Shown: piece by piece, positions 1 through 64,000 of the stretch
How the letters are laid out: each line of letters begins with the position of its first letter
Numbering within the stretch: position 1 is the first letter of the stretch
Origin: an uncultured Chloroflexia bacterium
GTDB lineage: Bacteria; Chloroflexota; Limnocylindria; Limnocylindrales; CSP1-4
Assembly: GCA_963713975.1 (NCBI GenBank)
Contig: OY970218.1
Span: 1,177,683 to 1,241,682 of the forward strand
Length of the DNA stretch: 64,000 bases
Reading direction: 5' to 3'
The notes under the pieces: generated by a model
The model's input: only the letters and a program-made list of their open reading frames with translations
What the model was told of the DNA's origin: nothing
Database searches by the model: none
Translations under genes and position numbers: made by a program

Positions 1-1
1 C

Positions 2-202
2 GGCCAGAAGCTGGGCACGTTCATGTCGAAGGAGAAGAACGAGGACCTGCACTCCCTGAAGGCCTTGATCGAGTCGGGCAAGGTCACTCCGGTTATCGAC
101 CGGACCTACCCGCTGGACGAGGTTCCCGACGCGATCCGCTACCTGCACGAGGGACATGCCCGGGGCAAGATCGTGATCGGCGTTGACCGTGCGACCGCCT
201 GA
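2..202 (+). CDS. C-terminal end of a medium-chain dehydrogenase/reductase (quinone oxidoreductase-like); 5' part lies outside the window
   Basis: Translation ...PVIDRTYPLDEVPDAIRYLHEGHARGKIVIGV* matches the C-terminal motif of zinc-type ADH/MDR proteins. Its tail is nearly identical to the other MDR paralogs in the window. Confidence 0.7.
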   Translation, partial: GQKLGTFMSKEKNEDLHSLKALIESGKVTPVIDRTYPLDEVPDAIRYLHEGHARGKIVIGVDRATA

Positions 203-268
203 CGAGGTGGATGCCGTGACCCTTCGCCCGGTCGGTGCGCCAGCGAAGAACTCAGGGAGGGTTGACCC

Positions 269-430
269 GTGCACAACAAGCGATTGAGCCAGGGGGCGTG
301 CGTCGCCCTCGGTGCCGGGATCGGCGCCACCATCGGGATCGCCATCGGCAACGTCGGCGCTGGCATCGGCGTGGGTGTCGCCATCGGTGCTGCCCTCGCA
401 ACCAGGGTGTCGGGCGGTGAGGCGAGGTGA
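269..430 (+). CDS. Small glycine-zipper membrane peptide (~53 aa); possibly GlsB/YeaQ/YmgE-like
   Basis: GTG start with GGAGG 7 nt upstream. Translation VHNKRLSQGACVALGAGIGATIGIAIGNVGAGIGVGVAIGAALATRVSGGEAR has GxxxG repeats. Its stop overlaps the GTG of the next gene (GTGA). Confidence 0.45.
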   Translation: MHNKRLSQGACVALGAGIGATIGIAIGNVGAGIGVGVAIGAALATRVSGGEAR

Positions 431-1400
431 AGGCGATCCGCCGAGACAGGTACGGCCCGCCCGACATCCTGGAACTCAACGAAGTCGAGAAGCCCGTCCC
501 GAAGGACGACGAGGTCCTGGTCCGTATCCGGGCGTCATCCCTGAACCAGGCTGACCTCGATTACCTGCTGGGCAAGCCCTTCCTCACGCGCATGGGCACC
601 GGGCTCCGCACGCCGAGGAACCGCGGCCTGGGCTTGGACGCGGCCGGGCAGGTCGAGGCCGTTGGCCCCGACGTGACGGCGTTTCAGCTGGGCGACGACG
701 TGTTCGGAGACCTGACCGCGTTCGGCTACGGTGCCTTCGCCGAGTACGCGTGCGCTCCGGAGGACGCCTGGGCGCGGATGCCCGCGGGCCTGACCTTCGA
801 GGAAGCGGCGACCATTCCCCAGGCGGCCATCCTGGCCCTGCAGGGCCTCAAGCGAGGGAGCGGCTCGGGTCGGGAACGAGGGTGCTGATCAACGGTGCGT
901 CAGGCAACGTGGGCCCGTTCGCCGTCCAGATCGCGAAGGCCTTCTGCGCCCACGTGACCGGCGCCTGCAGCACCGCCAAGGTGGACATGGTGCGGGGGCT
1001 CGGCGCCGACGAGGTCATCGACTACACCCGCGAGGACTACACCCGGCGGGGACAACGGTACGACTGGATCGTCGATGTCGCGGGCAACCGTTCGATCCTC
1101 GAGTGCCGGCGGGCGCTGAAGCCTGGGGGCGTCTACGTCATTGTCGGCGGTCCCACGAGCCGCATCCTGGGCGCCCTGCTGCTCGGTCCGCTGATCTCGC
1201 TGGCCGGGAGCAGGACGATGGGTCTCATGCTGGGGTGGAAGCTCTTCAAGAAGGAAGACGTGGTCCTTCTGAAACAGCTCATCGGGGCTGGGAAGATCCG
1301 GCCGATGATCGATCGGAGGTATCCACTGACGGACGTTGCTGCAGCGCTTCGGTACCTGCATGGCGGACACGCTCGGGGGAAGGTCGTCATCACCGTGTGA
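427..1400 (+). pseudogene. Zinc-type alcohol dehydrogenase / MDR oxidoreductase, disrupted by a frameshift near 860-890
   Basis: ORF 427-888 encodes the MDR N-terminal catalytic domain (MKAIRRDRYGPPDILELNEVEKPVPKDDEVLVRIRASSLN...). ORF 750-1400, in another frame, encodes the Rossmann/C-terminal part (VLINGASGNVGPFAVQIAKAF...RYLHGGHARGKVVITV). The two halves overlap, so a +/-1 frameshift or a sequencing error lies between them. Confidence 0.75.
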
Positions 1401-1508
1401 GGTCCCGCGCACGGCCCAGACCGAGGCGTTGTCGCGCAACGGATCGTCCGCAAGGCGTAGCACCACGGGCGAATAGACCGCAGCGCCCGCCCCGTCGACG
1501 ATTCGGGG

Positions 1509-1952
1509 GTGAAGCTGTGCACGGTCTGCGGTGTCATCACCAGCCGCGCGGGTAGTCGCTGCACCGAGCACGCTCGCCAATCCAACCGCAGCAGGCACAA
1601 CGCCATGTACAGCACGCGGGCCTGGCAACGAATCAGCGCCCGCGTGCTTCGTGCCTGGCGTGGTGAGCACGGCAACTGGTGCCCCGGCTACCAGCGCCCC
1701 GCCCACCCCGCGCGTGACCTGACCGTCGATCACGTCGTATCACTCTCGGTTGGCGGTGCGCCGTTCGACATCGGCAACACCGCCGTGCTCTGCCGCTCGT
1801 GCAACTCGACCAAGGGTGCGACGACCGAGGGGGGCGGGGTAGCCCATGGGGGGACGCGGCTGCTCCCTGACCGCGCCCGGCGAGTGTGTGCACGCGGCCG
1901 AGTTTCGTGCTTAATGGGGGGTTTTCGCCAGGGGGCGATGCGCGAGCTCTGA
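1509..1952 (+). CDS. HNH endonuclease (phage/mobile-element type)
   Basis: Motifs CTVCG...C and DHVVSLSVGG...NTAVLCRSCNSTKG are typical of HNH/Zn-finger nucleases. It is isolated from any other phage genes. Confidence 0.7.
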   Translation: MKLCTVCGVITSRAGSRCTEHARQSNRSRHNAMYSTRAWQRISARVLRAWRGEHGNWCPGYQRPAHPARDLTVDHVVSLSVGGAPFDIGNTAVLCRSCNSTKGATTEGGGVAHGGTRLLPDRARRVCARGRVSCLMGGFRQGAMREL

Positions 1953-2468
1953 CGCCCTCGACACAATGGCCGCGGCCGCGACGATGACCCTCCGCGCGAG
2001 CCTCGCACCGCCGCGCCACTGCCCGGCCTGCGGTGCCGGGCTCCCGTATCTCGGCGGGCGGGGCAGGCCGCGCCGGTGGTGCGAGGCCCACCATCCCCGT
2101 CCCGCGCGTCTTCGCCCACGGACGGCACTGGACGCCGGCGTGTCTGCCGCCACGGCCTGAGGCGCCGCACCGAGACCGGCCCCGCGACCTCGCCGATCTT
2201 CGCCCGTGCGGGCCTACGTTGGTCGAAGGGCGGCTCTGAGCCTGCGGGAGCCACCAGTGCCACCGGCCCCGGGCCTGGCGTAGCGCGAGGGCGACCCGTC
2301 CGTCGATCGCCCTCGTCCCGTTGGCGGTGATGGTCGGCGGGCCCCGGTTGGCGGTGTAGGGCCCGCCCGCCGCCGACGGCTCGGCGCCGATGCGCTGGCG
2401 GGCAGGCCGTCTGCTGGGCAAGGCCCGTTCGATGGCCGTCTCCGTGCAGACCCTGTCCCGCGCCCCGA

Positions 2469-2536
2469 GCAAACACCGCAGACGCCGCTGGGCTGACTCC
2501 GTTGGAGGTCGGAGGCAACGGGCCTACGGTCGAGCC
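2469..2536 (+). promoter_or_regulatory. Conserved upstream element, copy 1 (CCCCGAGCAAACACC...CTGGGCTGACTCCGTTGG...CCTACGGTC), ~67 nt upstream of the MDR gene at 2604
   Basis: Clear nucleotide similarity to 10729-10795, which sits at equivalent spacing upstream of an unrelated gene. Contains a conserved CUCCG/CGGAG hairpin. Confidence 0.45.
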
Positions 2537-2603
2537 AGCTCGAGCGACGGTGCACTGAGCCCGTCCCCCGGGAGCACGGATCGACCACCACGAGGAGCGT
2601 CCC

Positions 2604-3641
2604 ATGAAAGCGATCGTCCAGGACCACTACGGCTCGGAGGACGTCCTCCAGCTCCGCGACATCGACCGGCCGGTCATCGGCAACGGCGACGTGCTGGTGC
2701 GCGTCCATGCCGCGTCGATCCATATCGGCGACCGGCTGATCATGCAGGGGAGCCCCTTCCTGGTCCGCATGGCCACCGGCCTCGGGCGCCCGAAGCAGCC
2801 CATTCCGGGCACCGATATCGCCGGCACGGTCGAGGCCGTGGGCAACGACGTTACGCGCTTCAAGGTCGGCGACGAGGTCTTCGGCTGGACGTCTGGCGCC
2901 TTCGCCGAGTACGCCTCGGTGCCCGAGGACCACCTGGCGGCCAAGCCGGCACGGCTGAGCTTCGAGGAGGCCGCGGCCGTGGGCGTTTCCGCGACGGTGG
3001 CGCTCCAGCTCCTTCGCGACGATGGCAAGGTGAAGCCCGGTCAGAAGGTGCTCATCAACGGGGCGTCGGGCGGGGTCGGCACGTACGCCGTCCAGATCGC
3101 CAAGGCGTTCGGCGCGGAGGTCACGGGCGTGACCAGCACTCGCAACGCGGAGATAGTCAGGTCAATCGGCGCCGACCACGTCGTTGACTACACCAGGGAG
3201 GACTTCACGAAGGGGACCGAGCGGTACGACTTCATCCTCGACAACGTCGCCAACCACTCCCTGGCCGAGACGCGTCGCGCCCTCTCCCCGACGGGAACCC
3301 TGCTTCCGAATGGTGGCGGCCACACGGGTGGCGGCGTGGGCCGGCTGATCCGCGCCACGATCGCCTCGATGGTCTTCCGCGGCCAGGGCCGCCCATCCGT
3401 GAAGTTCCAGAACGCCGCGGACTTGGCTGCCCTCGTGGGGCTCGTCGAGACCGGCAAGATCACGCCGGTCATCGACCGCACCTATCCGCTGGCCGAGACC
3501 GCCGCGGCGCTGCGCCAGGTGGGCACTGGGCATGCACGCGGCACCGTCGTGATCAGCATCGCGGGGCCGGCGGCCGGCACCACGACCTCGGCAGGCACCG
3601 TGGGCGCGGCCACACCGCTTGCCGCGGGCGGTGTGGCATGA
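2604..3641 (+). CDS. Zinc-binding dehydrogenase / NADPH:quinone oxidoreductase (MDR family)
   Basis: Full-length 345 aa with GxGxxG-like VLINGASGGVGTYAVQIAKAFGAEV and the C-terminal PVIDRTYPLAE...GHARGTVV motif. Confidence 0.85.
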   Translation: MKAIVQDHYGSEDVLQLRDIDRPVIGNGDVLVRVHAASIHIGDRLIMQGSPFLVRMATGLGRPKQPIPGTDIAGTVEAVGNDVTRFKVGDEVFGWTSGAFAEYASVPEDHLAAKPARLSFEEAAAVGVSATVALQLLRDDGKVKPGQKVLINGASGGVGTYAVQIAKAFGAEVTGVTSTRNAEIVRSIGADHVVDYTREDFTKGTERYDFILDNVANHSLAETRRALSPTGTLLPNGGGHTGGGVGRLIRATIASMVFRGQGRPSVKFQNAADLAALVGLVETGKITPVIDRTYPLAETAAALRQVGTGHARGTVVISIAGPAAGTTTSAGTVGAATPLAAGGVA

Positions 3642-4810
3642 CCCTCCTGCGCGAGCTGGGCCGCCGGAAGCTGCGGACCACGCTGACGGTGCTCGGCATC
3701 ACCATCGGCATCTGGGCGCTGGTGGTGTTCAGCTCCATGGCCAACAAGATCAACTCGTTCGTGGCGAGCGGCAGCGACTACTACACCGGCAAGGTCCTCG
3801 TGAGCGACGGCTCGAGCGGCGGGATCGGCATCAGCCTCGTGCCCGTCGACCTGTCCGTCGCCGACCGGATCGGCGAGATGGCCGGCGTGGCCGCCGTCGA
3901 CCCCCAGGTGCAGATCCCCTACGACGAGGCGGGCACCACGATGTTCAGCATGCCCCGCATGATCGTGGGCGCCGTGGCGGACGCGGACAAGGGCCTCGCG
4001 CGCCTCGATCTGCAGCCTGCCGTCGGGCGACGGCTGACCGCTGCCGACGAAGGATCCCGCGTCATCGTCCTGGGCAGCGACCTGGCAAGAGAGCTGGATG
4101 TCGCCGTCGGCGAGCAGATGCTGCTCCGCGGCGGCACGTTCGAGGTCGTGGGCGTCCTGCAACCGACGCTCAGCACGCCGGACACGACGGCGATGGTGCC
4201 GCTGGCTGCAGGCCAGGACCTCTTCCTCGCGACCCTCCCGCACACCCTGGGCTCGGCCCTCGACCCGACCAGAATGGCGTCGCAGATCGTCGTGTATGCC
4301 GAGGATGGCACCGACCCCGTCGAGCTTGGCGGCCATATCGAGGCCGCGGTCGATCAGGTCACCACGATGACCAGCGCCGACTTCGACCAGCAGGTGGGTA
4401 CGACCACCCTGATCTTCAACGCCATCATCGTCGGCGTCGCGGTCATCAGCCTGATTGTCGGCGGCCTCTCGGTGATCAACACGATGGCCATGAGCGTCAC
4501 CGAGCGCACCCGGGAGATCGGGATCAAGCGCGCGATCGGCGGCTCTCGCCACCGGATCATTCGCGAGCTGGTCGCCGAGGCGGCCCTCATCGGCTTGATC
4601 GGCGGGGTCATCGGCCTCGCGCTCGGCGCCGTCGGGGTCACGCTGGCAAACGAGGCCGGCCGAAGTTCCGGGATGAACCTGTTCGACCTGACCCTCGGCA
4701 CGGCCGTGTTCGCCGTCGCCTTCAGCACGATCCTCGGCATGGTCGCCGGCGTCGTGCCCGCCTGGAACGCGGCCCGGCTCGACCCGGTCGCCGCGCTGCG
4801 ATACGAGTGA
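3638..4810 (+). CDS. ABC transporter permease, FtsX/MacB-like
   Basis: ATGA overlap with the upstream gene. N-terminal TM helix, a large periplasmic-type domain, and C-terminal 3-4 TM helices with the FtsX-like conserved segment (SVTERTREIGIKRAIGG). Confidence 0.8.
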   Translation: MTLLRELGRRKLRTTLTVLGITIGIWALVVFSSMANKINSFVASGSDYYTGKVLVSDGSSGGIGISLVPVDLSVADRIGEMAGVAAVDPQVQIPYDEAGTTMFSMPRMIVGAVADADKGLARLDLQPAVGRRLTAADEGSRVIVLGSDLARELDVAVGEQMLLRGGTFEVVGVLQPTLSTPDTTAMVPLAAGQDLFLATLPHTLGSALDPTRMASQIVVYAEDGTDPVELGGHIEAAVDQVTTMTSADFDQQVGTTTLIFNAIIVGVAVISLIVGGLSVINTMAMSVTERTREIGIKRAIGGSRHRIIRELVAEAALIGLIGGVIGLALGAVGVTLANEAGRSSGMNLFDLTLGTAVFAVAFSTILGMVAGVVPAWNAARLDPVAALRYE

Positions 4811-4817
4811 GGACGAG

Positions 4818-5534
4818 ATGACCACACTGCTGGCAGGTCGCGACCTGCGCAAGACCTACCGCCTGAGTCGGGACAACAGCCTGCATGCCCTTCGCGGCGT
4901 GAACGTGGCCATCGATGCCGGCGAAATGGTGGCCATCATGGGAGCGTCGGGATCGGGCAAGAGCACGCTCATGCACATCCTGGGCCTGCTCCATGCCCCA
5001 GATGGTGATCCTGGTCCGATGCCGCAGCTCCACTTCGACGGCACGGATGTCACGCGCCTGTCGGACGCCGAACGAACCCGCCTCCGCGCCAACCGGCTGG
5101 GCTTCGTCTTCCAGTCGTTCAACCTGGTGCCGACCCTGACCGCGATCGAGAACGTGATGCTGGCCGCGGACTATGCGGGCGAGGACCGGAGAACCGCGCG
5201 ACGTGTCGCCACCGAGGCGCTGTCCTGGGTGGCACTAGAGGCCAGGGCCGGCCACCGTCCAATGGAGCTCTCGGGCGGGGAGCAGCAACGAGTAGCCCTC
5301 GCGCGGGCCCTGGTGAACCAGCCTACGTTGCTGCTCGCCGACGAGCCGACCGGCGCCCTCGACTCGGCCCGATCGACCGAGGTCATGGCCCTCCTCCGAC
5401 GCTTCAACCGGGAGCGCGGGCAGACGATGGTCATCGTCACCCACGACCCCGTCGTCGCTCGGGCCACAGACCGCGTCATCCACATGCAGGACGGCCTTGT
5501 CGTTGACGCGCCGCCCGTGGCGCTCGTCGCGTGA
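4818..5534 (+). CDS. ABC transporter ATP-binding protein (MacB/LolD-like)
   Basis: Walker A GASGSGKST, signature LSGGEQQRVALARAL, Walker B LLLADEPT. Confidence 0.9.
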   Translation: MTTLLAGRDLRKTYRLSRDNSLHALRGVNVAIDAGEMVAIMGASGSGKSTLMHILGLLHAPDGDPGPMPQLHFDGTDVTRLSDAERTRLRANRLGFVFQSFNLVPTLTAIENVMLAADYAGEDRRTARRVATEALSWVALEARAGHRPMELSGGEQQRVALARALVNQPTLLLADEPTGALDSARSTEVMALLRRFNRERGQTMVIVTHDPVVARATDRVIHMQDGLVVDAPPVALVA

Positions 5535-6445
5535 CGGCGATGCGGGCCGTCGTGCTCCCGCGGCCGGGGTCGGCGGACGTCCTCGAGCTCCGGGAGTTGG
5601 AGGTGCCCACCCCGGGCGAGCACGAGGTCCTGGTCCGCGTTCGGGCCGCGACAGTCACGCGCGGCGACGTGGCCCTCAGGCGCGTGCCGCGACTCATGTG
5701 GCCCTTGCTCCGCATCGGGATGGGGCTCCGGCGCAAGCGGATCCTGGGCCACGAATACGCGGGCGAGGTCGAGGCGGTGGGCCGCGACGTAACCCGCTTC
5801 GCTCCCGGGGATGCCGTGTTCGGCACTACCACCGGGCTGGCGACCGGATCACACGCGGAGTACGTGTGCGTGCCGGACGATGGCGTGCTCGCCGCGAAGC
5901 CCACGAGCGTCGCCTTCGAGGAGGCGGCGGCGGTCCCGGTCGGCGCGATGACGGCTCTTCGGCTCCTTCGCGACGCTGGCGTCACGACAGGCTCGAAGGT
6001 CCTTGTCCACGGCGCCTCCGGCAGCGTGGGGACGTTCGCGGTGCAGTTGGCGCGGCACGAGGGCGCCGTGGTCACCGGCGTGTGCAGCACTGCCAACATG
6101 GAGTTGGTGGCGTCGCTGGGAGCCACCACGGTCATCGACTACAACACCATGGACTACGCGGCGGGCGATGTCCGGTATGACGTGGTTGTGGATGCCGCCG
6201 GCAAGGCCTCGCGCGACCGCGCCAGGGCGGTGCTGGCCGAGGGCGGTCGGTTCGTCTCGGTCCGATCCGCTGCCCGCGAACGCGCCGCCGACCTGGTGCA
6301 CATCGCGGGCCTGCTGGAGCAGGGAGCTATCAGGCCCGTCATCGACCGCGCCTACCCGCTGGCGCGGATCGCGGAGGCCCACCGGTACGTCGAGGGTGGT
6401 CACAAGGTTGGGAACGTCGTCATCACGCTGGGGCCCTCGACATGA
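5531..6445 (+). CDS. MDR family NADPH:quinone oxidoreductase / zinc-binding dehydrogenase
   Basis: 304 aa with VLVHGASGSVGTFAVQLAR Rossmann motif. Start and stop overlap the neighbouring genes, indicating an operon. Confidence 0.85.
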   Translation: MTAMRAVVLPRPGSADVLELRELEVPTPGEHEVLVRVRAATVTRGDVALRRVPRLMWPLLRIGMGLRRKRILGHEYAGEVEAVGRDVTRFAPGDAVFGTTTGLATGSHAEYVCVPDDGVLAAKPTSVAFEEAAAVPVGAMTALRLLRDAGVTTGSKVLVHGASGSVGTFAVQLARHEGAVVTGVCSTANMELVASLGATTVIDYNTMDYAAGDVRYDVVVDAAGKASRDRARAVLAEGGRFVSVRSAARERAADLVHIAGLLEQGAIRPVIDRAYPLARIAEAHRYVEGGHKVGNVVITLGPST

Positions 6446-6998
6446 AGGCGTGGATGCGGGAGCAGTACGGCCCGTCGGACGAGCTCGAGCTCAGGGACGT
6501 GCCCAAGCCCGCCATCGGCGATGACGGGGTGCTGGTCCTCGTCCGCGCTTCGTCCCTGAACCAGGCGGATCTCGACTACCTCTACGGTCGGCCATTCCTC
6601 ACCCGCCTGGGCACGGGGCTTCGCCGGCCCAGGAACCGTGCCTTCGGGCTGGACGTGGCGGGGCAAGTCGAGGCGGTCGGCAGCGGAGTGACCGCCTCCC
6701 GGCCGGGCGATGAGGTGTTCGGGGACCTCACGCAGTTCGGATACGGCGCCTTTGCCGAGTTCGCAGGTGCGCCGGAGCGAGCCTGGGCGCACAAGCCGGC
6801 GCCCGTGACGTTCGAGGAGGCCGCGACCGTCCCGCAGGCGGCCGTCCTCGCCCTGCAGGGGTTCCAGGGCTCATCGAGACCGGCAGGATCAAGCCGGTCA
6901 TCGACAGAATATTCCCCCTGCACGAGGTCCCCCAGGCACTGCGGTATCTCGAGGAGAAGCGCGCCGTCGGGAAGATCGTCGTGACTGTGTCACCGTGA
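6442..6998 (+). pseudogene. MDR oxidoreductase remnant with an internal deletion
   Basis: The first ~135 aa match the N-terminus of the paralog at 427 (MKAWMREQYGPSDELELRDVPKPAIGDDGVLVLVRASSLNQADLDYL...). The Rossmann domain is missing. The last ~40 codons, in another frame, read LIETGRIKPVIDRIFPLHEVPQALRYLEEKRAVGKIVVTVSP*. Confidence 0.7.
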
Positions 6999-7768
6999 TA
7001 TCCGGCGAAGCGGACGAGAACACCATGCAGGCGATGGCTGATGCCGGGGACAGCTCCATGGGCGGAACACCTCCAACCGTGGCGGACCATCCACCCGCCG
7101 CGCGCCGCTGGCTCGAGGCAGCGATCCCCTCGGCCCCGGTCCCGATCGACCATGATCCCGGCCCAACCCGACTCCGCGTCCGGGGCTCGATCTGTCGTTC
7201 CCCCGGCGGGAGCTGGATGGACTGGGAAGGGCACCATTCGATCGAAGCCGACGGGCTCGGCTTTCGGTGGCAAGCCAGGCTGCGGTTGGCGCGGTGGGCA
7301 TGGGTCGACGCCGAGGACCGGCTCGATGTCGGGGGCGGATACGGTGGCGCGCGACTTTTTGGCGTCATTCCGGTTGGGTCTGCCCGAGGGCCCGAGGTGA
7401 CGCGGTCGCAGGTCGTCCGCAATCTCGCGGAACTTGCGTTCGCTCCACTCGCCGCGTCGCGAGCACGAGGGATCGTCTGGGTCGCGGACGGCGACGACGC
7501 CTTCACACTCGCGGCTCCTGGGATCGACGCCGCCGCGATCGTCCGAGTCACCATCGATGAAGCTGGCGACGTTCGATCGGCCCGGTCGCCGGATCGGCCT
7601 CGAGAACACGGACGAGCCGGATACCTGCATGAGCCATACCGACTCGAATTTGGCCGCCACGAACGCCGATCGTCGGGCGAACGGATCCCGCTCCGCGCCT
7701 CGGGCACCTTCGAGACTGCCAACGGGGACTGGCCCTACTGGCGGTTCGAGGTGCTCGACGCGTTGTGA
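6995..7768 (+). CDS. Hypothetical protein
   Basis: 257-aa ORF (GTG start; ATG alternative at 7025) with no recognisable motif. It fills the gap between the oxidoreductase cluster and the two-component system. Codon usage appears coding. Confidence 0.4.
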   Translation: MISGEADENTMQAMADAGDSSMGGTPPTVADHPPAARRWLEAAIPSAPVPIDHDPGPTRLRVRGSICRSPGGSWMDWEGHHSIEADGLGFRWQARLRLARWAWVDAEDRLDVGGGYGGARLFGVIPVGSARGPEVTRSQVVRNLAELAFAPLAASRARGIVWVADGDDAFTLAAPGIDAAAIVRVTIDEAGDVRSARSPDRPREHGRAGYLHEPYRLEFGRHERRSSGERIPLRASGTFETANGDWPYWRFEVLDAL

Positions 7769-7840
7769 TCGGTCGCTCGCGTCCAGCTTGCTCGAAAGGC
7801 CGAGCCCGGACGGCACCCACCCTCGATCGAGGCGATCGCG

Positions 7841-8497
7841 TCAACCCGGACCGCGAAGGTGCGCGAGGACCGCGAGCACGCGACGGTGGTCGTCGGCGGC
7901 GGGTTCCAGCTCGAGCTTCGAGAAGATGTTGGCAATATGGGCCTCAACCGTCTTCCGCGCCATCCCGAGGCGATCGCCGATCGCCTGGTTCGATCGACCC
8001 TCGGCCATCAGCGCCAGGACGGCGCGCTCCCGCTCGGTGAGGTCATCCAGCGGGACGCGCGAGCGGCGACCGACCAGTACCGCGACAACCGCCGGGTCGA
8101 TGACCGAACCTCCCTTGGCGATCCGCCTGATTGCGTCTGCGAGGTCGTCGATGTCTGACACGCGGTCCTTGAGCAGATATCCGACGCCTCCGGCGCCATC
8201 GCTCATCAGGCGAAGCGCAAACGATGGCTCCACGTGCTGCGAGAGCACCAGGATGCCGACAGCCGTTCCATGCTCCGCGCGGATCGCTTGCGCGGCCCGC
8301 AACCCCTCGTCGGTGTGGGTCGGGGGCATCCGGATATCGACGATCGCCACGTCCGGGAGCAGCTCTCGGGTGGCCTTTAGGAGCGCATCGGCGTCGCCGA
8401 CCTGCGCGACCACCTCGAAACCGACATCACCGAGCAGGCGTGCGACCCCCTGGCGGACAAGCACCGTGTCGTCGGCAAGGACGAGCCGCAGCGTCAT
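7841..8497 (-). CDS. NarL/LuxR-family response regulator (REC + GerE HTH)
   Basis: N-terminal receiver with LADDTVLVRQG...DVAIVDIRMP. C-terminal HTH LTERERAVLALMAEGRSNQAIGDRLGMARKTVEAHIANIFSKL. Confidence 0.9.
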   Translation of the reverse strand: MTLRLVLADDTVLVRQGVARLLGDVGFEVVAQVGDADALLKATRELLPDVAIVDIRMPPTHTDEGLRAAQAIRAEHGTAVGILVLSQHVEPSFALRLMSDGAGGVGYLLKDRVSDIDDLADAIRRIAKGGSVIDPAVVAVLVGRRSRVPLDDLTERERAVLALMAEGRSNQAIGDRLGMARKTVEAHIANIFSKLELEPAADDHRRVLAVLAHLRGPG

Positions 8498-8850
8498 CCC
8501 CGCTCCACCAGCGCCTGGATCCTGGCCCCGGAGACCTGCTCCTTGGGAATGAATCCCAGGCAGTCGCTGGTCCTCAGCCGGCGCCCATACGCACGCGCAT
8601 CGCGGCTCGACGTCAGCACGACGAGCGGAGGCGGTCCGTCGACCGCCAGCTCGCGCGCCACCGAGAACCCCTCGACATCGGGCAGTCCGATGTCGAGGAG
8701 GACGAAGTCCGGCCGGAGTGATCGGGCAGCGGCCAGTCCCGATGCCCCGTCAACGGCCTCGCCGACAACGACGAAGCCATCCGCCTCGAGGAGCTCACGC
8801 GCCTGCATGCGGAACCGCGCGTCGTCGTCGACGATCAGGATCGTGCTCAT
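8494..8850 (-). CDS. Single-domain response regulator (receiver only)
   Basis: ILIVDDDARFR...PDFVLLDIGLPDVEGF are CheY-like receiver motifs. Overlaps the neighbouring genes. Confidence 0.8.
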   Translation of the reverse strand: MSTILIVDDDARFRMQARELLEADGFVVVGEAVDGASGLAAARSLRPDFVLLDIGLPDVEGFSVARELAVDGPPPLVVLTSSRDARAYGRRLRTSDCLGFIPKEQVSGARIQALVERG

Positions 8851-8892
8851 GGGGCCATCGTGCCATGTGGGCGAGCCGTCCTCCTACAGGGT

Positions 8893-10662
8893 TCACACGG
8901 GGCCCGGCATAGGTTGATTGGTCGGGATCTGCGCCGAGATTCGTGTCCCGCCACCAACCGGGCTCACGACCGTGATCGTCCCGTCGAGCGCTGCGAGTCG
9001 GTCGGCGAGACCACGCAGGCCACTGCCGGAGCGAGGGTCGGCGCCGCCAATCCCGTTGTCGTCGACCTCGATGGTCAGGTGATCGTCGAGTCCCGTCACG
9101 CGCACCGTCGCCTTGCTGGCATTTGCGTACTTGGTCACGTTCGCGAGGGCCTCAGAGATGACGAAGTACGCGGCCCCCTCGACGGCCGGCGCGTAGCGCT
9201 CCGGGCCGACGTCGACGGCAACGTCGACCGAGGTTCGATCGGCGAGGGACTCCACGGCGGCGCCCAGCCCGCTCTCGGTGAGGATCAGGGGATGGATCCC
9301 GAGCGCCAGGTCGCGGAGCTCGGCGAGCGCTTCCAGGGCTTCTTGTGCCGCTCGATCCAAGCTGCGTCGGATGGCCGGATCGCCATCATCGCCAAGAGCG
9401 CGTCGCGCGACCTGCAACTCGAGGCTGAGCGAGACGAGCCGTTGCTGGGCGCCGTCATGGAGGTCTCGCTCCACACGCCGGCGCTCGACGTCTCCGGCCT
9501 CGACGATCCGTGCGCGCGAGGCGCGGACCTCCTGGAGTCGTGCTTCGACCTCGGCAGTAAGCCGATCGTTCTCGACGGCCAGCCGCATGGCGCTCGCAAC
9601 CGACGCGATCAGCCCCGGTTCCTCGAGGAGCGCCGCGTCGTGGATGATCGCGGCCTCGGTGACGCCGTCCCGCTCGAGCAGCGTCACTGCTTGGCCAGCG
9701 CCGTCTCCAGGTAGCTCGACCATCCCGCCCCCCGCATCGACGAACGCATCCCGCGCTGGGTCCCACCACGCTACCTGGAGAGAGGGGTCACCGAGCGCGT
9801 TGGCGAGGGCATCCCGGAGCCGGGCCGGTGTCGGGGTCTGTCCCAGCTCGACGACGAGGTCCGCGACGCCGGCCCGGGCGAGCTGGGACCGGAGCATGAC
9901 GCCGACGATGGCGATGGGAATCGCGATCTGCGCCGCGAGCACCAGGTTGTTCAGCTCCGGCACGGTGATGCCGAGGGGCTGGAGGATCCAGGATGCCGAC
10001 GCGAGGAGGATGGCAGCGGCACCGACGAGGACCGGCGTCGTCTGGCGTCGGGCTGGTCCGCTCGACCGCAGCCAGCGGCGGCCAACGGACCCGACGAGCA
10101 GGACGGCGGCGAAGGCCAGCGAACTGCGCTGCACCGCGTCGATCACCTGGGCGGCGCGTTCATCCGGCGCGATGGCGAGGACGTTCAAGCCACCTTGGAG
10201 TTCGTAGAACAACAGCCACAGGAACTCGAGCGGGACTGACACGAACAGGAAGATCGCGGCGATCGCACGGTCGACGCGTGAGGCGATGCGGCCACTCGGG
10301 AAGGACAGGAGGAAGATCGCGAAGGCGGCGGCAGAGAGGTCGGAGATCCAGAGGCCGGCGGTGAACAGGATCGGCTGCTGGATGAGCAGGAGGGACCGTC
10401 CGAGCAGCCATAGCCCCCCGAAGGCCACCATCAGGTAGCCGATACGGCTGCTGGGACGCCGTGCCCAGAGGAAGGTGCCGGAGGCGACGAACGACCAGCC
10501 GACCAGCACGGCGAGGAGCGCGCTGATCGTGAGCGGGCCGGGTTGTGTGCCGCCGACCAGCATCCATAGACCGAGCGTGACCGCGGTGATCAGCAGCAGG
10601 GCGCGCGCCCATGTGCGGCCTGACGACGGCAACGAAGAAGTCCTGCCCAATCGGGTCTCCAT
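8893..10662 (-). CDS. Sensor histidine kinase (NarL-type HisKA_3 + HATPase), multi-pass membrane N-terminus
   Basis: H-box RDLHDGAQQRLVSLSLELQ. C-terminal ATPase G-boxes (DDNGIGGA...GSGLRGLADR). ~8 TM helices. Start is most likely the ATG at 10662 (METRLG...); the ORF extends to 10824. Confidence 0.8.
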   Translation of the reverse strand: METRLGRTSSLPSSGRTWARALLLITAVTLGLWMLVGGTQPGPLTISALLAVLVGWSFVASGTFLWARRPSSRIGYLMVAFGGLWLLGRSLLLIQQPILFTAGLWISDLSAAAFAIFLLSFPSGRIASRVDRAIAAIFLFVSVPLEFLWLLFYELQGGLNVLAIAPDERAAQVIDAVQRSSLAFAAVLLVGSVGRRWLRSSGPARRQTTPVLVGAAAILLASASWILQPLGITVPELNNLVLAAQIAIPIAIVGVMLRSQLARAGVADLVVELGQTPTPARLRDALANALGDPSLQVAWWDPARDAFVDAGGGMVELPGDGAGQAVTLLERDGVTEAAIIHDAALLEEPGLIASVASAMRLAVENDRLTAEVEARLQEVRASRARIVEAGDVERRRVERDLHDGAQQRLVSLSLELQVARRALGDDGDPAIRRSLDRAAQEALEALAELRDLALGIHPLILTESGLGAAVESLADRTSVDVAVDVGPERYAPAVEGAAYFVISEALANVTKYANASKATVRVTGLDDHLTIEVDDNGIGGADPRSGSGLRGLADRLAALDGTITVVSPVGGGTRISAQIPTNQPMPGPV

Positions 10663-10728
10663 GCGCGTGCGGCATCGTCCCACAAGCGCGCGCCGGTGCA
10701 ACCCCCGGAATCCGTGCAGGCCCTCTCT

Positions 10729-10795
10729 CCGTCCCCGTGCAAACACCCGCCGGAACGCTGGGTTGTCTCCGTTGGCCGGAGGTCCATGCGGCCCT
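10729..10795 (+). promoter_or_regulatory. Conserved upstream element, copy 2, in the divergent intergenic region between the kinase and the hydrolase gene
   Basis: CCCCGTGCAAACACCCGCCGGAACGCTGGGTTGTCTCCGTTGGCCGGAGGTCCATGCGGCCCTACGGTC aligns with 2469-2536. It lies ~73 nt upstream of the ATG at 10868. Confidence 0.45.
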
Positions 10796-10867
10796 ACGGT
10801 CTCGGTGAGACACGAGCGGGCCATTTACCACAGCCCGATCGCTGCTCGCCTGTCCACGAGGGATGAG

Positions 10868-12196
10868 ATGACTGACAGATCGATGAAAGGCCCGGATCGC
10901 CCCACCGCCGGAGCGTTCGAGCAGCCAGCCGCAGGCACGCGGTCCCCGGTCCCCGGCATCATCGCGTCGCTCGCCGCCGGCGGAGTCCTTGCCGTTGCTC
11001 TCCTCCTCGGTCCCGTCGCTGGCGGGTCGGAACCCCTGGTCACCGGGTCGGTGCTGCTTGCTTTCGGGCTCGGCTGGGGCCTCATGGCCGTACTGACGAC
11101 CCGCTTCAGCGCACAGCCGCAAACCTGGATGACTGTGCCCGCCATGTTTCTCGGCTCGATCGGGCTCGTCCTGATCGCGTTCCAGCCGGGTCCGGCGGCC
11201 ATGGACCTCCTGAGCTGGATCTGGCCGGTCGCCCTGGCCATCGTGGCGATCTGGATGGTTGTGCAGGTCCGCCGTCATCTCGGTGGTCGCGGCCGGTGGC
11301 TGGTGATCCCGATGATCGCGACGCTCCTCGTCTTCGCCGTCGGCGGCGCCATCGCGACCGTCAGCGCGGCCACCCGTTCGAGCGCCTCCGCACCATCCGG
11401 CCGGATGGTCGACGCGGGCGGTCGTAGCCTCTACCTCGAGTGCGCCGGTTCCGGGGGCCCGACCGTCATCCTCCAGGCGGGCCTCGGCGAGTCGTCCGCC
11501 TCCTGGGGACGCATCGCGCCGCAGGTGGCCGCGTCGACCACGGTCTGCGCCTACGATCGCGCGGGTCACGGACGCAGCGATGAGGCCGGGCCGCAGGACG
11601 GGATCGCCCTCGCCACTGACCTGCACGGCTTGCTCGACAGCGCGGGCGTGACCGGACCGTTTGTCCTGGTCGGCCACTCCTCTGGCGGCGACTATGTGCG
11701 GGTCTTCGCCGCCCGCTATCCCGACGAGGTCGCGGGCCTGGTCCTGCTCGACGCCCAGCCGGCGGATGCGTTCAGTGCACTGCCCGACTACCCCGCCTTC
11801 TATCAGAACTACCGACGCGTCGCGACGCTGTCGCCCTCGCTGGCTCGCATCGGACTCGTCGGGCCGATGCTCGGGCTACCCGCCGACCAGTCGACGCCGG
11901 CGGCGGCGCGCGGCGCGCGCGACGAGGTTCTCGCACTTCCTGCCGCCCTGCAGCAGGCGCAGGCGCTCACGAGTCTCGGCGACCGACCGCTCGTCGTGGT
12001 CACGGCCGGAACCGGCCAGCAGGCTGGCTGGCTCGAGGCGCAGAACAGGCTCCCGCACCTCTCGACGGACAGCGCCCACCGCGTCCTCGAGGCCGCCACG
12101 CACGCCTCGATCATCTCTGGCCCGGATGCCTCCACGTCCACGCAGGCGATCCTGGATGTCGTGGCGTCCATCCAGTCCGGGACGGCCCTCCGATGA
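10868..12196 (+). CDS. Alpha/beta-hydrolase fold protein with an N-terminal membrane domain
   Basis: After ~4 TM helices: HGRSD, GHSSGG (nucleophile elbow GxSxG) and a LVLLDA segment. Start set at the in-frame ATG 10868 to avoid overlapping the kinase. Confidence 0.7.
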   Translation: MTDRSMKGPDRPTAGAFEQPAAGTRSPVPGIIASLAAGGVLAVALLLGPVAGGSEPLVTGSVLLAFGLGWGLMAVLTTRFSAQPQTWMTVPAMFLGSIGLVLIAFQPGPAAMDLLSWIWPVALAIVAIWMVVQVRRHLGGRGRWLVIPMIATLLVFAVGGAIATVSAATRSSASAPSGRMVDAGGRSLYLECAGSGGPTVILQAGLGESSASWGRIAPQVAASTTVCAYDRAGHGRSDEAGPQDGIALATDLHGLLDSAGVTGPFVLVGHSSGGDYVRVFAARYPDEVAGLVLLDAQPADAFSALPDYPAFYQNYRRVATLSPSLARIGLVGPMLGLPADQSTPAAARGARDEVLALPAALQQAQALTSLGDRPLVVVTAGTGQQAGWLEAQNRLPHLSTDSAHRVLEAATHASIISGPDASTSTQAILDVVASIQSGTALR

Positions 12197-13056
12197 GCGC
12201 CCGGTCCGATGCGCTCCTGAGTCGCATGGGTCGGCCGATCCCGGCGATCGCGATCGGCGGCCGCCTGACGCGCGCGGTCGTGGCCTCGCTCGTGGTTGGC
12301 GGCTACACGGCCCTCGGCGCCACGTTCAGGCTCAGCGCCGAGGGGTACCTGCTTCTGGGCATCCCGATCACCATAGCCTTCCAGGCACTGGTCGTCCGCC
12401 GCCCGCTCCGGGCGCTGTGGCTTCGCAATGCCGCACCTCTTGCGCTCACGCCACGATCGATTCTGGCGATCGTCGCCGTCGCGATCGCCCCGGCCGCGAT
12501 CGCCGTCCGAGGCGCGCAGCAGGGTGACCCGGTCCTGACCGCCTACGGGGTCGCCGCGATGTTCGGCGCGGTCGGAGCTGTCTACGCCATCCGTGCGATG
12601 AGCCGCGACGCAGCACGCGCGAGCGCTCAGGCATCCCTGGTCAACGGCGCCATCCTCGCAGGCGTCATGGTCGCCTTCCGGCTCGCCACGGGTGGGTTCC
12701 ACGGGAGTCTTGGCGAGGCGGTCGTCACGGCCGTCATCTCCGTCGCCACCTACCTGCCCGTCGTCTTCGTCATGGAGGAGGTCTTCTTCCGCGGGCTCCT
12801 CGATCCCTACCTGCACGGCTTCACGCCCGGACGCGATCGCGCCTCGGCCCTGTACGGATCGGCCCTCTGGGGGCTATGGCACCTGCCGGTGATGTCCCTC
12901 GACCTCGGGCCCCTCACGATCCCGTACCTCGTGGCCATCCACACCGCGATGGGCTACGTCCTCGTTACCGCGTGGCGGCGGACGGGGAACCTCGCCGCTC
13001 CGGGCATCGCACACGCCGTGGCCGACGCCTTGAGAAACGCGGTGGCGGTCCTGTAG
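12193..13056 (+). CDS. CPBP family intramembrane metalloprotease (CAAX protease-like)
   Basis: Motifs EEVFFRG and ...WGLWH... are on TM helices. ATGA overlap with the upstream gene. Confidence 0.75.
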   Translation: MSARSDALLSRMGRPIPAIAIGGRLTRAVVASLVVGGYTALGATFRLSAEGYLLLGIPITIAFQALVVRRPLRALWLRNAAPLALTPRSILAIVAVAIAPAAIAVRGAQQGDPVLTAYGVAAMFGAVGAVYAIRAMSRDAARASAQASLVNGAILAGVMVAFRLATGGFHGSLGEAVVTAVISVATYLPVVFVMEEVFFRGLLDPYLHGFTPGRDRASALYGSALWGLWHLPVMSLDLGPLTIPYLVAIHTAMGYVLVTAWRRTGNLAAPGIAHAVADALRNAVAVL

Positions 13057-13101
13057 CTGACCACAACGGACCGGTGGTCCTGCCTCGCGGCTGCACCGAG
13101 A

Positions 13102-14808
13102 TCAGTCGTCCAAGTGGTGCTCGAGGTATTCGTGGACGTAGCGGACCGCGACGGAGCCTTCCCCGACGGCCGAGGCGATCCTCTTCGTGGACCCGGCCCG
13201 GGCGTCACCGACGGCGAAGACCCCGGCCATACTTGTCCGGAGTGGTGATCCTTGGAGGCCCGGAAGGTACTCGCTCGCATCGCCCGTGAGCACGAACCCG
13301 CTCTCATCACGCCGGATGTCCGGCGGCAGCCAGTCCGTTCGCGGCGTCGCCCCGATCAGGATGAAGGCTGCCGCCACCAGGCGCTCGGTGGTCTGTCCGG
13401 TCAACGCGTCCCGCAGCGTCACCGCGGCGAGCCGGTGCTCGCCAAGGGCGTCGACAACCTCCGTGTTGGTGACGACGACCACCTTGCCGGAGGCTTCGAT
13501 CTCGCGGACCAGGTACTCCGACATCGTCTCCTTGATCGATGGGCCGCGGACCACGAGCGTTACAGTCCGGGCGAATCGACACAGATGGACCGCGGCCTGC
13601 CCCGCCGAGTTGGCGCCGCCCACAACGATCACGTCCTCGTCGCGCATCGCCGGCGCCTCGGATGTCGCGGCCCCGTAGTACACGCCACGGCCCACGAGGC
13701 GCTCGAGCCGGGCGACTCCGAGGCGACGGTACTCGACACCGGTCGCCAGGATCACGGCGCGGCCCTGAACATCGGTCCCGTCATCGAGCGCAACGGCACG
13801 GTCGTCGCCGTCGGCTCGAAGGCCGACCGCCCGGCATCCGAAGAGGAACTTCGCGCCAAGGAAGTAGGCCTGACGGTAGGCGCGCGCCGCAAGGTCCTGA
13901 CCGGAGATGCCGGAGGGGAACCCGAGGTAGTTGCGGATCAACGAGCTCGTTCCCGCCTGGCCACCATGGGTGTCGTGGTCGATGACCAGCACGTCGAGGC
14001 CCTCTGACGCGCCATACACGGCCGCCGCGAGACCGGCAGGACCTGCCCCGACGATGATCAGGTCGCAGCGCGCGTCGGCCGGGCCGGCGTTCGCCCCGAC
14101 AGCCATGGCAATGTCGGTGACGCTCGGCTGGACCAGGACCCGTCCGTCGTGGAAGACGGCGACCGGCAGGCCCGCGTTGGCGCTCGCCAGGCGGAGCAGG
14201 CGTTGGCCCACCGACGAGCCTGGTTCGTGGAACGCTGCCGGGATCGAGCTCCGCTCGAGCATGTCGCGGAGCGTGTGGGTCTCCGGCGACCATCGCTCGC
14301 CCACGACCTGGACGGCCTCGAAGCCAGAGTGTCGCCGTCGCGCCCAAAGGTCGAGCAGCTCGCTGATACCGCCGAAGAACGCCTCATCCGGGTCGGCCGT
14401 CGGTGCAACCACGAGCCTGTCGAACTGGCCCAGGACCGATGCTCGGACCAGGTCGCTCTTCGCCTCGGGGTCACGGCCCCATGCCTCCGCCCAGTCGACG
14501 AGCAAGCCCCTGCTGGCACCCGGCGCCGTCACGAGCGCGTCGGCGAGGACCTCCCCCCCAGATGCGTCGGCGAGGCGACGGCCGACAATGACCAGGGCCG
14601 CGTCACGTCCGGCGGCCGTGAGCTCCGATAGCCGTGCCAGGCTTTCGGCACGAGTGGTGCATCCCAGGATCTCGTAGTCGCTGCCGAAGCGGCGCTGGAG
14701 CACGGCGCGTACCTCCGCGAGCCGTCCGGCATCAGCGAGGACGACCAGGAGCACCGGCGCCGACGGCTGGGAGTTGGTGTGGGCTGGGCTCCGCGGGTCG
14801 TCGTCCAT
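13102..14808 (-). CDS. FAD-dependent pyridine nucleotide-disulfide oxidoreductase (thioredoxin-reductase-like) with an N-terminal REC-like domain
   Basis: C-terminal half has DLIIVGAGPAGLAAAVY (FAD), GGANSAGQAA (NAD) and GVFAVGD. The N-terminal ~230 aa look like a CheY-like fold (VLLVVLADAGRLAEVRAVL...). Confidence 0.75.
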   Translation of the reverse strand: MDDDPRSPAHTNSQPSAPVLLVVLADAGRLAEVRAVLQRRFGSDYEILGCTTRAESLARLSELTAAGRDAALVIVGRRLADASGGEVLADALVTAPGASRGLLVDWAEAWGRDPEAKSDLVRASVLGQFDRLVVAPTADPDEAFFGGISELLDLWARRRHSGFEAVQVVGERWSPETHTLRDMLERSSIPAAFHEPGSSVGQRLLRLASANAGLPVAVFHDGRVLVQPSVTDIAMAVGANAGPADARCDLIIVGAGPAGLAAAVYGASEGLDVLVIDHDTHGGQAGTSSLIRNYLGFPSGISGQDLAARAYRQAYFLGAKFLFGCRAVGLRADGDDRAVALDDGTDVQGRAVILATGVEYRRLGVARLERLVGRGVYYGAATSEAPAMRDEDVIVVGGANSAGQAAVHLCRFARTVTLVVRGPSIKETMSEYLVREIEASGKVVVVTNTEVVDALGEHRLAAVTLRDALTGQTTERLVAAAFILIGATPRTDWLPPDIRRDESGFVLTGDASEYLPGLQGSPLRTSMAGVFAVGDARAGSTKRIASAVGEGSVAVRYVHEYLEHHLDD

Positions 14809-15182
14809 GAGGCAACCCTACAAAGGGCCGTAGCTGGACAGCCGCCGCACGTTTCGTAGGACACACAATCGAGCAATGGCGATTGTGACGCCGTGTCTGG
14901 CGCCGGCTGGATCTAGGTGTCGATCGCGGCCGCCAGGGCATCGAACCAGGCGTCGAGCACTGCCGAGAATGCCGACCCAAGAACGCCCGTGTCCGGTCTC
15001 GGCAGGCCAGAGGGCTGCCGTATCGGCGCCATGTCGCGCATGTCAAGTGCGCGAAACGCGCGTTTGAAATGCGCGGCCGTGCTGCCGGCAGCTCGGCCCA
15101 CGGAAGTCGGGCAGCGAGCGACTACCCGCACGTATCCCGATGTGTCGGGAAGTGCCACTCGACCGCGATGGGGATCTCTGCG

Positions 15183-15740
15183 TCAGGGCGCGCGCCGGTA
15201 GTGCATGGCGACCGCGCCGCAGCGAAGCGGCTTCGCGGAGACCAGCTCGAGCCGGCGCGTGCTCGCCAGCCCGCTCTGATACAGGGTCGGGCCGTGACCA
15301 GCGACCCTCGGGTGGACGAGGAATTTGTACTCGTCGATCAGATCCAGCCGGTCCAGCTCGGTCGCCAGCTTGCCGCTACCGAGGAGCACGCCGCCCGGGG
15401 TCTCGTCCTTGAGCTGCTGCACGCCCGTGCGCAGGTCGCCCGCGATGTGGTGGCTGTTGCTCCACGGGAAGTCCGTTCGCGTCGACGACACCACGTACTT
15501 CGGCTTGGCATCCAGCTTGACCGCCCACTCGCGCATCGCCGGCGGCGCCTCCTCGTCGCCCCGGGCGACCGCCGGCCAGTAGCTCTCCATCATCTCGTAG
15601 GTGACGCGGCCCCAGAGGATCGCCCCGCCCTCGTCCATGAGGCGAGTGAAGTAGGCGTGTGTCTCGTCGTCGGCGATCCCCTCCTGGTGGTCGACGCAGC
15701 CGTCCAGGGTGACGTTGATGCTGAAGGTCAGGAGTCCCAT
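15183..15740 (-). CDS. Dihydrofolate reductase family protein (RibD C-terminal domain-like)
   Basis: MGLLTFSINVTLDGCVDH...ILWGRVTYE...VLLGSGKL pattern of the YwjB/RibD_C family. Confidence 0.7.
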   Translation of the reverse strand: MGLLTFSINVTLDGCVDHQEGIADDETHAYFTRLMDEGGAILWGRVTYEMMESYWPAVARGDEEAPPAMREWAVKLDAKPKYVVSSTRTDFPWSNSHHIAGDLRTGVQQLKDETPGGVLLGSGKLATELDRLDLIDEYKFLVHPRVAGHGPTLYQSGLASTRRLELVSAKPLRCGAVAMHYRRAP

Positions 15741-15953
15741 GCGGCGAGTCTATCGGCCTTGGCGACTCGCCCTTCGAGCCGTGCGGTTCAATCGGGTCGG
15801 AGCGTCTGATCAGGGGTTCCCGGTACACTCCGCGCTGCGCCCAGACCGCTTCCGCCGCGCCTGTACGGATGGCGACGGATCCACGTCGACGAGGTCGGGC
15901 TCCGCAGGCCCCGAGTTGCCGCATCAGCCCATGGCACCCGACACGGAGGCATC

Positions 15954-16619
15954 ATGAAGCTGCTCCTCACATCCGGGGGCGTCACGAACACGAGCATTCA
16001 TGACGCGCTGATCGACCTGCTCGGCAAGCCGATCGCCGAATCGACGGCGCTCCTCATCCCGACGGCGCAGTGGGGTCACCCGATGTGCGGACCCGCCTCG
16101 GTGCGGGGCTTCGTCACCGGCCTGCCCCCGTGGGGCGGCATGGCCTCCCTTGAGTGGAGGTCGCTCGGTCTCCTCGAGCTGACTGCCCTGCCCACGATCA
16201 CCGCGGAGCGCTGGGTCCCTTGGGTCCGAGAGGCGGATGCGCTGCTCGTGGACGGCGGCGACGCGACCTATCTGTGCCACTGGATCCGAGAGTCCGGCCT
16301 CGCCGACCTGCTGCCGTCGCTGACCGACACCACCTGGGTCGGGGTGAGCGCCGGGAGCATGGCGATGACGCCGCGGATCGGTGACTTCTTCGTGGAGTGG
16401 CCGTCCGCGCCGAACGACCGCACCCTCGGGATGGTCGACTTCTCGATCTTCCCGCACCTGGACGTCTTCCCGACGAACACCCTCGCGGCAGCGGAGCGCT
16501 GGGCCGCCGGCATCGACGGCCCCGCTTACGCCATCGACGACGAGACCGCCATCCGGGTTGTAAACGGCAGGGTCGACGTCGTTTCCGAGGGGACCTGGAA
16601 GCTACTCGGCTCCCGGTAG
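15954..16619 (+). CDS. Peptidase S51 (peptidase E / cyanophycinase-like) family protein
   Basis: MKLLLTSGG...ADALLVDGGDATYL...WVGVSAGSM is typical of S51 dipeptidase E. Confidence 0.7.
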   Translation: MKLLLTSGGVTNTSIHDALIDLLGKPIAESTALLIPTAQWGHPMCGPASVRGFVTGLPPWGGMASLEWRSLGLLELTALPTITAERWVPWVREADALLVDGGDATYLCHWIRESGLADLLPSLTDTTWVGVSAGSMAMTPRIGDFFVEWPSAPNDRTLGMVDFSIFPHLDVFPTNTLAAAERWAAGIDGPAYAIDDETAIRVVNGRVDVVSEGTWKLLGSR

Positions 16620-16647
16620 TCCGCCGCTGCGGGGATGCCGTCGGCAA

Positions 16648-16783
16648 GGGGGACGAGATGAGCGAGCAGGGCTGGCTGGCGTTCCTCGACGCCGAGGGTG
16701 TGGATGACTGGGTCAGAACCGCCGACGAGATCCTCGCCAAGGCGGTGCGCAAGCGCCCAGCCACTTCCGAATCGGGGCACTAG
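16648..16783 (+). CDS. Small hypothetical protein (45 aa)
   Basis: ORF with ATG start; MSEQGWLAFLDAEGVDDWVRTADEILAKAVRKRPATSESGH. No motif. Confidence 0.25.
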
Positions 16784-17067
16784 GGCATCGAGCCGGAGCA
16801 TGTCGGCCTCGCCCGGGCGGGGTCCCGGGCGGCGCGGTCACACGGCGCAGTCGCGGCCTGGAGTGAGGTGCAGGAGGTGCAGCTGGCGGTCGCCGCGAAG
16901 CCGGACGCCATCGACTTGGGTTTCTGGCGAGCCGGCCTCGACTACGCACCGATGCACGAGGACAACGCGATCGACCCGCCCTCACGCCGACTCGCGGCGA
17001 GGCGACCGTCCCGGTCCCCAATGTCGAACTCGACCCTGACGAGGAGGCGCTGGACCTCGCAACGCAG

Positions 17068-18165
17068 CTACTCGCCAGCTGCCATGAGTTCAACAAGCTC
17101 CGGGACATGAAGGGGCAAGGCGCTCAATCGCTCGGACGGCGCATACCAGCGCCCTCGCGTGGCGCCGCGCGGCTCGAGCCAGCCAGCCCTCGAGAGGCGG
17201 CCGAGTTCAGCCCGAGCGGCTGGCAGCGAGCGGCCGGTGAGCCCGGCGAGCGCTGCGGTGCGCAGCCGACCGACACGGGCGGCGAGAAGCGTCGGGGCCC
17301 ACTCGAACGGCTCGCCTGCGTCGGCGAGCACCGAGACCAAGAGCCCGATGTCGGTCGGGAGCCGGCCCAGGAGCCGATTCCGAGCTTCGAGTCGATCCAG
17401 CGTGATCCTGGTGTAGTAGTCGAGCCATTCGGTGACCGGATGTTGATCAGCGTCGTAGGTTGGTCCGAGCGTCGTGCGCAAGGCGTCGATGTACTCGTCT
17501 CGGTTCCGGCGAAGGTACGCCTCGATGCTGATCAGCTCCGGCGAGTGAATGCCGTCTCGGACGAGCTCCATCGCGGCGAGGATCCGCGCCGTCCGGCCAT
17601 TGCCGTCGTTGAACGGATGGACGGCGATGATGTTGAGATGGAGTAGCGCCGAGCGAACAAGCGGCGGAGTTTGGTCCGCGAGCCTGAGCCAACCGATCAG
17701 CTCGTTCATCAGGTCCCGGACTACGAGCGGGCTCGGTCCTGTGAAGATCCCCACGAAGACGTCTTCGCCCGGACCCCGGTAGTCGCCGCGGGTGTCTTGC
17801 GGGAGCCCTTCCATGACGGTCGCATTGATCAGCTGGATCACCTCATGCGACCAGGCGAACCCCGGACGGGCCGCGGCGTCGCTGGCAAGGTTGAGCGCCC
17901 GGTTGTAGTTCTCTACCTCGCGGATGTGACCGGCGTCGGCGTCGACCGCTGCGCCGGCCAGGATCTCCTCAACCTGATTCGGCGAAAGAGGATTGCCCTC
18001 GATGCCTGTGCTTCCTGAGATCGCCGCATCTCGGGCCGCTGGCCACATGGCGAGCATTCGCCAGTTTCCAGGGCCAAGCTCCACATCGCGACGGGCAGCG
18101 TCTTCCCACCGGTCGAGCCGTTCCCGAATGGTCATGGTGGGCGTGTACGTGAGGTGGAGAGTCAT
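17068..18165 (-). CDS. Fic family protein (AMPylase/filamentation induced by cAMP), full length
   Basis: Canonical Fic motif HPFNDGNGRTARI. ~366 aa counted from the ATG at 18165 (MTLHLTYTPTMTIRERL...). The ORF extends to 18474, but that upstream part is low-complexity. Confidence 0.8.
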   Translation of the reverse strand: MTLHLTYTPTMTIRERLDRWEDAARRDVELGPGNWRMLAMWPAARDAAISGSTGIEGNPLSPNQVEEILAGAAVDADAGHIREVENYNRALNLASDAAARPGFAWSHEVIQLINATVMEGLPQDTRGDYRGPGEDVFVGIFTGPSPLVVRDLMNELIGWLRLADQTPPLVRSALLHLNIIAVHPFNDGNGRTARILAAMELVRDGIHSPELISIEAYLRRNRDEYIDALRTTLGPTYDADQHPVTEWLDYYTRITLDRLEARNRLLGRLPTDIGLLVSVLADAGEPFEWAPTLLAARVGRLRTAALAGLTGRSLPAARAELGRLSRAGWLEPRGATRGRWYAPSERLSALPLHVPELVELMAAGE

Positions 18166-18233
18166 TCGCTTGGCGCACGAGCGGTTACCGTCGAGAGGAT
18201 GATAGAAGCAATTCGCTCGTCGCGCAAGCGGTT

Positions 18234-18300
18234 TCTTGGCGCGCCCACAGGTGTCGGGCGCGCGGCCACCATGCGTTTCGTCAAGGTCCCGATCGCGCCC
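18234..18300 (+). repeat. Diverged copy (D) of the serine-recombinase 3'-end repeat family
   Basis: TTGGCGCGCCCACAGGTGTCGGGCGCGCGG...CCCGATCGCGCCCC. Encodes ...APTGVGRAATMRF..., homologous to the ARPTGVGRAISTYTIPI tails at 19094, 20872 and 28656. Confidence 0.5.
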
Positions 18301-18310
18301 CGAGGCCTGT

Positions 18311-18919
18311 ATGGGCGCGCTCGAACTGTTCCTGCACGCTCCGGATCCGGGCGTGCCCGAGCTTGTGCGCGCCGCTATCGTCCACGTCCAGTTCGAGACG
18401 ATCCACCCGTTCCTCGATGGGAACGGACGTGTCGGGCGGCTCCTGATCCCGGTCATGCTCGCGCACGCTGGCATCCTGCGGCAGCCGCTGCTCTATCTGA
18501 GCCTGTTCTTCCGCGAGCACCGGGACGAGTACTACCGGCTCCTCGGGCAGGTCAGGACCGACGGTGACTGGGAGGCCTGGGTTGACTTCTTCCTCGAGGG
18601 CGTGGAGCAGACCGCGGGTGGTGCCGTTGCGACGGCGAACCGGTTGCTGGAGCTGATGCGCAGGGATCAGGTCAGGGTCGCGGGCCTGCAGCGGTCGGCT
18701 GGCGCGGCGTCCCGTGTGTTCTCGGTTCTCTGCGAGCGGCCGATCGCGTCGGTGGGCGATGCGGCCTCGCGTCTCGGCGTCTCCCTGCCGACTGCGACGC
18801 GCGGCATCGGGGCCCTCGCGGGCCTCGGCATTGTCAGCGAGATCACCGGGCGTCAGCGCAGCCGCCTCTACGCGTACGACGAGTACCTCTCGATCCTGAC
18901 GCGGGAGCCGGCGGCCTGA
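18311..18919 (+). pseudogene. 5'-truncated Fic family gene (Fic core + C-terminal wHTH only)
   Basis: HPFLDGNGRVGRL motif and C-terminal winged HTH. It lacks the ~130-150 N-terminal residues seen in the full-length neighbour. The truncation point abuts repeat D. Confidence 0.6.
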
Positions 18920-19093
18920 GTGCGGCCAGGCCCGCGAGCGACTCTCTCCCGCGGCCGGACACGGACATTGTCGCGACAACTGCACGCAACTCGCTTGATC
19001 CGAGTGAGCCTCTGGGGCACGCTCTGGGCACCAGGTCCAGCGGATCGGATGGCTCGACCACCCCGGCCGCCAAGAGGGCGGCTGGTGCGGCTC

Positions 19094-19200
19094 TTTGGCG
19101 CGCCCGACAGGTGTTGGACGCGCGATTTCAACCTACACCATCCCGATCTGGGGCCGCGACGAGTGGCTCGCCGCGGCGGGCCTGAGTGCGTGCGGCCAGG
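19094..19200 (+). repeat. Direct repeat A: recombinase-tail repeat (56 nt identical to 20872-20927, then ~85% similar)
   Basis: TTTGGCGCGCCCGACAGGTGTTGGACGCGCGATTTCAACCTACACCATCCCGATC, then a diverged continuation. Encodes ARPTGVGRAISTYTIPIWGRDEWLAAAGLSA. Confidence 0.7.
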
Positions 19201-19395
19201 ACCCGGAGCTAACGAAGTCAGCCCATGCATCCTCCTGCCGCTCCCGGGCGCGATCCTTCGCGCTCCTGGGGCTCGAGGCCTCGGCCTTCTGGCGGGGCGT
19301 GACGTGAGGACGGTTAAGGCATGAACGCAGCGGACCCGACTCTGCGTTTCTGCGCGTGCTTCGCGCTCCTGCGAGTCGCGTATGCTCTGACCCCC

Positions 19396-20373
19396 ATGGC
19401 CGACTTCGTCACTTCTCTTCCCAAGGCCGAGCTGCACATTCACGTCGAGGGGACGCTCGAACCCGAGGTGATGTTCGCCCTTGCGGATCGCAACGGGATC
19501 ACGCTTCCCTTTGCCACGGTCGAGGCGGTGCGGGCCGCCTACGAGTTCACCGACCTGCAGTCGTTTCTCGACCTGGTCTACCAGGGCGCTGCGGTGTTGC
19601 ACACCGTCGAGGATTACGACGGCCTGATGTGGGCGTACCTGCAGCGGGCGCACGCCGATGGAGTGCGTCGCGCCGAGATCTTCTTCGACCCCCAGGTCCA
19701 CACCGAGCGGGGCATCGGGTTTGAGGTATTCATGAATGGCTTCGCCCGAGCAAGGCAACGCGCCGCGGCCGAGCTCGGGATGACCACGGCTCTGATCATG
19801 TGCTTTCTCCGTCACCTCCCTGAGTCGGCGGCGCTGCGCACGCTCGAGGCCGCAGGGCCGTACCTCGATCAGATCGTTGCGGTGGGCCTGGACTCGTCAG
19901 AGGTCGGACATCCACCCTCCAAGTTCGAGCGCGTGTTTGCCCGGGCGCGGGAAGCGGGGTTGCGGGCGGTGGCGCACGCCGGGGAAGAGGCGCCACCGCA
20001 GTACGTGTGGGAGGCGCTCGACCTACTAGGGGCGGAGCGCATCGACCACGGTGTCCGTGCCGAGAGCGACGCGGCACTGGTGTCCCGGCTGGCTGCCGAC
20101 CGCATCCCGTTGACGATGTGCCCGCTCTCCAACGTGCGGCTGCGGGTCATCGATCGGATCCAGGACCACAACCTCAAACGGCTGCTCGATCGCGGGGTGG
20201 TGGTGACGGTCAACTCCGACGACCCTGCGTATTTCGGCGGCTACATCGGGGACAACTACCGGGCGGCCCAGGCCGCTCTCGGGTTGAGCGACGCCGAGAT
20301 TCGAACCCTCGCCCGGAACTCGATCGGGGCGAGCTTCGCCGACTCAGCGGAGAAGGCGCGCCTGCTGGCGTAA
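19396..20373 (+). CDS. add: Adenosine deaminase
   Basis: LPKAELHIHVEG, SLGY-like core, HAGE and TVNSDDPAYFG motifs of the adenosine/AMP deaminase family. The ORF starts at 19321; the ATG at 19396 gives the typical N-terminus. Confidence 0.85.
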   Translation: MADFVTSLPKAELHIHVEGTLEPEVMFALADRNGITLPFATVEAVRAAYEFTDLQSFLDLVYQGAAVLHTVEDYDGLMWAYLQRAHADGVRRAEIFFDPQVHTERGIGFEVFMNGFARARQRAAAELGMTTALIMCFLRHLPESAALRTLEAAGPYLDQIVAVGLDSSEVGHPPSKFERVFARAREAGLRAVAHAGEEAPPQYVWEALDLLGAERIDHGVRAESDAALVSRLAADRIPLTMCPLSNVRLRVIDRIQDHNLKRLLDRGVVVTVNSDDPAYFGGYIGDNYRAAQAALGLSDAEIRTLARNSIGASFADSAEKARLLA

Positions 20374-20399
20374 CTGCCGCTCGCGTTCGTCTGAAGCTC

Positions 20400-20961
20400 T
20401 CTGGCTGGCGGTGACGTGATCTAACGACCTCACGCAGGTCGAGGGAATCGAGCTCGACGACGCGACCATCGGCGCCGTCGTCGCCAGCCTCGGGTCCGGT
20501 CCCCGGCCGGTGGCGATCGACCAGGCGCGGATCGATCGCCAGATCCGCGAGCTCGCCCTGGAGCACGCCGCGGCCGCCTCCAGGACGCCGTCTACCTCGA
20601 GCGGCTCCACGAGCTCCGGGGGGCCAGGGAGAACTTCGAGCGAACGAGCGCCGACGGGATCTCGCCCGAGCGGGCCGTGGCCCGGCTGCGCGAATTGTCA
20701 GCGACGTGGCGCGCAGCCGAGGTTCCTGCGGAGAAGGCCGACCTGCTCCACGCCATCTACGACCGAATCACCGTCGCAGGGAGGAGGAACGTGTCCGTCA
20801 GGCTCACTCCGTCGGCACACACCCACGGAATCGCGCTGGCTCTGCCGGAAAAAGGTCGCAATTTGGCGCGCCCGACAGGTGTTGGACGCGCGATTTCAAC
20901 CTACACCATCCCGATCGACGGCCGCGATGAGTGGCTGGCAGCGGCAGGGCTGCGGGCATGA
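20400..20961 (+). pseudogene. 3' remnant of a large serine recombinase gene (C-terminal coiled-coil/tail region), frameshifted; includes direct repeat B
   Basis: Joined frames give ...IDQARIDRQIRELALEHAAAA / QDAVYLERLHELRGARENF...LSATWRAAEVPAEKADLLHAIYDRITVAGRRNVSVRLTP...ARPTGVGRAISTYTIPIDGRDEWLAAAGLRA*. This matches the C-terminal tail pattern of actinobacterial large serine recombinases. No catalytic or recombinase domain lies upstream. Confidence 0.6.
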
Positions 20962-21260
20962 GGGACGGCTACCAGCGCGGCGAGCTGACGCGAACTCGAA
21001 CCGCCCGTCAGGTGGAGGTGCTCGCCGCATTCGTGGCGGCCGGAGGCTCCGTGCTGGCGGCAGCACAGGTGGTCGGGATTCGGCCGAGTACCGCCAAGCG
21101 ACACCTCGCCGACCTGCGTGCCCGGTCGGGCCTCACGACCCAGCAGCTGATCTACAGCGGTCGAGCTGAGGGCTGGCTCGTTGTTCCCAGCCTGGAGCCG
21201 ACATGTGGGACGGGGCGGTGGCCAGCCGGGCCGGTGCTCCATTCGCTGTCGGACGTCTGA
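20958..21260 (+). CDS. Small GerE/LuxR-type HTH protein
   Basis: TARQVEVLAAFVAAGGSVLAAAQVVGIRPSTAKRHLADLRARSGL resembles a sigma-70 region 4/GerE HTH. Confidence 0.5.
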   Translation: MRDGYQRGELTRTRTARQVEVLAAFVAAGGSVLAAAQVVGIRPSTAKRHLADLRARSGLTTQQLIYSGRAEGWLVVPSLEPTCGTGRWPAGPVLHSLSDV

Positions 21261-21323
21261 ACACGGTCATGGGTCACCGGAGTGGCCAGAGCCCTACGGG
21301 CTGTCTGACCTTCCCCAAGATCC

Positions 21324-21731
21324 CTACCCGGCAGAGGTGGTCGCGATGTAGCCGACGAGTAGCGCGGCCACGATCGTGACTGAGGCCATGCCCCATCGCT
21401 CGAAAGGGTGCCGCCCGGTCAGGTTGGACACGGTGTTGAGCGCCAGGAAGCCGGCGACAACCCATGCCGCCCAAACCAGTGCCTGGCTGCCAAGGAAGAT
21501 CGGCGTGACGTGAGCCCGGCCGAGCACGATCCAGGCTGCGAGAACCAGGATGACCGCGCTGCCCAAGGCGATCGCACGGTACGGCGGCTGCAGGACACCG
21601 TCGACCGTCGCCGCGCGGCCGCCCATCGTGGCTTCACCAAGTGGCAGCCCGGCCGCGAGCGCCACCTGGAAAGCGGCAACACCTGCCATCAGCACTGCCG
21701 CGGCAACCGCCGCAAGCTCGACGGGGGTCAT
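21324..21731 (-). CDS. Small integral membrane protein
   Basis: 4 predicted TM helices from the ATG at 21731 (MTPVELAAVAAAVLMAGVAAF...). The upstream ORF extension is Arg-rich and non-protein-like. Confidence 0.5.
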   Translation of the reverse strand: MTPVELAAVAAAVLMAGVAAFQVALAAGLPLGEATMGGRAATVDGVLQPPYRAIALGSAVILVLAAWIVLGRAHVTPIFLGSQALVWAAWVVAGFLALNTVSNLTGRHPFERWGMASVTIVAALLVGYIATTSAG

Positions 21732-22234
21732 CGATCTATCCAGACGATCGTGAGTGCGACGGCCGTGACGAGGAGACCGACGCCGTAGACGGTGTGGGTC
21801 GCGAGGTTCCGAAGCCGCGCCGCGCGGGGATCCGGTGTCTTCGACCCTGCGATGCCGGCGCCCATCCCGGGCTGAAGGATGAACCAGGGAGCGACGATCG
21901 TGCCCAGGCCGATCAGCATCGGGGGCAGGATGGTTGGAGAACGAGCCCAATCAAGCCCCCAGACCGCAAGGAGCAGGAACGCGAACGCGATGCCGATCGA
22001 GTAGTGGGCCACCCAGCCGAGCGGCCGTTCCCCGCGGATCGGTTCGGCGGACGCGATGCGTTCGTGGAAGAAGCGCCGCCGCGGGAAGTGGCCGATCCAC
22101 CGCCCCAACATGGCGTAGTCGAGGCCTCGGATGTCGAATGCGCGACGCGCGAACAGCGCCCAGGCATCCATCAAGACGGCAGCTCCGACACCGATGAGCA
22201 CACCCCGCGCGAGAAACTCCACAGCGTCAATCAT
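21728..22234 (-). CDS. DUF2938-like membrane protein
   Basis: Hydrophobic 4-TM protein (MIDAVEFLARGVLIGVGAAVLMDAWALF...) with ATGA overlap to its neighbour. Confidence 0.5.
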   Translation of the reverse strand: MIDAVEFLARGVLIGVGAAVLMDAWALFARRAFDIRGLDYAMLGRWIGHFPRRRFFHERIASAEPIRGERPLGWVAHYSIGIAFAFLLLAVWGLDWARSPTILPPMLIGLGTIVAPWFILQPGMGAGIAGSKTPDPRAARLRNLATHTVYGVGLLVTAVALTIVWIDR

Positions 22235-22333
22235 CGGAGCACTCGGTGACCCGGTATATCGCTCTGCGGAGCCCCCAGAGGATGCGGAGGACATGGCGTG
22301 GGACCGGCCGCTCCTCCGGAGCCCCTTCGATGG

Positions 22334-23083
22334 TCACGCGGCACCTGCCTTGGCCGCGAGCCCGACCGGCGCCGGCCCGGACGGCTGAGCCCGACCTGGC
22401 TCTTCCGAGAGCGCGATCGGGGAGTTCTCGTTGAAACCCTTGAACGTCAGCCAGAGACCGAGCACCAGTTCCCAGATGAAGAACGGCAGGACCGCGACGA
22501 CGTGGAACGGGGTCCCGGGTGCAGTCAGGCCGAGCATCATGGCGATGACCCAGGTGATGAGGATCGGCGCGCCGATGAGGCCGAGGGCCGGGATCGCGCG
22601 AGGGACCAGCCGCGCCCGGTAGAGTGCCGTGCCGAGCATGAGCGCGTTGAACGCTGCCATGTTCCCGCCGATGACCATGGCCCACGTCCGGATGTCGATG
22701 AGGGCGAGTGCGGCGGGCTGGAAGGACGCGGCGTCGGCCGCGGTCGCGGCTTGCTGGTGCAGCGAGGTGACGGCAAGCAGGCCGAGAACGCCCACGGTGA
22801 TCATCGCGCCCTCGAACAACCGGGTTGACAGGTAGCCGATCGCCAGGCCCTCGTGGGCCTTCTTGATGACCGAGAACAGGGCGACTCCGCAGCCAATGAG
22901 TGCGAACACGTTGACGAGCTCGAAGATGGCTCCGAGGGCGACCTGCTGGTCCGCCCCGGGGCCGGTGATGTAGTTGGGATCGCTGATGGCCGGGCCGACG
23001 AGGGCCGCTGCCCCAATCGATCCGAGGAACGTCACCAAGTAGAGGATCCCGCCGACTAGCGCGGTCTTTCGATACGAGGTCAT
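22334..23083 (-). CDS. DUF4386-like polytopic membrane protein
   Basis: 249 aa with ~6 TM helices; MTSYRKTALVGGILYLVTFLGSIG... Confidence 0.55.
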   Translation of the reverse strand: MTSYRKTALVGGILYLVTFLGSIGAAALVGPAISDPNYITGPGADQQVALGAIFELVNVFALIGCGVALFSVIKKAHEGLAIGYLSTRLFEGAMITVGVLGLLAVTSLHQQAATAADAASFQPAALALIDIRTWAMVIGGNMAAFNALMLGTALYRARLVPRAIPALGLIGAPILITWVIAMMLGLTAPGTPFHVVAVLPFFIWELVLGLWLTFKGFNENSPIALSEEPGRAQPSGPAPVGLAAKAGAA

Positions 23084-23177
23084 TGATAGTTCCCTTCGTG
23101 TCTGTGGTCTCCGGCGGCGTCAGCGCGCCGCCGGAGAGGTCGCGACTCCACCCCGGGGTTCGGTCGCGTTGGGAGGA

Positions 23178-23864
23178 TCAGTCGACCGCGACGGGCTCGA
23201 GCCTTGAAGTCACGGGACTCACCGCGGGCACGAGGCTTGAGGCGCGCTGCGCACGCCAGAGGGAGTAGCCGAGGCCGACCAAGGCGAGGCCGGTCGGGAT
23301 AGCAAACAGCCGCTCATATTGCGGAACGATGCCGGCACCGATGGCTGACAGGGTGCCCACGGCGAGGAGCGCTGACGCCCAGCGGGCGAGGACGTTGGCA
23401 CGGAAGAGGGCGACCGCGAAGAGGACGCCGCCGGCGATGTAGGTGAGTCCAGTGAACATGATCGCGACCTGCATCGATCCGATGTCGCCGGTCGTCGGGC
23501 GGTTGTTTGCGATCGAAATGACGTCGTTCACCCAGCCCGTCGAGGTGTCAGCGATGGACGGGAGCACGAGCGCGGCCACGTACTGGGTCCCCAGCATGCT
23601 CAGGTAACCGGCAGCGAAAACGACGTAGCCGATCAGGCCCAGGACGCCGATCCTGGTCACCTGGAACAAGTAGACACCGGTGATCCCGGCAAGCGCGAGA
23701 GCGGCCATGAGCAGCTTCAGCGAGTTTCGGACGATCACGTCGGTCGTGGTGATCGAGGTGGAGTCAAGGTATGGGTGGCCGATCTGGACGCCGATGAAGA
23801 TGAGTCCAGCGGCGGCTGCGGCAACGGAGGCCGCCCGGAGCAGGAATCCGTGGGTGATGGTCAT
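23178..23864 (-). CDS. Polytopic membrane protein (paralogous in topology to 22334-23083)
   Basis: ~6 TM helices counted from MTITHGFLLRAASVAAAAAGLIFIG... Confidence 0.5.
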   Translation of the reverse strand: MTITHGFLLRAASVAAAAAGLIFIGVQIGHPYLDSTSITTTDVIVRNSLKLLMAALALAGITGVYLFQVTRIGVLGLIGYVVFAAGYLSMLGTQYVAALVLPSIADTSTGWVNDVISIANNRPTTGDIGSMQVAIMFTGLTYIAGGVLFAVALFRANVLARWASALLAVGTLSAIGAGIVPQYERLFAIPTGLALVGLGYSLWRAQRASSLVPAVSPVTSRLEPVAVD

Positions 23865-23960
23865 TTCATTCTCCTGGGAAGTGATGGGTGAGCACCGGAT
23901 CTCGGCGCGATGACTTGGGTTGGGCAAGCTCATTCCTGTCGCAGATTCACGCTCCGGCCA

Positions 23961-24179
23961 TCAATCGCCCCCTTCCAGCGTTGGGATCGACGTGAGGGCG
24001 ATGACCTCGGAACCGCGCAACGCTTCCAGGAAAGGCTGGAAGCTGCCACTCACCAAGCAGGTCAGCCGGCGGCCGTTGACCTTGACTTCGCTGACCCCCG
24101 AAGCGCGCTTCAGTTGCCGCGCGGGTGGGGTGCCGACGAAGGTCACGTGAACTCGCTGCTGGAGTCGCGGTTGCGTCAT
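23961..24179 (-). pseudogene. Possible C-terminal remnant of an ABC-transporter ATPase
   Basis: Translation ends ...VTFVG...VKVNGRRLTCLVSGSFQPFLEALRGSEVIALTSIPTLEGGD, resembling the C-terminal PTLEDVF tail of DrrA-like ATPases. No upstream ATPase core is present. Confidence 0.3.
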
Positions 24180-24272
24180 GCCCCGAGACTGACCACCCGT
24201 CGGGCCGCGCATATCGTCTGAATTGATGATTGGCGGTCGGTTGACCTGCTCGTCGCGTACCCTGCATGGATC

Positions 24273-26573
24273 GTGGCAAGGCCCAGGCGCCGATCCGGCA
24301 ACCTTCCAGCCGAGGCGACCAGCTTTGTTGGGCGTCGGCGTGAGCTCGCCGAGATTCGCAAGAAGCTGACGACCGCCCGAGTCATTAGCCTCGTAGGCCC
24401 CGGAGGCGTCGGCAAGACGCGGCTGGCGATCCGCGCGGCAGACAGCCTGGGGCGTGGGTTCGCGGACGGTCCCTGGCTGGTCGAGCTTGCCGACCTGCAC
24501 GATCCGGCCCTCGTGACCAACGCCGTGGTCGCCGCGCTGGACCTGCGAGATCAGACTGCAGCGGAGCCGCTCGACGTCCTCGCCACGTATCTCCAGGACA
24601 AGCAGGTGCTGCTTGTCGTCGACAACTGTGAACACCTTCTCGACGCGACCGCGCAGCTTGTGGCCCTCATCGTCCGAACGTCGACGAACGTGCGGGTGCT
24701 CACGACCAGCCGTGAGCCGCTCCAGATTTCGGGCGAGTACGTGGTTCCTGTGCCCCCGCTGGAGCTACCAGAACCCACGACGACGGCGTCGCTCGCAGAG
24801 CTGCGCCAGAACGAAGCGGTGATGCTCTTCACGGAGCGCGCTGCGGCGGCATCCGGGACGTTCGAGTTGACCGAGGCCAATCGCGCGGCGGTCGTCCAGT
24901 TGTGCCGCCGTCTGGACGGTCTGCCCCTGGCGATCGAGCTCGCGGCGGTGAGAACGAGAGCCCTGACGGTCGAGGAGATCGTCGCTCGCTTGACCGACCG
25001 ATTTGCGCTGCTCACCGGCGGGCGACGGGAAGCGCTGCCGCGGCACCAAACCCTGCAAGCCACGATCGACTGGAGTCACGATCTCCTGCCGCCCGAGGAG
25101 CAAACCCTGCTGCGGCGCCTCTGTATCTTCGGTGGGTCGTTCACCGCCGAAGACGCGGGGTCGGTGTGCTCGTTCGACGAGCGATCCACCGCGGGGACCG
25201 CGGACATGCTGGCCTCGCTGATGGAGAAGTCGTTGATCGTCCGAGAGGACTTCGCGCAGCGTGCCGGCTATCGCCTGCACGAGACGATGCGTGAATACGC
25301 GCGTGTCAAGCTGCAAGAGGCCGATGAGTCGGACCTCGTCGAGGAACGGTGCCTCGAGCATTACCGAACCAGGTGCCTTGGGTCGGCGGATCAAGCTCGA
25401 TATGAGCTTCTCGAGTGGCTCGAGTGGGTCGACCTGGAGATCGACAATCTCCGGGCGGTGCTGCAACGCTGCATCGCGCGCGGCGACCTCGCCCATGGGT
25501 TGGATATCGCTGCCTCGCTCGGATACTTCTGGATCACTCGCGGGACCACGGAAAGTGTGCGCTGGCTCGACCAACTCCTGCCAGCCGGCGATGCGTCTCC
25601 GGAGACGGAAGTGCGGGCGTGTCTCGTGCGCGGGCGGCTGAGCCTCCTGCGGGCCGAGTCGGCCGATGCTCGGCGCTGGCTGGCTCGCGCGGTGACAATT
25701 GCTCGCCGTGCTGGGCTCCGGTCTGAACTCGCCCAATCGCTGTCTCTCGCTGCCATGGCCGCGAACGCCGGCGGCGACGCAGCCGCCGCCGGCCGCCTCA
25801 TCGACGAGGCGGCAACAGTGACGAAGGAGCTCGACGACTACCAGGCCACGATCGAGCTGTTGCAGGCTCAGGCCGTCCATGCGGTCTTTTCGGGGGCTAT
25901 GCAGGAAGCCAAGGACTTCGCCACCGAAGGTGTGCGCTTGAGCCAAGCGGCTGGTGACGTCTACTACCTCGAATCTTTCCGGCGCAACCTCGCGAGTGTC
26001 GCGATGTTCGCCGGCGACCTCGACACTGCAAAGGTGCAGACGGTCCTCGCGTTACGCCTGGCCCGGGACCCGGACAACCGAGTCGCCATGTATTACGGGT
26101 TGTCGGCTCTGGGATGGCATGCGGCCAACTCTCGACAGCCGCGACTTGGGGCACGGCTACTGGGTGCGGCCGCGGCGATCGGCATCGGTGCCGGCGCCGA
26201 CATCAGCGGGCCGTTCGAGCCATTTCTGCGTCAGGCCACGGAGTCGGCTATCTCGGTGCTGGGGAAGGCCAAGTTCGACGCCGAGTTCGGCGCTGGTAGA
26301 AGCATGAGCCGTGAGACGGCGTTGCGGCTGGCGCTCGGCGAATCCGCCGACGTCGCGGTCGATGGGACAGACGACATCGAGAGCGGACCGTTGGCGAAGC
26401 GGGAGGTCGAGGTCGCGCGCTTGATCGCGCAAGGCATGAGCAACAAGGAGATCGGAGCTCGGCTGTTCATCTCGCAGCCGACCGTGGCGACCCATGTTCG
26501 GAACATTATGAACAAGCTCGGGTACAACTCGAGGGCACAGATCGCCGGCTGGGTCGCGTCGGGAAGTCGGTAA
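24273..26573 (+). CDS. Large ATPase-LuxR family transcriptional regulator (AAA/NB domain + TPR-like + GerE HTH)
   Basis: Walker A LVGPGGVGKTRLA. Long helical repeat region. C-terminal REVEVARLIAQGMSNKEIGARLFISQPTVATHVRNIMNKLG. Confidence 0.85.
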   Translation: MARPRRRSGNLPAEATSFVGRRRELAEIRKKLTTARVISLVGPGGVGKTRLAIRAADSLGRGFADGPWLVELADLHDPALVTNAVVAALDLRDQTAAEPLDVLATYLQDKQVLLVVDNCEHLLDATAQLVALIVRTSTNVRVLTTSREPLQISGEYVVPVPPLELPEPTTTASLAELRQNEAVMLFTERAAAASGTFELTEANRAAVVQLCRRLDGLPLAIELAAVRTRALTVEEIVARLTDRFALLTGGRREALPRHQTLQATIDWSHDLLPPEEQTLLRRLCIFGGSFTAEDAGSVCSFDERSTAGTADMLASLMEKSLIVREDFAQRAGYRLHETMREYARVKLQEADESDLVEERCLEHYRTRCLGSADQARYELLEWLEWVDLEIDNLRAVLQRCIARGDLAHGLDIAASLGYFWITRGTTESVRWLDQLLPAGDASPETEVRACLVRGRLSLLRAESADARRWLARAVTIARRAGLRSELAQSLSLAAMAANAGGDAAAAGRLIDEAATVTKELDDYQATIELLQAQAVHAVFSGAMQEAKDFATEGVRLSQAAGDVYYLESFRRNLASVAMFAGDLDTAKVQTVLALRLARDPDNRVAMYYGLSALGWHAANSRQPRLGARLLGAAAAIGIGAGADISGPFEPFLRQATESAISVLGKAKFDAEFGAGRSMSRETALRLALGESADVAVDGTDDIESGPLAKREVEVARLIAQGMSNKEIGARLFISQPTVATHVRNIMNKLGYNSRAQIAGWVASGSR

Positions 26574-26606
26574 GCTGCCAAGCAGGCGTGGTCGTGCACC
26601 GTGCCC

Positions 26607-27878
26607 TCAGCGGACACCCTTCACGGGCAGGATGGCGAACGCGCCGATGATCGCGCAGAGCCCGGCGGCTGCATAGAGCACACCGTAGCTGCCGCTGCCG
26701 ATGGCCAGGATTGCGGGCGCGATCGCTGGTGCGATGGCGAACGGGACCGCGCTCGCCATGTTGAACACGCCGAGATCCTTGGCGACATCGTCGTTGTCCG
26801 GCAGCACGTCGAGCACAAGCGCGAGGTCCACAGCGAAGTACATGCCGAAGCCGAGGCCGCTGATGGCCATGCCGACCAGGAAACCGTTGAAGTCGCTGGC
26901 GACGGCGATCACGAACAGCGCGATGCCGTACACGACTGACGCGGCGAAGACGAAGATCTTTCGCCGGCCGGTCCGGTCAGTGAGCTTGCCGCCGATGAGG
27001 GAAGCGGCGATGAGGAACACGGACTGGGTTAGCGTGCCGAGGAAGATCTGTTGGGGCACGTCGGCCTCGGCGCTGCCGATCTTGTCGAGCAGGTAGTAGG
27101 CCAGGTACGTGACCAGGAAGGCATAGGCCAGAACGAATAGGAAGCGACTGATGAACGCCCAGGCGAAGTCCGGGCTCTTCCGCGGATCGACGTAGAACGA
27201 CCTGGTGAATTCCCGGAGCGACCAGTCTGGCCTGTCCTCTCTGGCAAGCCGGCGATCGTTCAGCGTCACGGCAAAGAGCAGGATGAAGAACCCGCCGATC
27301 GCACTCGGGACCAGGAGCATCGCGAGTTCGTTACCCGTGAAGAGTCCTACCAGAAATGTGCCGCTGACCGCCGCTATCGGCAGACAGACGCCGACGAGAC
27401 CGGAGACCATGCCGCGTTGAACGGTCGGGACTTGATCCGGGATCACCGCGACCTGGGCAGCGAGGAGTGCATTGAAGGACAGCTGGGCGAGGCACCACCC
27501 GACGAGGACGACCGGGATGGTCGGTGCCAGCCCGACGATGAGGATGCCGATGGAACCGCCCGCCAAGCCGAGGAACAGCCACGGCCGCCGCATGCCCAGC
27601 CGCGACGTTGTGCGGTCGCTCATCCTGCCGAAGAATGGATTGGCGAAGATGGCCAAGAGTGCGCCGACGCCGGCGACAAGCGCCAGGCTGTTCGGCGCCT
27701 GGTCGATCCCCACGAGCGAGTTCACCTTCAATGGCAAGGTCACGAGCAGCGGCGCCAGGAACACGAGGTTCGTTCCGATGAACGCTAGCGTGTACAGCGA
27801 GATGAAAACCCAGCCAACCCGGTGTGCCGCCGGCGACGCTGGCGCGAGCGCGACCTCGGCTGCGGTTCGGTACGGCAT
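26607..27878 (-). CDS. MFS transporter
   Basis: 12 TM helices, GRMSDRTTSRLGMRRPW (MFS motif A-like) and a second GKLTDRTGRRK repeat. Start uncertain: 27878 or upstream, with the ORF reaching 28037. Confidence 0.75.
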   Translation of the reverse strand: MPYRTAAEVALAPASPAAHRVGWVFISLYTLAFIGTNLVFLAPLLVTLPLKVNSLVGIDQAPNSLALVAGVGALLAIFANPFFGRMSDRTTSRLGMRRPWLFLGLAGGSIGILIVGLAPTIPVVLVGWCLAQLSFNALLAAQVAVIPDQVPTVQRGMVSGLVGVCLPIAAVSGTFLVGLFTGNELAMLLVPSAIGGFFILLFAVTLNDRRLAREDRPDWSLREFTRSFYVDPRKSPDFAWAFISRFLFVLAYAFLVTYLAYYLLDKIGSAEADVPQQIFLGTLTQSVFLIAASLIGGKLTDRTGRRKIFVFAASVVYGIALFVIAVASDFNGFLVGMAISGLGFGMYFAVDLALVLDVLPDNDDVAKDLGVFNMASAVPFAIAPAIAPAILAIGSGSYGVLYAAAGLCAIIGAFAILPVKGVR

Positions 27879-28161
27879 CGCGTCCAGCCCGGCGGTGGGA
27901 GGCACATGGGGCTGGCTTGGCCCGCTTGGGAGCGGACCGGAAGGCTTCGGCATTGCGCTCCCTTCAGGGGTCGGCGGATACGCAGTGTGACAGCAAGGCG
28001 GTCCGTGACCGGGCGCAGTCGTCCTCGGGCTCATCACCCGCAGCCAAGTGAGCCCGGTGTGAGGGACGGGTCGCGTAAGCCGAGCTGACGGCGCGTCGTC
28101 GCTGGGCTCTCAAGTCCGCCTGCGAGCAGCCGGCGCAGATTTCTGGCCCGATCCATTCCTA

Positions 28162-28620
28162 TTGCCCCGCATATGGCGCATCATCGAACGCCCCTGCGGA
28201 GCAGCCGAACTGACAACGCTGGACAACGCACCCCCGCTGATCGAGACGAAGTTCTACGTCCCCAGGCGCCGAGGCGTGGTCGCACGTCCGAGACTGCACG
28301 AGCGTCTGTCCCGCGGGGTCGAGTCGAAGCTGTCGTTGGTCTCCGCCCCGGCAGGCTTCGGCAAGACGACGCTCCTAGCCGAATGGCTCGCCTCCGCTCC
28401 GAGCGGCCGAAGGTCGGTGGCGTGGCTCTCGCTCGACCCAGGCGACAACGAGCCCACCTCCTTCTGGGCTTACGTGATCGCGGCGCTGCAGGTGGCGGCG
28501 CCGGGGGTCGGCGCGAATTCTCTCCCGCTGCTGCGGGACCCGCCAAGGGCTACTGGCGCAACCTACGACGAGACCCCGGCCGATGGCCGGGGTCTCCAGC
28601 GACTGACTGACTCACATGTC
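28162..28620 (+). pseudogene. N-terminal fragment of a MalT/LuxR-type ATPase regulator, truncated
   Basis: ...ETKFYVPRRRGVVARPRL...LSLVSAPAGFGKTTLLAEWL...WLSLDPGDNEP..FWAYVIAAL is the canonical N-terminus of large LuxR-family regulators. The coding signal ends at ~28600, where repeats begin. Confidence 0.65.
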
Positions 28621-28655
28621 CCGACTCATGTGACTCATATGTCGCGACTCATGAC
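28607..28655 (+). repeat. Degenerate short tandem repeats GACTCA(C/T)(AT)ATGTC x4
   Basis: GACTCACATGTC-CC-GACTCATGT-GACTCATATGTC-GC-GACTCATGACATGG, immediately 5' of recombinase-tail copy C. Seen directly in the sequence. Confidence 0.6.
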
Positions 28656-28763
28656 ATGGCGCGCCCGACAGGAGTCAAACCGCCGGGTACCCACTCTGGA
28701 TTCAAGTCGATCCCGATCGCGGGCGCGCACGATTGGGAGGTCGGAACAATGCGCAGCGCGTAG
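28656..28763 (+). repeat. Copy C of the recombinase-tail repeat (encodes MARPTGVKPPGTHSGFKSIPIAGAHDWEVGTMRSA*)
   Basis: Starts GGCGCGCCCGACAGG and ends CCCGATCGCGGGCGCGC, like copies D, A and B. The reading frame and stop are conserved with the A/B tails. Confidence 0.55.
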
Positions 28764-28883
28764 CCGTGTTCGAGCGCTGGTCGACACCTGGACTGAAAGC
28801 TGCTGAAGCGGGACGCGTGCCATTGACAATTCGCCCAGCGAGTTCCCTGGGAGCGCGGCGCCCACAGGTTGGCGTGAACGCCC

Positions 28884-30125
28884 ATGCCGAGATGGGAATC
28901 GGCGTCGGCGATGATCCTCACGAATCGCCCGCTCGTGCCCTCTTCGTCCGACTATCATCTGGCCATTCGGTCGGCGCCGGTTCGGGGGGCATCCTTGAGC
29001 TCAGAACGTTTCGACGCGTGGGGGCTCCGCGGAGCATCCCCCATCGCCGAACCGCGCCTGCGGCTGAACGTCGTATGCCCCTACTACACGATGTTTCCGC
29101 TGTCCTTCCCGCTTGCTGCGCTGGCGGACGCCCAAGTTGGTGACGCGGTTCTGGACCCATTCTGCGGGCGGGGGACGACCGCGTACGCGGCCCGGCTGCG
29201 GGGCATGAGGTCGGTGGGAGTCGACGCAGACGCTGTGGCAGTCGCGGTTGCGAGGGCGAAGCTCGCATCCGGCTCGCCTGAGCAGGTCGAGGCCCGATTA
29301 GAGGAGCTCTTGGGGACAGTGCCCATACCGGCACACGTGCCCACTGGGGACTTCTGGAAGCTGGCATTCGACCACGGGACCCTGCTGGACATCTGCCGTG
29401 TCCGGGAAGCCCTCCTCACCCGTGACACGGCCTCCGACGTGCTGCTTCGGGCGATCCTCCTCGGCGTGCTCCACGGACCGCAATCGGTCAAAGCGCCCAA
29501 CTACCTGTCGAACCAGATGCCGCGCACGTATGCGACGAAGCCCGGACCGGCCGTGAGCTACTGGATTCGAACCGGGCACCTCGCCAGGCGCGTCAACATT
29601 CGCGAGGTGGTGCGCCGACGTGCGCGGTACATCCTGCGCGACGTGCCGGACGTGTCCTTCGGGAGGGTGCTGCGTGGCGATTCGCGGCGCCTCCTTGACC
29701 TCGGCATAGTCGAGCGATTCGACTACGTCGTGACTTCCCCGCCATACCTCGGAATGCGGAGCTACCGGCCCGACCAGTGGTTGCGGCACTGGTTCCTCGG
29801 CGGCCCTGAGGACGTGGACTACGGTATGACCGACATGATGTCGCCGCGGCTCGAGTCGTTCTCATCGGAATTGGCCAAGGTCTGGCATGGGGTAGCGAAG
29901 CTGAGCAGGCCGAGAGCCTCACTGACCGTCCGCTTCGGCGCGCTTCCCAGCGTCAAGGCCGATCCGGAGCGCGTCATGCGTGCGTCCTTGGTAGACACGG
30001 GCTGGGAAGTCACCTCAGTGAGGTCCGCGGGCACGGCGTCTGCGGGCAAACGTCAGGCGAACCACATGAACAACATTGGCGAGCCGGCGGACGAGATCGA
30101 CCTCCGCGCTCGCTTGATCGCTTGA
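28884..30125 (+). CDS. DNA methyltransferase (N6-adenine/N4-cytosine, amino-MTase)
   Basis: Motif I VLDPFCGRGTT and motif IV TSPPY ~190 aa later (alpha-type order). Stop overlaps the next start (ATGA). Confidence 0.8.
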   Translation: MPRWESASAMILTNRPLVPSSSDYHLAIRSAPVRGASLSSERFDAWGLRGASPIAEPRLRLNVVCPYYTMFPLSFPLAALADAQVGDAVLDPFCGRGTTAYAARLRGMRSVGVDADAVAVAVARAKLASGSPEQVEARLEELLGTVPIPAHVPTGDFWKLAFDHGTLLDICRVREALLTRDTASDVLLRAILLGVLHGPQSVKAPNYLSNQMPRTYATKPGPAVSYWIRTGHLARRVNIREVVRRRARYILRDVPDVSFGRVLRGDSRRLLDLGIVERFDYVVTSPPYLGMRSYRPDQWLRHWFLGGPEDVDYGMTDMMSPRLESFSSELAKVWHGVAKLSRPRASLTVRFGALPSVKADPERVMRASLVDTGWEVTSVRSAGTASAGKRQANHMNNIGEPADEIDLRARLIA

Positions 30126-31288
30126 TGTTCGACGACGAGAGCCTGCCGCGGATCCGGGCGGCAATCCGTGAGCAAACTGTCGGCGACCGTGTCTTGCTCG
30201 ACGGCATTCGCTCGGAGGTAAGGCCAGTTGCCGGGAACGTGAGAGCTATGCGCCCGCGGACCGCAACTGCCGTCTCGCTCGTTGCCAGTGATGGCGGCAA
30301 CAACAAGCTCGAGTTCGATCCGTTCTACGTCCAGCTCGTTCGGGTTGTCGATTCCTACGGGAAGGAGCTCTTCTTCGACGTGATTTCGCCGTCCACGGAC
30401 ACCGATGAACTCAGCAATCGGCAGTTCGATGCCGACGGTGCCCCGCAGACAGCCCTGGGTCTCCTAATGAAGGACCTAGGGGTCGACCGACTATACCGAT
30501 TGAGCCCGATGATCCCGACCGGTAGGAAGACGCGCGAAGAACCAGAGAAGGTCGCCCCGGGTTGGGTGATGACCTACCGGGACCTGTGCGAGTGGGCGGT
30601 CCTCTACGAGCGCATCGTAACGACCAGGTTCGGCACCGACACCCTCATCGTCCGCGACGGCTTCCTTCGCTCGAAGGTCTTCTCAGGCGACCTGTTTGTC
30701 AAGATGGGCGAGCATGTGCAGGCAGCGATCGACCGGATCTACCGCCAGGATCGACTCCGGGTCTTTCTCGTCGGACTGGCTAAGCACAGCCAAGTGCTCA
30801 CGCGATACAGCCTTGCGATGGCCATCGAGGGCACTCTGCCTCCTGGTGAGCCCAGGTACCTCCCGATTCCACGAGAGATGGAGGCTCGGGCGTACCGCTG
30901 GTCTGAGTACGCCCGTGGGCGCGAGGACGAGGCTGCCAGGGAGGGTGAAGCCGCCAAGTTCGTCCTTGGTTCGATGTACTTTGCCCGCTTCGGGAAAATG
31001 GCTGGCGACCCGGTGTGGGCGATCGACCTCCTAAGCTCCCAGACTGGGGCGGCGGCGGAGATCTTCGGCTATCTACTGCAGGATGCCATCGATGGTTTCC
31101 CGGTCCCGTACTACCCGCGGTGCCTGCAGCGCGCCCACGAGCACGCTCAGATCGTCGACTTCGACCTCCAGATACTTCAGGACGAGGTCTATCGGGCCGT
31201 CCGAGACCTTCTCCCTGGTGACAAGCAACCGGTACTCGACGCGCTGCAGCTGGGCGTGGGCGATGTCGCCGCAAGGAGGTATGGGTGA
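30122..31288 (+). CDS. NurA-like 5'-3' nuclease domain protein
   Basis: N-terminal LVASDGGNNKLEF...VQLVRVV fits the NurA (V/I)DGS catalytic motif. A second Asp block is LIVRDGFL. Translationally coupled to the MTase and to the HerA-like gene. Confidence 0.55.
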   Translation: MMFDDESLPRIRAAIREQTVGDRVLLDGIRSEVRPVAGNVRAMRPRTATAVSLVASDGGNNKLEFDPFYVQLVRVVDSYGKELFFDVISPSTDTDELSNRQFDADGAPQTALGLLMKDLGVDRLYRLSPMIPTGRKTREEPEKVAPGWVMTYRDLCEWAVLYERIVTTRFGTDTLIVRDGFLRSKVFSGDLFVKMGEHVQAAIDRIYRQDRLRVFLVGLAKHSQVLTRYSLAMAIEGTLPPGEPRYLPIPREMEARAYRWSEYARGREDEAAREGEAAKFVLGSMYFARFGKMAGDPVWAIDLLSSQTGAAAEIFGYLLQDAIDGFPVPYYPRCLQRAHEHAQIVDFDLQILQDEVYRAVRDLLPGDKQPVLDALQLGVGDVAARRYG

Positions 31289-33417
31289 GGATCTTCCCGA
31301 AGGACAAGGTTGTCGGGATCTTTCGGGGATTCAGCGAGGGCGGGCTCGAGTTCCACGCGGATCTCGTCCTCCCGTACCGCCCCGAGTTCCAGGCCTCGCC
31401 CATGCATGGCCAGTTCGTCGTGGTCGCGCTCGAGTCCGATGACGAGGCCGTCCTTGGCAGGATCACCTCAGTCAGCGCCCAAGGCCGCCTCGCCTCTGGT
31501 CCAGGTGAGGACTACAGCCTTCGGGCTGTCCGCGACGAGCGGTCTGTTCCGGAAGACCTTCGCGAGCAATACTTGAAATACCAGGTCGACATCCGGGTCC
31601 TCGGGGTGATTCGTGCGGTGAACGGCGAGGTCGTCTACGCGGCATCGCATCGACGACTCCCCCACGTCGGCAGCAAGGTCGCCTTTCTCGGCGACGAGCT
31701 CGTCTGCGAACTTGCCGGGGCAAACGCTGAGGGAGCCGAGCTTGGCTACTTCGCGCTCGGTGAGTTCATCTATGCGGGCGCAGACGAGAGATTCCAGGCG
31801 GAGCCGTGGATGCGGATGATGGCGCCGCGGGTGACGCCGAAGTTCCCGGTCCAGCAATTGGTTTCGCGTCGGACCTTCGTCTTCGCGAGGGCGGGCTTCG
31901 GGAAGTCGAATCTCGTGAAACTCCTGTTCAGCGACCTTTACAGCCAGACGCCGACCGTCGAGAAGCGCGGTGGTCGACGCGTACCGGTTGGGACGGTCAT
32001 CTTCGACCCCGACGGCGAGTACTTCTGGCCGGACGACAAGAATCGGCCCGGTCTGTGCGACGTACCAGGCCTGCGCGACCAAATCGTCGTTTTCACCAAC
32101 CGAAAGGGTCCAAGCGCCTACTACCAGTCGTTCGTGGTGGGCGGGATCAAGCTCGACATCCGTCGCCTACGGCCGGCGGATGTTGTCGCGATCGCCCTCG
32201 CCCCTGAGAAGCAGGATCAGCAGAACGTGCGGAAGCTGAAGGGCCTGAGCGACGGCCGCTGGACACAGCTTGTCGACGAGATCTACCGAAACGGAAACAA
32301 CGCGGACGAGCAGAAGCTGATCGAGATCCTAGGGCTGCAGGATCGCCAGGAGATGGAACTCTACGCAGCCCGAGCAAACATGACAGAGATCGTTCGGATG
32401 CTCCACGATCCGAGCAGCCAGATGATGGATATGCTCCTCGCGGCACTTCGCGACGGGAAGCTATGCGTCATTGATGTCTCCCAGATGCGGGGAACTCCCG
32501 CACTCGTTCTCTCGGGCCTAGTCCTCAATCGCATCTTCGACCACAACCAGCAGGAGTTCACCGAGGCTGCCCCTAAGACGATCCCGACAATCGCGGTCGT
32601 CGAGGAGGCACAGTCGGTCCTGTCGAACACGGGAAGCTCCGGATCAGGGCCCTACATCTCGTGGGTGAAGGAGGGCCGCAAGTACGACCTAGGCGCCGTC
32701 TTGATCACGCAGCAGCCGGGGAGCATTCCTCAGGAGATCCTCAGCCAGGGCGACAACTGGTTCATCTTTCACCTGTTGTCGGCTGGGGATCTCGCAGCCG
32801 CGAAACGTGCAAACGCTCACTTCAGCGACGACCTCCTCAGTTCGCTGCTGAACGAACCGCTCCCAGGACACGGCATCTTCTGGAGCTCTGCCGGGGGCCG
32901 GGCCTACCCAGTGCCAATCCGCGTTCTTCTGTTCGAATCGCTTTACCACCCATCCGATCCAACGTACACAAGAGATGCCGAGGACACCTACGCTGCCGGC
33001 CTCCGGGAGCGCTTCAGGAACACCGTCTCGCAGGTAAGCGATGCCGCGGGTGGGGCGACAGAAACACCCGCATCCGCCGATGATACGGCCACCGACGAAC
33101 ATACGATCGACTTCCTCGAGACCCTTAAGGAGTCGGCGATCCGCAAGGTCGAGAGGGACGGCGAGGTAGGCCGGCGCGTGAGGGGCGGCGGCATGCCATG
33201 GCGCGGGGTGGTGCAGTCCCTCGAGGACGCGCTACCCGACGAGATCGATGACAAGAACAATCTCGCCTACCAACTCGTGCGGCCCGCCCTCGACCAAATC
33301 CTCGGCCTTAACGGCTGGCATACAGAGCGCCGCGAGTCTAGATCAGTGGCCGGCAGGACGACCGTGTGGGTCGTTATGGGTCCCGAGCCTGCAGCTGATC
33401 GTCCTGCAGAGTCCTAA
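31285..33417 (+). CDS. HerA-like (DUF87/FtsK-HerA superfamily) ATPase
   Basis: N-terminal HAS-barrel-like segment, Walker A FARAGFGKSN, Walker B IAVVEEAQS. 710 aa. Confidence 0.7.
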   Translation: MRIFPKDKVVGIFRGFSEGGLEFHADLVLPYRPEFQASPMHGQFVVVALESDDEAVLGRITSVSAQGRLASGPGEDYSLRAVRDERSVPEDLREQYLKYQVDIRVLGVIRAVNGEVVYAASHRRLPHVGSKVAFLGDELVCELAGANAEGAELGYFALGEFIYAGADERFQAEPWMRMMAPRVTPKFPVQQLVSRRTFVFARAGFGKSNLVKLLFSDLYSQTPTVEKRGGRRVPVGTVIFDPDGEYFWPDDKNRPGLCDVPGLRDQIVVFTNRKGPSAYYQSFVVGGIKLDIRRLRPADVVAIALAPEKQDQQNVRKLKGLSDGRWTQLVDEIYRNGNNADEQKLIEILGLQDRQEMELYAARANMTEIVRMLHDPSSQMMDMLLAALRDGKLCVIDVSQMRGTPALVLSGLVLNRIFDHNQQEFTEAAPKTIPTIAVVEEAQSVLSNTGSSGSGPYISWVKEGRKYDLGAVLITQQPGSIPQEILSQGDNWFIFHLLSAGDLAAAKRANAHFSDDLLSSLLNEPLPGHGIFWSSAGGRAYPVPIRVLLFESLYHPSDPTYTRDAEDTYAAGLRERFRNTVSQVSDAAGGATETPASADDTATDEHTIDFLETLKESAIRKVERDGEVGRRVRGGGMPWRGVVQSLEDALPDEIDDKNNLAYQLVRPALDQILGLNGWHTERRESRSVAGRTTVWVVMGPEPAADRPAES

Positions 33418-33476
33418 GCGCAAACGGGAAGTCTAAAGTCCCACTCCGGGGCATCGCGAAGGTTCTCGAGCGTTCG

Positions 33477-34028
33477 ATGAGCGCGGACACGATCGGACGC
33501 TGGGAGCGCCGAGGCGAAGAAGGCCGCGAAGGGCGTCGGGGCGTCCTATCAGCCGGTCGGCTTGCCCGTGGACGAGATGCTGCACCCGTGATCATCTACG
33601 AGCCAGTCGAGGCCCACGCGCCACTCGGCGAGGATGACTACTGCGCGGCCCATGACCGCGAGCCGGGCCGCGACCGTTGGGACGCCGACGCGTATCACCG
33701 CAGACTCGCGGCCAGCGGCACCCGGGCCTGGCAGATCACCACCACGGGAGCGCGTGCGTTGTGGATCCAAGCCAGGGCTGGGTTCTCGTTCGCGGACGTC
33801 GGTCCCGAGCATGAGCCGTCGGCGCTGATCGCCCTCGCGCCCGGCACTCGGCTGCGCCTCGACTCTGTCAAGGTCGAGCGCTGCTACACACCCGAGGACC
33901 ACGAGTCCACGACACGGCGTTTCTGCGTCCTCGACGGGCCTTTCGCGGGCACATGCTGGAGCGCCAACGAGTCGGTCGCGCACGGGTCCGACTGGCGCTC
34001 GGACGACCCTGTCGACCCGCTCGCCTGA
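33477..34028 (+). CDS. Hypothetical protein
   Basis: 183-aa ORF. The likely real start is the internal GTG ~33577 (VIIYEPVEAHAPLGEDDYCAAHD...). No motif recognised. Confidence 0.35.
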   Translation: MSADTIGRWERRGEEGREGRRGVLSAGRLARGRDAAPVIIYEPVEAHAPLGEDDYCAAHDREPGRDRWDADAYHRRLAASGTRAWQITTTGARALWIQARAGFSFADVGPEHEPSALIALAPGTRLRLDSVKVERCYTPEDHESTTRRFCVLDGPFAGTCWSANESVAHGSDWRSDDPVDPLA

Positions 34029-34060
34029 GCGGTCGCGGATGCGCGATCGTGTCGACAGCC

Positions 34061-34520
34061 ATGACTGATCCGCGACTCGTGGCCTTCACATATCCAGGCG
34101 AGGACAAGCCGGTCGGCGTGATCGAGCGCGGGATGGCGCCAGACGTGGTCGGCATCATCGTCTCGGCCGCCGCCGCTGTTCGCCGCAGCCTCGACGCATT
34201 CCCTGGCCGCCGGATTGGACTGCCGCCATGCCTGCAGGGTGTGGGAGGTGGTTCTGAGGGACGAGAGACTCGCCGTGTGGACGAACGGCGGCGAGGGCGT
34301 GGACGACGACGTGGTGTCGTCCGACTACCGCATAGTGCCCCTCGACAAGCGCAGCGGCTATCGGGAGCGCGACGGCCAGGTTCACCGGCACTACTGGCTC
34401 GAGATCGGCCCCGAACGTTTCCTCTTCGACCCGACGGCCCACCAGTTCGACGACACAGGCGGCGTCTCGCTCGACCGGTACACGGTCAACGGCGAGGCCC
34501 TAAACCCTGCTGGCGAATAG
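34061..34520 (+). CDS. Hypothetical protein, apparently frameshifted near 34215
   Basis: ATG 34061 gives MTDPRLVAFTYPGEDKPVGVIERGMAPDVVGIIVSAAAAVRRSLDAFPGRRIG, then degenerates. Frame +1 continues protein-like (LDCRHACRVWEVVLRDERLAVWTNGGEG...NPAGE*). Confidence 0.3.
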
Positions 34521-34538
34521 GTCGGCGGCAGGCCGCCG

Positions 34539-35300
34539 CTATGCAGTCGCCCGTGGCAGGGTGAAGCCCGCGGCCTCGAGGACGGCGTTGAGGCGATCGT
34601 CGGCGATCCGGCGCTGCTCGTAGACGGCCGTCGCTACGAAGATCAGGCCTCCCTCGTTCTCCGCGATCAGCGCGTCGGCGCGGACCTCGGCGTCGGCGAC
34701 GAGTTCTTGGATCCGCACGATCGTGCGGGTCTTGACGTCCGACGTGAGATAGCCGTGCGGGAGACCGTCCTCGCCGCGGCAGAGGTCCGGGCCGCCGAAG
34801 CCCGCCTTGATGAACCGCATCGCGATCGCCGTGGCGGTGTCGTAGTCGTTCTCGCAGCCGCTGGTGTGCTCCCCTAGGATGCATCGCTCCGCTGCGGCCC
34901 CGGCCATCGCAACCAGGAGTGTGTCGAGCATTCGGCCCTTGGTCTCCCAGGGCACCGATGTGTCCTCGAACGGCCCGCCGAGCATGGTCGCCCCGCCGTG
35001 GCGAAGGGGTGATGTCAATGCCGCGCACCAGCACCTTGGTCGGCGAGGCCGCGGCGGCAATGGCATGCCCCTATTCGTGGATGGCCACGAGCCGCTGGCT
35101 GGCGTCCCACGCGAGGATGTGGTCGCGGGCCGCCGGGCGGACGGTCATCTCGACCATCTCGGTGTTGGACTTGAGGGCCGGGATCGTCAGGGCTGTCGTG
35201 CCCGTCTGCGCTTCTTCGTTCATGCAATTCACGCTGCGGCAGAAGGCTCGCAAACGCAATGGGGTCCGGGATCAAGCGTCCGCGAATTTGACGGCCGGCC
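34539..35300 (-). pseudogene. Degenerate FtsH-like M41 peptidase domain remnant (multiple frameshifts, no AAA domain)
   Basis: Three frames carry consecutive FtsH C-terminal blocks: ...SQRLVAIHE* (the HEXXH region), GHA...VLVRGIDITP..RRG, and GATMLGGPFEDTS...LLVAMAGAAAERCILGEHTSGCENDYDTATAIAMRFIKAGFG. Confidence 0.5.
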
Positions 35301-35358
35301 GCTCAGGCCGAGGGTCCGGCATCCAGACCACCGTCCCGCCCTGAAGAAGGACCTCGTC

Positions 35359-35802
35359 ATGACAATCCGGATCCCCGCCGCCTGCGCGGTTGCCTTGCTC
35401 GCCGCCGCATGCGGCGCCCCGCAGCACTCGATCACAGGCATTGTCGTTCTCGAAGACAGCGCGTCGGCGTTCTACAACGGCCTCACCGATGGCGTGGTCA
35501 CATCTCCAGACGGTTGGAAGGGGATCGACGGCTACGACGACATCGCCCGCGGCGCGGTCATCAAGTTGGTCAACGAGGCCGACACCGTCCTAGCCGTCGG
35601 CTCCCTGGGCATCGGGGTCCTGGGCACCGATGGCAAGCCGGGAGAGAACGGGTGCACCTTCCCGTTCACGTTCGAGAAGGTTGGCCGATGCAATGTCCTA
35701 CTCCGTGACGATCGGCACTCGCGGCGGACCGGACTGGACGCAGGCCCAGATGGAGTCGAACCACTGGAACATGGCGCTCACGCTCGGCACGTCCTAGCGC
35801 CG
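35359..35802 (+). CDS. Putative lipoprotein (possible frameshift near 35690)
   Basis: MTIRIPAACAVALLAAACGAP has a lipobox LAAAC. The protein-like sequence then runs to ~35700. The downstream in-frame part is low-complexity, and an alternate frame gives MSYSVTIGTRGGPDWTQAQMESNHWNMALTLGTS* ending at 35802. Confidence 0.4.
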
Positions 35803-35830
35803 ATTCTTGCCACACTTCAGGCCGGCGGCC

Positions 35831-37033
35831 CTACTTGCGCTTGCGGACAGACGTCTCCTTGGACCACTTCGAGTACAGGACCATTGCGCGCTCGATGTCG
35901 TCCGCCCAGCCCGGCAGGCGCTCGAGCGCCAGTTCAGGCGTTATCAGGCTCACATCGGGGTTGGCCGAGATCGTGAATGTGTTCCAGTGACTTGAGGGCC
36001 CTGACGTGGTGCCCTGAGGCGGGCTGAACCGCCCGATGCGCTCGGCCGTGCGCTGGACTTGGCCCCACTTGTCGTTGCTCCACGCCGTGTCCTTGGTCAG
36101 CGGCTCCTTCGCCAGCCTGCCGTCGAGCGACGTCGGGTGGCGCTCGATCAGTTCGACGAGGCGCGGGTCCACCGGCCCGGCATCGATCAGCACCGCCAAG
36201 GGTGAGACCGGCCGAGGAACCAGAATGTTGGGATCGAGGTCCCGGGCATTCCAGCGCCTCCGGTGGTCGCAGGCGAAGCACTGCTTGGTTCGGGGTTCCC
36301 GCTCGGTCAGCGCCCACGGGCCGTCCCTCTTGCCACAGAGCGTCTTCCGGCCATCGCCGGCGTGATAGCCGGCCCGGAGCACGGTCTTGCCTTCCCCACG
36401 CTGGGCCAGCCGCATCATGTAGACCTGCTGGACGATGTCGAATCGCGCCAGGTCCACCTCCGGCATTGCGGCCATGGCCGTAAGGCACGCCTTGCACATG
36501 GAGCCCCTCGGCCAGCGCTTCAGCGATGACGTCCAGCGCCCGGCGGCCTCGCAGAGCGGCGTCTGCGCGCCGACGTGCCATGTCGACGACCCGCGACTGC
36601 CCGCCCGGTCGGACAGCAGCCTCAACTCCTGGTCGCCGACACGCTGGATGTAGGTCGGGGGCTTGGGCTTGGGCTCCGCCCGGGGGCGGGTCGGCCTGAG
36701 GACCGGTCTCGGCGCGGGTCGCTCCGTCACCAGGGGCTTCGGGGCGGGCGGCGGGACCGGCACCTCGCCGCCGCCCGCGTCGATCCACTCGTCCAGCCAT
36801 GCGCGCCTGAACCGGATCCGGTCGCCGACCCGAGTGGAGCGGACCTTGCCGCCCACGGCGAGGTTGCGCACCGTCGTGGTCGAGACGGCCAGGTAGCGGG
36901 CGGCGTCAGCGATCGAGAACAGCGGCTCCGGAGCGGCGGCGGACGCCGGCTCGCCGCCCGCGGCCGAGCGAACGAAGTCCGCGAACGCCCGGATCAGCGT
37001 CGCCTCGGCCGAGTCGTCCACCTCCTCATCCAC
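35831..37033 (-). CDS. Excisionase/MerR-type HTH DNA-binding protein with a Pro-rich linker and a C-terminal Cys-rich (Zn-ribbon-like) domain
   Basis: FSIADAARYLAVSTTTVRNLAVGGKVRSTRVGDRIRFRRAWLDEWI is an HTH_17/excisionase-like motif. Cys pairs CEAAGRW...CKAC...CGKRDG...CFACDH follow. Confidence 0.6.
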   Translation of the reverse strand: MDEEVDDSAEATLIRAFADFVRSAAGGEPASAAAPEPLFSIADAARYLAVSTTTVRNLAVGGKVRSTRVGDRIRFRRAWLDEWIDAGGGEVPVPPPAPKPLVTERPAPRPVLRPTRPRAEPKPKPPTYIQRVGDQELRLLSDRAGSRGSSTWHVGAQTPLCEAAGRWTSSLKRWPRGSMCKACLTAMAAMPEVDLARFDIVQQVYMMRLAQRGEGKTVLRAGYHAGDGRKTLCGKRDGPWALTEREPRTKQCFACDHRRRWNARDLDPNILVPRPVSPLAVLIDAGPVDPRLVELIERHPTSLDGRLAKEPLTKDTAWSNDKWGQVQRTAERIGRFSPPQGTTSGPSSHWNTFTISANPDVSLITPELALERLPGWADDIERAMVLYSKWSKETSVRKRK

Positions 37034-37168
37034 CGCACGAATCTAGCCCGCAGTCCTCTCGCCGGCGCGTCGAGAACGTTGACGCGGTGATGGACTCGCC
37101 GATGTTCCGGTCAGCGGCTTGCGACCGGCGACACCAGTCGTCGAACGGGCCCGACCGAGGGCCCGAAT

Positions 37169-37703
37169 GTGGTGAGCAGGAACGACCGCCGGACCGAGGA
37201 TCTCGTCCGCGACCACTTCAGGCGAGACGCGTACCCGCGTCTGACCTCAGAGGAGCAGAAGAGCGCAGCCCCCCGGATCACGAAGTGCCTCGGGGCCGCC
37301 AGCAAGCAGGGCCCCGGGATCGGCAAGCCCGAGTTCCTGCTCCATAGCCCTGACGCTCCCGGGTTCGTCGTGGTGATCGAGTGCAAGGCCAATTCGGCCA
37401 AGCACGCGAGCCGGAGCGTCGACCTCGCAGCCCCGTGACACGCGGGAGGCCAAGGACTACGCCGTCGACGGCGCCGTCCACTACGCCAAGCACCTCTCCA
37501 CCGCGTTCGACGTCATCACGATCGGCGTCAGCGGCGAGACGGCCGGGACCATGAAGGTCTCCACCTTCCGCCGTCTCAAGGGCGCGACGACCGCAGAGGA
37601 ACTGCGCGACGAGAACGGCCCGATCACGACCCTGCTCGGGTTCGACGACTACCAGCGCCTCCGCAACTTCGAGCGCATGAGTCTCGGGAGCACGGCGCTC
37701 TAG
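37169..37703 (+). pseudogene. Stand-alone PD-(D/E)xK restriction-endonuclease-like domain gene (HsdR_N/MmeI-N-like), frameshifted near 37430
   Basis: KPEFLLHSPDAPGFVVVIECKANSAKH shows a PD...ExK motif. The frame then shifts to ...RDTREAKDYAVDGAVHYAKHLSTAFDVITIGVSGE...STAL*. Confidence 0.45.
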
Positions 37704-37781
37704 TCAAGCACGTTTCGAGGGTCGAGAGATCACCCAGGTCACGACCAGCCAACAGATCGTCACGCATCCGGGCAGCGATGC

Positions 37782-40700
37782 GTGACTACAGCCCGTAGGC
37801 TGTCTCTCATGAATGTCAGTCGGGGGACCATTCGCTCCTACCTCAAGGGGCTCCAAGACATCTCGCTCGTCTCCGGCGCGACGGAGCACACGTACCGCGA
37901 GCCGCTCGTGACCTTCCTCGTGGCGGCGAGCAAGGACCTCGGCCTCGGGCAGGTCGGCGTCCACGGCGAGTTGCGCCTCGCGTCCGTCGGCCAGCCCGAC
38001 CTCCAGGTCGTCAACGCGGCCGGCTCGCCGATCGGCTACGGCGAGACCAAGGTCCCGGGCTCCGCGACCGACTTCGCCAGGACCCTCGAGAGCGAGCAGG
38101 TCGAGCGGTACCGAGCCAGCATCCAGAACCTCCTCGTCACCGACTTCATCCACTTCTCGCTGTTCCGCGCCGACGTCGGCCGCCTCGACGTGACGCTGGT
38201 CGAGACACCCGCCAAGATGGCCGCCGGCTCGCACGCGGTCTCGGAGCCCGTGCTCCTACAGTTCAGCCAGATGCTGGCGGCGTTCTTCTCGGCGTCCGCC
38301 CCGAGCGCGACCTCGGCCGAGCAACTGGCGGACGGACTGGCCCGCCGGGCGACGCTGCTGCGCGACGCCATCCGGACGCTCATCGGCGCGTCCCTGCCCG
38401 AGGGCGAAGCGCTGCGGCGTCTCTGGGACTTCTACAAGCGCAGCCTGATGTCGGACATGGACGCGGACGACTTCGCGGACACGTACGCCCAGACGCTGAC
38501 CTACGCGCTGTTCCTCACCCGCCTCGAGAAGGGGCCGATCACCGATCTCGAGGCGGCCTGGAAGGCGATCCCGACGGACGTCCCGATCATGAAGTCGGCG
38601 ATCGAGCCGCTCCGTGCCGCGGGCAAGATCCCCGACCCGCTGGCTGTCTGGCTCGAGGACTCGCTGCACCTGCTGGCCGCTACGCCGGACTCGGTCATCG
38701 AGACGATCGGCCACCCGAGCGCCGGCAAGTCCGACCCGATCCTGTACTTCTACGAGCACTTCCTCGCGGCCTACGACAAGGTCGAGCGGATCAAGAAGGG
38801 CGTCTACTACACGCCCCGCCCGCTGGTCGACTACTTGGTCCGGGCGGTGGACGACACCCTCCGCGCCTCCTTTGGCAAGCCACTGGGCCTCGCCGACAAG
38901 GACGTGCGGCTCCTGGACCCGGCCCTCGGGACCGGCACGTTCCTCCTCGCCGGCGCCCAGAAGGCGGCAGACGAGACGGAAGCCGCTCTCGGCTCCGGCG
39001 CGGTCAAGGGGGTCCTCGAGGACCACGTCCTGCGCCACTTCTACGGGTTCGAGTTGCTGCCGGCGCCGTACACGATCTCGCACCTCAAACTCGCCCTCTT
39101 CGCCCGCGACCACAACGTCAAGTTCCTCGACAAGCGCGCCCAGGTCTTCCTGACCAACACGCTCGGCGACCCGGTCCAGCGCGCCGACGATGGCGGCCTG
39201 CTCGCGTTCTTCGTGCCGGGGCTCATCGAGGAGGCGGCGGCTGCCGAGCGGGTCAAGGCCGACCAGCCGATCCTCGTGGTCATCGGCAATCCGCCCTGGT
39301 CCGCGACGAGTCACAACAAGCAGCCCGAGATCGAGCGCCTCTTCGACGCCTGGAAGAACGTCGACGGTCGACCCGGGAGCCCGAAGATCAAGGACGCCCG
39401 GATCGCGCTCAACGACGACTACCTGAAGTTCCTGCGCTGGGCGGTCTGGAAGGTCGTGGAGCAGCCCGGCGGCGCACGCCACGGCATCGTCGCCTTCGTC
39501 ACGAACCACGGCTTCATCAACAACCGTGTCCACCGCGGCGTCCGCAAGGCGCTCCTCGATGCCTTTGACGACATCTACGTCCTCAACCTCCAGGGCAACC
39601 AGCGCCTGTGGGTCAAGGGCGTCGTCGACGAGAAGGTGTTCCCCGACGTGCAGCAGGGCGTCGCGATGACGGTCCTGGTACGGCGGGATGTCGAGAAGAC
39701 CGGCCTGGCGAAGGTGCGCTATCGCGACCGACGCGGAACACGCGCCGAGAAGTACGACACGGCGAATAGCGCAAGGCTCGACGATGACGGGTGGGTTCAC
39801 GTCCCGCAATCGGCCCCGTACTGGTCATTCGCCCCGGCGGACGCGCCGGTGGAGGGGGAGGAAGCCGGCTCCTACGACACTTGGCCGTCCGTCGTGGACA
39901 TCTTCCCTGTGTCGAGTTCGGGGATCCAGTCCTCACACGACGACCTGGTGTCCGACTTCAGCGCTGCCGCCGTCGGGAACAAGATCGCCGAGGTAGCCGA
40001 TCGGTCGATCTCCGACGACACGCTTCGCGAGCGCTACAAGATCAAGGAGAACGATCGCTGGCGGTGGGCCGTCCAGCGCAAGGCGTTCGCGGGGCTCGAC
40101 TCCGCGAAGGTGATTCCCTGGCTCTACCGCCTCTTCGACCGACGCTACGTGTACTGGGATCCGCTGTTCGTACAGTGGCCTCGAACGAAGGTGATGCGCC
40201 ACCTGCTCCCTCGCCCGATCGGTCTCGGCGGCGACAAGCGGCTGGCGCTCGTGGTGCAGCGCGCCCGTCCGATCACCACGATCGCGACCGTCGTCCGTGG
40301 CCCCGCGACGGCGCATGTCACGAGCGAGTGGTGCCACGTCTACCCGCTGAGGCTGTCTGACGCGACTGAGGAGGAAGTCCTCCTGCCCGCGCCCGACGAG
40401 TGGCGAGAGAACCTGAACGCCGACCTCTCCAAGCGCCTCGCTGCGGCATACGGCCGGCGCCCGTCGGTCGACGAGGTGGCCTGGTACGTCTTCGCGATCC
40501 TGTCTGCTCCGTCGTACCGTCGCCAATTCGCGGCTGCGCTGGCGATCGACCATCCTCGAATCCCGTTCGCGTCCGCCGAGGCGACCTTCAGGATCGGCGC
40601 ATCACTGGGCGAGAAACTTGGCCGCGTCCACCTCCTCGAGGCCGAGGTATCGCCCGACATTCGCTTCGTTGGCAGCGGCACGAACGTGATCGAGGGAGTC

Positions 40701-40973
40701 CGCTACGACCAAGAGTGCGAGCGAGTCTGGGTGAATGCCACCCAGGCCTTCACGGGCGTCCCGAACGAAGCCTGGATCTGGGGCGAGCACTTCCGACCTC
40801 TCGAGCACTTCCTTGATGACCGTCAGGGGCGACGGCTCGACACGGAGCAGATCGGCGCCTTCCAGTCGGCTATCCACGCTGTCCGCGAGTGCATCCGCCT
40901 TGGCCCGATCCTGGACGCGGCGCTGGACAGCGTTCTGTCAGAACCACTCGACGTCACCGAGCCCTTGGTTTAG
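37782..40973 (+). CDS. Type IIL/IIG restriction-modification enzyme (MmeI-like: N-terminal PD-ExK nuclease + gamma-class N6-adenine MTase + TRD), 1063 aa
   Basis: N-terminal QPDLQVV...GYGETKV (D-x12-ExK). MTase motifs YYTPRPLVDYLV, LDPALGTGTFLL (motif I) and VIGNPPW (motif IV). A long C-terminal target-recognition region follows. Confidence 0.75.
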   Translation: MTTARRLSLMNVSRGTIRSYLKGLQDISLVSGATEHTYREPLVTFLVAASKDLGLGQVGVHGELRLASVGQPDLQVVNAAGSPIGYGETKVPGSATDFARTLESEQVERYRASIQNLLVTDFIHFSLFRADVGRLDVTLVETPAKMAAGSHAVSEPVLLQFSQMLAAFFSASAPSATSAEQLADGLARRATLLRDAIRTLIGASLPEGEALRRLWDFYKRSLMSDMDADDFADTYAQTLTYALFLTRLEKGPITDLEAAWKAIPTDVPIMKSAIEPLRAAGKIPDPLAVWLEDSLHLLAATPDSVIETIGHPSAGKSDPILYFYEHFLAAYDKVERIKKGVYYTPRPLVDYLVRAVDDTLRASFGKPLGLADKDVRLLDPALGTGTFLLAGAQKAADETEAALGSGAVKGVLEDHVLRHFYGFELLPAPYTISHLKLALFARDHNVKFLDKRAQVFLTNTLGDPVQRADDGGLLAFFVPGLIEEAAAAERVKADQPILVVIGNPPWSATSHNKQPEIERLFDAWKNVDGRPGSPKIKDARIALNDDYLKFLRWAVWKVVEQPGGARHGIVAFVTNHGFINNRVHRGVRKALLDAFDDIYVLNLQGNQRLWVKGVVDEKVFPDVQQGVAMTVLVRRDVEKTGLAKVRYRDRRGTRAEKYDTANSARLDDDGWVHVPQSAPYWSFAPADAPVEGEEAGSYDTWPSVVDIFPVSSSGIQSSHDDLVSDFSAAAVGNKIAEVADRSISDDTLRERYKIKENDRWRWAVQRKAFAGLDSAKVIPWLYRLFDRRYVYWDPLFVQWPRTKVMRHLLPRPIGLGGDKRLALVVQRARPITTIATVVRGPATAHVTSEWCHVYPLRLSDATEEEVLLPAPDEWRENLNADLSKRLAAAYGRRPSVDEVAWYVFAILSAPSYRRQFAAALAIDHPRIPFASAEATFRIGASLGEKLGRVHLLEAEVSPDIRFVGSGTNVIEGVRYDQECERVWVNATQAFTGVPNEAWIWGEHFRPLEHFLDDRQGRRLDTEQIGAFQSAIHAVRECIRLGPILDAALDSVLSEPLDVTEPLV

Positions 40974-40975
40974 CC

Positions 40976-41676
40976 GTGTCGATTCGGCCGAAGCCGGAGG
41001 ACATAGAGGAGTTGGCACGGCTCATGGAGATCCGTGACAGCGCCCACCTGGCCGGCCACCGGCTGGACCCCTTCACGCTGTTCAACTTCAGCGGGACCGA
41101 AGCCCTGTTGGTGAGTCCCGGGCGGACCCAGGGGGACAGCGTCTCGAAGGTAGCGATGCGCAGACTCGAGGACCTCGACTTGTTCCGGGTGATCGACCGG
41201 TCGGAGAAGGGCTTCACGTTCGACCTCGTCGATGATGTCAGCGATCGCCTCGAGGAGATGCGCGTCGAGGTGGGGCTTCCCTCGCGCATGGGCGAACTCG
41301 AGGCGTCGGTCCTGCGGAGGCTGCGAGGAAGTCGGCCGAGGCGGCGACGGAGGCCCTTGAGGCCCGCGTCGGGGACGACCGGCGGGCGCGAGCGGAGCGC
41401 CGGACGGCATTCGCACACCGAGTAGGCCGCTGGGCTCGATGGCTGACGCGGATCGCGCTGGGCCTCCTGTACGTCGGCGTCGTCGTGGTCGCCGGCTACT
41501 TCGTGTCCTCGAACCTGCCGCTCGCGCTCGTCGTGGGCGTTGTCGGGGTTGCCGTCGTCCTGGCGGCGCTCGACTGGCTGCTGCACGTCGACGGCTTCGC
41601 GCTCGCCGCTGCGCTCGAGGCGCGGGTGGTCAAGCGCGTCACCGGGTGGCTCGAGTCCTTCGATCCGGGGTCGTGA
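40976..41676 (+). CDS. Hypothetical protein with C-terminal TM helices; probable frameshift near 41320
   Basis: GTG start 3 nt after the RM-enzyme stop. A soluble N-terminal part (…FDLVDDVSDRLEEMRVEVGLPSRMGELEASVLRRL) is followed, in a shifted frame, by AEAATEALEARVGDDRRARAERR...GLLYVGVVVVAGYFVSSNLPLALVVGVVGVAVVLAALDWLL...*. Confidence 0.35.
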
Positions 41677-41721
41677 TCCGCGGCGTCCTGAGGCCCGCAG
41701 ACAGCCTCGAGGGCAGGCCGG

Positions 41722-42807
41722 TTGCCTCAACGCCTCTCGCACGGCGACTATGTGCCAGTGAAGTACGTCGAGTGGGTCCAGGTCGTGGCCGATGCGTACG
41801 CCTCGGACCCTGGCGGCTCGCACGACCTCGTCGGCAGTGATCGCATCGCCAAGCGGCTCAACATCGCCGCCGACGACCGTGCTCGTGATGATGCCCTGAC
41901 CAATGCACTGGACGACCTCCGCGGGATCAGCGCGTTGGCGTTCACCGACTACGGGTGGATCGAGCCGACCGCAGCGACCTGGCAGACCCGAGAGGGCGTC
42001 CGCCTTCAGAGCGGATGGCCGACCCTGGTTCGCGCGCCGCTGAACACCGAACGAGAAGAGGTTCTGGCCGCGGCAGTGCGGCTGTCGGAGACGCGGCACG
42101 ATGACTGGGCGGACATGACGTGGACGACAGGACAAGAAGTCCGAGTTGAACTCGGGTGGTCCGAGGATGAGCACGACATCCACCTGATCGCGCACGACCT
42201 CGAGGCCGCCGGACTGATCGAACTGACCGCAATGGCTGGCGGAGACGCCTCTCTCCACATCCGTCCGACGTACGCGGGCGTCGTGCGGGCAACCGAGCGG
42301 ATCTCCACGGAGTGGGATATCCGTCTGCGCGAGATGGTCGCTGAGTGGGAAACGACGACCGTCGAGTTCAAGCGCACGGTCGAACTCGGAACGACGGCCA
42401 GAAACGCCGAGTTCGCCAAGGACATCGACTCCCTGGCGAACACGAAGTCGAGCGGATCAGCCCGGCACCTGATCGTCGGATACGACCCGAAGACGCACGA
42501 GTTCGCCTACCCAGTCGACCCCGCACAACTGCAGCAGGACCGTCTGGAGCAGATCCTGAACCCATACGCGACGCCGGCGCACGACATTCGGTCATTCACC
42601 CTCGAACACGAATCCGGCAAGGGCCTGGTCGGCATCATCGAGGTCAGGCGCGATCCAACCAAGTTGCCCCATCGGATCGCCAAGGCGGGAGGCAACGTGG
42701 TCGTCGGCACCATTCATGTCCGGCACGGCAGCCAGGTCGAACCGGCGACGCCGGTTGAGGAGTTGGCTCTCATCGCGGAGGGCAAGGCAGCCCGCGCCGA
42801 AGCCTAG
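41722..42807 (+). CDS. AlbA_2 (Schlafen-like putative DNA-binding) domain protein
   Basis: EWETTTVEFKRTVELGT...RHLIVGYDPKTHE matches the AlbA_2 / divergent-AAA N-terminal signature (E..EFK). 361 aa. Confidence 0.55.
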   Translation: MPQRLSHGDYVPVKYVEWVQVVADAYASDPGGSHDLVGSDRIAKRLNIAADDRARDDALTNALDDLRGISALAFTDYGWIEPTAATWQTREGVRLQSGWPTLVRAPLNTEREEVLAAAVRLSETRHDDWADMTWTTGQEVRVELGWSEDEHDIHLIAHDLEAAGLIELTAMAGGDASLHIRPTYAGVVRATERISTEWDIRLREMVAEWETTTVEFKRTVELGTTARNAEFAKDIDSLANTKSSGSARHLIVGYDPKTHEFAYPVDPAQLQQDRLEQILNPYATPAHDIRSFTLEHESGKGLVGIIEVRRDPTKLPHRIAKAGGNVVVGTIHVRHGSQVEPATPVEELALIAEGKAARAEA

Positions 42808-42977
42808 CCGAGCCAGCAGGCCCACCTGGACGTGCGCAGGCTGGATGCCCGACGAGATAAGCGCCAGCAAAGTGGCCGCCCCTAGGCTGGCGTCCGGCCG
42901 CGCTCCGGTTCAGGTAAGCGTCGGTCCGGCGGGGCTCAGAACCCGACCGGACGCCTGGTCCTGGCCGACGCGGCCGA

Positions 42978-43196
42978 CTACTCGTTTGCCGGGGCGCGCC
43001 ACTGGTGGAGGACGACCTCGCCGCAGTCGCGGCAGACCCAGGTGCTCCGGTACGACTTGGGCTGGCCGTCATTGAGGACCGGGATCGTGCGGTCCATCCG
43101 GACCCAGCGCTCGCCGTGGCGGTGCTCGAGGCGCGGGGTCTGCTCGCCCAGGACTCTGAACTGCGCCGCGTGGATCACCGAGGCCTCCGGAGACAT
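42978..43196 (-). CDS. Small Zn-ribbon-like hypothetical protein (72 aa)
   Basis: ...WVCRDCGEVVLHQW... The ORF sits between convergent genes. Confidence 0.3.
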   Translation of the reverse strand: MSPEASVIHAAQFRVLGEQTPRLEHRHGERWVRMDRTIPVLNDGQPKSYRSTWVCRDCGEVVLHQWRAPANE

Positions 43197-43244
43197 TGGC
43201 CTCGATGATACCGAACGGGTGTTCTATCGAGGTCTGCCGAACGG

Positions 43245-43499
43245 CTAGTCCGACAGGGCGATGTCGCCCCGGCGCAGGAAGCCGCGCTCGGCGGCATCGG
43301 TGAAGGTTGCGGCCCAGCCGGCCCGCGGCGCAGGAATGCCGAGGCGCGATGGGCTCTCGCGGTCCCAGGTGCGAGCGATCAGGATGATCTGCGCGACGCG
43401 ATCCGGGAACCGCTGCGGCAGCGCTCGCGACCGCGCGCGGGTTCGGCTCGCCTGAGCCTGCTCGGTGACCATCGGATTATCCATGGGTGGGTCACCCAC
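43245..43499 (-). CDS. Hypothetical small protein (84 aa)
   Basis: ORF only; weak. Confidence 0.2.
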   Translation of the reverse strand: MGDPPMDNPMVTEQAQASRTRARSRALPQRFPDRVAQIILIARTWDRESPSRLGIPAPRAGWAATFTDAAERGFLRRGDIALSD

Positions 43500-43579
43500 C
43501 TTCCGGCCGACGCCGTCCGGGCGATACCGACCAGAAGGCCTATGCCTCCGGCCGCCGGCCGCTCTGGATTCGCAAGACC

Positions 43580-44773
43580 CTACCGCTTCGTGGCGGCCCG
43601 GCGCACGAGGACCATCAGGTCACGCGCCATGGCCGGCCGCTGTTGGCTCAGGTCGTCGCGTGTCTGCGCTGGCGCTGAGAGGTGACTGACGATCCGGTCG
43701 CCACCGCTCATGTTCATGGTCATGGAGGTCGGGCTGGCTTCCTGCTCCGCGCGAGTCCGCCAGGCCGTGTAGGAGGCGCCGAGGAGGGCTGCAACGAGGA
43801 CCACGTGGCTCGCCCGCCGGCCGGCATCTATCCGCTCGAGGACTCGGTCCACGAAGGTCAGATCCGCCTCCAGGTCGTCCAGCACCTCCTCCTCGACGAT
43901 TCCGCGGAGGTACATGCCGCGTTCCGCAGTACGGATGACGGGGCGCGTGACGACGACGGTGCCCTCCTCGTCGATGGCGACCCAGCCACGGGATTGGCGG
44001 GCCACCAGGCTGTTGCCGCTGATGCCGGTGGTTGTTCCTTCACCCCGCTCGAGGACCGGTCGGTCGCCGTAGAGCGCCTCCCGCTCGAGCCAGGACGCGA
44101 GGGTCGGGTCCTCGAGTTCGGACGGCCGAAGGAGTGCGGAACGAGGCGTGGCCGTCCCGACCAACACGAGCGTGGCCTCGCCGACTGTGTTCCGGGCCTG
44201 CGGCACCAGAGCGAGCGCTCGCTCGAGCCCGTCCTTGGCCGCCTCCGCCGCGAGGGCCGGGGCGGCACCTGCGCGCGGTGGCGCGGATCGGGTGGGCGTG
44301 GCGAGCGGCTCGTCGACGGCATCCGGGACATCGACGTCGAAACCCCAGGCCTTGAGTTGTTCGAGCGCCGCCGCGAAGGCCGGTTCGGGATGTTCAGGGT
44401 CGAGGTGGCGGTACACCGGATTGGTGTTGCTGGCCAGGGTGACCCCGCTCTGCTTCAACACGCAGATGCGACTGCGCAGGCGCGGCATTGTGCGGGCACG
44501 AGCAATCTCGTCGGCGATGTTCGGTCGGGTGAACTTGCCGGCCTCCTGGTCGACGGTCGCGAACACGACCACCGCCTGCGATCGCTCGAGGTATGCGTTC
44601 ACGTTGTCTTCAGGGGAGTACGCATCGTCGATCAGGGGCAGATCAGACACGATGTAGCCCTGAACGCTGGGGCGAAGCAGATCCCGGAACGGTCGCGCCA
44701 AGGCAGCCTTCTGTCCCTCGGTGACGCTGAGGAATACCGCTGGTCGCGCCCGCACGCCCGCATCCGTTGTCAT
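43580..44773 (-). CDS. Hypothetical protein with an N-terminal TIR-like/flavodoxin-like fold (tentative)
   Basis: Alternating beta-strand blocks VFLSVTEG...VVVFATVDQE...ICVLKQSG are reminiscent of TIR/SLOG domains. Start taken at the ATG for MTTDAGVRARPAVF... Confidence 0.35.
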   Translation of the reverse strand: MTTDAGVRARPAVFLSVTEGQKAALARPFRDLLRPSVQGYIVSDLPLIDDAYSPEDNVNAYLERSQAVVVFATVDQEAGKFTRPNIADEIARARTMPRLRSRICVLKQSGVTLASNTNPVYRHLDPEHPEPAFAAALEQLKAWGFDVDVPDAVDEPLATPTRSAPPRAGAAPALAAEAAKDGLERALALVPQARNTVGEATLVLVGTATPRSALLRPSELEDPTLASWLEREALYGDRPVLERGEGTTTGISGNSLVARQSRGWVAIDEEGTVVVTRPVIRTAERGMYLRGIVEEEVLDDLEADLTFVDRVLERIDAGRRASHVVLVAALLGASYTAWRTRAEQEASPTSMTMNMSGGDRIVSHLSAPAQTRDDLSQQRPAMARDLMVLVRRAATKR

Positions 44774-44817
44774 GGCCACATCGTCGCATCCCGACGCCGA
44801 CGTACGCTTGCATCCAT

Positions 44818-45697
44818 GACGGATGCACTGCTCGACGCGATCAAGAAGGGGGTTGCCGACCCGGCCCAAGCGCCGGCGATCCACGACCTCATGCACCAGC
44901 AGGTCGCGGACGTGGTCAAGGTCATCGGGACGGACGAGCGGTTCGCGATCGGCATCGCTTTCTCAGACGAGGAACTGGCGCGCCGAACGGATGCCCTCGA
45001 GGAAGTCGCGGCTCCCATCGTCCGAGCGGCCGCGTGGGGTGGCTTCTACGGCGCTGCGAATACGCGCCCGTTGTGGCCCGGGCTCGTCGGACGGCTCGCC
45101 AACGGCGTCGACCGGACCCGGAAGAACCCCGCGCACGACGTCTGGCCATTGCTCGACCTGCACCCCGCGGTTCTCCTCTCGTACGCGGCAGGAGTCGGCG
45201 CGATGGCGGGCGGTCGTCCAGACCTACTCGGCGCTTTGCTCGCCGGCCGCACCGTGCTGGAGGGAAACGAACTTCGCGCCGTCGGCCTGCAGATCCACGC
45301 GACGACGCCCTTCCTCAACGACAGCATCGCCAACCGTCTGCCGGGACGAAGGACAACAACGCCGGCAAGCGATCGGGTCTACCAGGCGTTGGCGTCAGCC
45401 TTCGATGGTCTGGTCGTTGACGAGTCTGTGCTCGCCCATGCCTTCGACCGATACGAGTACGTCCTCAGCCTGATGCGGTTCGACGCGTCGAGAGGCGACG
45501 GCGACCGAGGCTGGGCACCCGCTGGCAGATTCGCTTGGCGACGCGAGGACGGCAGCCGCGTCATGGACGAGATGAAGGCAGAGATCGAGGCGAGGGGCAC
45601 GGAGTGGCCGCTCCTCCGCGAAGGGCTATTCAAGGGTTCGTCGGACCGACTGGCGACCGCCGTCGAGGGGCTCGGAAAGACACTCCAGCGCTGGTAG
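44818..45697 (+). CDS. Hypothetical protein (divergent from 43580-44773)
   Basis: ~290 aa counted from MTDALLDAIKKG... No motif recognised. Confidence 0.4.
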
Positions 45698-45703
45698 CCG
45701 CGC

Positions 45704-46615
45704 CTAGCTGTTGGACTCGAGTGCCTCCTCGAGAACTGGCCGCTGGAAGTCGTACCCAGCGGCCAGCGCCTTCGCCGGCCAGACACGTCGGCTCCCCAGT
45801 GCCAACGTGGCCTGATCCCGAAGCAGTAGCCGCACAATCCATGCAGGCGTGCGGAACTGAGCCGGACGATGCAACGCCGCCGCCAGCGCGCGTGCGTAGG
45901 CCACCTGAGGCCGCGGGTCTGGTGCTGACACGTTGAGGGGTCCGTTGATCGATCCCGACTCGATCGCAAGCAGGTAGAGACCCACCGCGTCGACGAGATC
46001 GACCCAACTCACCCACTGGCGTCCTGACCCGATCCGCCCGCCGACGAGCAGCCGGTAGGGCAGCGAGATGACGCGAAGGTAGGGCGCGTCGTGGGCGATA
46101 ACGGAACTTGTGCGGAGAAACACGACGCGTACGCCGAGAGCCTCCGCCTCGGCGGCCTCGGCCTCCCAGTCAAGGCAGAGCGTTGCGAGGAACGACCGGC
46201 CGGGTGGGGTGTCCTCACCCGCCGGTGTCTCGTCCCGGCCCTCGTACACATCGGTCCCGGACGCATTGAGAAGGACTCGGGGCCGCGCGTGGTCCGGCAA
46301 CCCAGCGAGGACTCCGACGATGGTCCGCGTGGCCGACAAACGACTGTCGCGCAAGACCTGCTTCCGCCGTGACGTCCATGGCCAACGCCCGATGGACGCT
46401 CCGGCGAGGTTGACGATCGCGTCCGCACGTGCGATCTCTGCCGTCCACGCGCCGCGGTTCGGTGGGTCCCAGACAACCGCACGGACTCCCGGCAACGGCG
46501 TCGCCGGTTCGGTCGTGCCGCGCGTGAGGATGACGACTTCGTGGCCGGCCGTGGAGAGAGCGCTGGAGAGGGCGCGGCCGATCAGGCCAGAGCCTCCGGC
46601 GATCACGACCTTCAT
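45704..46615 (-). CDS. TIGR01777/YfcH-like NAD-dependent epimerase family protein
   Basis: MKVVIAGGSGLIGRAL Rossmann motif. C-terminal DUF1731-like segment. Confidence 0.7.
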   Translation of the reverse strand: MKVVIAGGSGLIGRALSSALSTAGHEVVILTRGTTEPATPLPGVRAVVWDPPNRGAWTAEIARADAIVNLAGASIGRWPWTSRRKQVLRDSRLSATRTIVGVLAGLPDHARPRVLLNASGTDVYEGRDETPAGEDTPPGRSFLATLCLDWEAEAAEAEALGVRVVFLRTSSVIAHDAPYLRVISLPYRLLVGGRIGSGRQWVSWVDLVDAVGLYLLAIESGSINGPLNVSAPDPRPQVAYARALAAALHRPAQFRTPAWIVRLLLRDQATLALGSRRVWPAKALAAGYDFQRPVLEEALESNS

Positions 46616-46619
46616 CCAG

Positions 46620-47525
46620 TCAGGCTCGGAATGCCACGACGGCAAGCAGGACCGCCATCGAGTTGAGGGCGCCGTGGGTTCGCACCATCGTGTCGAGGTC
46701 AACGAACGACTGCCCGGTCAAGATCGCCAGTGACCAGGCGATGCCCATATGCACCCCGACGAGCAGTGCCATGCCGGCGGTGCGCGATAGCCAGTCCGCT
46801 CGCACTTCGATATGTCGGCTCAGGAGTGCGATCCCGACGCCGATCCCGGAGGACCCGACGATGAGGGCTCCGACTGCGTTGATCGGGTTGCTCGAGAGGA
46901 TGAAACCGAGCGCCGTGAGCGGGATCCCGATGATGAGCCCGAGCACCGACACGCGTAGCCACGGACGGGACGCGGCGAGAAGGCTGGCGACGGCGAGCAG
47001 TCCGAACCCGGCGAAGTGGAAGTGGGTCGCAGTCAGCAGGACGATCACCGGCGAGAAGCCAGTATCGACTCCCAGGCGGTCCATCAGGGCAAACGTGGCA
47101 CCCACGCTCCAGAACCCGAGAGCGACGTCGATCCCGAGGTCTGGGAGGTGGCGCGGGAGAAGGATCGACGGCACATGCACTAGGCCATGCCGGATCGCCG
47201 CCGCCGTGCCAATCAGTGCGAGACCCAACCATGGAAGCGCGAATGCTGCGGCCAGCGGCCCTGGGGTCAGTGAGAACGCGATCACGAGAGGCAACGCCGC
47301 GATGAGCGACCCCCATCGACCGATGCTGCCGATCCACGGTCGCGCCGGCAGCAGCGGGACCAGACGCGGCAGGACAACGAGCGGCGCAAGGAGCAGGATG
47401 CGGGCCGCCAGCGGAGCCGGTGCCAGCACGAGGGCCGCGAGCCAGGTTGCCAGCCCCAGCAGGAGCGGCAGCGAATTCTTGGGTGCCAGCGTCGGCGTCA
47501 CGGGATCCGCGTCTGGATGGAGCAT
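46620..47525 (-). CDS. Polytopic membrane protein
   Basis: 301 aa, ~8 TM helices. Confidence 0.55.
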   Translation of the reverse strand: MLHPDADPVTPTLAPKNSLPLLLGLATWLAALVLAPAPLAARILLLAPLVVLPRLVPLLPARPWIGSIGRWGSLIAALPLVIAFSLTPGPLAAAFALPWLGLALIGTAAAIRHGLVHVPSILLPRHLPDLGIDVALGFWSVGATFALMDRLGVDTGFSPVIVLLTATHFHFAGFGLLAVASLLAASRPWLRVSVLGLIIGIPLTALGFILSSNPINAVGALIVGSSGIGVGIALLSRHIEVRADWLSRTAGMALLVGVHMGIAWSLAILTGQSFVDLDTMVRTHGALNSMAVLLAVVAFRA

Positions 47526-47899
47526 GCGTCCTCACCCAGGAGACGACTGATCCGATGGCGATTGCCGGCAACCCGGGCATAGGTCCACTCCACGAACCGA
47601 GCCACGACTGGGTTGCGGGCAACGATTGCGATGGGTCGAAGCAGCGGAATCTCCTCCGCGATCCTGGTGCAAGCGGCGCCGGCCGAGGTCCAACGGCCTT
47701 CCGGATCCCGGACATGCATCGCGTCGAGAAGCAACTCGACAGGCGGCGCATCCGCGATCTGGCTGCCTGCCTGGAGCGGGAGGAGTCGCAGATGCCGCGC
47801 CCTGTCGAGGCGGCGCAGCAGCCTCGCGGAACGACTGCATATCCCGCAGTCAGCGTCGTACAGGACGAGGAGTCGTCGGTCGGCAGGCATCGTGGTCAC
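47498..47899 (-). CDS. DCC-family thiol-disulfide oxidoreductase (DUF393)
   Basis: LVLYDADCGICSRSARLL motif. Confidence 0.7.
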   Translation of the reverse strand: MTTMPADRRLLVLYDADCGICSRSARLLRRLDRARHLRLLPLQAGSQIADAPPVELLLDAMHVRDPEGRWTSAGAACTRIAEEIPLLRPIAIVARNPVVARFVEWTYARVAGNRHRISRLLGEDACSIQTRIP

Positions 47900-48357
47900 C
47901 GGGTCTCAGCGGCTTGCTTGAGCGCCTCGTTACGGATGACCAGGAGGGACCGCATGTATCGGCCGAGCACGCCCCGATCCACCAGCCGGCCGAGTGGACC
48001 AAGTGGCGACCGGTGTTCCCAGTGGTCGTGCATCCTCGTCAGGCCGCCGTGCGCCTCAAAGCGATGCTCGTGACGGAACCAGGCGAACGGCCCGCGCTCC
48101 TGGACATCCTCGAAGCGCATGGGCGCCTCGACCGCCGTGATCCGGCTGGTCAACGACCACCAAAGCCCGAAGTGGCGGGCGCGCCACGTGACCATGTCGC
48201 CGACCTCGACCCGGCCGGTCGTCCGACCGGCGATTGCCTGTTCACCGGTGTGCGCCATCGATGACGCGTGAAGGTCGAGATCCCGGGCAAGGTCGAAGAC
48301 GCGCTCGATGGGCGCGTCGATGTCCGTCGTGAGGTCGATGACGGTCATGCCCGACAC
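47896..48357 (-). CDS. SRPBCC (polyketide cyclase/START-like) family protein
   Basis: ~150 aa; IERVFDLARDLDLH and ...WRARHFG... are typical. Confidence 0.6.
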   Translation of the reverse strand: MSGMTVIDLTTDIDAPIERVFDLARDLDLHASSMAHTGEQAIAGRTTGRVEVGDMVTWRARHFGLWWSLTSRITAVEAPMRFEDVQERGPFAWFRHEHRFEAHGGLTRMHDHWEHRSPLGPLGRLVDRGVLGRYMRSLLVIRNEALKQAAETR

Positions 48358-49274
48358 CAGCGGAGGTCGCGGCAGCCGAAGGCACCGGCTTTCGGCAGCC
48401 CGGCGCGAATGACGTCGGCGGAGAACGGCGTCTGCGGCATGAGGTCGGTCGGTGGCTCCGGCGCCGGCGGTGATGTCTCGACCACCCCCTCGGCGAGGAT
48501 GTGAACCTGCGCGAGGGAGATCAGCGGCACATCCATCACGGCCTCGCAGACCCTCGCCAGGGCGAGGTGGGCAAGGATCGGGAGTCGCACATAGACGGGA
48601 CGGCGCCCGATCGTGTCGGCGACTCGACGGACGGCATCCTCGAGTCGCATCTCCTCGGGTCCCAGGACAGCGATCGTCTGGTTCCGCAGGCGTTCGTCGC
48701 CCGTGGCCGCTGCTTCGAGGATCCGCGCGACATCATCGACCGCCACGGGTCGGACCGGCTGCTCGTGCATCCCGACGAGGCCGAAGACCGGGAACGTGTA
48801 GAGGGCGTGGCTGAGGTGGTCGAGCATGTGGTCGCCACGACCATGGATGACGCCGGCCTTCAACACTGTGTAGGGGATACCGCTCTCGCGGATCAGAGCC
48901 TCGGCCGTCCACTTGGTCCGGTGGTACGCGGTGGGCCCGTCGGGACGGGCGCGAAGGAAACTCAGGACGCTGATGTGTCGGACTCCAGCGGAGCGCGAAG
49001 CCTCGATGAGCGCCTGAGTCCCGCGGACATGGACCGTGTCGAACGTCTGGGGGCCGATCTCACGGTTGATCCCGGCGCAATGGACGACGGCGCTGCAGCC
49101 GTTCAAGGCGTCACGAAGCGCGGCGGGGTCGGGCCAGCCGAGGTCGGTTCCCGTTCGACGGGAGAGGGAGAGAACCTCGTGACCGGCGAGTTCCAGGCGT
49201 CGGACAACCTGTCGGCCAACGAAGCCGGTTGCCCCGGTCACCGCGATCCGCTTCGACTTCTCGTCGACGCTCAT
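48345..49274 (-). CDS. NAD(P)H-binding SDR (NmrA/CIA30-like) protein
   Basis: KRIAVTGATGFVGRQVVRRL Rossmann motif. The ORF extends to 49334. Confidence 0.7.
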   Translation of the reverse strand: MSVDEKSKRIAVTGATGFVGRQVVRRLELAGHEVLSLSRRTGTDLGWPDPAALRDALNGCSAVVHCAGINREIGPQTFDTVHVRGTQALIEASRSAGVRHISVLSFLRARPDGPTAYHRTKWTAEALIRESGIPYTVLKAGVIHGRGDHMLDHLSHALYTFPVFGLVGMHEQPVRPVAVDDVARILEAAATGDERLRNQTIAVLGPEEMRLEDAVRRVADTIGRRPVYVRLPILAHLALARVCEAVMDVPLISLAQVHILAEGVVETSPPAPEPPTDLMPQTPFSADVIRAGLPKAGAFGCRDLRWCRA

Positions 49275-49438
49275 GCCATCCCAACGTGCTACTGGTGGAG
49301 CGCAAGTATCTGCCTGAGAACTAGCTACTGTCAAGTGGCATGTTTGGCTTGGGGCTTGGCCGGAGAGCCATATGTGTGCTGCCCGTCAAGGCGCGAGTCG
49401 CTCGCCGACCGAGGCGCAGGCGACCCGGTGGCCGCCTT

Positions 49439-50680
49439 TCAGCGAATGCCGTGCGCGTTCGCCCAGGCGTACGGTCCGGACACGATCGAGGCGCCGACCC
49501 GGGAGATGGCGCCGATGTCCATCGCGGCTACGGCGGCGAGCCCATCGACCTGCCCCTCGTCGAGCAGCCTCGCTGCCCCCGTCCACCCGGTGGGGCGTGT
49601 GTGCTGCTTGTTCGCACCCACGAGGAGTGCCGCCCACGCGAGGGCTGCCTGACGGAAAGGATCGCCTGGCGCGGCGGCTTCCATGTCGCGGACTCGGCAC
49701 CGGTTGAAGAGCGCGTCCGCGATGGCGATCAGCCGCTCGACCGTCAGACCCTCGACGAGCCCCCTCGTCAGCGCAGCAATATTCGGATCCCGGCTCAAGA
49801 GGACGCCCGCCGAGGTCGGGGAGCCAGGCCGCAAGATCTCGGGCCAGCCGGGAGCGCCGCCAGGCGTCGTCGGTCGAGAGCGGGGTCGCGGCTCCAGAGT
49901 CCGCGCCGTGGCTGCGGGTGGGTCGGCTGAGAGCCCCTTGTCCACGTCGAGCCTGCCGTCCGGAGCTGGGTCGCCGTGCCCGATCGGCGCGTCCGCGAGA
50001 CGCCAGAACTCGTCCCAGATCGAGCCGTAGCGCTCGCGGTAGTACGCGGCGGCGCTCGCGAGCATCCCGGCGTCGCCGCTGACGTCGATCCACGCCGCAG
50101 GCTTCTTGGGCACGTAGAAGACGTTGAGCGGGTGGACGTTCCGCACAAACCGCCAGGCCGCGGTCTGCCTCGCCCAGTCCGCCCAGGCGACGTCGCGGTT
50201 CTTGACGCCGAGGATGTGCGCGACGTACCAGCCCTTGGCGTTCAGGGTCTCTCGGCCATTCGGCGCCTTGAACATGTGGAACGGCGTCGCGGCGATGTAC
50301 GAGGCAAACACCGCGGGGTCGAGCAGGTCGTTGTAGAGCACCGCGTGCCACCACCAGGCCGGGGAGTTGTCGCCGGGGATGAGCCTGCTGCCATCGCGGG
50401 CCGTGACCGGGACTCCGCGCTCCAGCCCTGCGACGGCACGGACGAGGTGCAGCGTGTCAGGCCGGCCGAGGTAGCCGACGAGCGCCCGATGGAACGCCTC
50501 GACCACGCGGACATCGGGGAGGAGTGGCTCGAGGTGGCGCTCGATGTACTGCGACCTCGCGCCGTGGAAAGCGGACGGAGCGAACGGGATCGGCCGCCTC
50601 GACAGGTCGTCACGGGATGTGCCGGCGGGTCCCGAACCGTTTGCGCTCGCCATCACGGCTGCGGCCCACAAGCCGGACAC
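49439..50680 (-). CDS. Hypothetical protein (413 aa)
   Basis: Long ORF with protein-like composition (…GWYVAHILGVKNRDVAWADWARQTAAWRFVRNVHPLNVFYVPKK…). No motif recognised. Confidence 0.45.
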   Translation of the reverse strand: MSGLWAAAVMASANGSGPAGTSRDDLSRRPIPFAPSAFHGARSQYIERHLEPLLPDVRVVEAFHRALVGYLGRPDTLHLVRAVAGLERGVPVTARDGSRLIPGDNSPAWWWHAVLYNDLLDPAVFASYIAATPFHMFKAPNGRETLNAKGWYVAHILGVKNRDVAWADWARQTAAWRFVRNVHPLNVFYVPKKPAAWIDVSGDAGMLASAAAYYRERYGSIWDEFWRLADAPIGHGDPAPDGRLDVDKGLSADPPAATARTLEPRPRSRPTTPGGAPGWPEILRPGSPTSAGVLLSRDPNIAALTRGLVEGLTVERLIAIADALFNRCRVRDMEAAAPGDPFRQAALAWAALLVGANKQHTRPTGWTGAARLLDEGQVDGLAAVAAMDIGAISRVGASIVSGPYAWANAHGIR

Positions 50681-50765
50681 ACGCCGGCAGTCGCGACGAT
50701 CTTGGCCTCAGCGTCGGGATCGCTCCGGCGACGCCGACTGCGCATGAAGATGTAGCCGAGGGGCG

Positions 50766-51173
50766 TCATCGTCCGATGAGCAAGGGACGCGGCCGACCCC
50801 GCCTCCATGTCGATGCCAGGGCCTCGAGGGCGGCGTACAGGGCGGTGCCAAAGCCCCGGCCCTGTCGAGCGGGGTCGATGGCCACATCGATCGAGACGGG
50901 ATGGTCCGGGCCGATGGATCCGACGATCGCGCCACCGAGGACCCGGCCACGATCATCCCTGAGCACCCACCAGTCTTCGCGCTCCTGGGTGACGCCCGGC
51001 TTGCCCTTGCCGTACTCCTTGAACTTCGGGAACAACGGCTCGTCGTCGTTGTCCGGGATTAGGCGCTCGGCGATGACGGCCGGGAGGGGTGCAATTGGCC
51101 GCTCGGCGTCATGTGTCGAGCGGCCGCGTGAGTGACCTCGTTCCCGGACGATCGCGGCGCGGAGTCGATCCAT
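50766..51173 (-). CDS. GNAT-family N-acetyltransferase (short)
   Basis: RQGRGFGTALYAALE = motif A (Q/R-x-x-G-x-G/A). Confidence 0.5.
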   Translation of the reverse strand: MDRLRAAIVRERGHSRGRSTHDAERPIAPLPAVIAERLIPDNDDEPLFPKFKEYGKGKPGVTQEREDWWVLRDDRGRVLGGAIVGSIGPDHPVSIDVAIDPARQGRGFGTALYAALEALASTWRRGRPRPLLIGR

Positions 51174-51182
51174 GGTCGGGAC

Positions 51183-51635
51183 CTATTGCACGCCAGCGCG
51201 TTCCATGATCTCGACGATGTGGTGCAGGCCACGTTCTTCGAGCGCCTGACGGAACTGCGGCCACGGCGGCCGGTTGCTTCTGTAGGCGTTGGGTCCCGTT
51301 GAGAGTCCGCCGCCCGGTCCGGTCGAGAGACCACCGCGAGGCCCCGTTGAGAGACCACCGCCCGGCCCGGTCGAGAGGCCCCCGCCTGGACCTGTCGAGA
51401 GGCCGCCTCCGGGCCCCGTTGAGAGCCCGCCCCCCGGTCCAGTCGACATGCCGCCTCCGGGCCCCGTCGAGAGCCCGCCGCCCGGTCCGGTCGATGCACC
51501 GCCGCCCGGGCCCGTAGAGAGCCCGCCCCCCGGGCCTGTCGAGAGTCCGCCACCAGGACCGGTGCTGCGATTGCGCGGCCACGTCGCCATGAGTACCCCC
51601 GTCATCGCTAGGGCAGTTCGCCCCGTCACGTCCAT
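51183..51635 (-). CDS. Glycine-rich tandem-repeat protein: (S/L)TGPGGG(L/M/A) x13
   Basis: Translation [48 protein letters not shown]...(13 units)...[35 protein letters not shown]. The non-repeat termini look protein-like. Confidence 0.5.
51289..51600. repeat. 24-bp tandem repeat x13 (GGNCCNGGNGGNGGNCTCTCNACN family), coding on the minus strand
   Basis: Direct inspection shows gtccggtcgagaga(c/g)c(a/g)cc(g/c)c(c/g)(a/g)gg(c/t)cc-type units. Third-position variation occurs between units. Confidence 0.8.
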
Positions 51636-51653
51636 TGTCGCTCCGCGCGACCT

Positions 51654-52655
51654 CTACCAGAGGTGCGTACGCGCCAGGGCCGAGGCGGCTTTGAGTGAGC
51701 CCGGGATCGGAACGGCACTCGCGCAGGCCGCGAGGTTCGCGGCGCCAGTGTGGTGCGCGAGGTAGATCTCAACGGTCACGAGGGTCGCGGCGACGATGTC
51801 GCACAGCGCGGCATGGAAGTCCGCGGCGTCCTCGGCCGAGAGTGCGCCCGAGAGGAACGCGTCGCCCTCCTTGTAGTTCGAGCGGATCCGCAACCGCCAG
51901 AGCAGGTCGAACAGGGTCGTTGGCCGCATCTTCGTCGCGTTCGCGGTCAGCGCCGCGGTCGCCAGCGTCTTGCGCTTCGTGCCGGACTTGGTCGGCGGCT
52001 GCGCGCGGATCCACCCGTCGCGGCTGTCCGCGATCTGATCGCGCCTCGTCGTCCTGAGGGCCATCGCCAGCAGCGATGGTGCCGTCGCGGCTGTGACCGC
52101 CTTCAGGTTGCTGATCTTGAGGTCGAGCGGGTCGGGACCGAAGTCCTGATAGGTCCAGGCGCTCGGCGGCCCGCCGACCCTGGCCGTCCACGGCACGACG
52201 AACGGGGTCCTCGTTCCTGCCGCCGCTGTCGCGGCCCACGTCAGCAGTTTCGCGTGCGTCAGCGGCGGGTTGGGCGTGACGACGTGCGTCAGGGCGGTGA
52301 TCGCGTTGAAGACCGCGTAGTACGCCTGCACCGGCGCCCACAGGTTCGCGAAGGACACCAGATCGCCCCCGCCGAGGGTCCGCGGGGCGTTGAGCAGGAC
52401 CTCGGTCGCCCAGGCGTTCCGCAGGACCTCGCCGGCGCGGGCCGAGAGCACCTTCGTGCGCGGCGGGTCCGACCGCCACGGCTTCGACTTCACGGACTGC
52501 GCCACGCCAGCGACCATCCCGTCCGGATGCGGGTGGAGGGCGGTCGCCCACACGCAGACGGCCTCGAGGTAGCCGCGGAACGTGTGGAACGTCATCTCCT
52601 CGTCCGAGCCGGTTGGGATCCGGATCGAACTCAAATTGATCGTCACGATGGGCAT
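51654..52655 (-). CDS. Hypothetical protein (333 aa)
   Basis: ORF with RBS-less start [23 protein letters not shown]... No motif recognised. Confidence 0.45.
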
Positions 52656-53157
52656 GACCGCAGGGTAGAACGGAACTGGGTGACAAACATCGATCCGCCC
52701 GTCATCAGGGTGGGCATTGTGGTTGTAGGAGAGTGGGTCCTAGCCGCGGGATAGCCCATTCGGCCGGTCCTTGCGAGCGCAATTACCACGCATTTCACAT
52801 GCCCCCCCGGCTCGCCCTACGGATGGTTGTGGACGAGTGCGCGCCGTAGTGGGAGCGGCGCGGGTCGGCGCGATGGCCAGATGTCGAGAACCGGCCGGAG
52901 GCCAGCATGCGGGCATGATCAGATCGAGCCGACGGAGGGAGACCGTCGGGGCGGGCTGTCCAGATCTCGTGGCCGCCGGCGATCAGTCCTCATCGCCGCC
53001 AACGTCCGGCTTCGTGTCCGCCTGCGTCCAGATTCCTATGGCCGCCGTCAGACATTCAGAACCGAGTCCCTTGACACCATGACGCCGGAAGAGCTACTCG
53101 GCCGGACCGTACACAATCCGGCTTGACTAGCGTCCACAGGCAGCGCAGCATGCCGCC

Positions 53158-53466
53158 ATGCAGAACGTCATCGGCATCCGAACCCTTCGCCGGCAGGTGA
53201 ACGAGTCGCTCCTGCGCGTGGCGCGCGGCGAGACGATCGTCATCGCCCGGCACGGGCGTCCGGTCGCAATCATGCGGCCGATCACCGACGGCGACACGGG
53301 CCGGCGGGTATCGGTCACGACGTTCCGCCGCAACCTGCGGCGGGCCCTGGTCGTGACGCGACGCCGGCCGATCGTGCTCACCTGGTATGGCGACGGGGCC
53401 GCGGTCATCGCGCCCGTGCCCCCGGAGCTTGAGATCGCGTACGACGACGAAGAGGAGCTGGAATGA
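53158..53466 (+). CDS. Phd/YefM-family antitoxin-like protein
   Basis: IGIRTLRRQVNESLLRVARGETIVIARHGRPVAIMRPI matches the YefM N-terminal pattern. Confidence 0.65.
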   Translation: MQNVIGIRTLRRQVNESLLRVARGETIVIARHGRPVAIMRPITDGDTGRRVSVTTFRRNLRRALVVTRRRPIVLTWYGDGAAVIAPVPPELEIAYDDEEELE

Positions 53467-54062
53467 CGGCGGGCGGCATGATCCAGGCGCTCGGGATGCG
53501 CGAGGTCCGCGGCAACATGCGCGCGGTCGTGGCCCGGGTCGAAGAGGGCGAGGCGCTCGTCGTCCTGCGCGACGGCCAGCCGAGTGCTGTCATGCTCGCC
53601 TTCGCGGAGGCGCAGCGCTGGCAGCAGATCGAGCGCGCCCTGTCCGCGTTCCACGGCCTCGAGATCTACCCGGAGCTCGCCCGCGACACGCCCGAGCTGG
53701 CCCGGATCGTTCGGCGCGAGACCCGGCCGTCGGGTGCCGCGGTGCGCCGGCTCGCTGACCAGTCGCGCGACATCCTTGCGCCGCTGCGGACGATGGGGAT
53801 CACGGACGCCCGCACGACGTTTGCAGCGATCCTCGACGAGATCGAGGCCGGGCGGACACTCACGATCGTGTCGTCGGGCCGGTTCGCCGCGACGCTCGTG
53901 GCCCCCCGGGAGTTCGACCGTCTGCGAACGCTCGACCGCACCGTGAGCTGGTTCCGCGCGGCCGGCCTCGACCTCAGCATCGCCGACGAGGCCGCTGTCG
54001 GTGCCTTCGTCCGGGAGTTCGCGACTCGGTCGGCTGCCTCCGACGCCGCGGCGGCCGGGTAG
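53463..54062 (+). CDS. Tandem double Phd/YefM-like domain protein
   Basis: Two repeats: MREVRGNMRAVVARVEEGEALVVLRDGQPSAVML... and ITDARTTFAAILDEIEAGRTLTIVSSGRFAATLVAP... No toxin partner is adjacent. Confidence 0.55.
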   Translation: MTAGGMIQALGMREVRGNMRAVVARVEEGEALVVLRDGQPSAVMLAFAEAQRWQQIERALSAFHGLEIYPELARDTPELARIVRRETRPSGAAVRRLADQSRDILAPLRTMGITDARTTFAAILDEIEAGRTLTIVSSGRFAATLVAPREFDRLRTLDRTVSWFRAAGLDLSIADEAAVGAFVREFATRSAASDAAAAG

Positions 54063-54070
54063 GGACGGCG

Positions 54071-54466
54071 ATGATGCGGCGGTTCCCGCGCCACGCGATG
54101 GTCGCCCGCCTGTGGGTCGCGGCCCCCTTCGTCGTCGTGCTCCTGTGGCTCGCCGCCGGGTCGACCGTCCTCGGCGCGGACAGCGTCCCGCGGGGCGCCA
54201 AGGAGGCGCTCGCGCCGGTGACGAAGATGATCGGGACCCTGGTCGCGATCGCGATCGGCTTGGGGATCGCGATCTGCGGCGCGGTGATCGTCTGGGGCGG
54301 GATCGAGAAGACGCTCGCGGGCGCGAACCAGGACGCCGAGCATCGCGCCTCGCGGCGGATCCAGAACGGGATCCACGGCCTCGTCTGGATGATCCTGGCG
54401 TCCGTCATCGTGTCCACGATCACGGCGATCGCGGTCGCCTACGGGCTTATCAACACGCCCTTCTGA
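54071..54466 (+). CDS. Small membrane protein (signal peptide + 2 TM; VirB2/TrbC-like topology, tentative)
   Basis: N-terminal signal-like segment, then two long hydrophobic helices; 131 aa. Confidence 0.4.
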   Translation: MMRRFPRHAMVARLWVAAPFVVVLLWLAAGSTVLGADSVPRGAKEALAPVTKMIGTLVAIAIGLGIAICGAVIVWGGIEKTLAGANQDAEHRASRRIQNGIHGLVWMILASVIVSTITAIAVAYGLINTPF

Positions 54467-54479
54467 GGTACCCCTGAGC

Positions 54480-55613
54480 ATGCTGACGACCGGGGGCTTG
54501 GTTCCCCATGCCCTCCAGAGCCCGGAGACGGGTGCCGATGCGACCTGGCAGGTGCCGCCTGTGGGCCTCGCCCTCGCCCTTCTCGCGGTCCTGGGGCTTG
54601 GGCTCGCGCTGCTCGGGCAGGCCATGCCGTCGCCGATCGCACCCGTGCCGACAACGGCGGAGCGCGCCGCGCCCCAGGCGCCGGTCGGCGACATCCCGAT
54701 CCTGGGCGATCCGGTCCGCGACCTCACGGTCTGGTACTCGGACCGCGTGCGCGACGCCAACCGCGCGGCGCTCGACAACCTGCGGGGCCAACTCCTCACG
54801 CCGATCGACCCGCTGAACGACAAGGTCACCCGCACCCTGTACGGCCCGATGGTGCTGATCACGATCCCGCTGCTGACGTTCGGCGGCCTCGTCCTGGGCT
54901 ACCTGATCATGGTCAGCGGGACGAGCGGGGAGACGGCGTACGCGGCCCGCTCGGTCGCACCGCGGTTCGTCGTGGGGGCGACGCTCGCGATCCTGGGCAT
55001 CTTCCTCGTGTCGGTGATCACCCAGTTCGTCTCGGCGCTCGACGCGGCGATGGTCGGCGTCGCGCTGCCGGCGTCGGCGGTTGGCGATGCGGCCGCCTGG
55101 CCATCGACCGGCGGTGTGTTCCTCGTCCTCCAGCAGGGCGGCTTTGATCCCCAGGTCGCCCAGGGGCCCGACAACTGGAACAGCGGGGCGTGGCTCTCGT
55201 CGGGGCTGCTCGCGGGGATCCTGACGACGTGCCTCGCGATGCTGAACTGGCTGTTGGCCGGGGTCGAGCGGCTCCTCGTGCTCGTCGGGCCGCTGTGTCT
55301 GGCCGCCTACGCGATCCCGGCCACCGAGCGCGTGACGAGGCTCTGGTTCAAGGTGCTCATCGTCGTCCTGGCGATGCGGTTCGCCTGGGCGATCACGTTC
55401 GTCCTGTTCAGCCTCCAGGCGGGCGCCTACATGGGCGCTTCGGGGGCGCCGGCGACGGTGGCCGACATGAATGTCCTGCTCGGCCTGGCCGCGGGTGCGG
55501 CGGCGATGATGCTCGGCCTCCCGCTGGTGCTGATCCCGGTCGCACTTGCGGGGCCGCAGATCCTCGACGTCGGGAGCGCCGCGCGGACCGTCGCCGCGCT
55601 GCGGTACCTCTAG
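54480..55613 (+). CDS. Polytopic membrane protein (VirB6/TrbL-like topology, tentative)
   Basis: 377 aa, ~7-8 TM helices. Confidence 0.45.
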   Translation: MLTTGGLVPHALQSPETGADATWQVPPVGLALALLAVLGLGLALLGQAMPSPIAPVPTTAERAAPQAPVGDIPILGDPVRDLTVWYSDRVRDANRAALDNLRGQLLTPIDPLNDKVTRTLYGPMVLITIPLLTFGGLVLGYLIMVSGTSGETAYAARSVAPRFVVGATLAILGIFLVSVITQFVSALDAAMVGVALPASAVGDAAAWPSTGGVFLVLQQGGFDPQVAQGPDNWNSGAWLSSGLLAGILTTCLAMLNWLLAGVERLLVLVGPLCLAAYAIPATERVTRLWFKVLIVVLAMRFAWAITFVLFSLQAGAYMGASGAPATVADMNVLLGLAAGAAAMMLGLPLVLIPVALAGPQILDVGSAARTVAALRYL

Positions 55614-55615
55614 CG

Positions 55616-57043
55616 ATGCCGAACCTCGTCGACGTGCCCGAGAACGCCGTCCGCGAGGAGCCGCTGGCGTTTGGGCTCACGGCGCCACAGCTGCTGATCT
55701 GCGGGATCGCGGTGGCGATCGGCGCGGTGATCCAGCTCATCCCCATGTGGTTACCTCTCCAGATCCTGTTGACGGTGCTGCTCGCGGGCCCGGTGCTGCT
55801 CGCGGCGATCCTGCCGATCCGGGGTGAACCGGCCTACCGGTGGTTGCTTCGCTGGGTCCGCTACCGGCGCGGTCCGCGCACCTGGCACGCCGTGCTCGGT
55901 CCGGATCCACATAAGTCGCAGATAAGTGAGGAGGCGCACCCTGTCGTGGCTCCGCCCCTCGCGGCCGCAAGCGCGAATACGGCAAGTCTCGGACTTGACG
56001 GCAGGGAGGGACAGGTAGACCTTGCGGGGGATTCGGCTCCGAGCGTCCAGGAGCAGACATCGATGGGTGAGCGCACCGTCCGACTCCGGGTCGTCGAACT
56101 TGACGACGAGGGTCCGGCGCCCGACCGTTCGAACACGGAAGGCGCGCCACACGAGCGACCCTCGGCAATCCCGCACGTGCTCCCTGGCCTGCGCGTCGTC
56201 GCCATCACGAGCTTTGCCGGTGGGGTGGGCAAGACCACGCTCGCGGTCGAGGTCGCGACGCTGGTCGCGTCCCGTGCCCGGATCCGCTCGCTCGAGGGCA
56301 CAGAACAGGCGGTCCGTGTCCTGATCCTCGACGCGTCGCGACTCGCGAGCGCCGTCGGCCTGCGCCTGGGGCTCGACCCGGCCGCCCTGGCAGCCGCCTG
56401 GAGCCATCGGATCTGGCGTGATCCCTCCGCCATCGGGGACCTCGCTGCGGGCACGCGGTGGGGGGTTGATGTGCTCACCCTGCCGCCCCACCCCCAGCTC
56501 ACCGCGCACGACGGACAGGCCGACCCACGAGCTGGGGTCTTCGGTGCTGTCGAAGCCGACGCGCTCCTCGAGGGCGTCCAGCGCGCGGGGTATCACCTGC
56601 TGGTGACGGACCTGGGCGGCGTGCTGGAGGACGGCCACCGCCAGCTCATCGACCAGGCCGATGTCGTCCTTGGCGTTGTCCGACCGACCCTCGAGTCGCT
56701 CCCGGACGTGTTCCGGCTCGCGACCGTGCTTCGGCTCCAGGGGATGGGTCGCAAGCTCGGGATCGTCGCCAACGGCGCGGACGACGACACCGAGGTCAAG
56801 CGGCTGGCGCGCGAGGCCGACGTGCCGCTGCTCGGGCGCGTCGGCATCGATCCGGTGTTCACGGTCGCGGCCGACCGCGGCGAGCCCGCCTGGTCCATCG
56901 CACCGGCGCGGACGGGCGAGCTCGTCGGTGTCGCGCGGGCCGCTTGGCCGCTGCTCTCCGATGCGCCCGGGCGCATGACGCGCAGGCGCTCGGTGCTGCG
57001 TGCCGTCCGCGACGCGATGCCGGCTCCCGGAGGCAACCAGTGA
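55616..57043 (+). CDS. CpaE/TadZ-like ParA/MinD-family ATPase with N-terminal TM helices
   Basis: Deviant Walker A VVAITSFAGGVGKTTLAVEVA. Positioned immediately upstream of cpaF. N-terminal 2 TM helices. Confidence 0.65.
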   Translation: MPNLVDVPENAVREEPLAFGLTAPQLLICGIAVAIGAVIQLIPMWLPLQILLTVLLAGPVLLAAILPIRGEPAYRWLLRWVRYRRGPRTWHAVLGPDPHKSQISEEAHPVVAPPLAAASANTASLGLDGREGQVDLAGDSAPSVQEQTSMGERTVRLRVVELDDEGPAPDRSNTEGAPHERPSAIPHVLPGLRVVAITSFAGGVGKTTLAVEVATLVASRARIRSLEGTEQAVRVLILDASRLASAVGLRLGLDPAALAAAWSHRIWRDPSAIGDLAAGTRWGVDVLTLPPHPQLTAHDGQADPRAGVFGAVEADALLEGVQRAGYHLLVTDLGGVLEDGHRQLIDQADVVLGVVRPTLESLPDVFRLATVLRLQGMGRKLGIVANGADDDTEVKRLAREADVPLLGRVGIDPVFTVAADRGEPAWSIAPARTGELVGVARAAWPLLSDAPGRMTRRRSVLRAVRDAMPAPGGNQ

Positions 57044-58344
57044 GCACGGAACAGTCACCAGGGTTCGCCCGTGCCCCGCTCTCGTCGGCCACGCTGGGGA
57101 CCGTCCGGCGGATGCTCGTCGCGCGCCTCGCGCCCGAAGTGCTCAACCCGTTCGGGCGCACCGAGGAACAGGAGGCGACGCTCCGTCGGACGATCGGCGA
57201 GATCCTGGCCGAGCCAGAGCTCGACCTCGACACGTCGCCGGCACTCGTCGCTGCGGTCGAGGCCGCCGTCTGTGGCCTCGGGCCGCTGCAGCCGCTCGTC
57301 GATGACCCGCTGATCGGGGACATCCTGGTCAACGGCCCAGGAGAGATCTTCATCGAACGCGAGGGCCGCCTCGAGCCGACCGCCGTCACGCTCGGATCCG
57401 CCCGAGAGGTCATCGAGCTTTCCGAGCGGATCGCCGCCCTGGCCGGGCGCGAGCTCTCCGTCGCCCACCCGGTGGTCGATGCCCGGATGCCCGACGGGTC
57501 GCGGGTCAACGCCGTCATCCCGCCGGTCGGCGGCCCGTACCTCTCGATCCGCAAGTTCAACCGGCTGCGACTCGACCTCGTGCCGGGCGGCCGGCATGGT
57601 CGCAACTGGGTCGCCGAGGGCGGCCTCGATCCCGCCATGGCCGACCTCATCGCCCGTCTCGTGCGAGCGCGCGCGAACATCCTGGTGGCGGGCGAGACGG
57701 GCGCCGGCAAGACGACGTTCCTGCGCTCGGTGACCGACCTGTTCGATCCGGCCGAGCGCATCGGTGTGGTCGAGGACACCGCTGAGCTCGCGCTCGAGAA
57801 CCCCGACCGGTTCAACCTCGAGACGCTCCACCCGCACGACCTCACGGGGGGCGAGGCGGACGCGCGCCTGCTCGACGTCGGGGACCTCGTCGCGAACGCC
57901 CTGCGGATGCGGCCCGACCGGCTGATCGTGGGCGAGATCCGCCTCCCCAAGGAGGCGTTCTACACGCTCCAGGCGCTCCACACAGGACACGACGGATCGG
58001 CCACGACCATCCACGCCAGCAGTGCCGAGGATGCCCTGTTCCGGCTCGAGCTCCTGGCGCGCCAGAGCATGCGCGACCTCACGATCGTCGACCTGCGGAC
58101 CTACATCGCGCGCGTGTTCGACCTCGTCGTCGTGCTGCGCCGCCTGCGGTCGGGCCGGCGCATCGTCCGCCAACTGACCGCGGTCGACGGCCTCGCCCCC
58201 GACGGGGGCTACCGCCTCGTCGACGTGTTCCGTGCCGAGGCCTCGCAGGGGTCAGAGGTGATCCGGTTCGTGCGCGACCTCGAATGGCGGCCATCGCCGC
58301 GGCTCCTGGCGCGTTTCGAGATCGAGGGCGAACGATGGAGCTGA
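57040..58344 (+). CDS. cpaF: CpaF/TadA-family secretion ATPase (VirB11 superfamily)
   Basis: Walker A ILVAGETGAGKTTFL, Asp/His boxes, GEIR and TGHDGSATTIHA motifs. GTG start overlapping the upstream stop. Confidence 0.85.
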   Translation: MSTEQSPGFARAPLSSATLGTVRRMLVARLAPEVLNPFGRTEEQEATLRRTIGEILAEPELDLDTSPALVAAVEAAVCGLGPLQPLVDDPLIGDILVNGPGEIFIEREGRLEPTAVTLGSAREVIELSERIAALAGRELSVAHPVVDARMPDGSRVNAVIPPVGGPYLSIRKFNRLRLDLVPGGRHGRNWVAEGGLDPAMADLIARLVRARANILVAGETGAGKTTFLRSVTDLFDPAERIGVVEDTAELALENPDRFNLETLHPHDLTGGEADARLLDVGDLVANALRMRPDRLIVGEIRLPKEAFYTLQALHTGHDGSATTIHASSAEDALFRLELLARQSMRDLTIVDLRTYIARVFDLVVVLRRLRSGRRIVRQLTAVDGLAPDGGYRLVDVFRAEASQGSEVIRFVRDLEWRPSPRLLARFEIEGERWS

Positions 58345-59210
58345 TCGGGGCCCTCGCGGTCGGTGTCGCGGTGTTCGCGGCCCTGATGGCGTTGCTGCCA
58401 TCGCGGGCGCAACCTTCGCTTGGACTCGGGATGCGGTTGCGAGTGGCGTACGCGGCACGGATCGAGGCGGCCGCGTCACTGCTCGGCCGGGCCCGCTTGG
58501 AGATCTCGCCACGCAGCTACCTCGCGCTCTCGGTCGCGGCCCCGGTCGCCCTGGGACTCCTGGGGCTGCTGCTCTCGGTGCCGATGGGGATCCTGGGGGT
58601 CATCGTCGGCGGCCTCGTCCCGCGCTGGTACGTCCGCTATCTCGTGGGCTCCGAGGCACGCGCCGCGGCCGACGATGCGCCACGGGTCCTGCGCGCCATG
58701 GTCAACCGGGCAGCGTCCGGCGGCACGTATCCGGACCTGTTCGCGGCGGCGGCCGAGGCGGCCCGCCACCGCTGGGTGAAGGCCGACTTCGAGGAAATTC
58801 TCGGTCGCTACTACGCGAACGAGCCCCCGGCAGAGGTGCTCATCGACGTCCGCCGGCGCCAGGCGGGGCGGAACCTCGCCCTCGTCTACGACGCGCTGAT
58901 CACCCTCACCCGGACCCATCAGCCGGTCTCGGCCGCGGCCGACGTCCTGGGCTCGCTCGGCGAGGCGGCGCGCGCGAACCAGTCCATCGCCCGCCAGGCC
59001 GCCGCCGAGAGCAAGGGGCTGCGGCTCCAGGCGGCGATCCTCGCGATCGTCATCCCTGCCCTGTTCCTGTACCTCACGCTGGTCAACGGGGAACTGATTG
59101 CGCCCGTCATGGCGACCCCGCTCGGGCGCTACGTCCTGCTGCCCGCAGCCGCCCTGCTCGAAGTCGCAGGCATCGTCCTGTCCTGGCGCGTCACGAGGCT
59201 GGAGGCGTAG
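58335..59210 (+). CDS. tadB: TadB-like (T2SSF family) inner-membrane pilus assembly protein
   Basis: Topology and position after cpaF. MELIGALAVGVAVFAALMAL N-terminus. Confidence 0.65.
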   Translation: MELIGALAVGVAVFAALMALLPSRAQPSLGLGMRLRVAYAARIEAAASLLGRARLEISPRSYLALSVAAPVALGLLGLLLSVPMGILGVIVGGLVPRWYVRYLVGSEARAAADDAPRVLRAMVNRAASGGTYPDLFAAAAEAARHRWVKADFEEILGRYYANEPPAEVLIDVRRRQAGRNLALVYDALITLTRTHQPVSAAADVLGSLGEAARANQSIARQAAAESKGLRLQAAILAIVIPALFLYLTLVNGELIAPVMATPLGRYVLLPAAALLEVAGIVLSWRVTRLEA

Positions 59211-59214
59211 GGCG

Positions 59215-60120
59215 ATGGAGCTCGTGGGAACGGCCGCGGTTGCACTCGCGGTGTTCTGCCTGTGCATGGCGGTGTTCGGCGGATCGCTGCTCACGCCGCG
59301 GCGACTCGACGCGATCCGCGCGGTCGCGCTTCCGAGGCAGCAGTACGAGCGCCTCGTGTCGGACGACCAGCCGCTCTGGGAGCGGATCCTGCGCCCCGTC
59401 GCGGTGCGCCTCGCCGCCAGGGCGCCCGCATTCGCGTCCCAGGTGAGCGAGCGCGACCTCATCCGGGCTGGGTTCGACCCGCAGGTCCTCACTCCCGCCG
59501 AGGTCTACGCCGCCAAGGTGGTGCTTGCTGCCGCCATCCTCGCGGTCGGCTTCGCCCTCACCCCGCTGTTCTCCGCGGCGCTGCTGGTCGCGCTCCCGAT
59601 CGCCTTTGTGGGCTACGTGTTCCCGACCGAGTACCTGGCGTCTCGCGCCAAGGCGCGCCAGGCCCAGATCGGGCGCGAGCTCCCGGACTTCCTGGCGCTC
59701 GTGCGTCCGCTCGCCGCGAAGCACGGCCTCGAGCACGCGGTGGCGGACGTGGCCGACGCGCTCCACGAGGCGTCCGGCGGCGGCAACCTGCTCGCCCGCC
59801 AGATCCGCGGCGCCGTGGCGGCGTACGGCACGGGCACGGATCTGTACGCCGCGTTGCGCGACGTCGCGGCGGCATCGGACATCGAGGCGCTCGACGAGCT
59901 GGCCGCTGCCCTGGCGCAGTCACGAAAGCTCGGCAAGGGCGTCGGCGAGACCCTCGGCGAACACGAACGTTCGCTCCGCGACGCCGAGCGCAACCGGCTC
60001 ATCGGTGCCGCCTCGACGGTGCAGCCGAAGCTTGCCGCAATCCTGGCCGGGATCTATCTGCCCGCGTTCGTCCTGCTCATCGTGGTCCCGCTGTTCGCCT
60101 CGACACTCGGTCGAATCTAG
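59215..60120 (+). CDS. tadC: TadC-like (T2SSF family) inner-membrane pilus assembly protein
   Basis: Paralogous to the upstream gene (MELVGTAAVALAVF...). C-terminal TM LPAFVLLIVVPLFAS. Confidence 0.65.
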   Translation: MELVGTAAVALAVFCLCMAVFGGSLLTPRRLDAIRAVALPRQQYERLVSDDQPLWERILRPVAVRLAARAPAFASQVSERDLIRAGFDPQVLTPAEVYAAKVVLAAAILAVGFALTPLFSAALLVALPIAFVGYVFPTEYLASRAKARQAQIGRELPDFLALVRPLAAKHGLEHAVADVADALHEASGGGNLLARQIRGAVAAYGTGTDLYAALRDVAAASDIEALDELAAALAQSRKLGKGVGETLGEHERSLRDAERNRLIGAASTVQPKLAAILAGIYLPAFVLLIVVPLFASTLGRI

Positions 60121-60136
60121 TTACCGGAGGTGCGCC

Positions 60137-60334
60137 ATGAACCTAACTGACCTGCGACACCTGCTCCGGCGGATCTGGGCCGCGGTCCACGCCGATGAAC
60201 GGGGCCTGACGACGCTCGAGTACGTGATTGCGGCCGGGATCATCCTCGTCGTGCTGGCGGCGGCGATCCTCGCCTGGAACAACGGGCTCGCCGCGAAGAT
60301 CGGCGATCTCGTTCGTCAGCTGTCGGGGTCATGA
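60137..60334 (+). CDS. flp: Flp-family type IVb pilin
   Basis: 65 aa. Flp motif G-LTTL-EY, then a hydrophobic helix IAAGIILVVLAAAILAW. Confidence 0.8.
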   Translation: MNLTDLRHLLRRIWAAVHADERGLTTLEYVIAAGIILVVLAAAILAWNNGLAAKIGDLVRQLSGS

Positions 60335-60756
60335 GACCGCCACGGAACGCGCTGCCGGCGTGGCAGCGGCGACGAGGCGAGGCGGGAGCGGCGGCGGTCG
60401 AGGCGGTCCTCGTCGTGCCGCTCGTGCTGATCCCGGTTCTGTTTGCGGTCTTCATCTTCGGTCGTCTCGCGCACACCCGGATCGTGCTCGACGCCGCCGC
60501 TGCGGCGGGGGCGCGCCAGGCTGCCGTCGCAGGCGCAGACACGCCGACCGTCCGTGGCCGCATCGCGACCGAGCTGCGCGACGGGGGATTGAATCCGGCC
60601 CATGTCAGTGTGACCATCGAGCCATCGGTGGCCGGCTGGGGCGAGCCGATCCACATCCGCCTCGCGACCGACGAGGAGGCCGGCATCCCGTTCCTGGGCA
60701 CCTGGCCCATTCCGATGTCGTCGGAGTTCGTCACCCGGAGCGAGGTGACCCACTGA
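60331..60756 (+). CDS. TadE-like pilus assembly protein
   Basis: N-terminal AAVEAVLVVPLVLIPVLFAVFIFG = TadE-like pseudopilin motif (E-x-x-L/A-V-x-P). Confidence 0.7.
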   Translation: MRPPRNALPAWQRRRGEAGAAAVEAVLVVPLVLIPVLFAVFIFGRLAHTRIVLDAAAAAGARQAAVAGADTPTVRGRIATELRDGGLNPAHVSVTIEPSVAGWGEPIHIRLATDEEAGIPFLGTWPIPMSSEFVTRSEVTH

Positions 60757-61253
60757 TGACGCGATCGCGGACCCGGGTCGGCGAGCGTGGCCAGGTCGCC
60801 GTCTACGCGATCCTGCTGTTCCCGCTGCTCATGCTCGTCCTCACGCTGGTGCTCGCGGTCGGTTCGATCGAGGGCCTGCGGACCCGGATCCGGGCGCAGC
60901 TCGACATGGCGGCGCTCACCGCCACCCAGGCGCTCGACATCGCCGCGCTCGCGCGCGGTGGTGAGCCCGTGCTGGACGCCGCTACAGCCGACGCGCTTGC
61001 CCGTGAGTACCTCGCCCGGAACCTCGCCACCCTCGGTGATCAGATCGTCGCGTCGCCGACGTCGATTGCCGCCGCGGCCGAGGTCGTGGTCACGAACTCA
61101 GCAGGCGTCGACCCCATCACCGGCGCCTCCAATACCGCGCCGACGGTGAGCATCCGTATCAGGGTGCCGGCACGCATTCCGCTGCTCGGCCTCGCCGGGC
61201 TGGACACCACCGTCGAGCTGACGCTCACCGGCTCGGCGGCTGCGAGGAGCTGA
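60756..61253 (+). CDS. TadE/TadG-like pilus assembly protein
   Basis: GQVAVYAILLFPLLMLVLTLVLAVGS is a TadE-like N-terminus. TGATG overlap with the upstream gene. Confidence 0.6.
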   Translation: MTRSRTRVGERGQVAVYAILLFPLLMLVLTLVLAVGSIEGLRTRIRAQLDMAALTATQALDIAALARGGEPVLDAATADALAREYLARNLATLGDQIVASPTSIAAAAEVVVTNSAGVDPITGASNTAPTVSIRIRVPARIPLLGLAGLDTTVELTLTGSAAARS

Positions 61254-61255
61254 CG

Positions 61256-61822
61256 ATGACGACCCCCAGCCGCATTCGGACCCCGATCCTGGCAGTGGCA
61301 GCGATCGCTCTCGGGCTCGCGGTCGTCGGCGGAATTCTGCTCGCCGGCCGGGTGGGCGTGTCCGATGCCACGCCTTCGCCGTCGATCGCGACATCGGCGG
61401 CGCCGACCGCGACGCCGACGCCCGCCCCGACGGATCCGCTCTCGAGCCCCGAGGGGGCGGTTCGCGCGTTCTTCGCGGCTTTCGGCGAGGCTCGACGAAC
61501 CGATGATCCGTCGGCGCTCGTGGCACTCGTCACCAGCACCGACTCCTCGGCCTACCTCACGGCATCGGGGTTCCTCGCGGGTCAGAAGGCGGACGGGAAG
61601 GCGTCGGTCTTGACGACCAACGAGATCCGCGACCTGGTCGTCGTCCCCGATGGTGATCGAGCGACCGTGACGTTCCTCCACCACCAGGTTGGCTTCGACA
61701 TCGACCTCGCGACCGGCGAGCCGAAGGAGAGCCCAACTGCCCTGCCCGACGCCACCGTGCGGGTCGTCGTCGTCCGAACTGGCGATCGATGGCTCGTGGA
61801 CTCCTTCGAGAACGTCCCATGA
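61256..61822 (+). CDS. Hypothetical membrane-anchored, Pro/Thr/Ala-rich protein
   Basis: N-terminal TM, then low-complexity PSPSIATSAAPTATPTPAPT, then a globular part. Confidence 0.45.
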   Translation: MTTPSRIRTPILAVAAIALGLAVVGGILLAGRVGVSDATPSPSIATSAAPTATPTPAPTDPLSSPEGAVRAFFAAFGEARRTDDPSALVALVTSTDSSAYLTASGFLAGQKADGKASVLTTNEIRDLVVVPDGDRATVTFLHHQVGFDIDLATGEPKESPTALPDATVRVVVVRTGDRWLVDSFENVP

Positions 61823-63024
61823 GGCGGCGGCTCCTATGGCTCGGAGCTGTGGTCGCAGCCACGGCGCTCGCCCTTGTGCCGCAGGGCAGCGCCCTTGCCA
61901 TTGACGATGTCAGCGTCACGGTCAAGACCTGGCACGCGGGCGCCGGCCGCGCCTACGTCGGCGTCCAGACGGCCGGGCAGTGGGCGCCCCCGAACAGGCG
62001 GTCCTGCGTCGGCTACTACTCGACCTGGGACCACATCGCAAGGATCGACACCCGACCGGTCCGCGACGAGTGGTACGTCAAAGCGCACACGTGCTCCGGC
62101 AGCACCGTGAACCCCTTGAGTCCGACGATGGTGCTCACGAGTCGCACAAGCCCGGGCATCGGGATCCGGCGTGAGACAACGGGACGGCTCCGGCTCGACC
62201 TCGGGGTCGCAGTCGACCCTGTGACTGCTCCCGCAGGCACGGTCCGGACGGTCACGGCAGCGCTTGCCGGCGACTGGTTGGACGCGATCGGGGACGAGAT
62301 CAGCGCCTACGTCATCCGCGACTCCGTCCGCGTCCGGCGCTGGACGGTCGACTTCGGGGACGGCACGGTGCGGACCATCGCGCCCGATCCTGCTGCGCCC
62401 ACTCGGCTCGCGACGACGCATCCCTATGGCCCAGGCGAGTTCCAGGTGACGGTGACGGCGCGCGTCACGGGCACTGCCTACGGCGCCTTCTTCACGCCCG
62501 CCGGAACCCCGTTCGAGGACAGTGTCCCGTTCGCGCTCGACCTCACCAATGCCGCCACGGGGATCGCGGGGCTGCCGATCGAGTACGTCCCGCCGGTCGT
62601 CACCGTCGGTGGCAGCCCGTCGGGCTCCCTGCCGGACGGCACCACAGCCACGCCCGATGCTACCGGGCACGCGGCGATCTTCTGGCCCCGGGGCCTGCCG
62701 TGTGACCTCTTCGTCCGCCCAATCATCGAGCGGGAGGGCTTCATGCGATCGGGTGGCGTGGTCATCGGCGGCGGCAGGACGCGGCTCGTCGGGTACCGCT
62801 ACACAGCCGGCACCAACGATGCTGTCGATGCAAGCAGGAACGGCGTGTATCCCGCCGCTGTGCCCATCCGGATCCAGTGGAACACGCCGCTGCCTGGGAC
62901 AAGGTCATACCCCGTCCGGCTCGTGCTCGACCTCGAGACGACCTATGACGACGGGACCGTTCGTGCCTCGCAGGTCTCAGGGACGGTGGACGTGACCGTC
63001 GTTTACTCCGCGGTCAGCCAGTAG
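61819..63024 (+). CDS. Secreted hypothetical protein (signal peptide), possibly pilus-associated
   Basis: MRRRLLWLGAVVAATALALVPQGSALA signal peptide. ~400 aa, beta-rich composition. Confidence 0.5.
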   Translation: MRRRLLWLGAVVAATALALVPQGSALAIDDVSVTVKTWHAGAGRAYVGVQTAGQWAPPNRRSCVGYYSTWDHIARIDTRPVRDEWYVKAHTCSGSTVNPLSPTMVLTSRTSPGIGIRRETTGRLRLDLGVAVDPVTAPAGTVRTVTAALAGDWLDAIGDEISAYVIRDSVRVRRWTVDFGDGTVRTIAPDPAAPTRLATTHPYGPGEFQVTVTARVTGTAYGAFFTPAGTPFEDSVPFALDLTNAATGIAGLPIEYVPPVVTVGGSPSGSLPDGTTATPDATGHAAIFWPRGLPCDLFVRPIIEREGFMRSGGVVIGGGRTRLVGYRYTAGTNDAVDASRNGVYPAAVPIRIQWNTPLPGTRSYPVRLVLDLETTYDDGTVRASQVSGTVDVTVVYSAVSQ

Positions 63025-63037
63025 GGGAGGTGCCACC

Positions 63038-63730
63038 ATGCGTGCCCGCCGGACCGTCTACATCGTCATCTTCGTCGCGGCGAGCCTGATCGCCGCGGGC
63101 GCCTACTACCTTGCCCAGCCGCGCATCGACGTGGTGCGTGCCCGCCAGGACATCGCGGTGCTCACCCCGATCAGCGCCGACATGGTCGAGCTCGTCCGGG
63201 TCAGCCCGCTCGGTGCCCCATCCTCCTCGGCCCGCTCGCTCGACGCCGTCGTCGGGCAATATGCGGCGCTGCCGATCCTCGCCGGTCAGGACGTCGATAC
63301 CCGGGCGATCGAGGTGACGCCCGGGTCGCAAGCCTTCGGCTTCGGAGCACCGCTCGGTCCCGGCGAGGTCGCCTTCGCGCTCCCTGTCGCTGCCGACCAG
63401 GCGGTCGGCGGTGCGTTGTCGCCTGGTGCCCGTGTCGACGTCATCGCCGTCCCCAACGAGCTCAAGACCGGCTTGGCTGCGGCGAGTCCCGGGCCCGGCG
63501 CGGTCACGATGGGCCAGGGTCTCACGATCCTTGCGCTGCGGACGAGCGACGGACACCAGCTCACCGATGTGGCAGCCGGCGGATCGACGGCGGTCGTCCC
63601 GCCGAAGCTCGGCTCCGTGGTCGTCGCCATTCCCGCAGAGCGAGTCGCCGACTTCGCGACCGCGGCGCTGACCTCGACGTTCTACCTGGCCCTCGACCCG
63701 GGACAGCCGGGGGCGGCGGCGGTGCCGTGA
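63038..63730 (+). CDS. cpaB: CpaB/RcpC-family Flp pilus assembly protein (SAF domain)
   Basis: N-terminal TM, then ARQDIAVLTPISADMVELVRVSP...ILAGQ (SAF-domain pattern). Confidence 0.65.
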   Translation: MRARRTVYIVIFVAASLIAAGAYYLAQPRIDVVRARQDIAVLTPISADMVELVRVSPLGAPSSSARSLDAVVGQYAALPILAGQDVDTRAIEVTPGSQAFGFGAPLGPGEVAFALPVAADQAVGGALSPGARVDVIAVPNELKTGLAAASPGPGAVTMGQGLTILALRTSDGHQLTDVAAGGSTAVVPPKLGSVVVAIPAERVADFATAALTSTFYLALDPGQPGAAAVP

Positions 63731-64000
63731 CCAGAACCTTGCGCTGATTGGTCGTCGAGCCCGCTGGCCCTGAGGATCGGGCACCTGCCGGTCCGCTGAC
63801 CGGCGATCTGCCTGGGACCAGCCGCGGGTCGGCCAGGCCCTCGCGGAGCGCAACGCGAGACGGAGGCGTCCTGCCTGCTATCGCAGGATCGACGCGACCG
63901 CCTGCTCCCTCTTCTTTGAGAGCGCGCCGATCTGATCTCGCGGATGTTGCCGTCCGCGCTGATGAAGATGTGCGTCGGGATCCCCGCGAAACGGTAGGCG

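What the first reader, a model, noticed from the sequence alone, without database searches (positions are those of the whole stretch)
28884..33417. Translationally coupled operon of a DNA methyltransferase, a NurA-like nuclease and a HerA-like ATPase: candidate restriction-like defense module
Three genes overlap by 4 nt at each junction (ATGA), so they are very likely co-expressed. The first is an amino-methyltransferase with clear motif I (DPFCGRGTT) and motif IV (SPPY). The second has the NurA-type (V/I)DGS block (LVASDGGNNKLEF). The third is a HerA/FtsK-superfamily ATPase with a HAS-barrel-like N-terminus plus Walker A and B motifs. HerA-NurA is known as a DNA end-resection machine in archaea and some bacteria. 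HerA is also the ATPase partner in several recently described anti-phage systems. I do not recognise a described system that couples HerA-NurA to a dedicated DNA methyltransferase. The architecture suggests the MTase marks self DNA while HerA-NurA degrades unmodified DNA, which would make it a Type I/III-like restriction logic with a different motor and nuclease. The operon sits at the edge of an island that starts at a truncated gene and a recombinase scar.
Basis: partly seen in the sequence, partly recalled or inferred. Interest (0 to 1): 0.85.

Follow-up and report, generated by a model that had tools for sequence, protein, structure and literature searches.

The report
Methylase plus NurA/HerA-like restriction cassette
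Three coupled genes (a DNA methyltransferase, a NurA-type nuclease and a HerA-type motor ATPase) form a rare, horizontally mobile cassette found in bacteria and archaea that looks like a methylation-based counterpart of the recently described phosphorothioate defence system TdpABC, though its function is untested.

The parts
28995..30125 (+). Gene A: SAM-dependent DNA methyltransferase, 376 aa (the open frame extends up to ATG 28884). Motif I DPFCGRGTT lies at 29154-29180 and motif IV SPPY at 29736-29747. The order I...IV differs from the usual PF01555 order. Predicted N4-cytosine type.
   Evidence: Pfam N6_N4_Mtase 1.2e-7. PADLOC MTase_II 9.3e-15. Database protein of 376 aa, 100% identical. 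Motifs invariant in 71 homologs. UniRef names relatives 'cytosine-N(4)-specific'.
30125..31288 (+). Gene B: NurA-superfamily (RNase H/PIWI-like fold), TdpB-like nuclease, 387 aa (alternative TTG start at 30122). Conserved acidic residues are D57 (SDGGNN, 30290-30292), E157 and D179 (RDG).
31285..33417 (+). Gene C: HerA/FtsK-superfamily, TdpA-like ATPase, 710 aa. Layout: N-terminal HAS-barrel-like region (residues ~1-170), ATPase core (~185-555; Walker A 31885-31908, Walker B 32590-32607), acidic variable linker (~560-605), then the C-terminal domain listed below.
   Evidence: DUF87 4.6e-17 and HAS-barrel 0.012, below threshold. PDB TdpA 6e-19, Sulfolobus HerA 2e-9. BLASTP vs TdpA 6e-24 over C residues 181-558. 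Conservation.
33103..33384 (+). C-terminal winged-helix domain of C (residues ~607-700). It is absent from TdpA (586 aa), TdtA (568 aa) and canonical HerA.
31273..31288 (+). B/C translational-coupling junction: Shine-Dalgarno AAGGAGG, GTG start of C (31285) overlapping the TGA stop of B by 4 nt.
   Evidence: Sequence. The same -4 overlap occurs in 48 loci.
30122..30127 (+). A/B junction TTGATG: stop of A (TGA 30123-30125) overlaps the start of B by 1 nt (ATG 30125) or 4 nt (TTG 30122).
   Evidence: The database B protein is 387 aa.

Best explanation
This is a self-contained, horizontally mobile, three-gene restriction-modification-like cassette, built like tdpC-tdpB-tdpA but using base methylation in place of phosphorothioation. 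The following points are shown here. A is a DNA methyltransferase with an N4-cytosine-type signature. B is a NurA-family nuclease most similar to TdpB. C is a HerA/FtsK ring ATPase most similar to TdpA, with an added winged-helix tail. The three genes are co-oriented, translationally coupled, co-inherited and co-evolving. The following steps are inferred. A methylates host DNA at its target sites. B and C assemble into a HerA-hexamer and NurA-dimer translocase-nuclease, as in HerA-NurA and TdpAB. That complex loads on DNA, pumps it with ATP and degrades DNA lacking the mark, while methylated self DNA is spared. The favoured sub-mechanism, by analogy with TdpAB (recalled from An et al. 2025, not read here), is that the modification blocks translocation or nuclease action. 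How a base methyl group would be read is unknown. The winged-helix tail of C, or the methylase itself, are candidates.
Against: No experiment exists for this family. B-C persist intact with a methylase lacking its SAM-binding half (L085), with only a remnant (L024), or with no nearby methylase (L045, L058, L071). This is unexpected if B-C attacked all unmethylated DNA. More distant B-C pairs occur without a methylase, one of them beside RecQ and FtsK. In the Thermus ICEth1 operon of the same gene content, loss of the methylase had only minor effects and the nuclease and ATPase were needed for DNA donation. No mechanism is known for a HerA pore to sense a base methyl group. No specific co-variation was found between A and the winged-helix tail (partial rho 0.15). 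Neighbourhood 'defence enrichment' was not tested against a background.
Confidence: 0.55

Rival explanations
1. This is a defence cassette with Type I/III- or BREX-like logic. The methylase is an obligatory targeting or activating subunit of the B-C machine, not merely a protector, so B-C alone is inert and unmethylated target sites recognised through A trigger translocation and cleavage.
For: Loci with a truncated or missing methylase but intact B-C are viable, as expected if restriction needs the methylase. A evolves faster (mean pairwise identity 0.52) than B (0.63) and the C core (0.73), so specificity probably resides in A. The A-B overlap suggests co-translation and stoichiometric assembly.
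Against: In one third of loci A lies after C, sometimes inverted or 3 kb away, and it can be swapped for an unrelated Dam-type methylase. That is harder to reconcile with a specific protein-protein interface. The homologous TdpAB is reported to act as a complex without its modification enzyme (PDB 8wet and 8wfd titles).
Confidence: 0.2
2. This is mobile-element DNA-processing or export machinery, as proposed for Thermus ICEth1. There the NurA-like nuclease and the HerA-like TdtA, in an operon with a PF01555 methylase and a type IIG enzyme, drive 'transjugation' (DNA donation to competent neighbours).
For: The gene content and one of the two gene orders (B-C-A) are the same as in TTC1878-1880. 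The window also has a type IIG enzyme 4.4 kb downstream and an HTH_17 excisionase-like gene. The distribution is patchy and mobile.
Against: TdtA is 568 aa and lacks the winged-helix tail, so it resembles TdpA more than C. The type IIG enzyme is not linked to the cassette in 84 other loci. No integrase, relaxase or conserved fourth gene travels with it, and there are no att repeats. It is absent from 72,556 plasmids. It occurs in methanogens and many phyla with no known transjugation. The Thermus phenotype could itself be a side effect of a restriction system cutting the chromosome.
Confidence: 0.12
3. This is a housekeeping HerA-NurA DNA end-resection/repair pair that merely sits beside an orphan or regulatory methyltransferase.
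For: NurA-HerA is the canonical archaeal, and Deinococcus, end-resection machine, and B has the NurA fold. A distant B-C pair lies beside RecQ and FtsK without a methylase.
Against: The cassette is present in under 0.1% of species genomes, with cross-domain transfer. There is no Mre11/Rad50 linkage. Linkage to a methylase is 92%, with non-orthologous replacement. The contexts are variable and island-like, and the closest solved relatives are the defence proteins TdpA and TdpB rather than repair HerA and NurA.
Confidence: 0.07

Closest known systems
TdpABC phosphorothioate-based R-M system of thermophiles (An et al. 2025, Nat Chem Biol; PDB 8wet, 8wfd, 8y1k)
   Same: It is a three-gene cassette in the order modification enzyme, NurA-like nuclease, HerA-like ATPase (L104). 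B is the nearest structural and sequence relative of TdpB, and C of TdpA. Both are small insertions with a GC dip.
   Different: The modification gene here is a PF01555 DNA methyltransferase, not a PAPS-reductase-like PT synthase. Identity is only 16-26%. C carries an extra acidic linker and a winged-helix domain that TdpA lacks. The mark would sit on the base rather than the backbone, so the sensing mechanism cannot be simply transferred.
Thermus thermophilus ICEth1 'DNA secretion' operon: TthHB27I/Tth111II, NurA-like TTC1878, TdtA, methylase TTC1880 (PMC5365140, PMC7767461)
   Same: A NurA-like gene (377 aa), a HerA/FtsK-like hexameric ATPase and a PF01555 methylase (410 aa) are co-transcribed on a mobile element, with the same order as the B-C-A variant.
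   Different: TdtA is 568 aa with no C-terminal winged helix. A type IIG enzyme is part of that operon, whereas here it is separate and not conserved with the cassette. The function assigned was DNA donation, not defence. Sequence homology to the window proteins could not be tested.
Canonical HerA-NurA end-resection complex (Sulfolobus, Thermococcus, Deinococcus)
   Same: It has the same two folds, the same adjacency and the same translational coupling. The aspartate of the N-terminal DGG motif aligns (B D57 with Sulfolobus NurA D58).
   Different: The window B protein has no Pfam NurA hit. There is no Mre11/Rad50 linkage. The cassette is linked to a methylase and has a sparse, mobile distribution.
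HerA-partnered antiphage systems (SIR2-HerA, DUF4297-HerA) and DndFGH/'HerA-FtsK capture' systems
   Same: A HerA-type ATPase acts as the motor or scaffold of a defence effector. The PADLOC HerA models hit C at 1e-15.
   Different: The effector there is SIR2, a DUF4297 nuclease or a REase rather than NurA. Those systems have no dedicated modification gene. The hits cover only the C-terminal half of the ATPase.
MADS (8-gene methylation-associated defence system)
   Same: It uses methylation-based self-marking. There are weak PADLOC hits to mad2 (4.8e-9) and mad8 (2e-10).
   Different: MADS has eight genes, with mad6-8 mandatory. It has no counterpart of B, and the hits reflect generic methylase and P-loop similarity.

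Membership tests
NurA nuclease superfamily (PF09376) | RNase H/PIWI-like NurA fold | tested here: met
NurA nuclease superfamily (PF09376) | Match to the Pfam NurA profile | tested here: inconclusive
   The window protein has no hit at E<=0.1. 13 of 37 family relatives hit PF09376, best 6.2e-10. The family profile vs Sulfolobus NurA gives only E 0.063.
NurA nuclease superfamily (PF09376) | Conserved catalytic acidic residues (N-terminal D-G motif, E, and D of the second D-G motif) | tested here: met
   D57, E157 and D179 are invariant or nearly so in 36-37 relatives. D57 aligns with Sulfolobus NurA D58 in a weak HMM alignment. Catalysis itself is untested.
HerA/FtsK ATPase superfamily | DUF87/HerA central domain above the Pfam threshold, with Walker A and B | tested here: met
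   63.3 bits vs a cut-off of 23.2. GFGKS and VVEE are invariant in 73 homologs.
HerA/FtsK ATPase superfamily | N-terminal HAS-barrel | tested here: inconclusive
   Pfam HAS-barrel gives 16.2 bits against a cut-off of 25.2. The region is strongly conserved, but no structure of it was modelled.
HerA/FtsK ATPase superfamily | Hexameric ring that binds a NurA dimer | not testable with these tools
   This needs biochemistry, or complex modelling, which was not available.
TdpABC system | TdpA-like ATPase and TdpB-like nuclease encoded together | tested here: met
TdpABC system | TdpC, a PAPS-reductase-like DNA phosphorothioation enzyme | tested here: not met
   The first gene is a PF01555 methyltransferase. 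PAPS_reduct is found in the true Tdp locus L104 but not here.
TdpABC system | Restriction blocked by the cognate modification | not testable with these tools
   This requires in vivo or in vitro assays.
Classical R-M (Types I-III) | DNA methyltransferase with SAM-binding motif I and catalytic motif IV | tested here: met
   DPFCGRGTT and TSPPY are invariant. PADLOC MTase_II 9e-15.
Classical R-M (Types I-III) | PD-(D/E)XK, HNH or GIY-type REase, or an SF2 helicase-nuclease (HsdR/Res) | tested here: not met
   B has an RNase H-like NurA fold and C is HerA/FtsK. No REase or SF2 domains were found.
ICEth1 transjugation operon | NurA-like gene, HerA-like ATPase and PF01555 methylase in one operon | tested here: met
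   Gene content matches the published description.
ICEth1 transjugation operon | Type IIG enzyme in the same operon, within an ICE carrying an integrase and att repeats | tested here: not met
   The type IIG gene is 4.4 kb away, behind opposite-strand genes, and is absent from the other loci. No integrase or direct repeats were found.
ICEth1 transjugation operon | Sequence orthology to TTC1878, TTC1879 and TTC1880 | not testable with these tools
The size mismatch (TdtA 568 aa vs C 710 aa) argues against orthology.
MADS | mad6, mad7 and mad8 core within an 8-gene operon | tested here: not met
   Only weak mad2 and mad8 hits were found.

The most novel reading that the evidence does not exclude
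A HerA-type ring translocase with a NurA-type nuclease acts as the restriction arm of a base-methylation (probably m4C) R-M system. This would make 'modification gene + NurA + HerA' a general, modular class of prokaryotic immunity whose modification arm can be a PT synthase (Tdp), a PF01555 methylase (this cassette) or a Dam-type methylase (cyanobacterial variants). It would be shared by bacteria and archaea, and would require a new way for a DNA pump to read base methylation, possibly through the added winged-helix domain.
Probability: 0.45. Interest if true: 0.72.

Novelty: new variant of a known kind. Interest (0 to 1): 0.62.

Why it matters
If confirmed, this would extend the Tdp paradigm, a HerA/NurA-like machine serving as a restriction endonuclease, from a niche thermophile phosphorothioate system to ordinary DNA methylation in many bacterial and archaeal phyla. 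It would add a motor-nuclease type to the R-M repertoire that current defence-finding tools miss, since B has no PADLOC, Pfam or NCBIfam model. It would also prompt re-examination of the Thermus 'transjugation' phenotype as a possible by-product of such a system. The cassette is compact at 4.4 kb and highly conserved, so it is directly testable. The family offers isolates for methylome mapping, including Methanosarcina horonobensis, Acaryochloris marina, Methylacidiphilum fumariolicum and Calderihabitans maritimus.

Tried and rejected
MADS was considered because of the PADLOC mad2 and mad8 hits. It was rejected because it is an 8-gene system with a different core.

Menshen was considered from memory. 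It was rejected because NsnABC are ParB-DUF262, ATPase and inPIN-nuclease proteins with no HerA or NurA.

The Aravind-lab 'HerA/FtsK capture' and BREX-related systems do not describe this triad.

Direct sequence searches of B against Pfam, PADLOC, NCBIfam and the PDB found nothing. Only a diverse family profile and fold comparison resolved it.

Plasmids and phage genomes hold no copy, and viral contigs hold only 4.

The search for att-type direct repeats and for promoter or terminator consensus was uninformative.

A test for co-variation between the methylase and the winged-helix tail of C gave only a weak partial correlation (0.15).

Attempts to obtain Thermus ICEth1 protein sequences failed. 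I tried the paper's supplement, cluster names of distant representatives, and plasmid records, so that homology remains untested.

The Tdp paper itself is not in the held library. Its mechanism is cited from my recollection and from secondary mentions.
Full report
OBSERVATION. The window holds three co-oriented ORFs at 28884-30125, 30122-31288 and 31285-33417. The first gene almost certainly starts later, at TTG 28995. The database protein from the same genome is 376 aa and 100% identical. Homologs align only from ORF residue ~55 onward. A G-rich ribosome-binding site lies 5 nt upstream. The junctions are not literally 'ATGA'. A/B reads TTGATG: the stop is TGA 30123-30125, and B starts at ATG 30125 as in the 387-aa database protein, or at TTG 30122. 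B/C reads AAGGAGG-N5-GTGA, a 4-nt start/stop overlap. The -4 overlap at B/C recurs in 48 related loci. The region has lower GC (0.61-0.64) than its flanks (0.68-0.70).

IDENTITY OF THE THREE PROTEINS. A matches Pfam N6_N4_Mtase (1.2e-7, above threshold) and REBASE-derived Type II methylase models (9e-15). In 71 homologs, motif I (DPFCGRGTT), motif IV (V-T-S-P-P-Y) and an N-terminal CPYYTMFP block are invariant. Motif I precedes motif IV, the reverse of the usual PF01555 order. The TSPPY block is the classical N4-cytosine signature (my own knowledge), and UniRef names relatives 'cytosine-N(4)-specific'. PDB sequence hits cover only the motif regions and do not settle the base specificity.

C matches DUF87/HerA (4.6e-17). 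The HAS-barrel match is sub-threshold. Its best solved relative is TdpA (6e-19), ahead of Sulfolobus HerA (2e-9). Walker A and B are invariant. C carries about 150 extra C-terminal residues: a variable acidic linker, then a conserved ~100-residue domain that models confidently (pLDDT 89) as a winged helix.

THE TRIAD IS A CONSERVED, MOBILE CASSETTE. B has more than 1,800 database relatives, 62-67% identical in Planctomycetota, Methanosarcinales, ANME-2 and Firmicutes, but only 400 clusters at 50% identity in 1.84 billion representatives. A scan of one genome per species found 146 relatives in about 185,600 genomes, spread over many bacterial and archaeal phyla. C is adjacent to B wherever there is room. 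A is adjacent in 68 of 74 informative loci: 48 as A-B-C, 16 as B-C-A and 4 as B-C-A inverted. Two cyanobacteria lacking A carry an unrelated D12/Dam-type methylase next to C. Pairwise distances of A, B and C are correlated (rho 0.75-0.88), with the C core the most conserved and A faster-evolving.

None of the window's neighbouring genes recurs next to the cassette elsewhere. The 120 nearest genes in 32 loci show no recurrent fourth gene. They include other R-M parts, GmrSD, HNH, recombinases and transposases, alongside some housekeeping genes. Annotated contexts add HicAB, HepT/MNT, HD, NACHT and Prok-JAB. In the window itself, a type IIG restriction-methyltransferase (2.9e-160), a PDC-S65 defence candidate and an excisionase-like HTH gene lie within 12 kb. 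The cassette is absent from PLSDB plasmids and INPHARED phages and is nearly absent from viral contigs.

COMPARISON WITH TDP. TdpABC is reported as a third phosphorothioate R-M system, in which a single gene, tdpC, makes the modification. Using the TdpB fragment shown by HMMER, I recovered the authentic locus from a metagenome. It reads PAPS-reductase-like gene (344 aa), TdpB (375 aa), TdpA. It is inserted among housekeeping genes and shows a GC dip. This is the same order as A-B-C. Direct BLASTP gives C vs TdpA 6e-24 (26% over 436 residues, ending exactly where C's linker begins) and B vs TdpB 4e-6. The window cassette therefore has the Tdp architecture with a methyltransferase in place of the PT synthase, and with an added winged-helix domain on the ATPase.

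MECHANISM. The identities, coupling, co-inheritance and mobility are shown. The rest is inferred. A marks host DNA. B and C form a ring-translocase/nuclease complex, as HerA-NurA and TdpAB do. That complex degrades DNA lacking the mark. Support comes from the homology to a known restriction pair, the 92% linkage to a methylase, and the non-orthologous replacement of the modification gene (PF01555 methylase, Dam-type methylase, PT synthase) around a constant core.

CAVEATS. One genome has lost the SAM-binding half of A yet keeps B-C at 99.9% identity to an intact relative (L085). L024 keeps only a remnant of A, and L045, L058 and L071 have no nearby methylase. These cases favour either a methylase elsewhere in the genome or a Type III/BREX-like logic in which the methylase is needed for restriction. 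More distant B-C pairs (29-37% identity) occur in several arrangements: with a PF01555 methylase; with an MmcB-like gene; beside type III-A CRISPR and a C5 R-M pair; or beside RecQ and FtsK with no methylase. The methylase-linked cassette is thus one clade of a broader pair family.

The Thermus ICEth1 operon (type IIG enzyme, NurA-like 377 aa, TdtA 568 aa, PF01555 methylase 410 aa) has the same gene content. Its nuclease and ATPase are required for DNA donation, and loss of its methylase has minor effects. I could not obtain those sequences, so orthology is untested. TdtA's size matches TdpA rather than C.

KNOWN OR NEW. PADLOC 2.0, Pfam and NCBIfam have no model for B. Database names for B and C are generic. 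Full-text searches found no description of a methylation-linked NurA/HerA defence system. MADS and Menshen are different systems. The closest described systems are TdpABC and the ICEth1 operon.

VERDICT. I classify this as a new variant of a known kind, with moderate-to-good interest (0.62). My confidence is high that the cassette is a TdpAB-like pair plus a methylase, and about 0.55 that it works as a modification-dependent restriction system.

Noticed in passing
window 28609-28657: Three exact copies and one variant copy of GACTCAYRTG cluster about 340 nt upstream of the start of A, inside the tail of the doubtful ORF 28162-28806. The whole window has 4 exact matches against 0.53 expected. 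This could be an operator, a promoter element or an integration remnant.
   Followed up: partly
window 37782-40973 (+): A 1063-aa type IIG restriction-methyltransferase (PADLOC REase_MTase_IIG 2.9e-160; N6_Mtase and Type_ISP_C domains) lies 4.4 kb downstream of the cassette. It is not linked to the cassette in other genomes.
   Followed up: yes
window 43682-45697 (+): A 671-aa protein matches the PADLOC phage-defence candidate PDC-S65 (8e-37) and has no Pfam domain. Together with the type IIG enzyme, this suggests a defence island spanning roughly 29-46 kb.
   Followed up: no
window 34539-35066 (-) and 35831-37033 (-): There is a short FtsH-like M41 peptidase fragment (175 aa, only part of the domain) and a 400-aa protein with an N-terminal excisionase-type HTH_17. 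These may be remnants of a mobile element between the cassette and the type IIG gene.
   Followed up: no
window 28162-28806 (+): A 214-aa ORF has a P-loop-like N-terminus (GFGKTTLL) but no Pfam hit and no matching fragment elsewhere in the window.
   Followed up: partly
L085 9349-13664 (GCA_900198705.1) and L024: The methylase gene has lost its 5' half, including motif I (L085), or is reduced to a C-terminal remnant (L024), while B and C remain full length.
   Followed up: partly
L070 13352-14233 (-) and L073 13353-14240 (-): In two cyanobacteria (Atlanticothrix, Cylindrospermum) the PF01555 methylase is absent and a D12/Dam-class methyltransferase sits convergent to C.
   Followed up: partly
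L096, L099, L102: Distant B-C pairs (29-37% identity) occur with other partners: an MmcB-like gene overlapping the start of B (L096), type III-A CRISPR-Cas plus a C5-methylase/NgoFVII pair (L099), and RecQ/FtsK with no methylase (L102). These suggest a broader family with more than one role.
   Followed up: partly
L104 6588-10518: The authentic tdpC-tdpB-tdpA locus, recovered from a hot-environment metagenome contig of 137 kb, is a 4-kb insertion with a GC dip between lipoate and 2-oxoacid dehydrogenase genes. A 686-aa HTH plus methyltransferase-domain protein is encoded 0.7 kb upstream on the opposite strand.
   Followed up: partly
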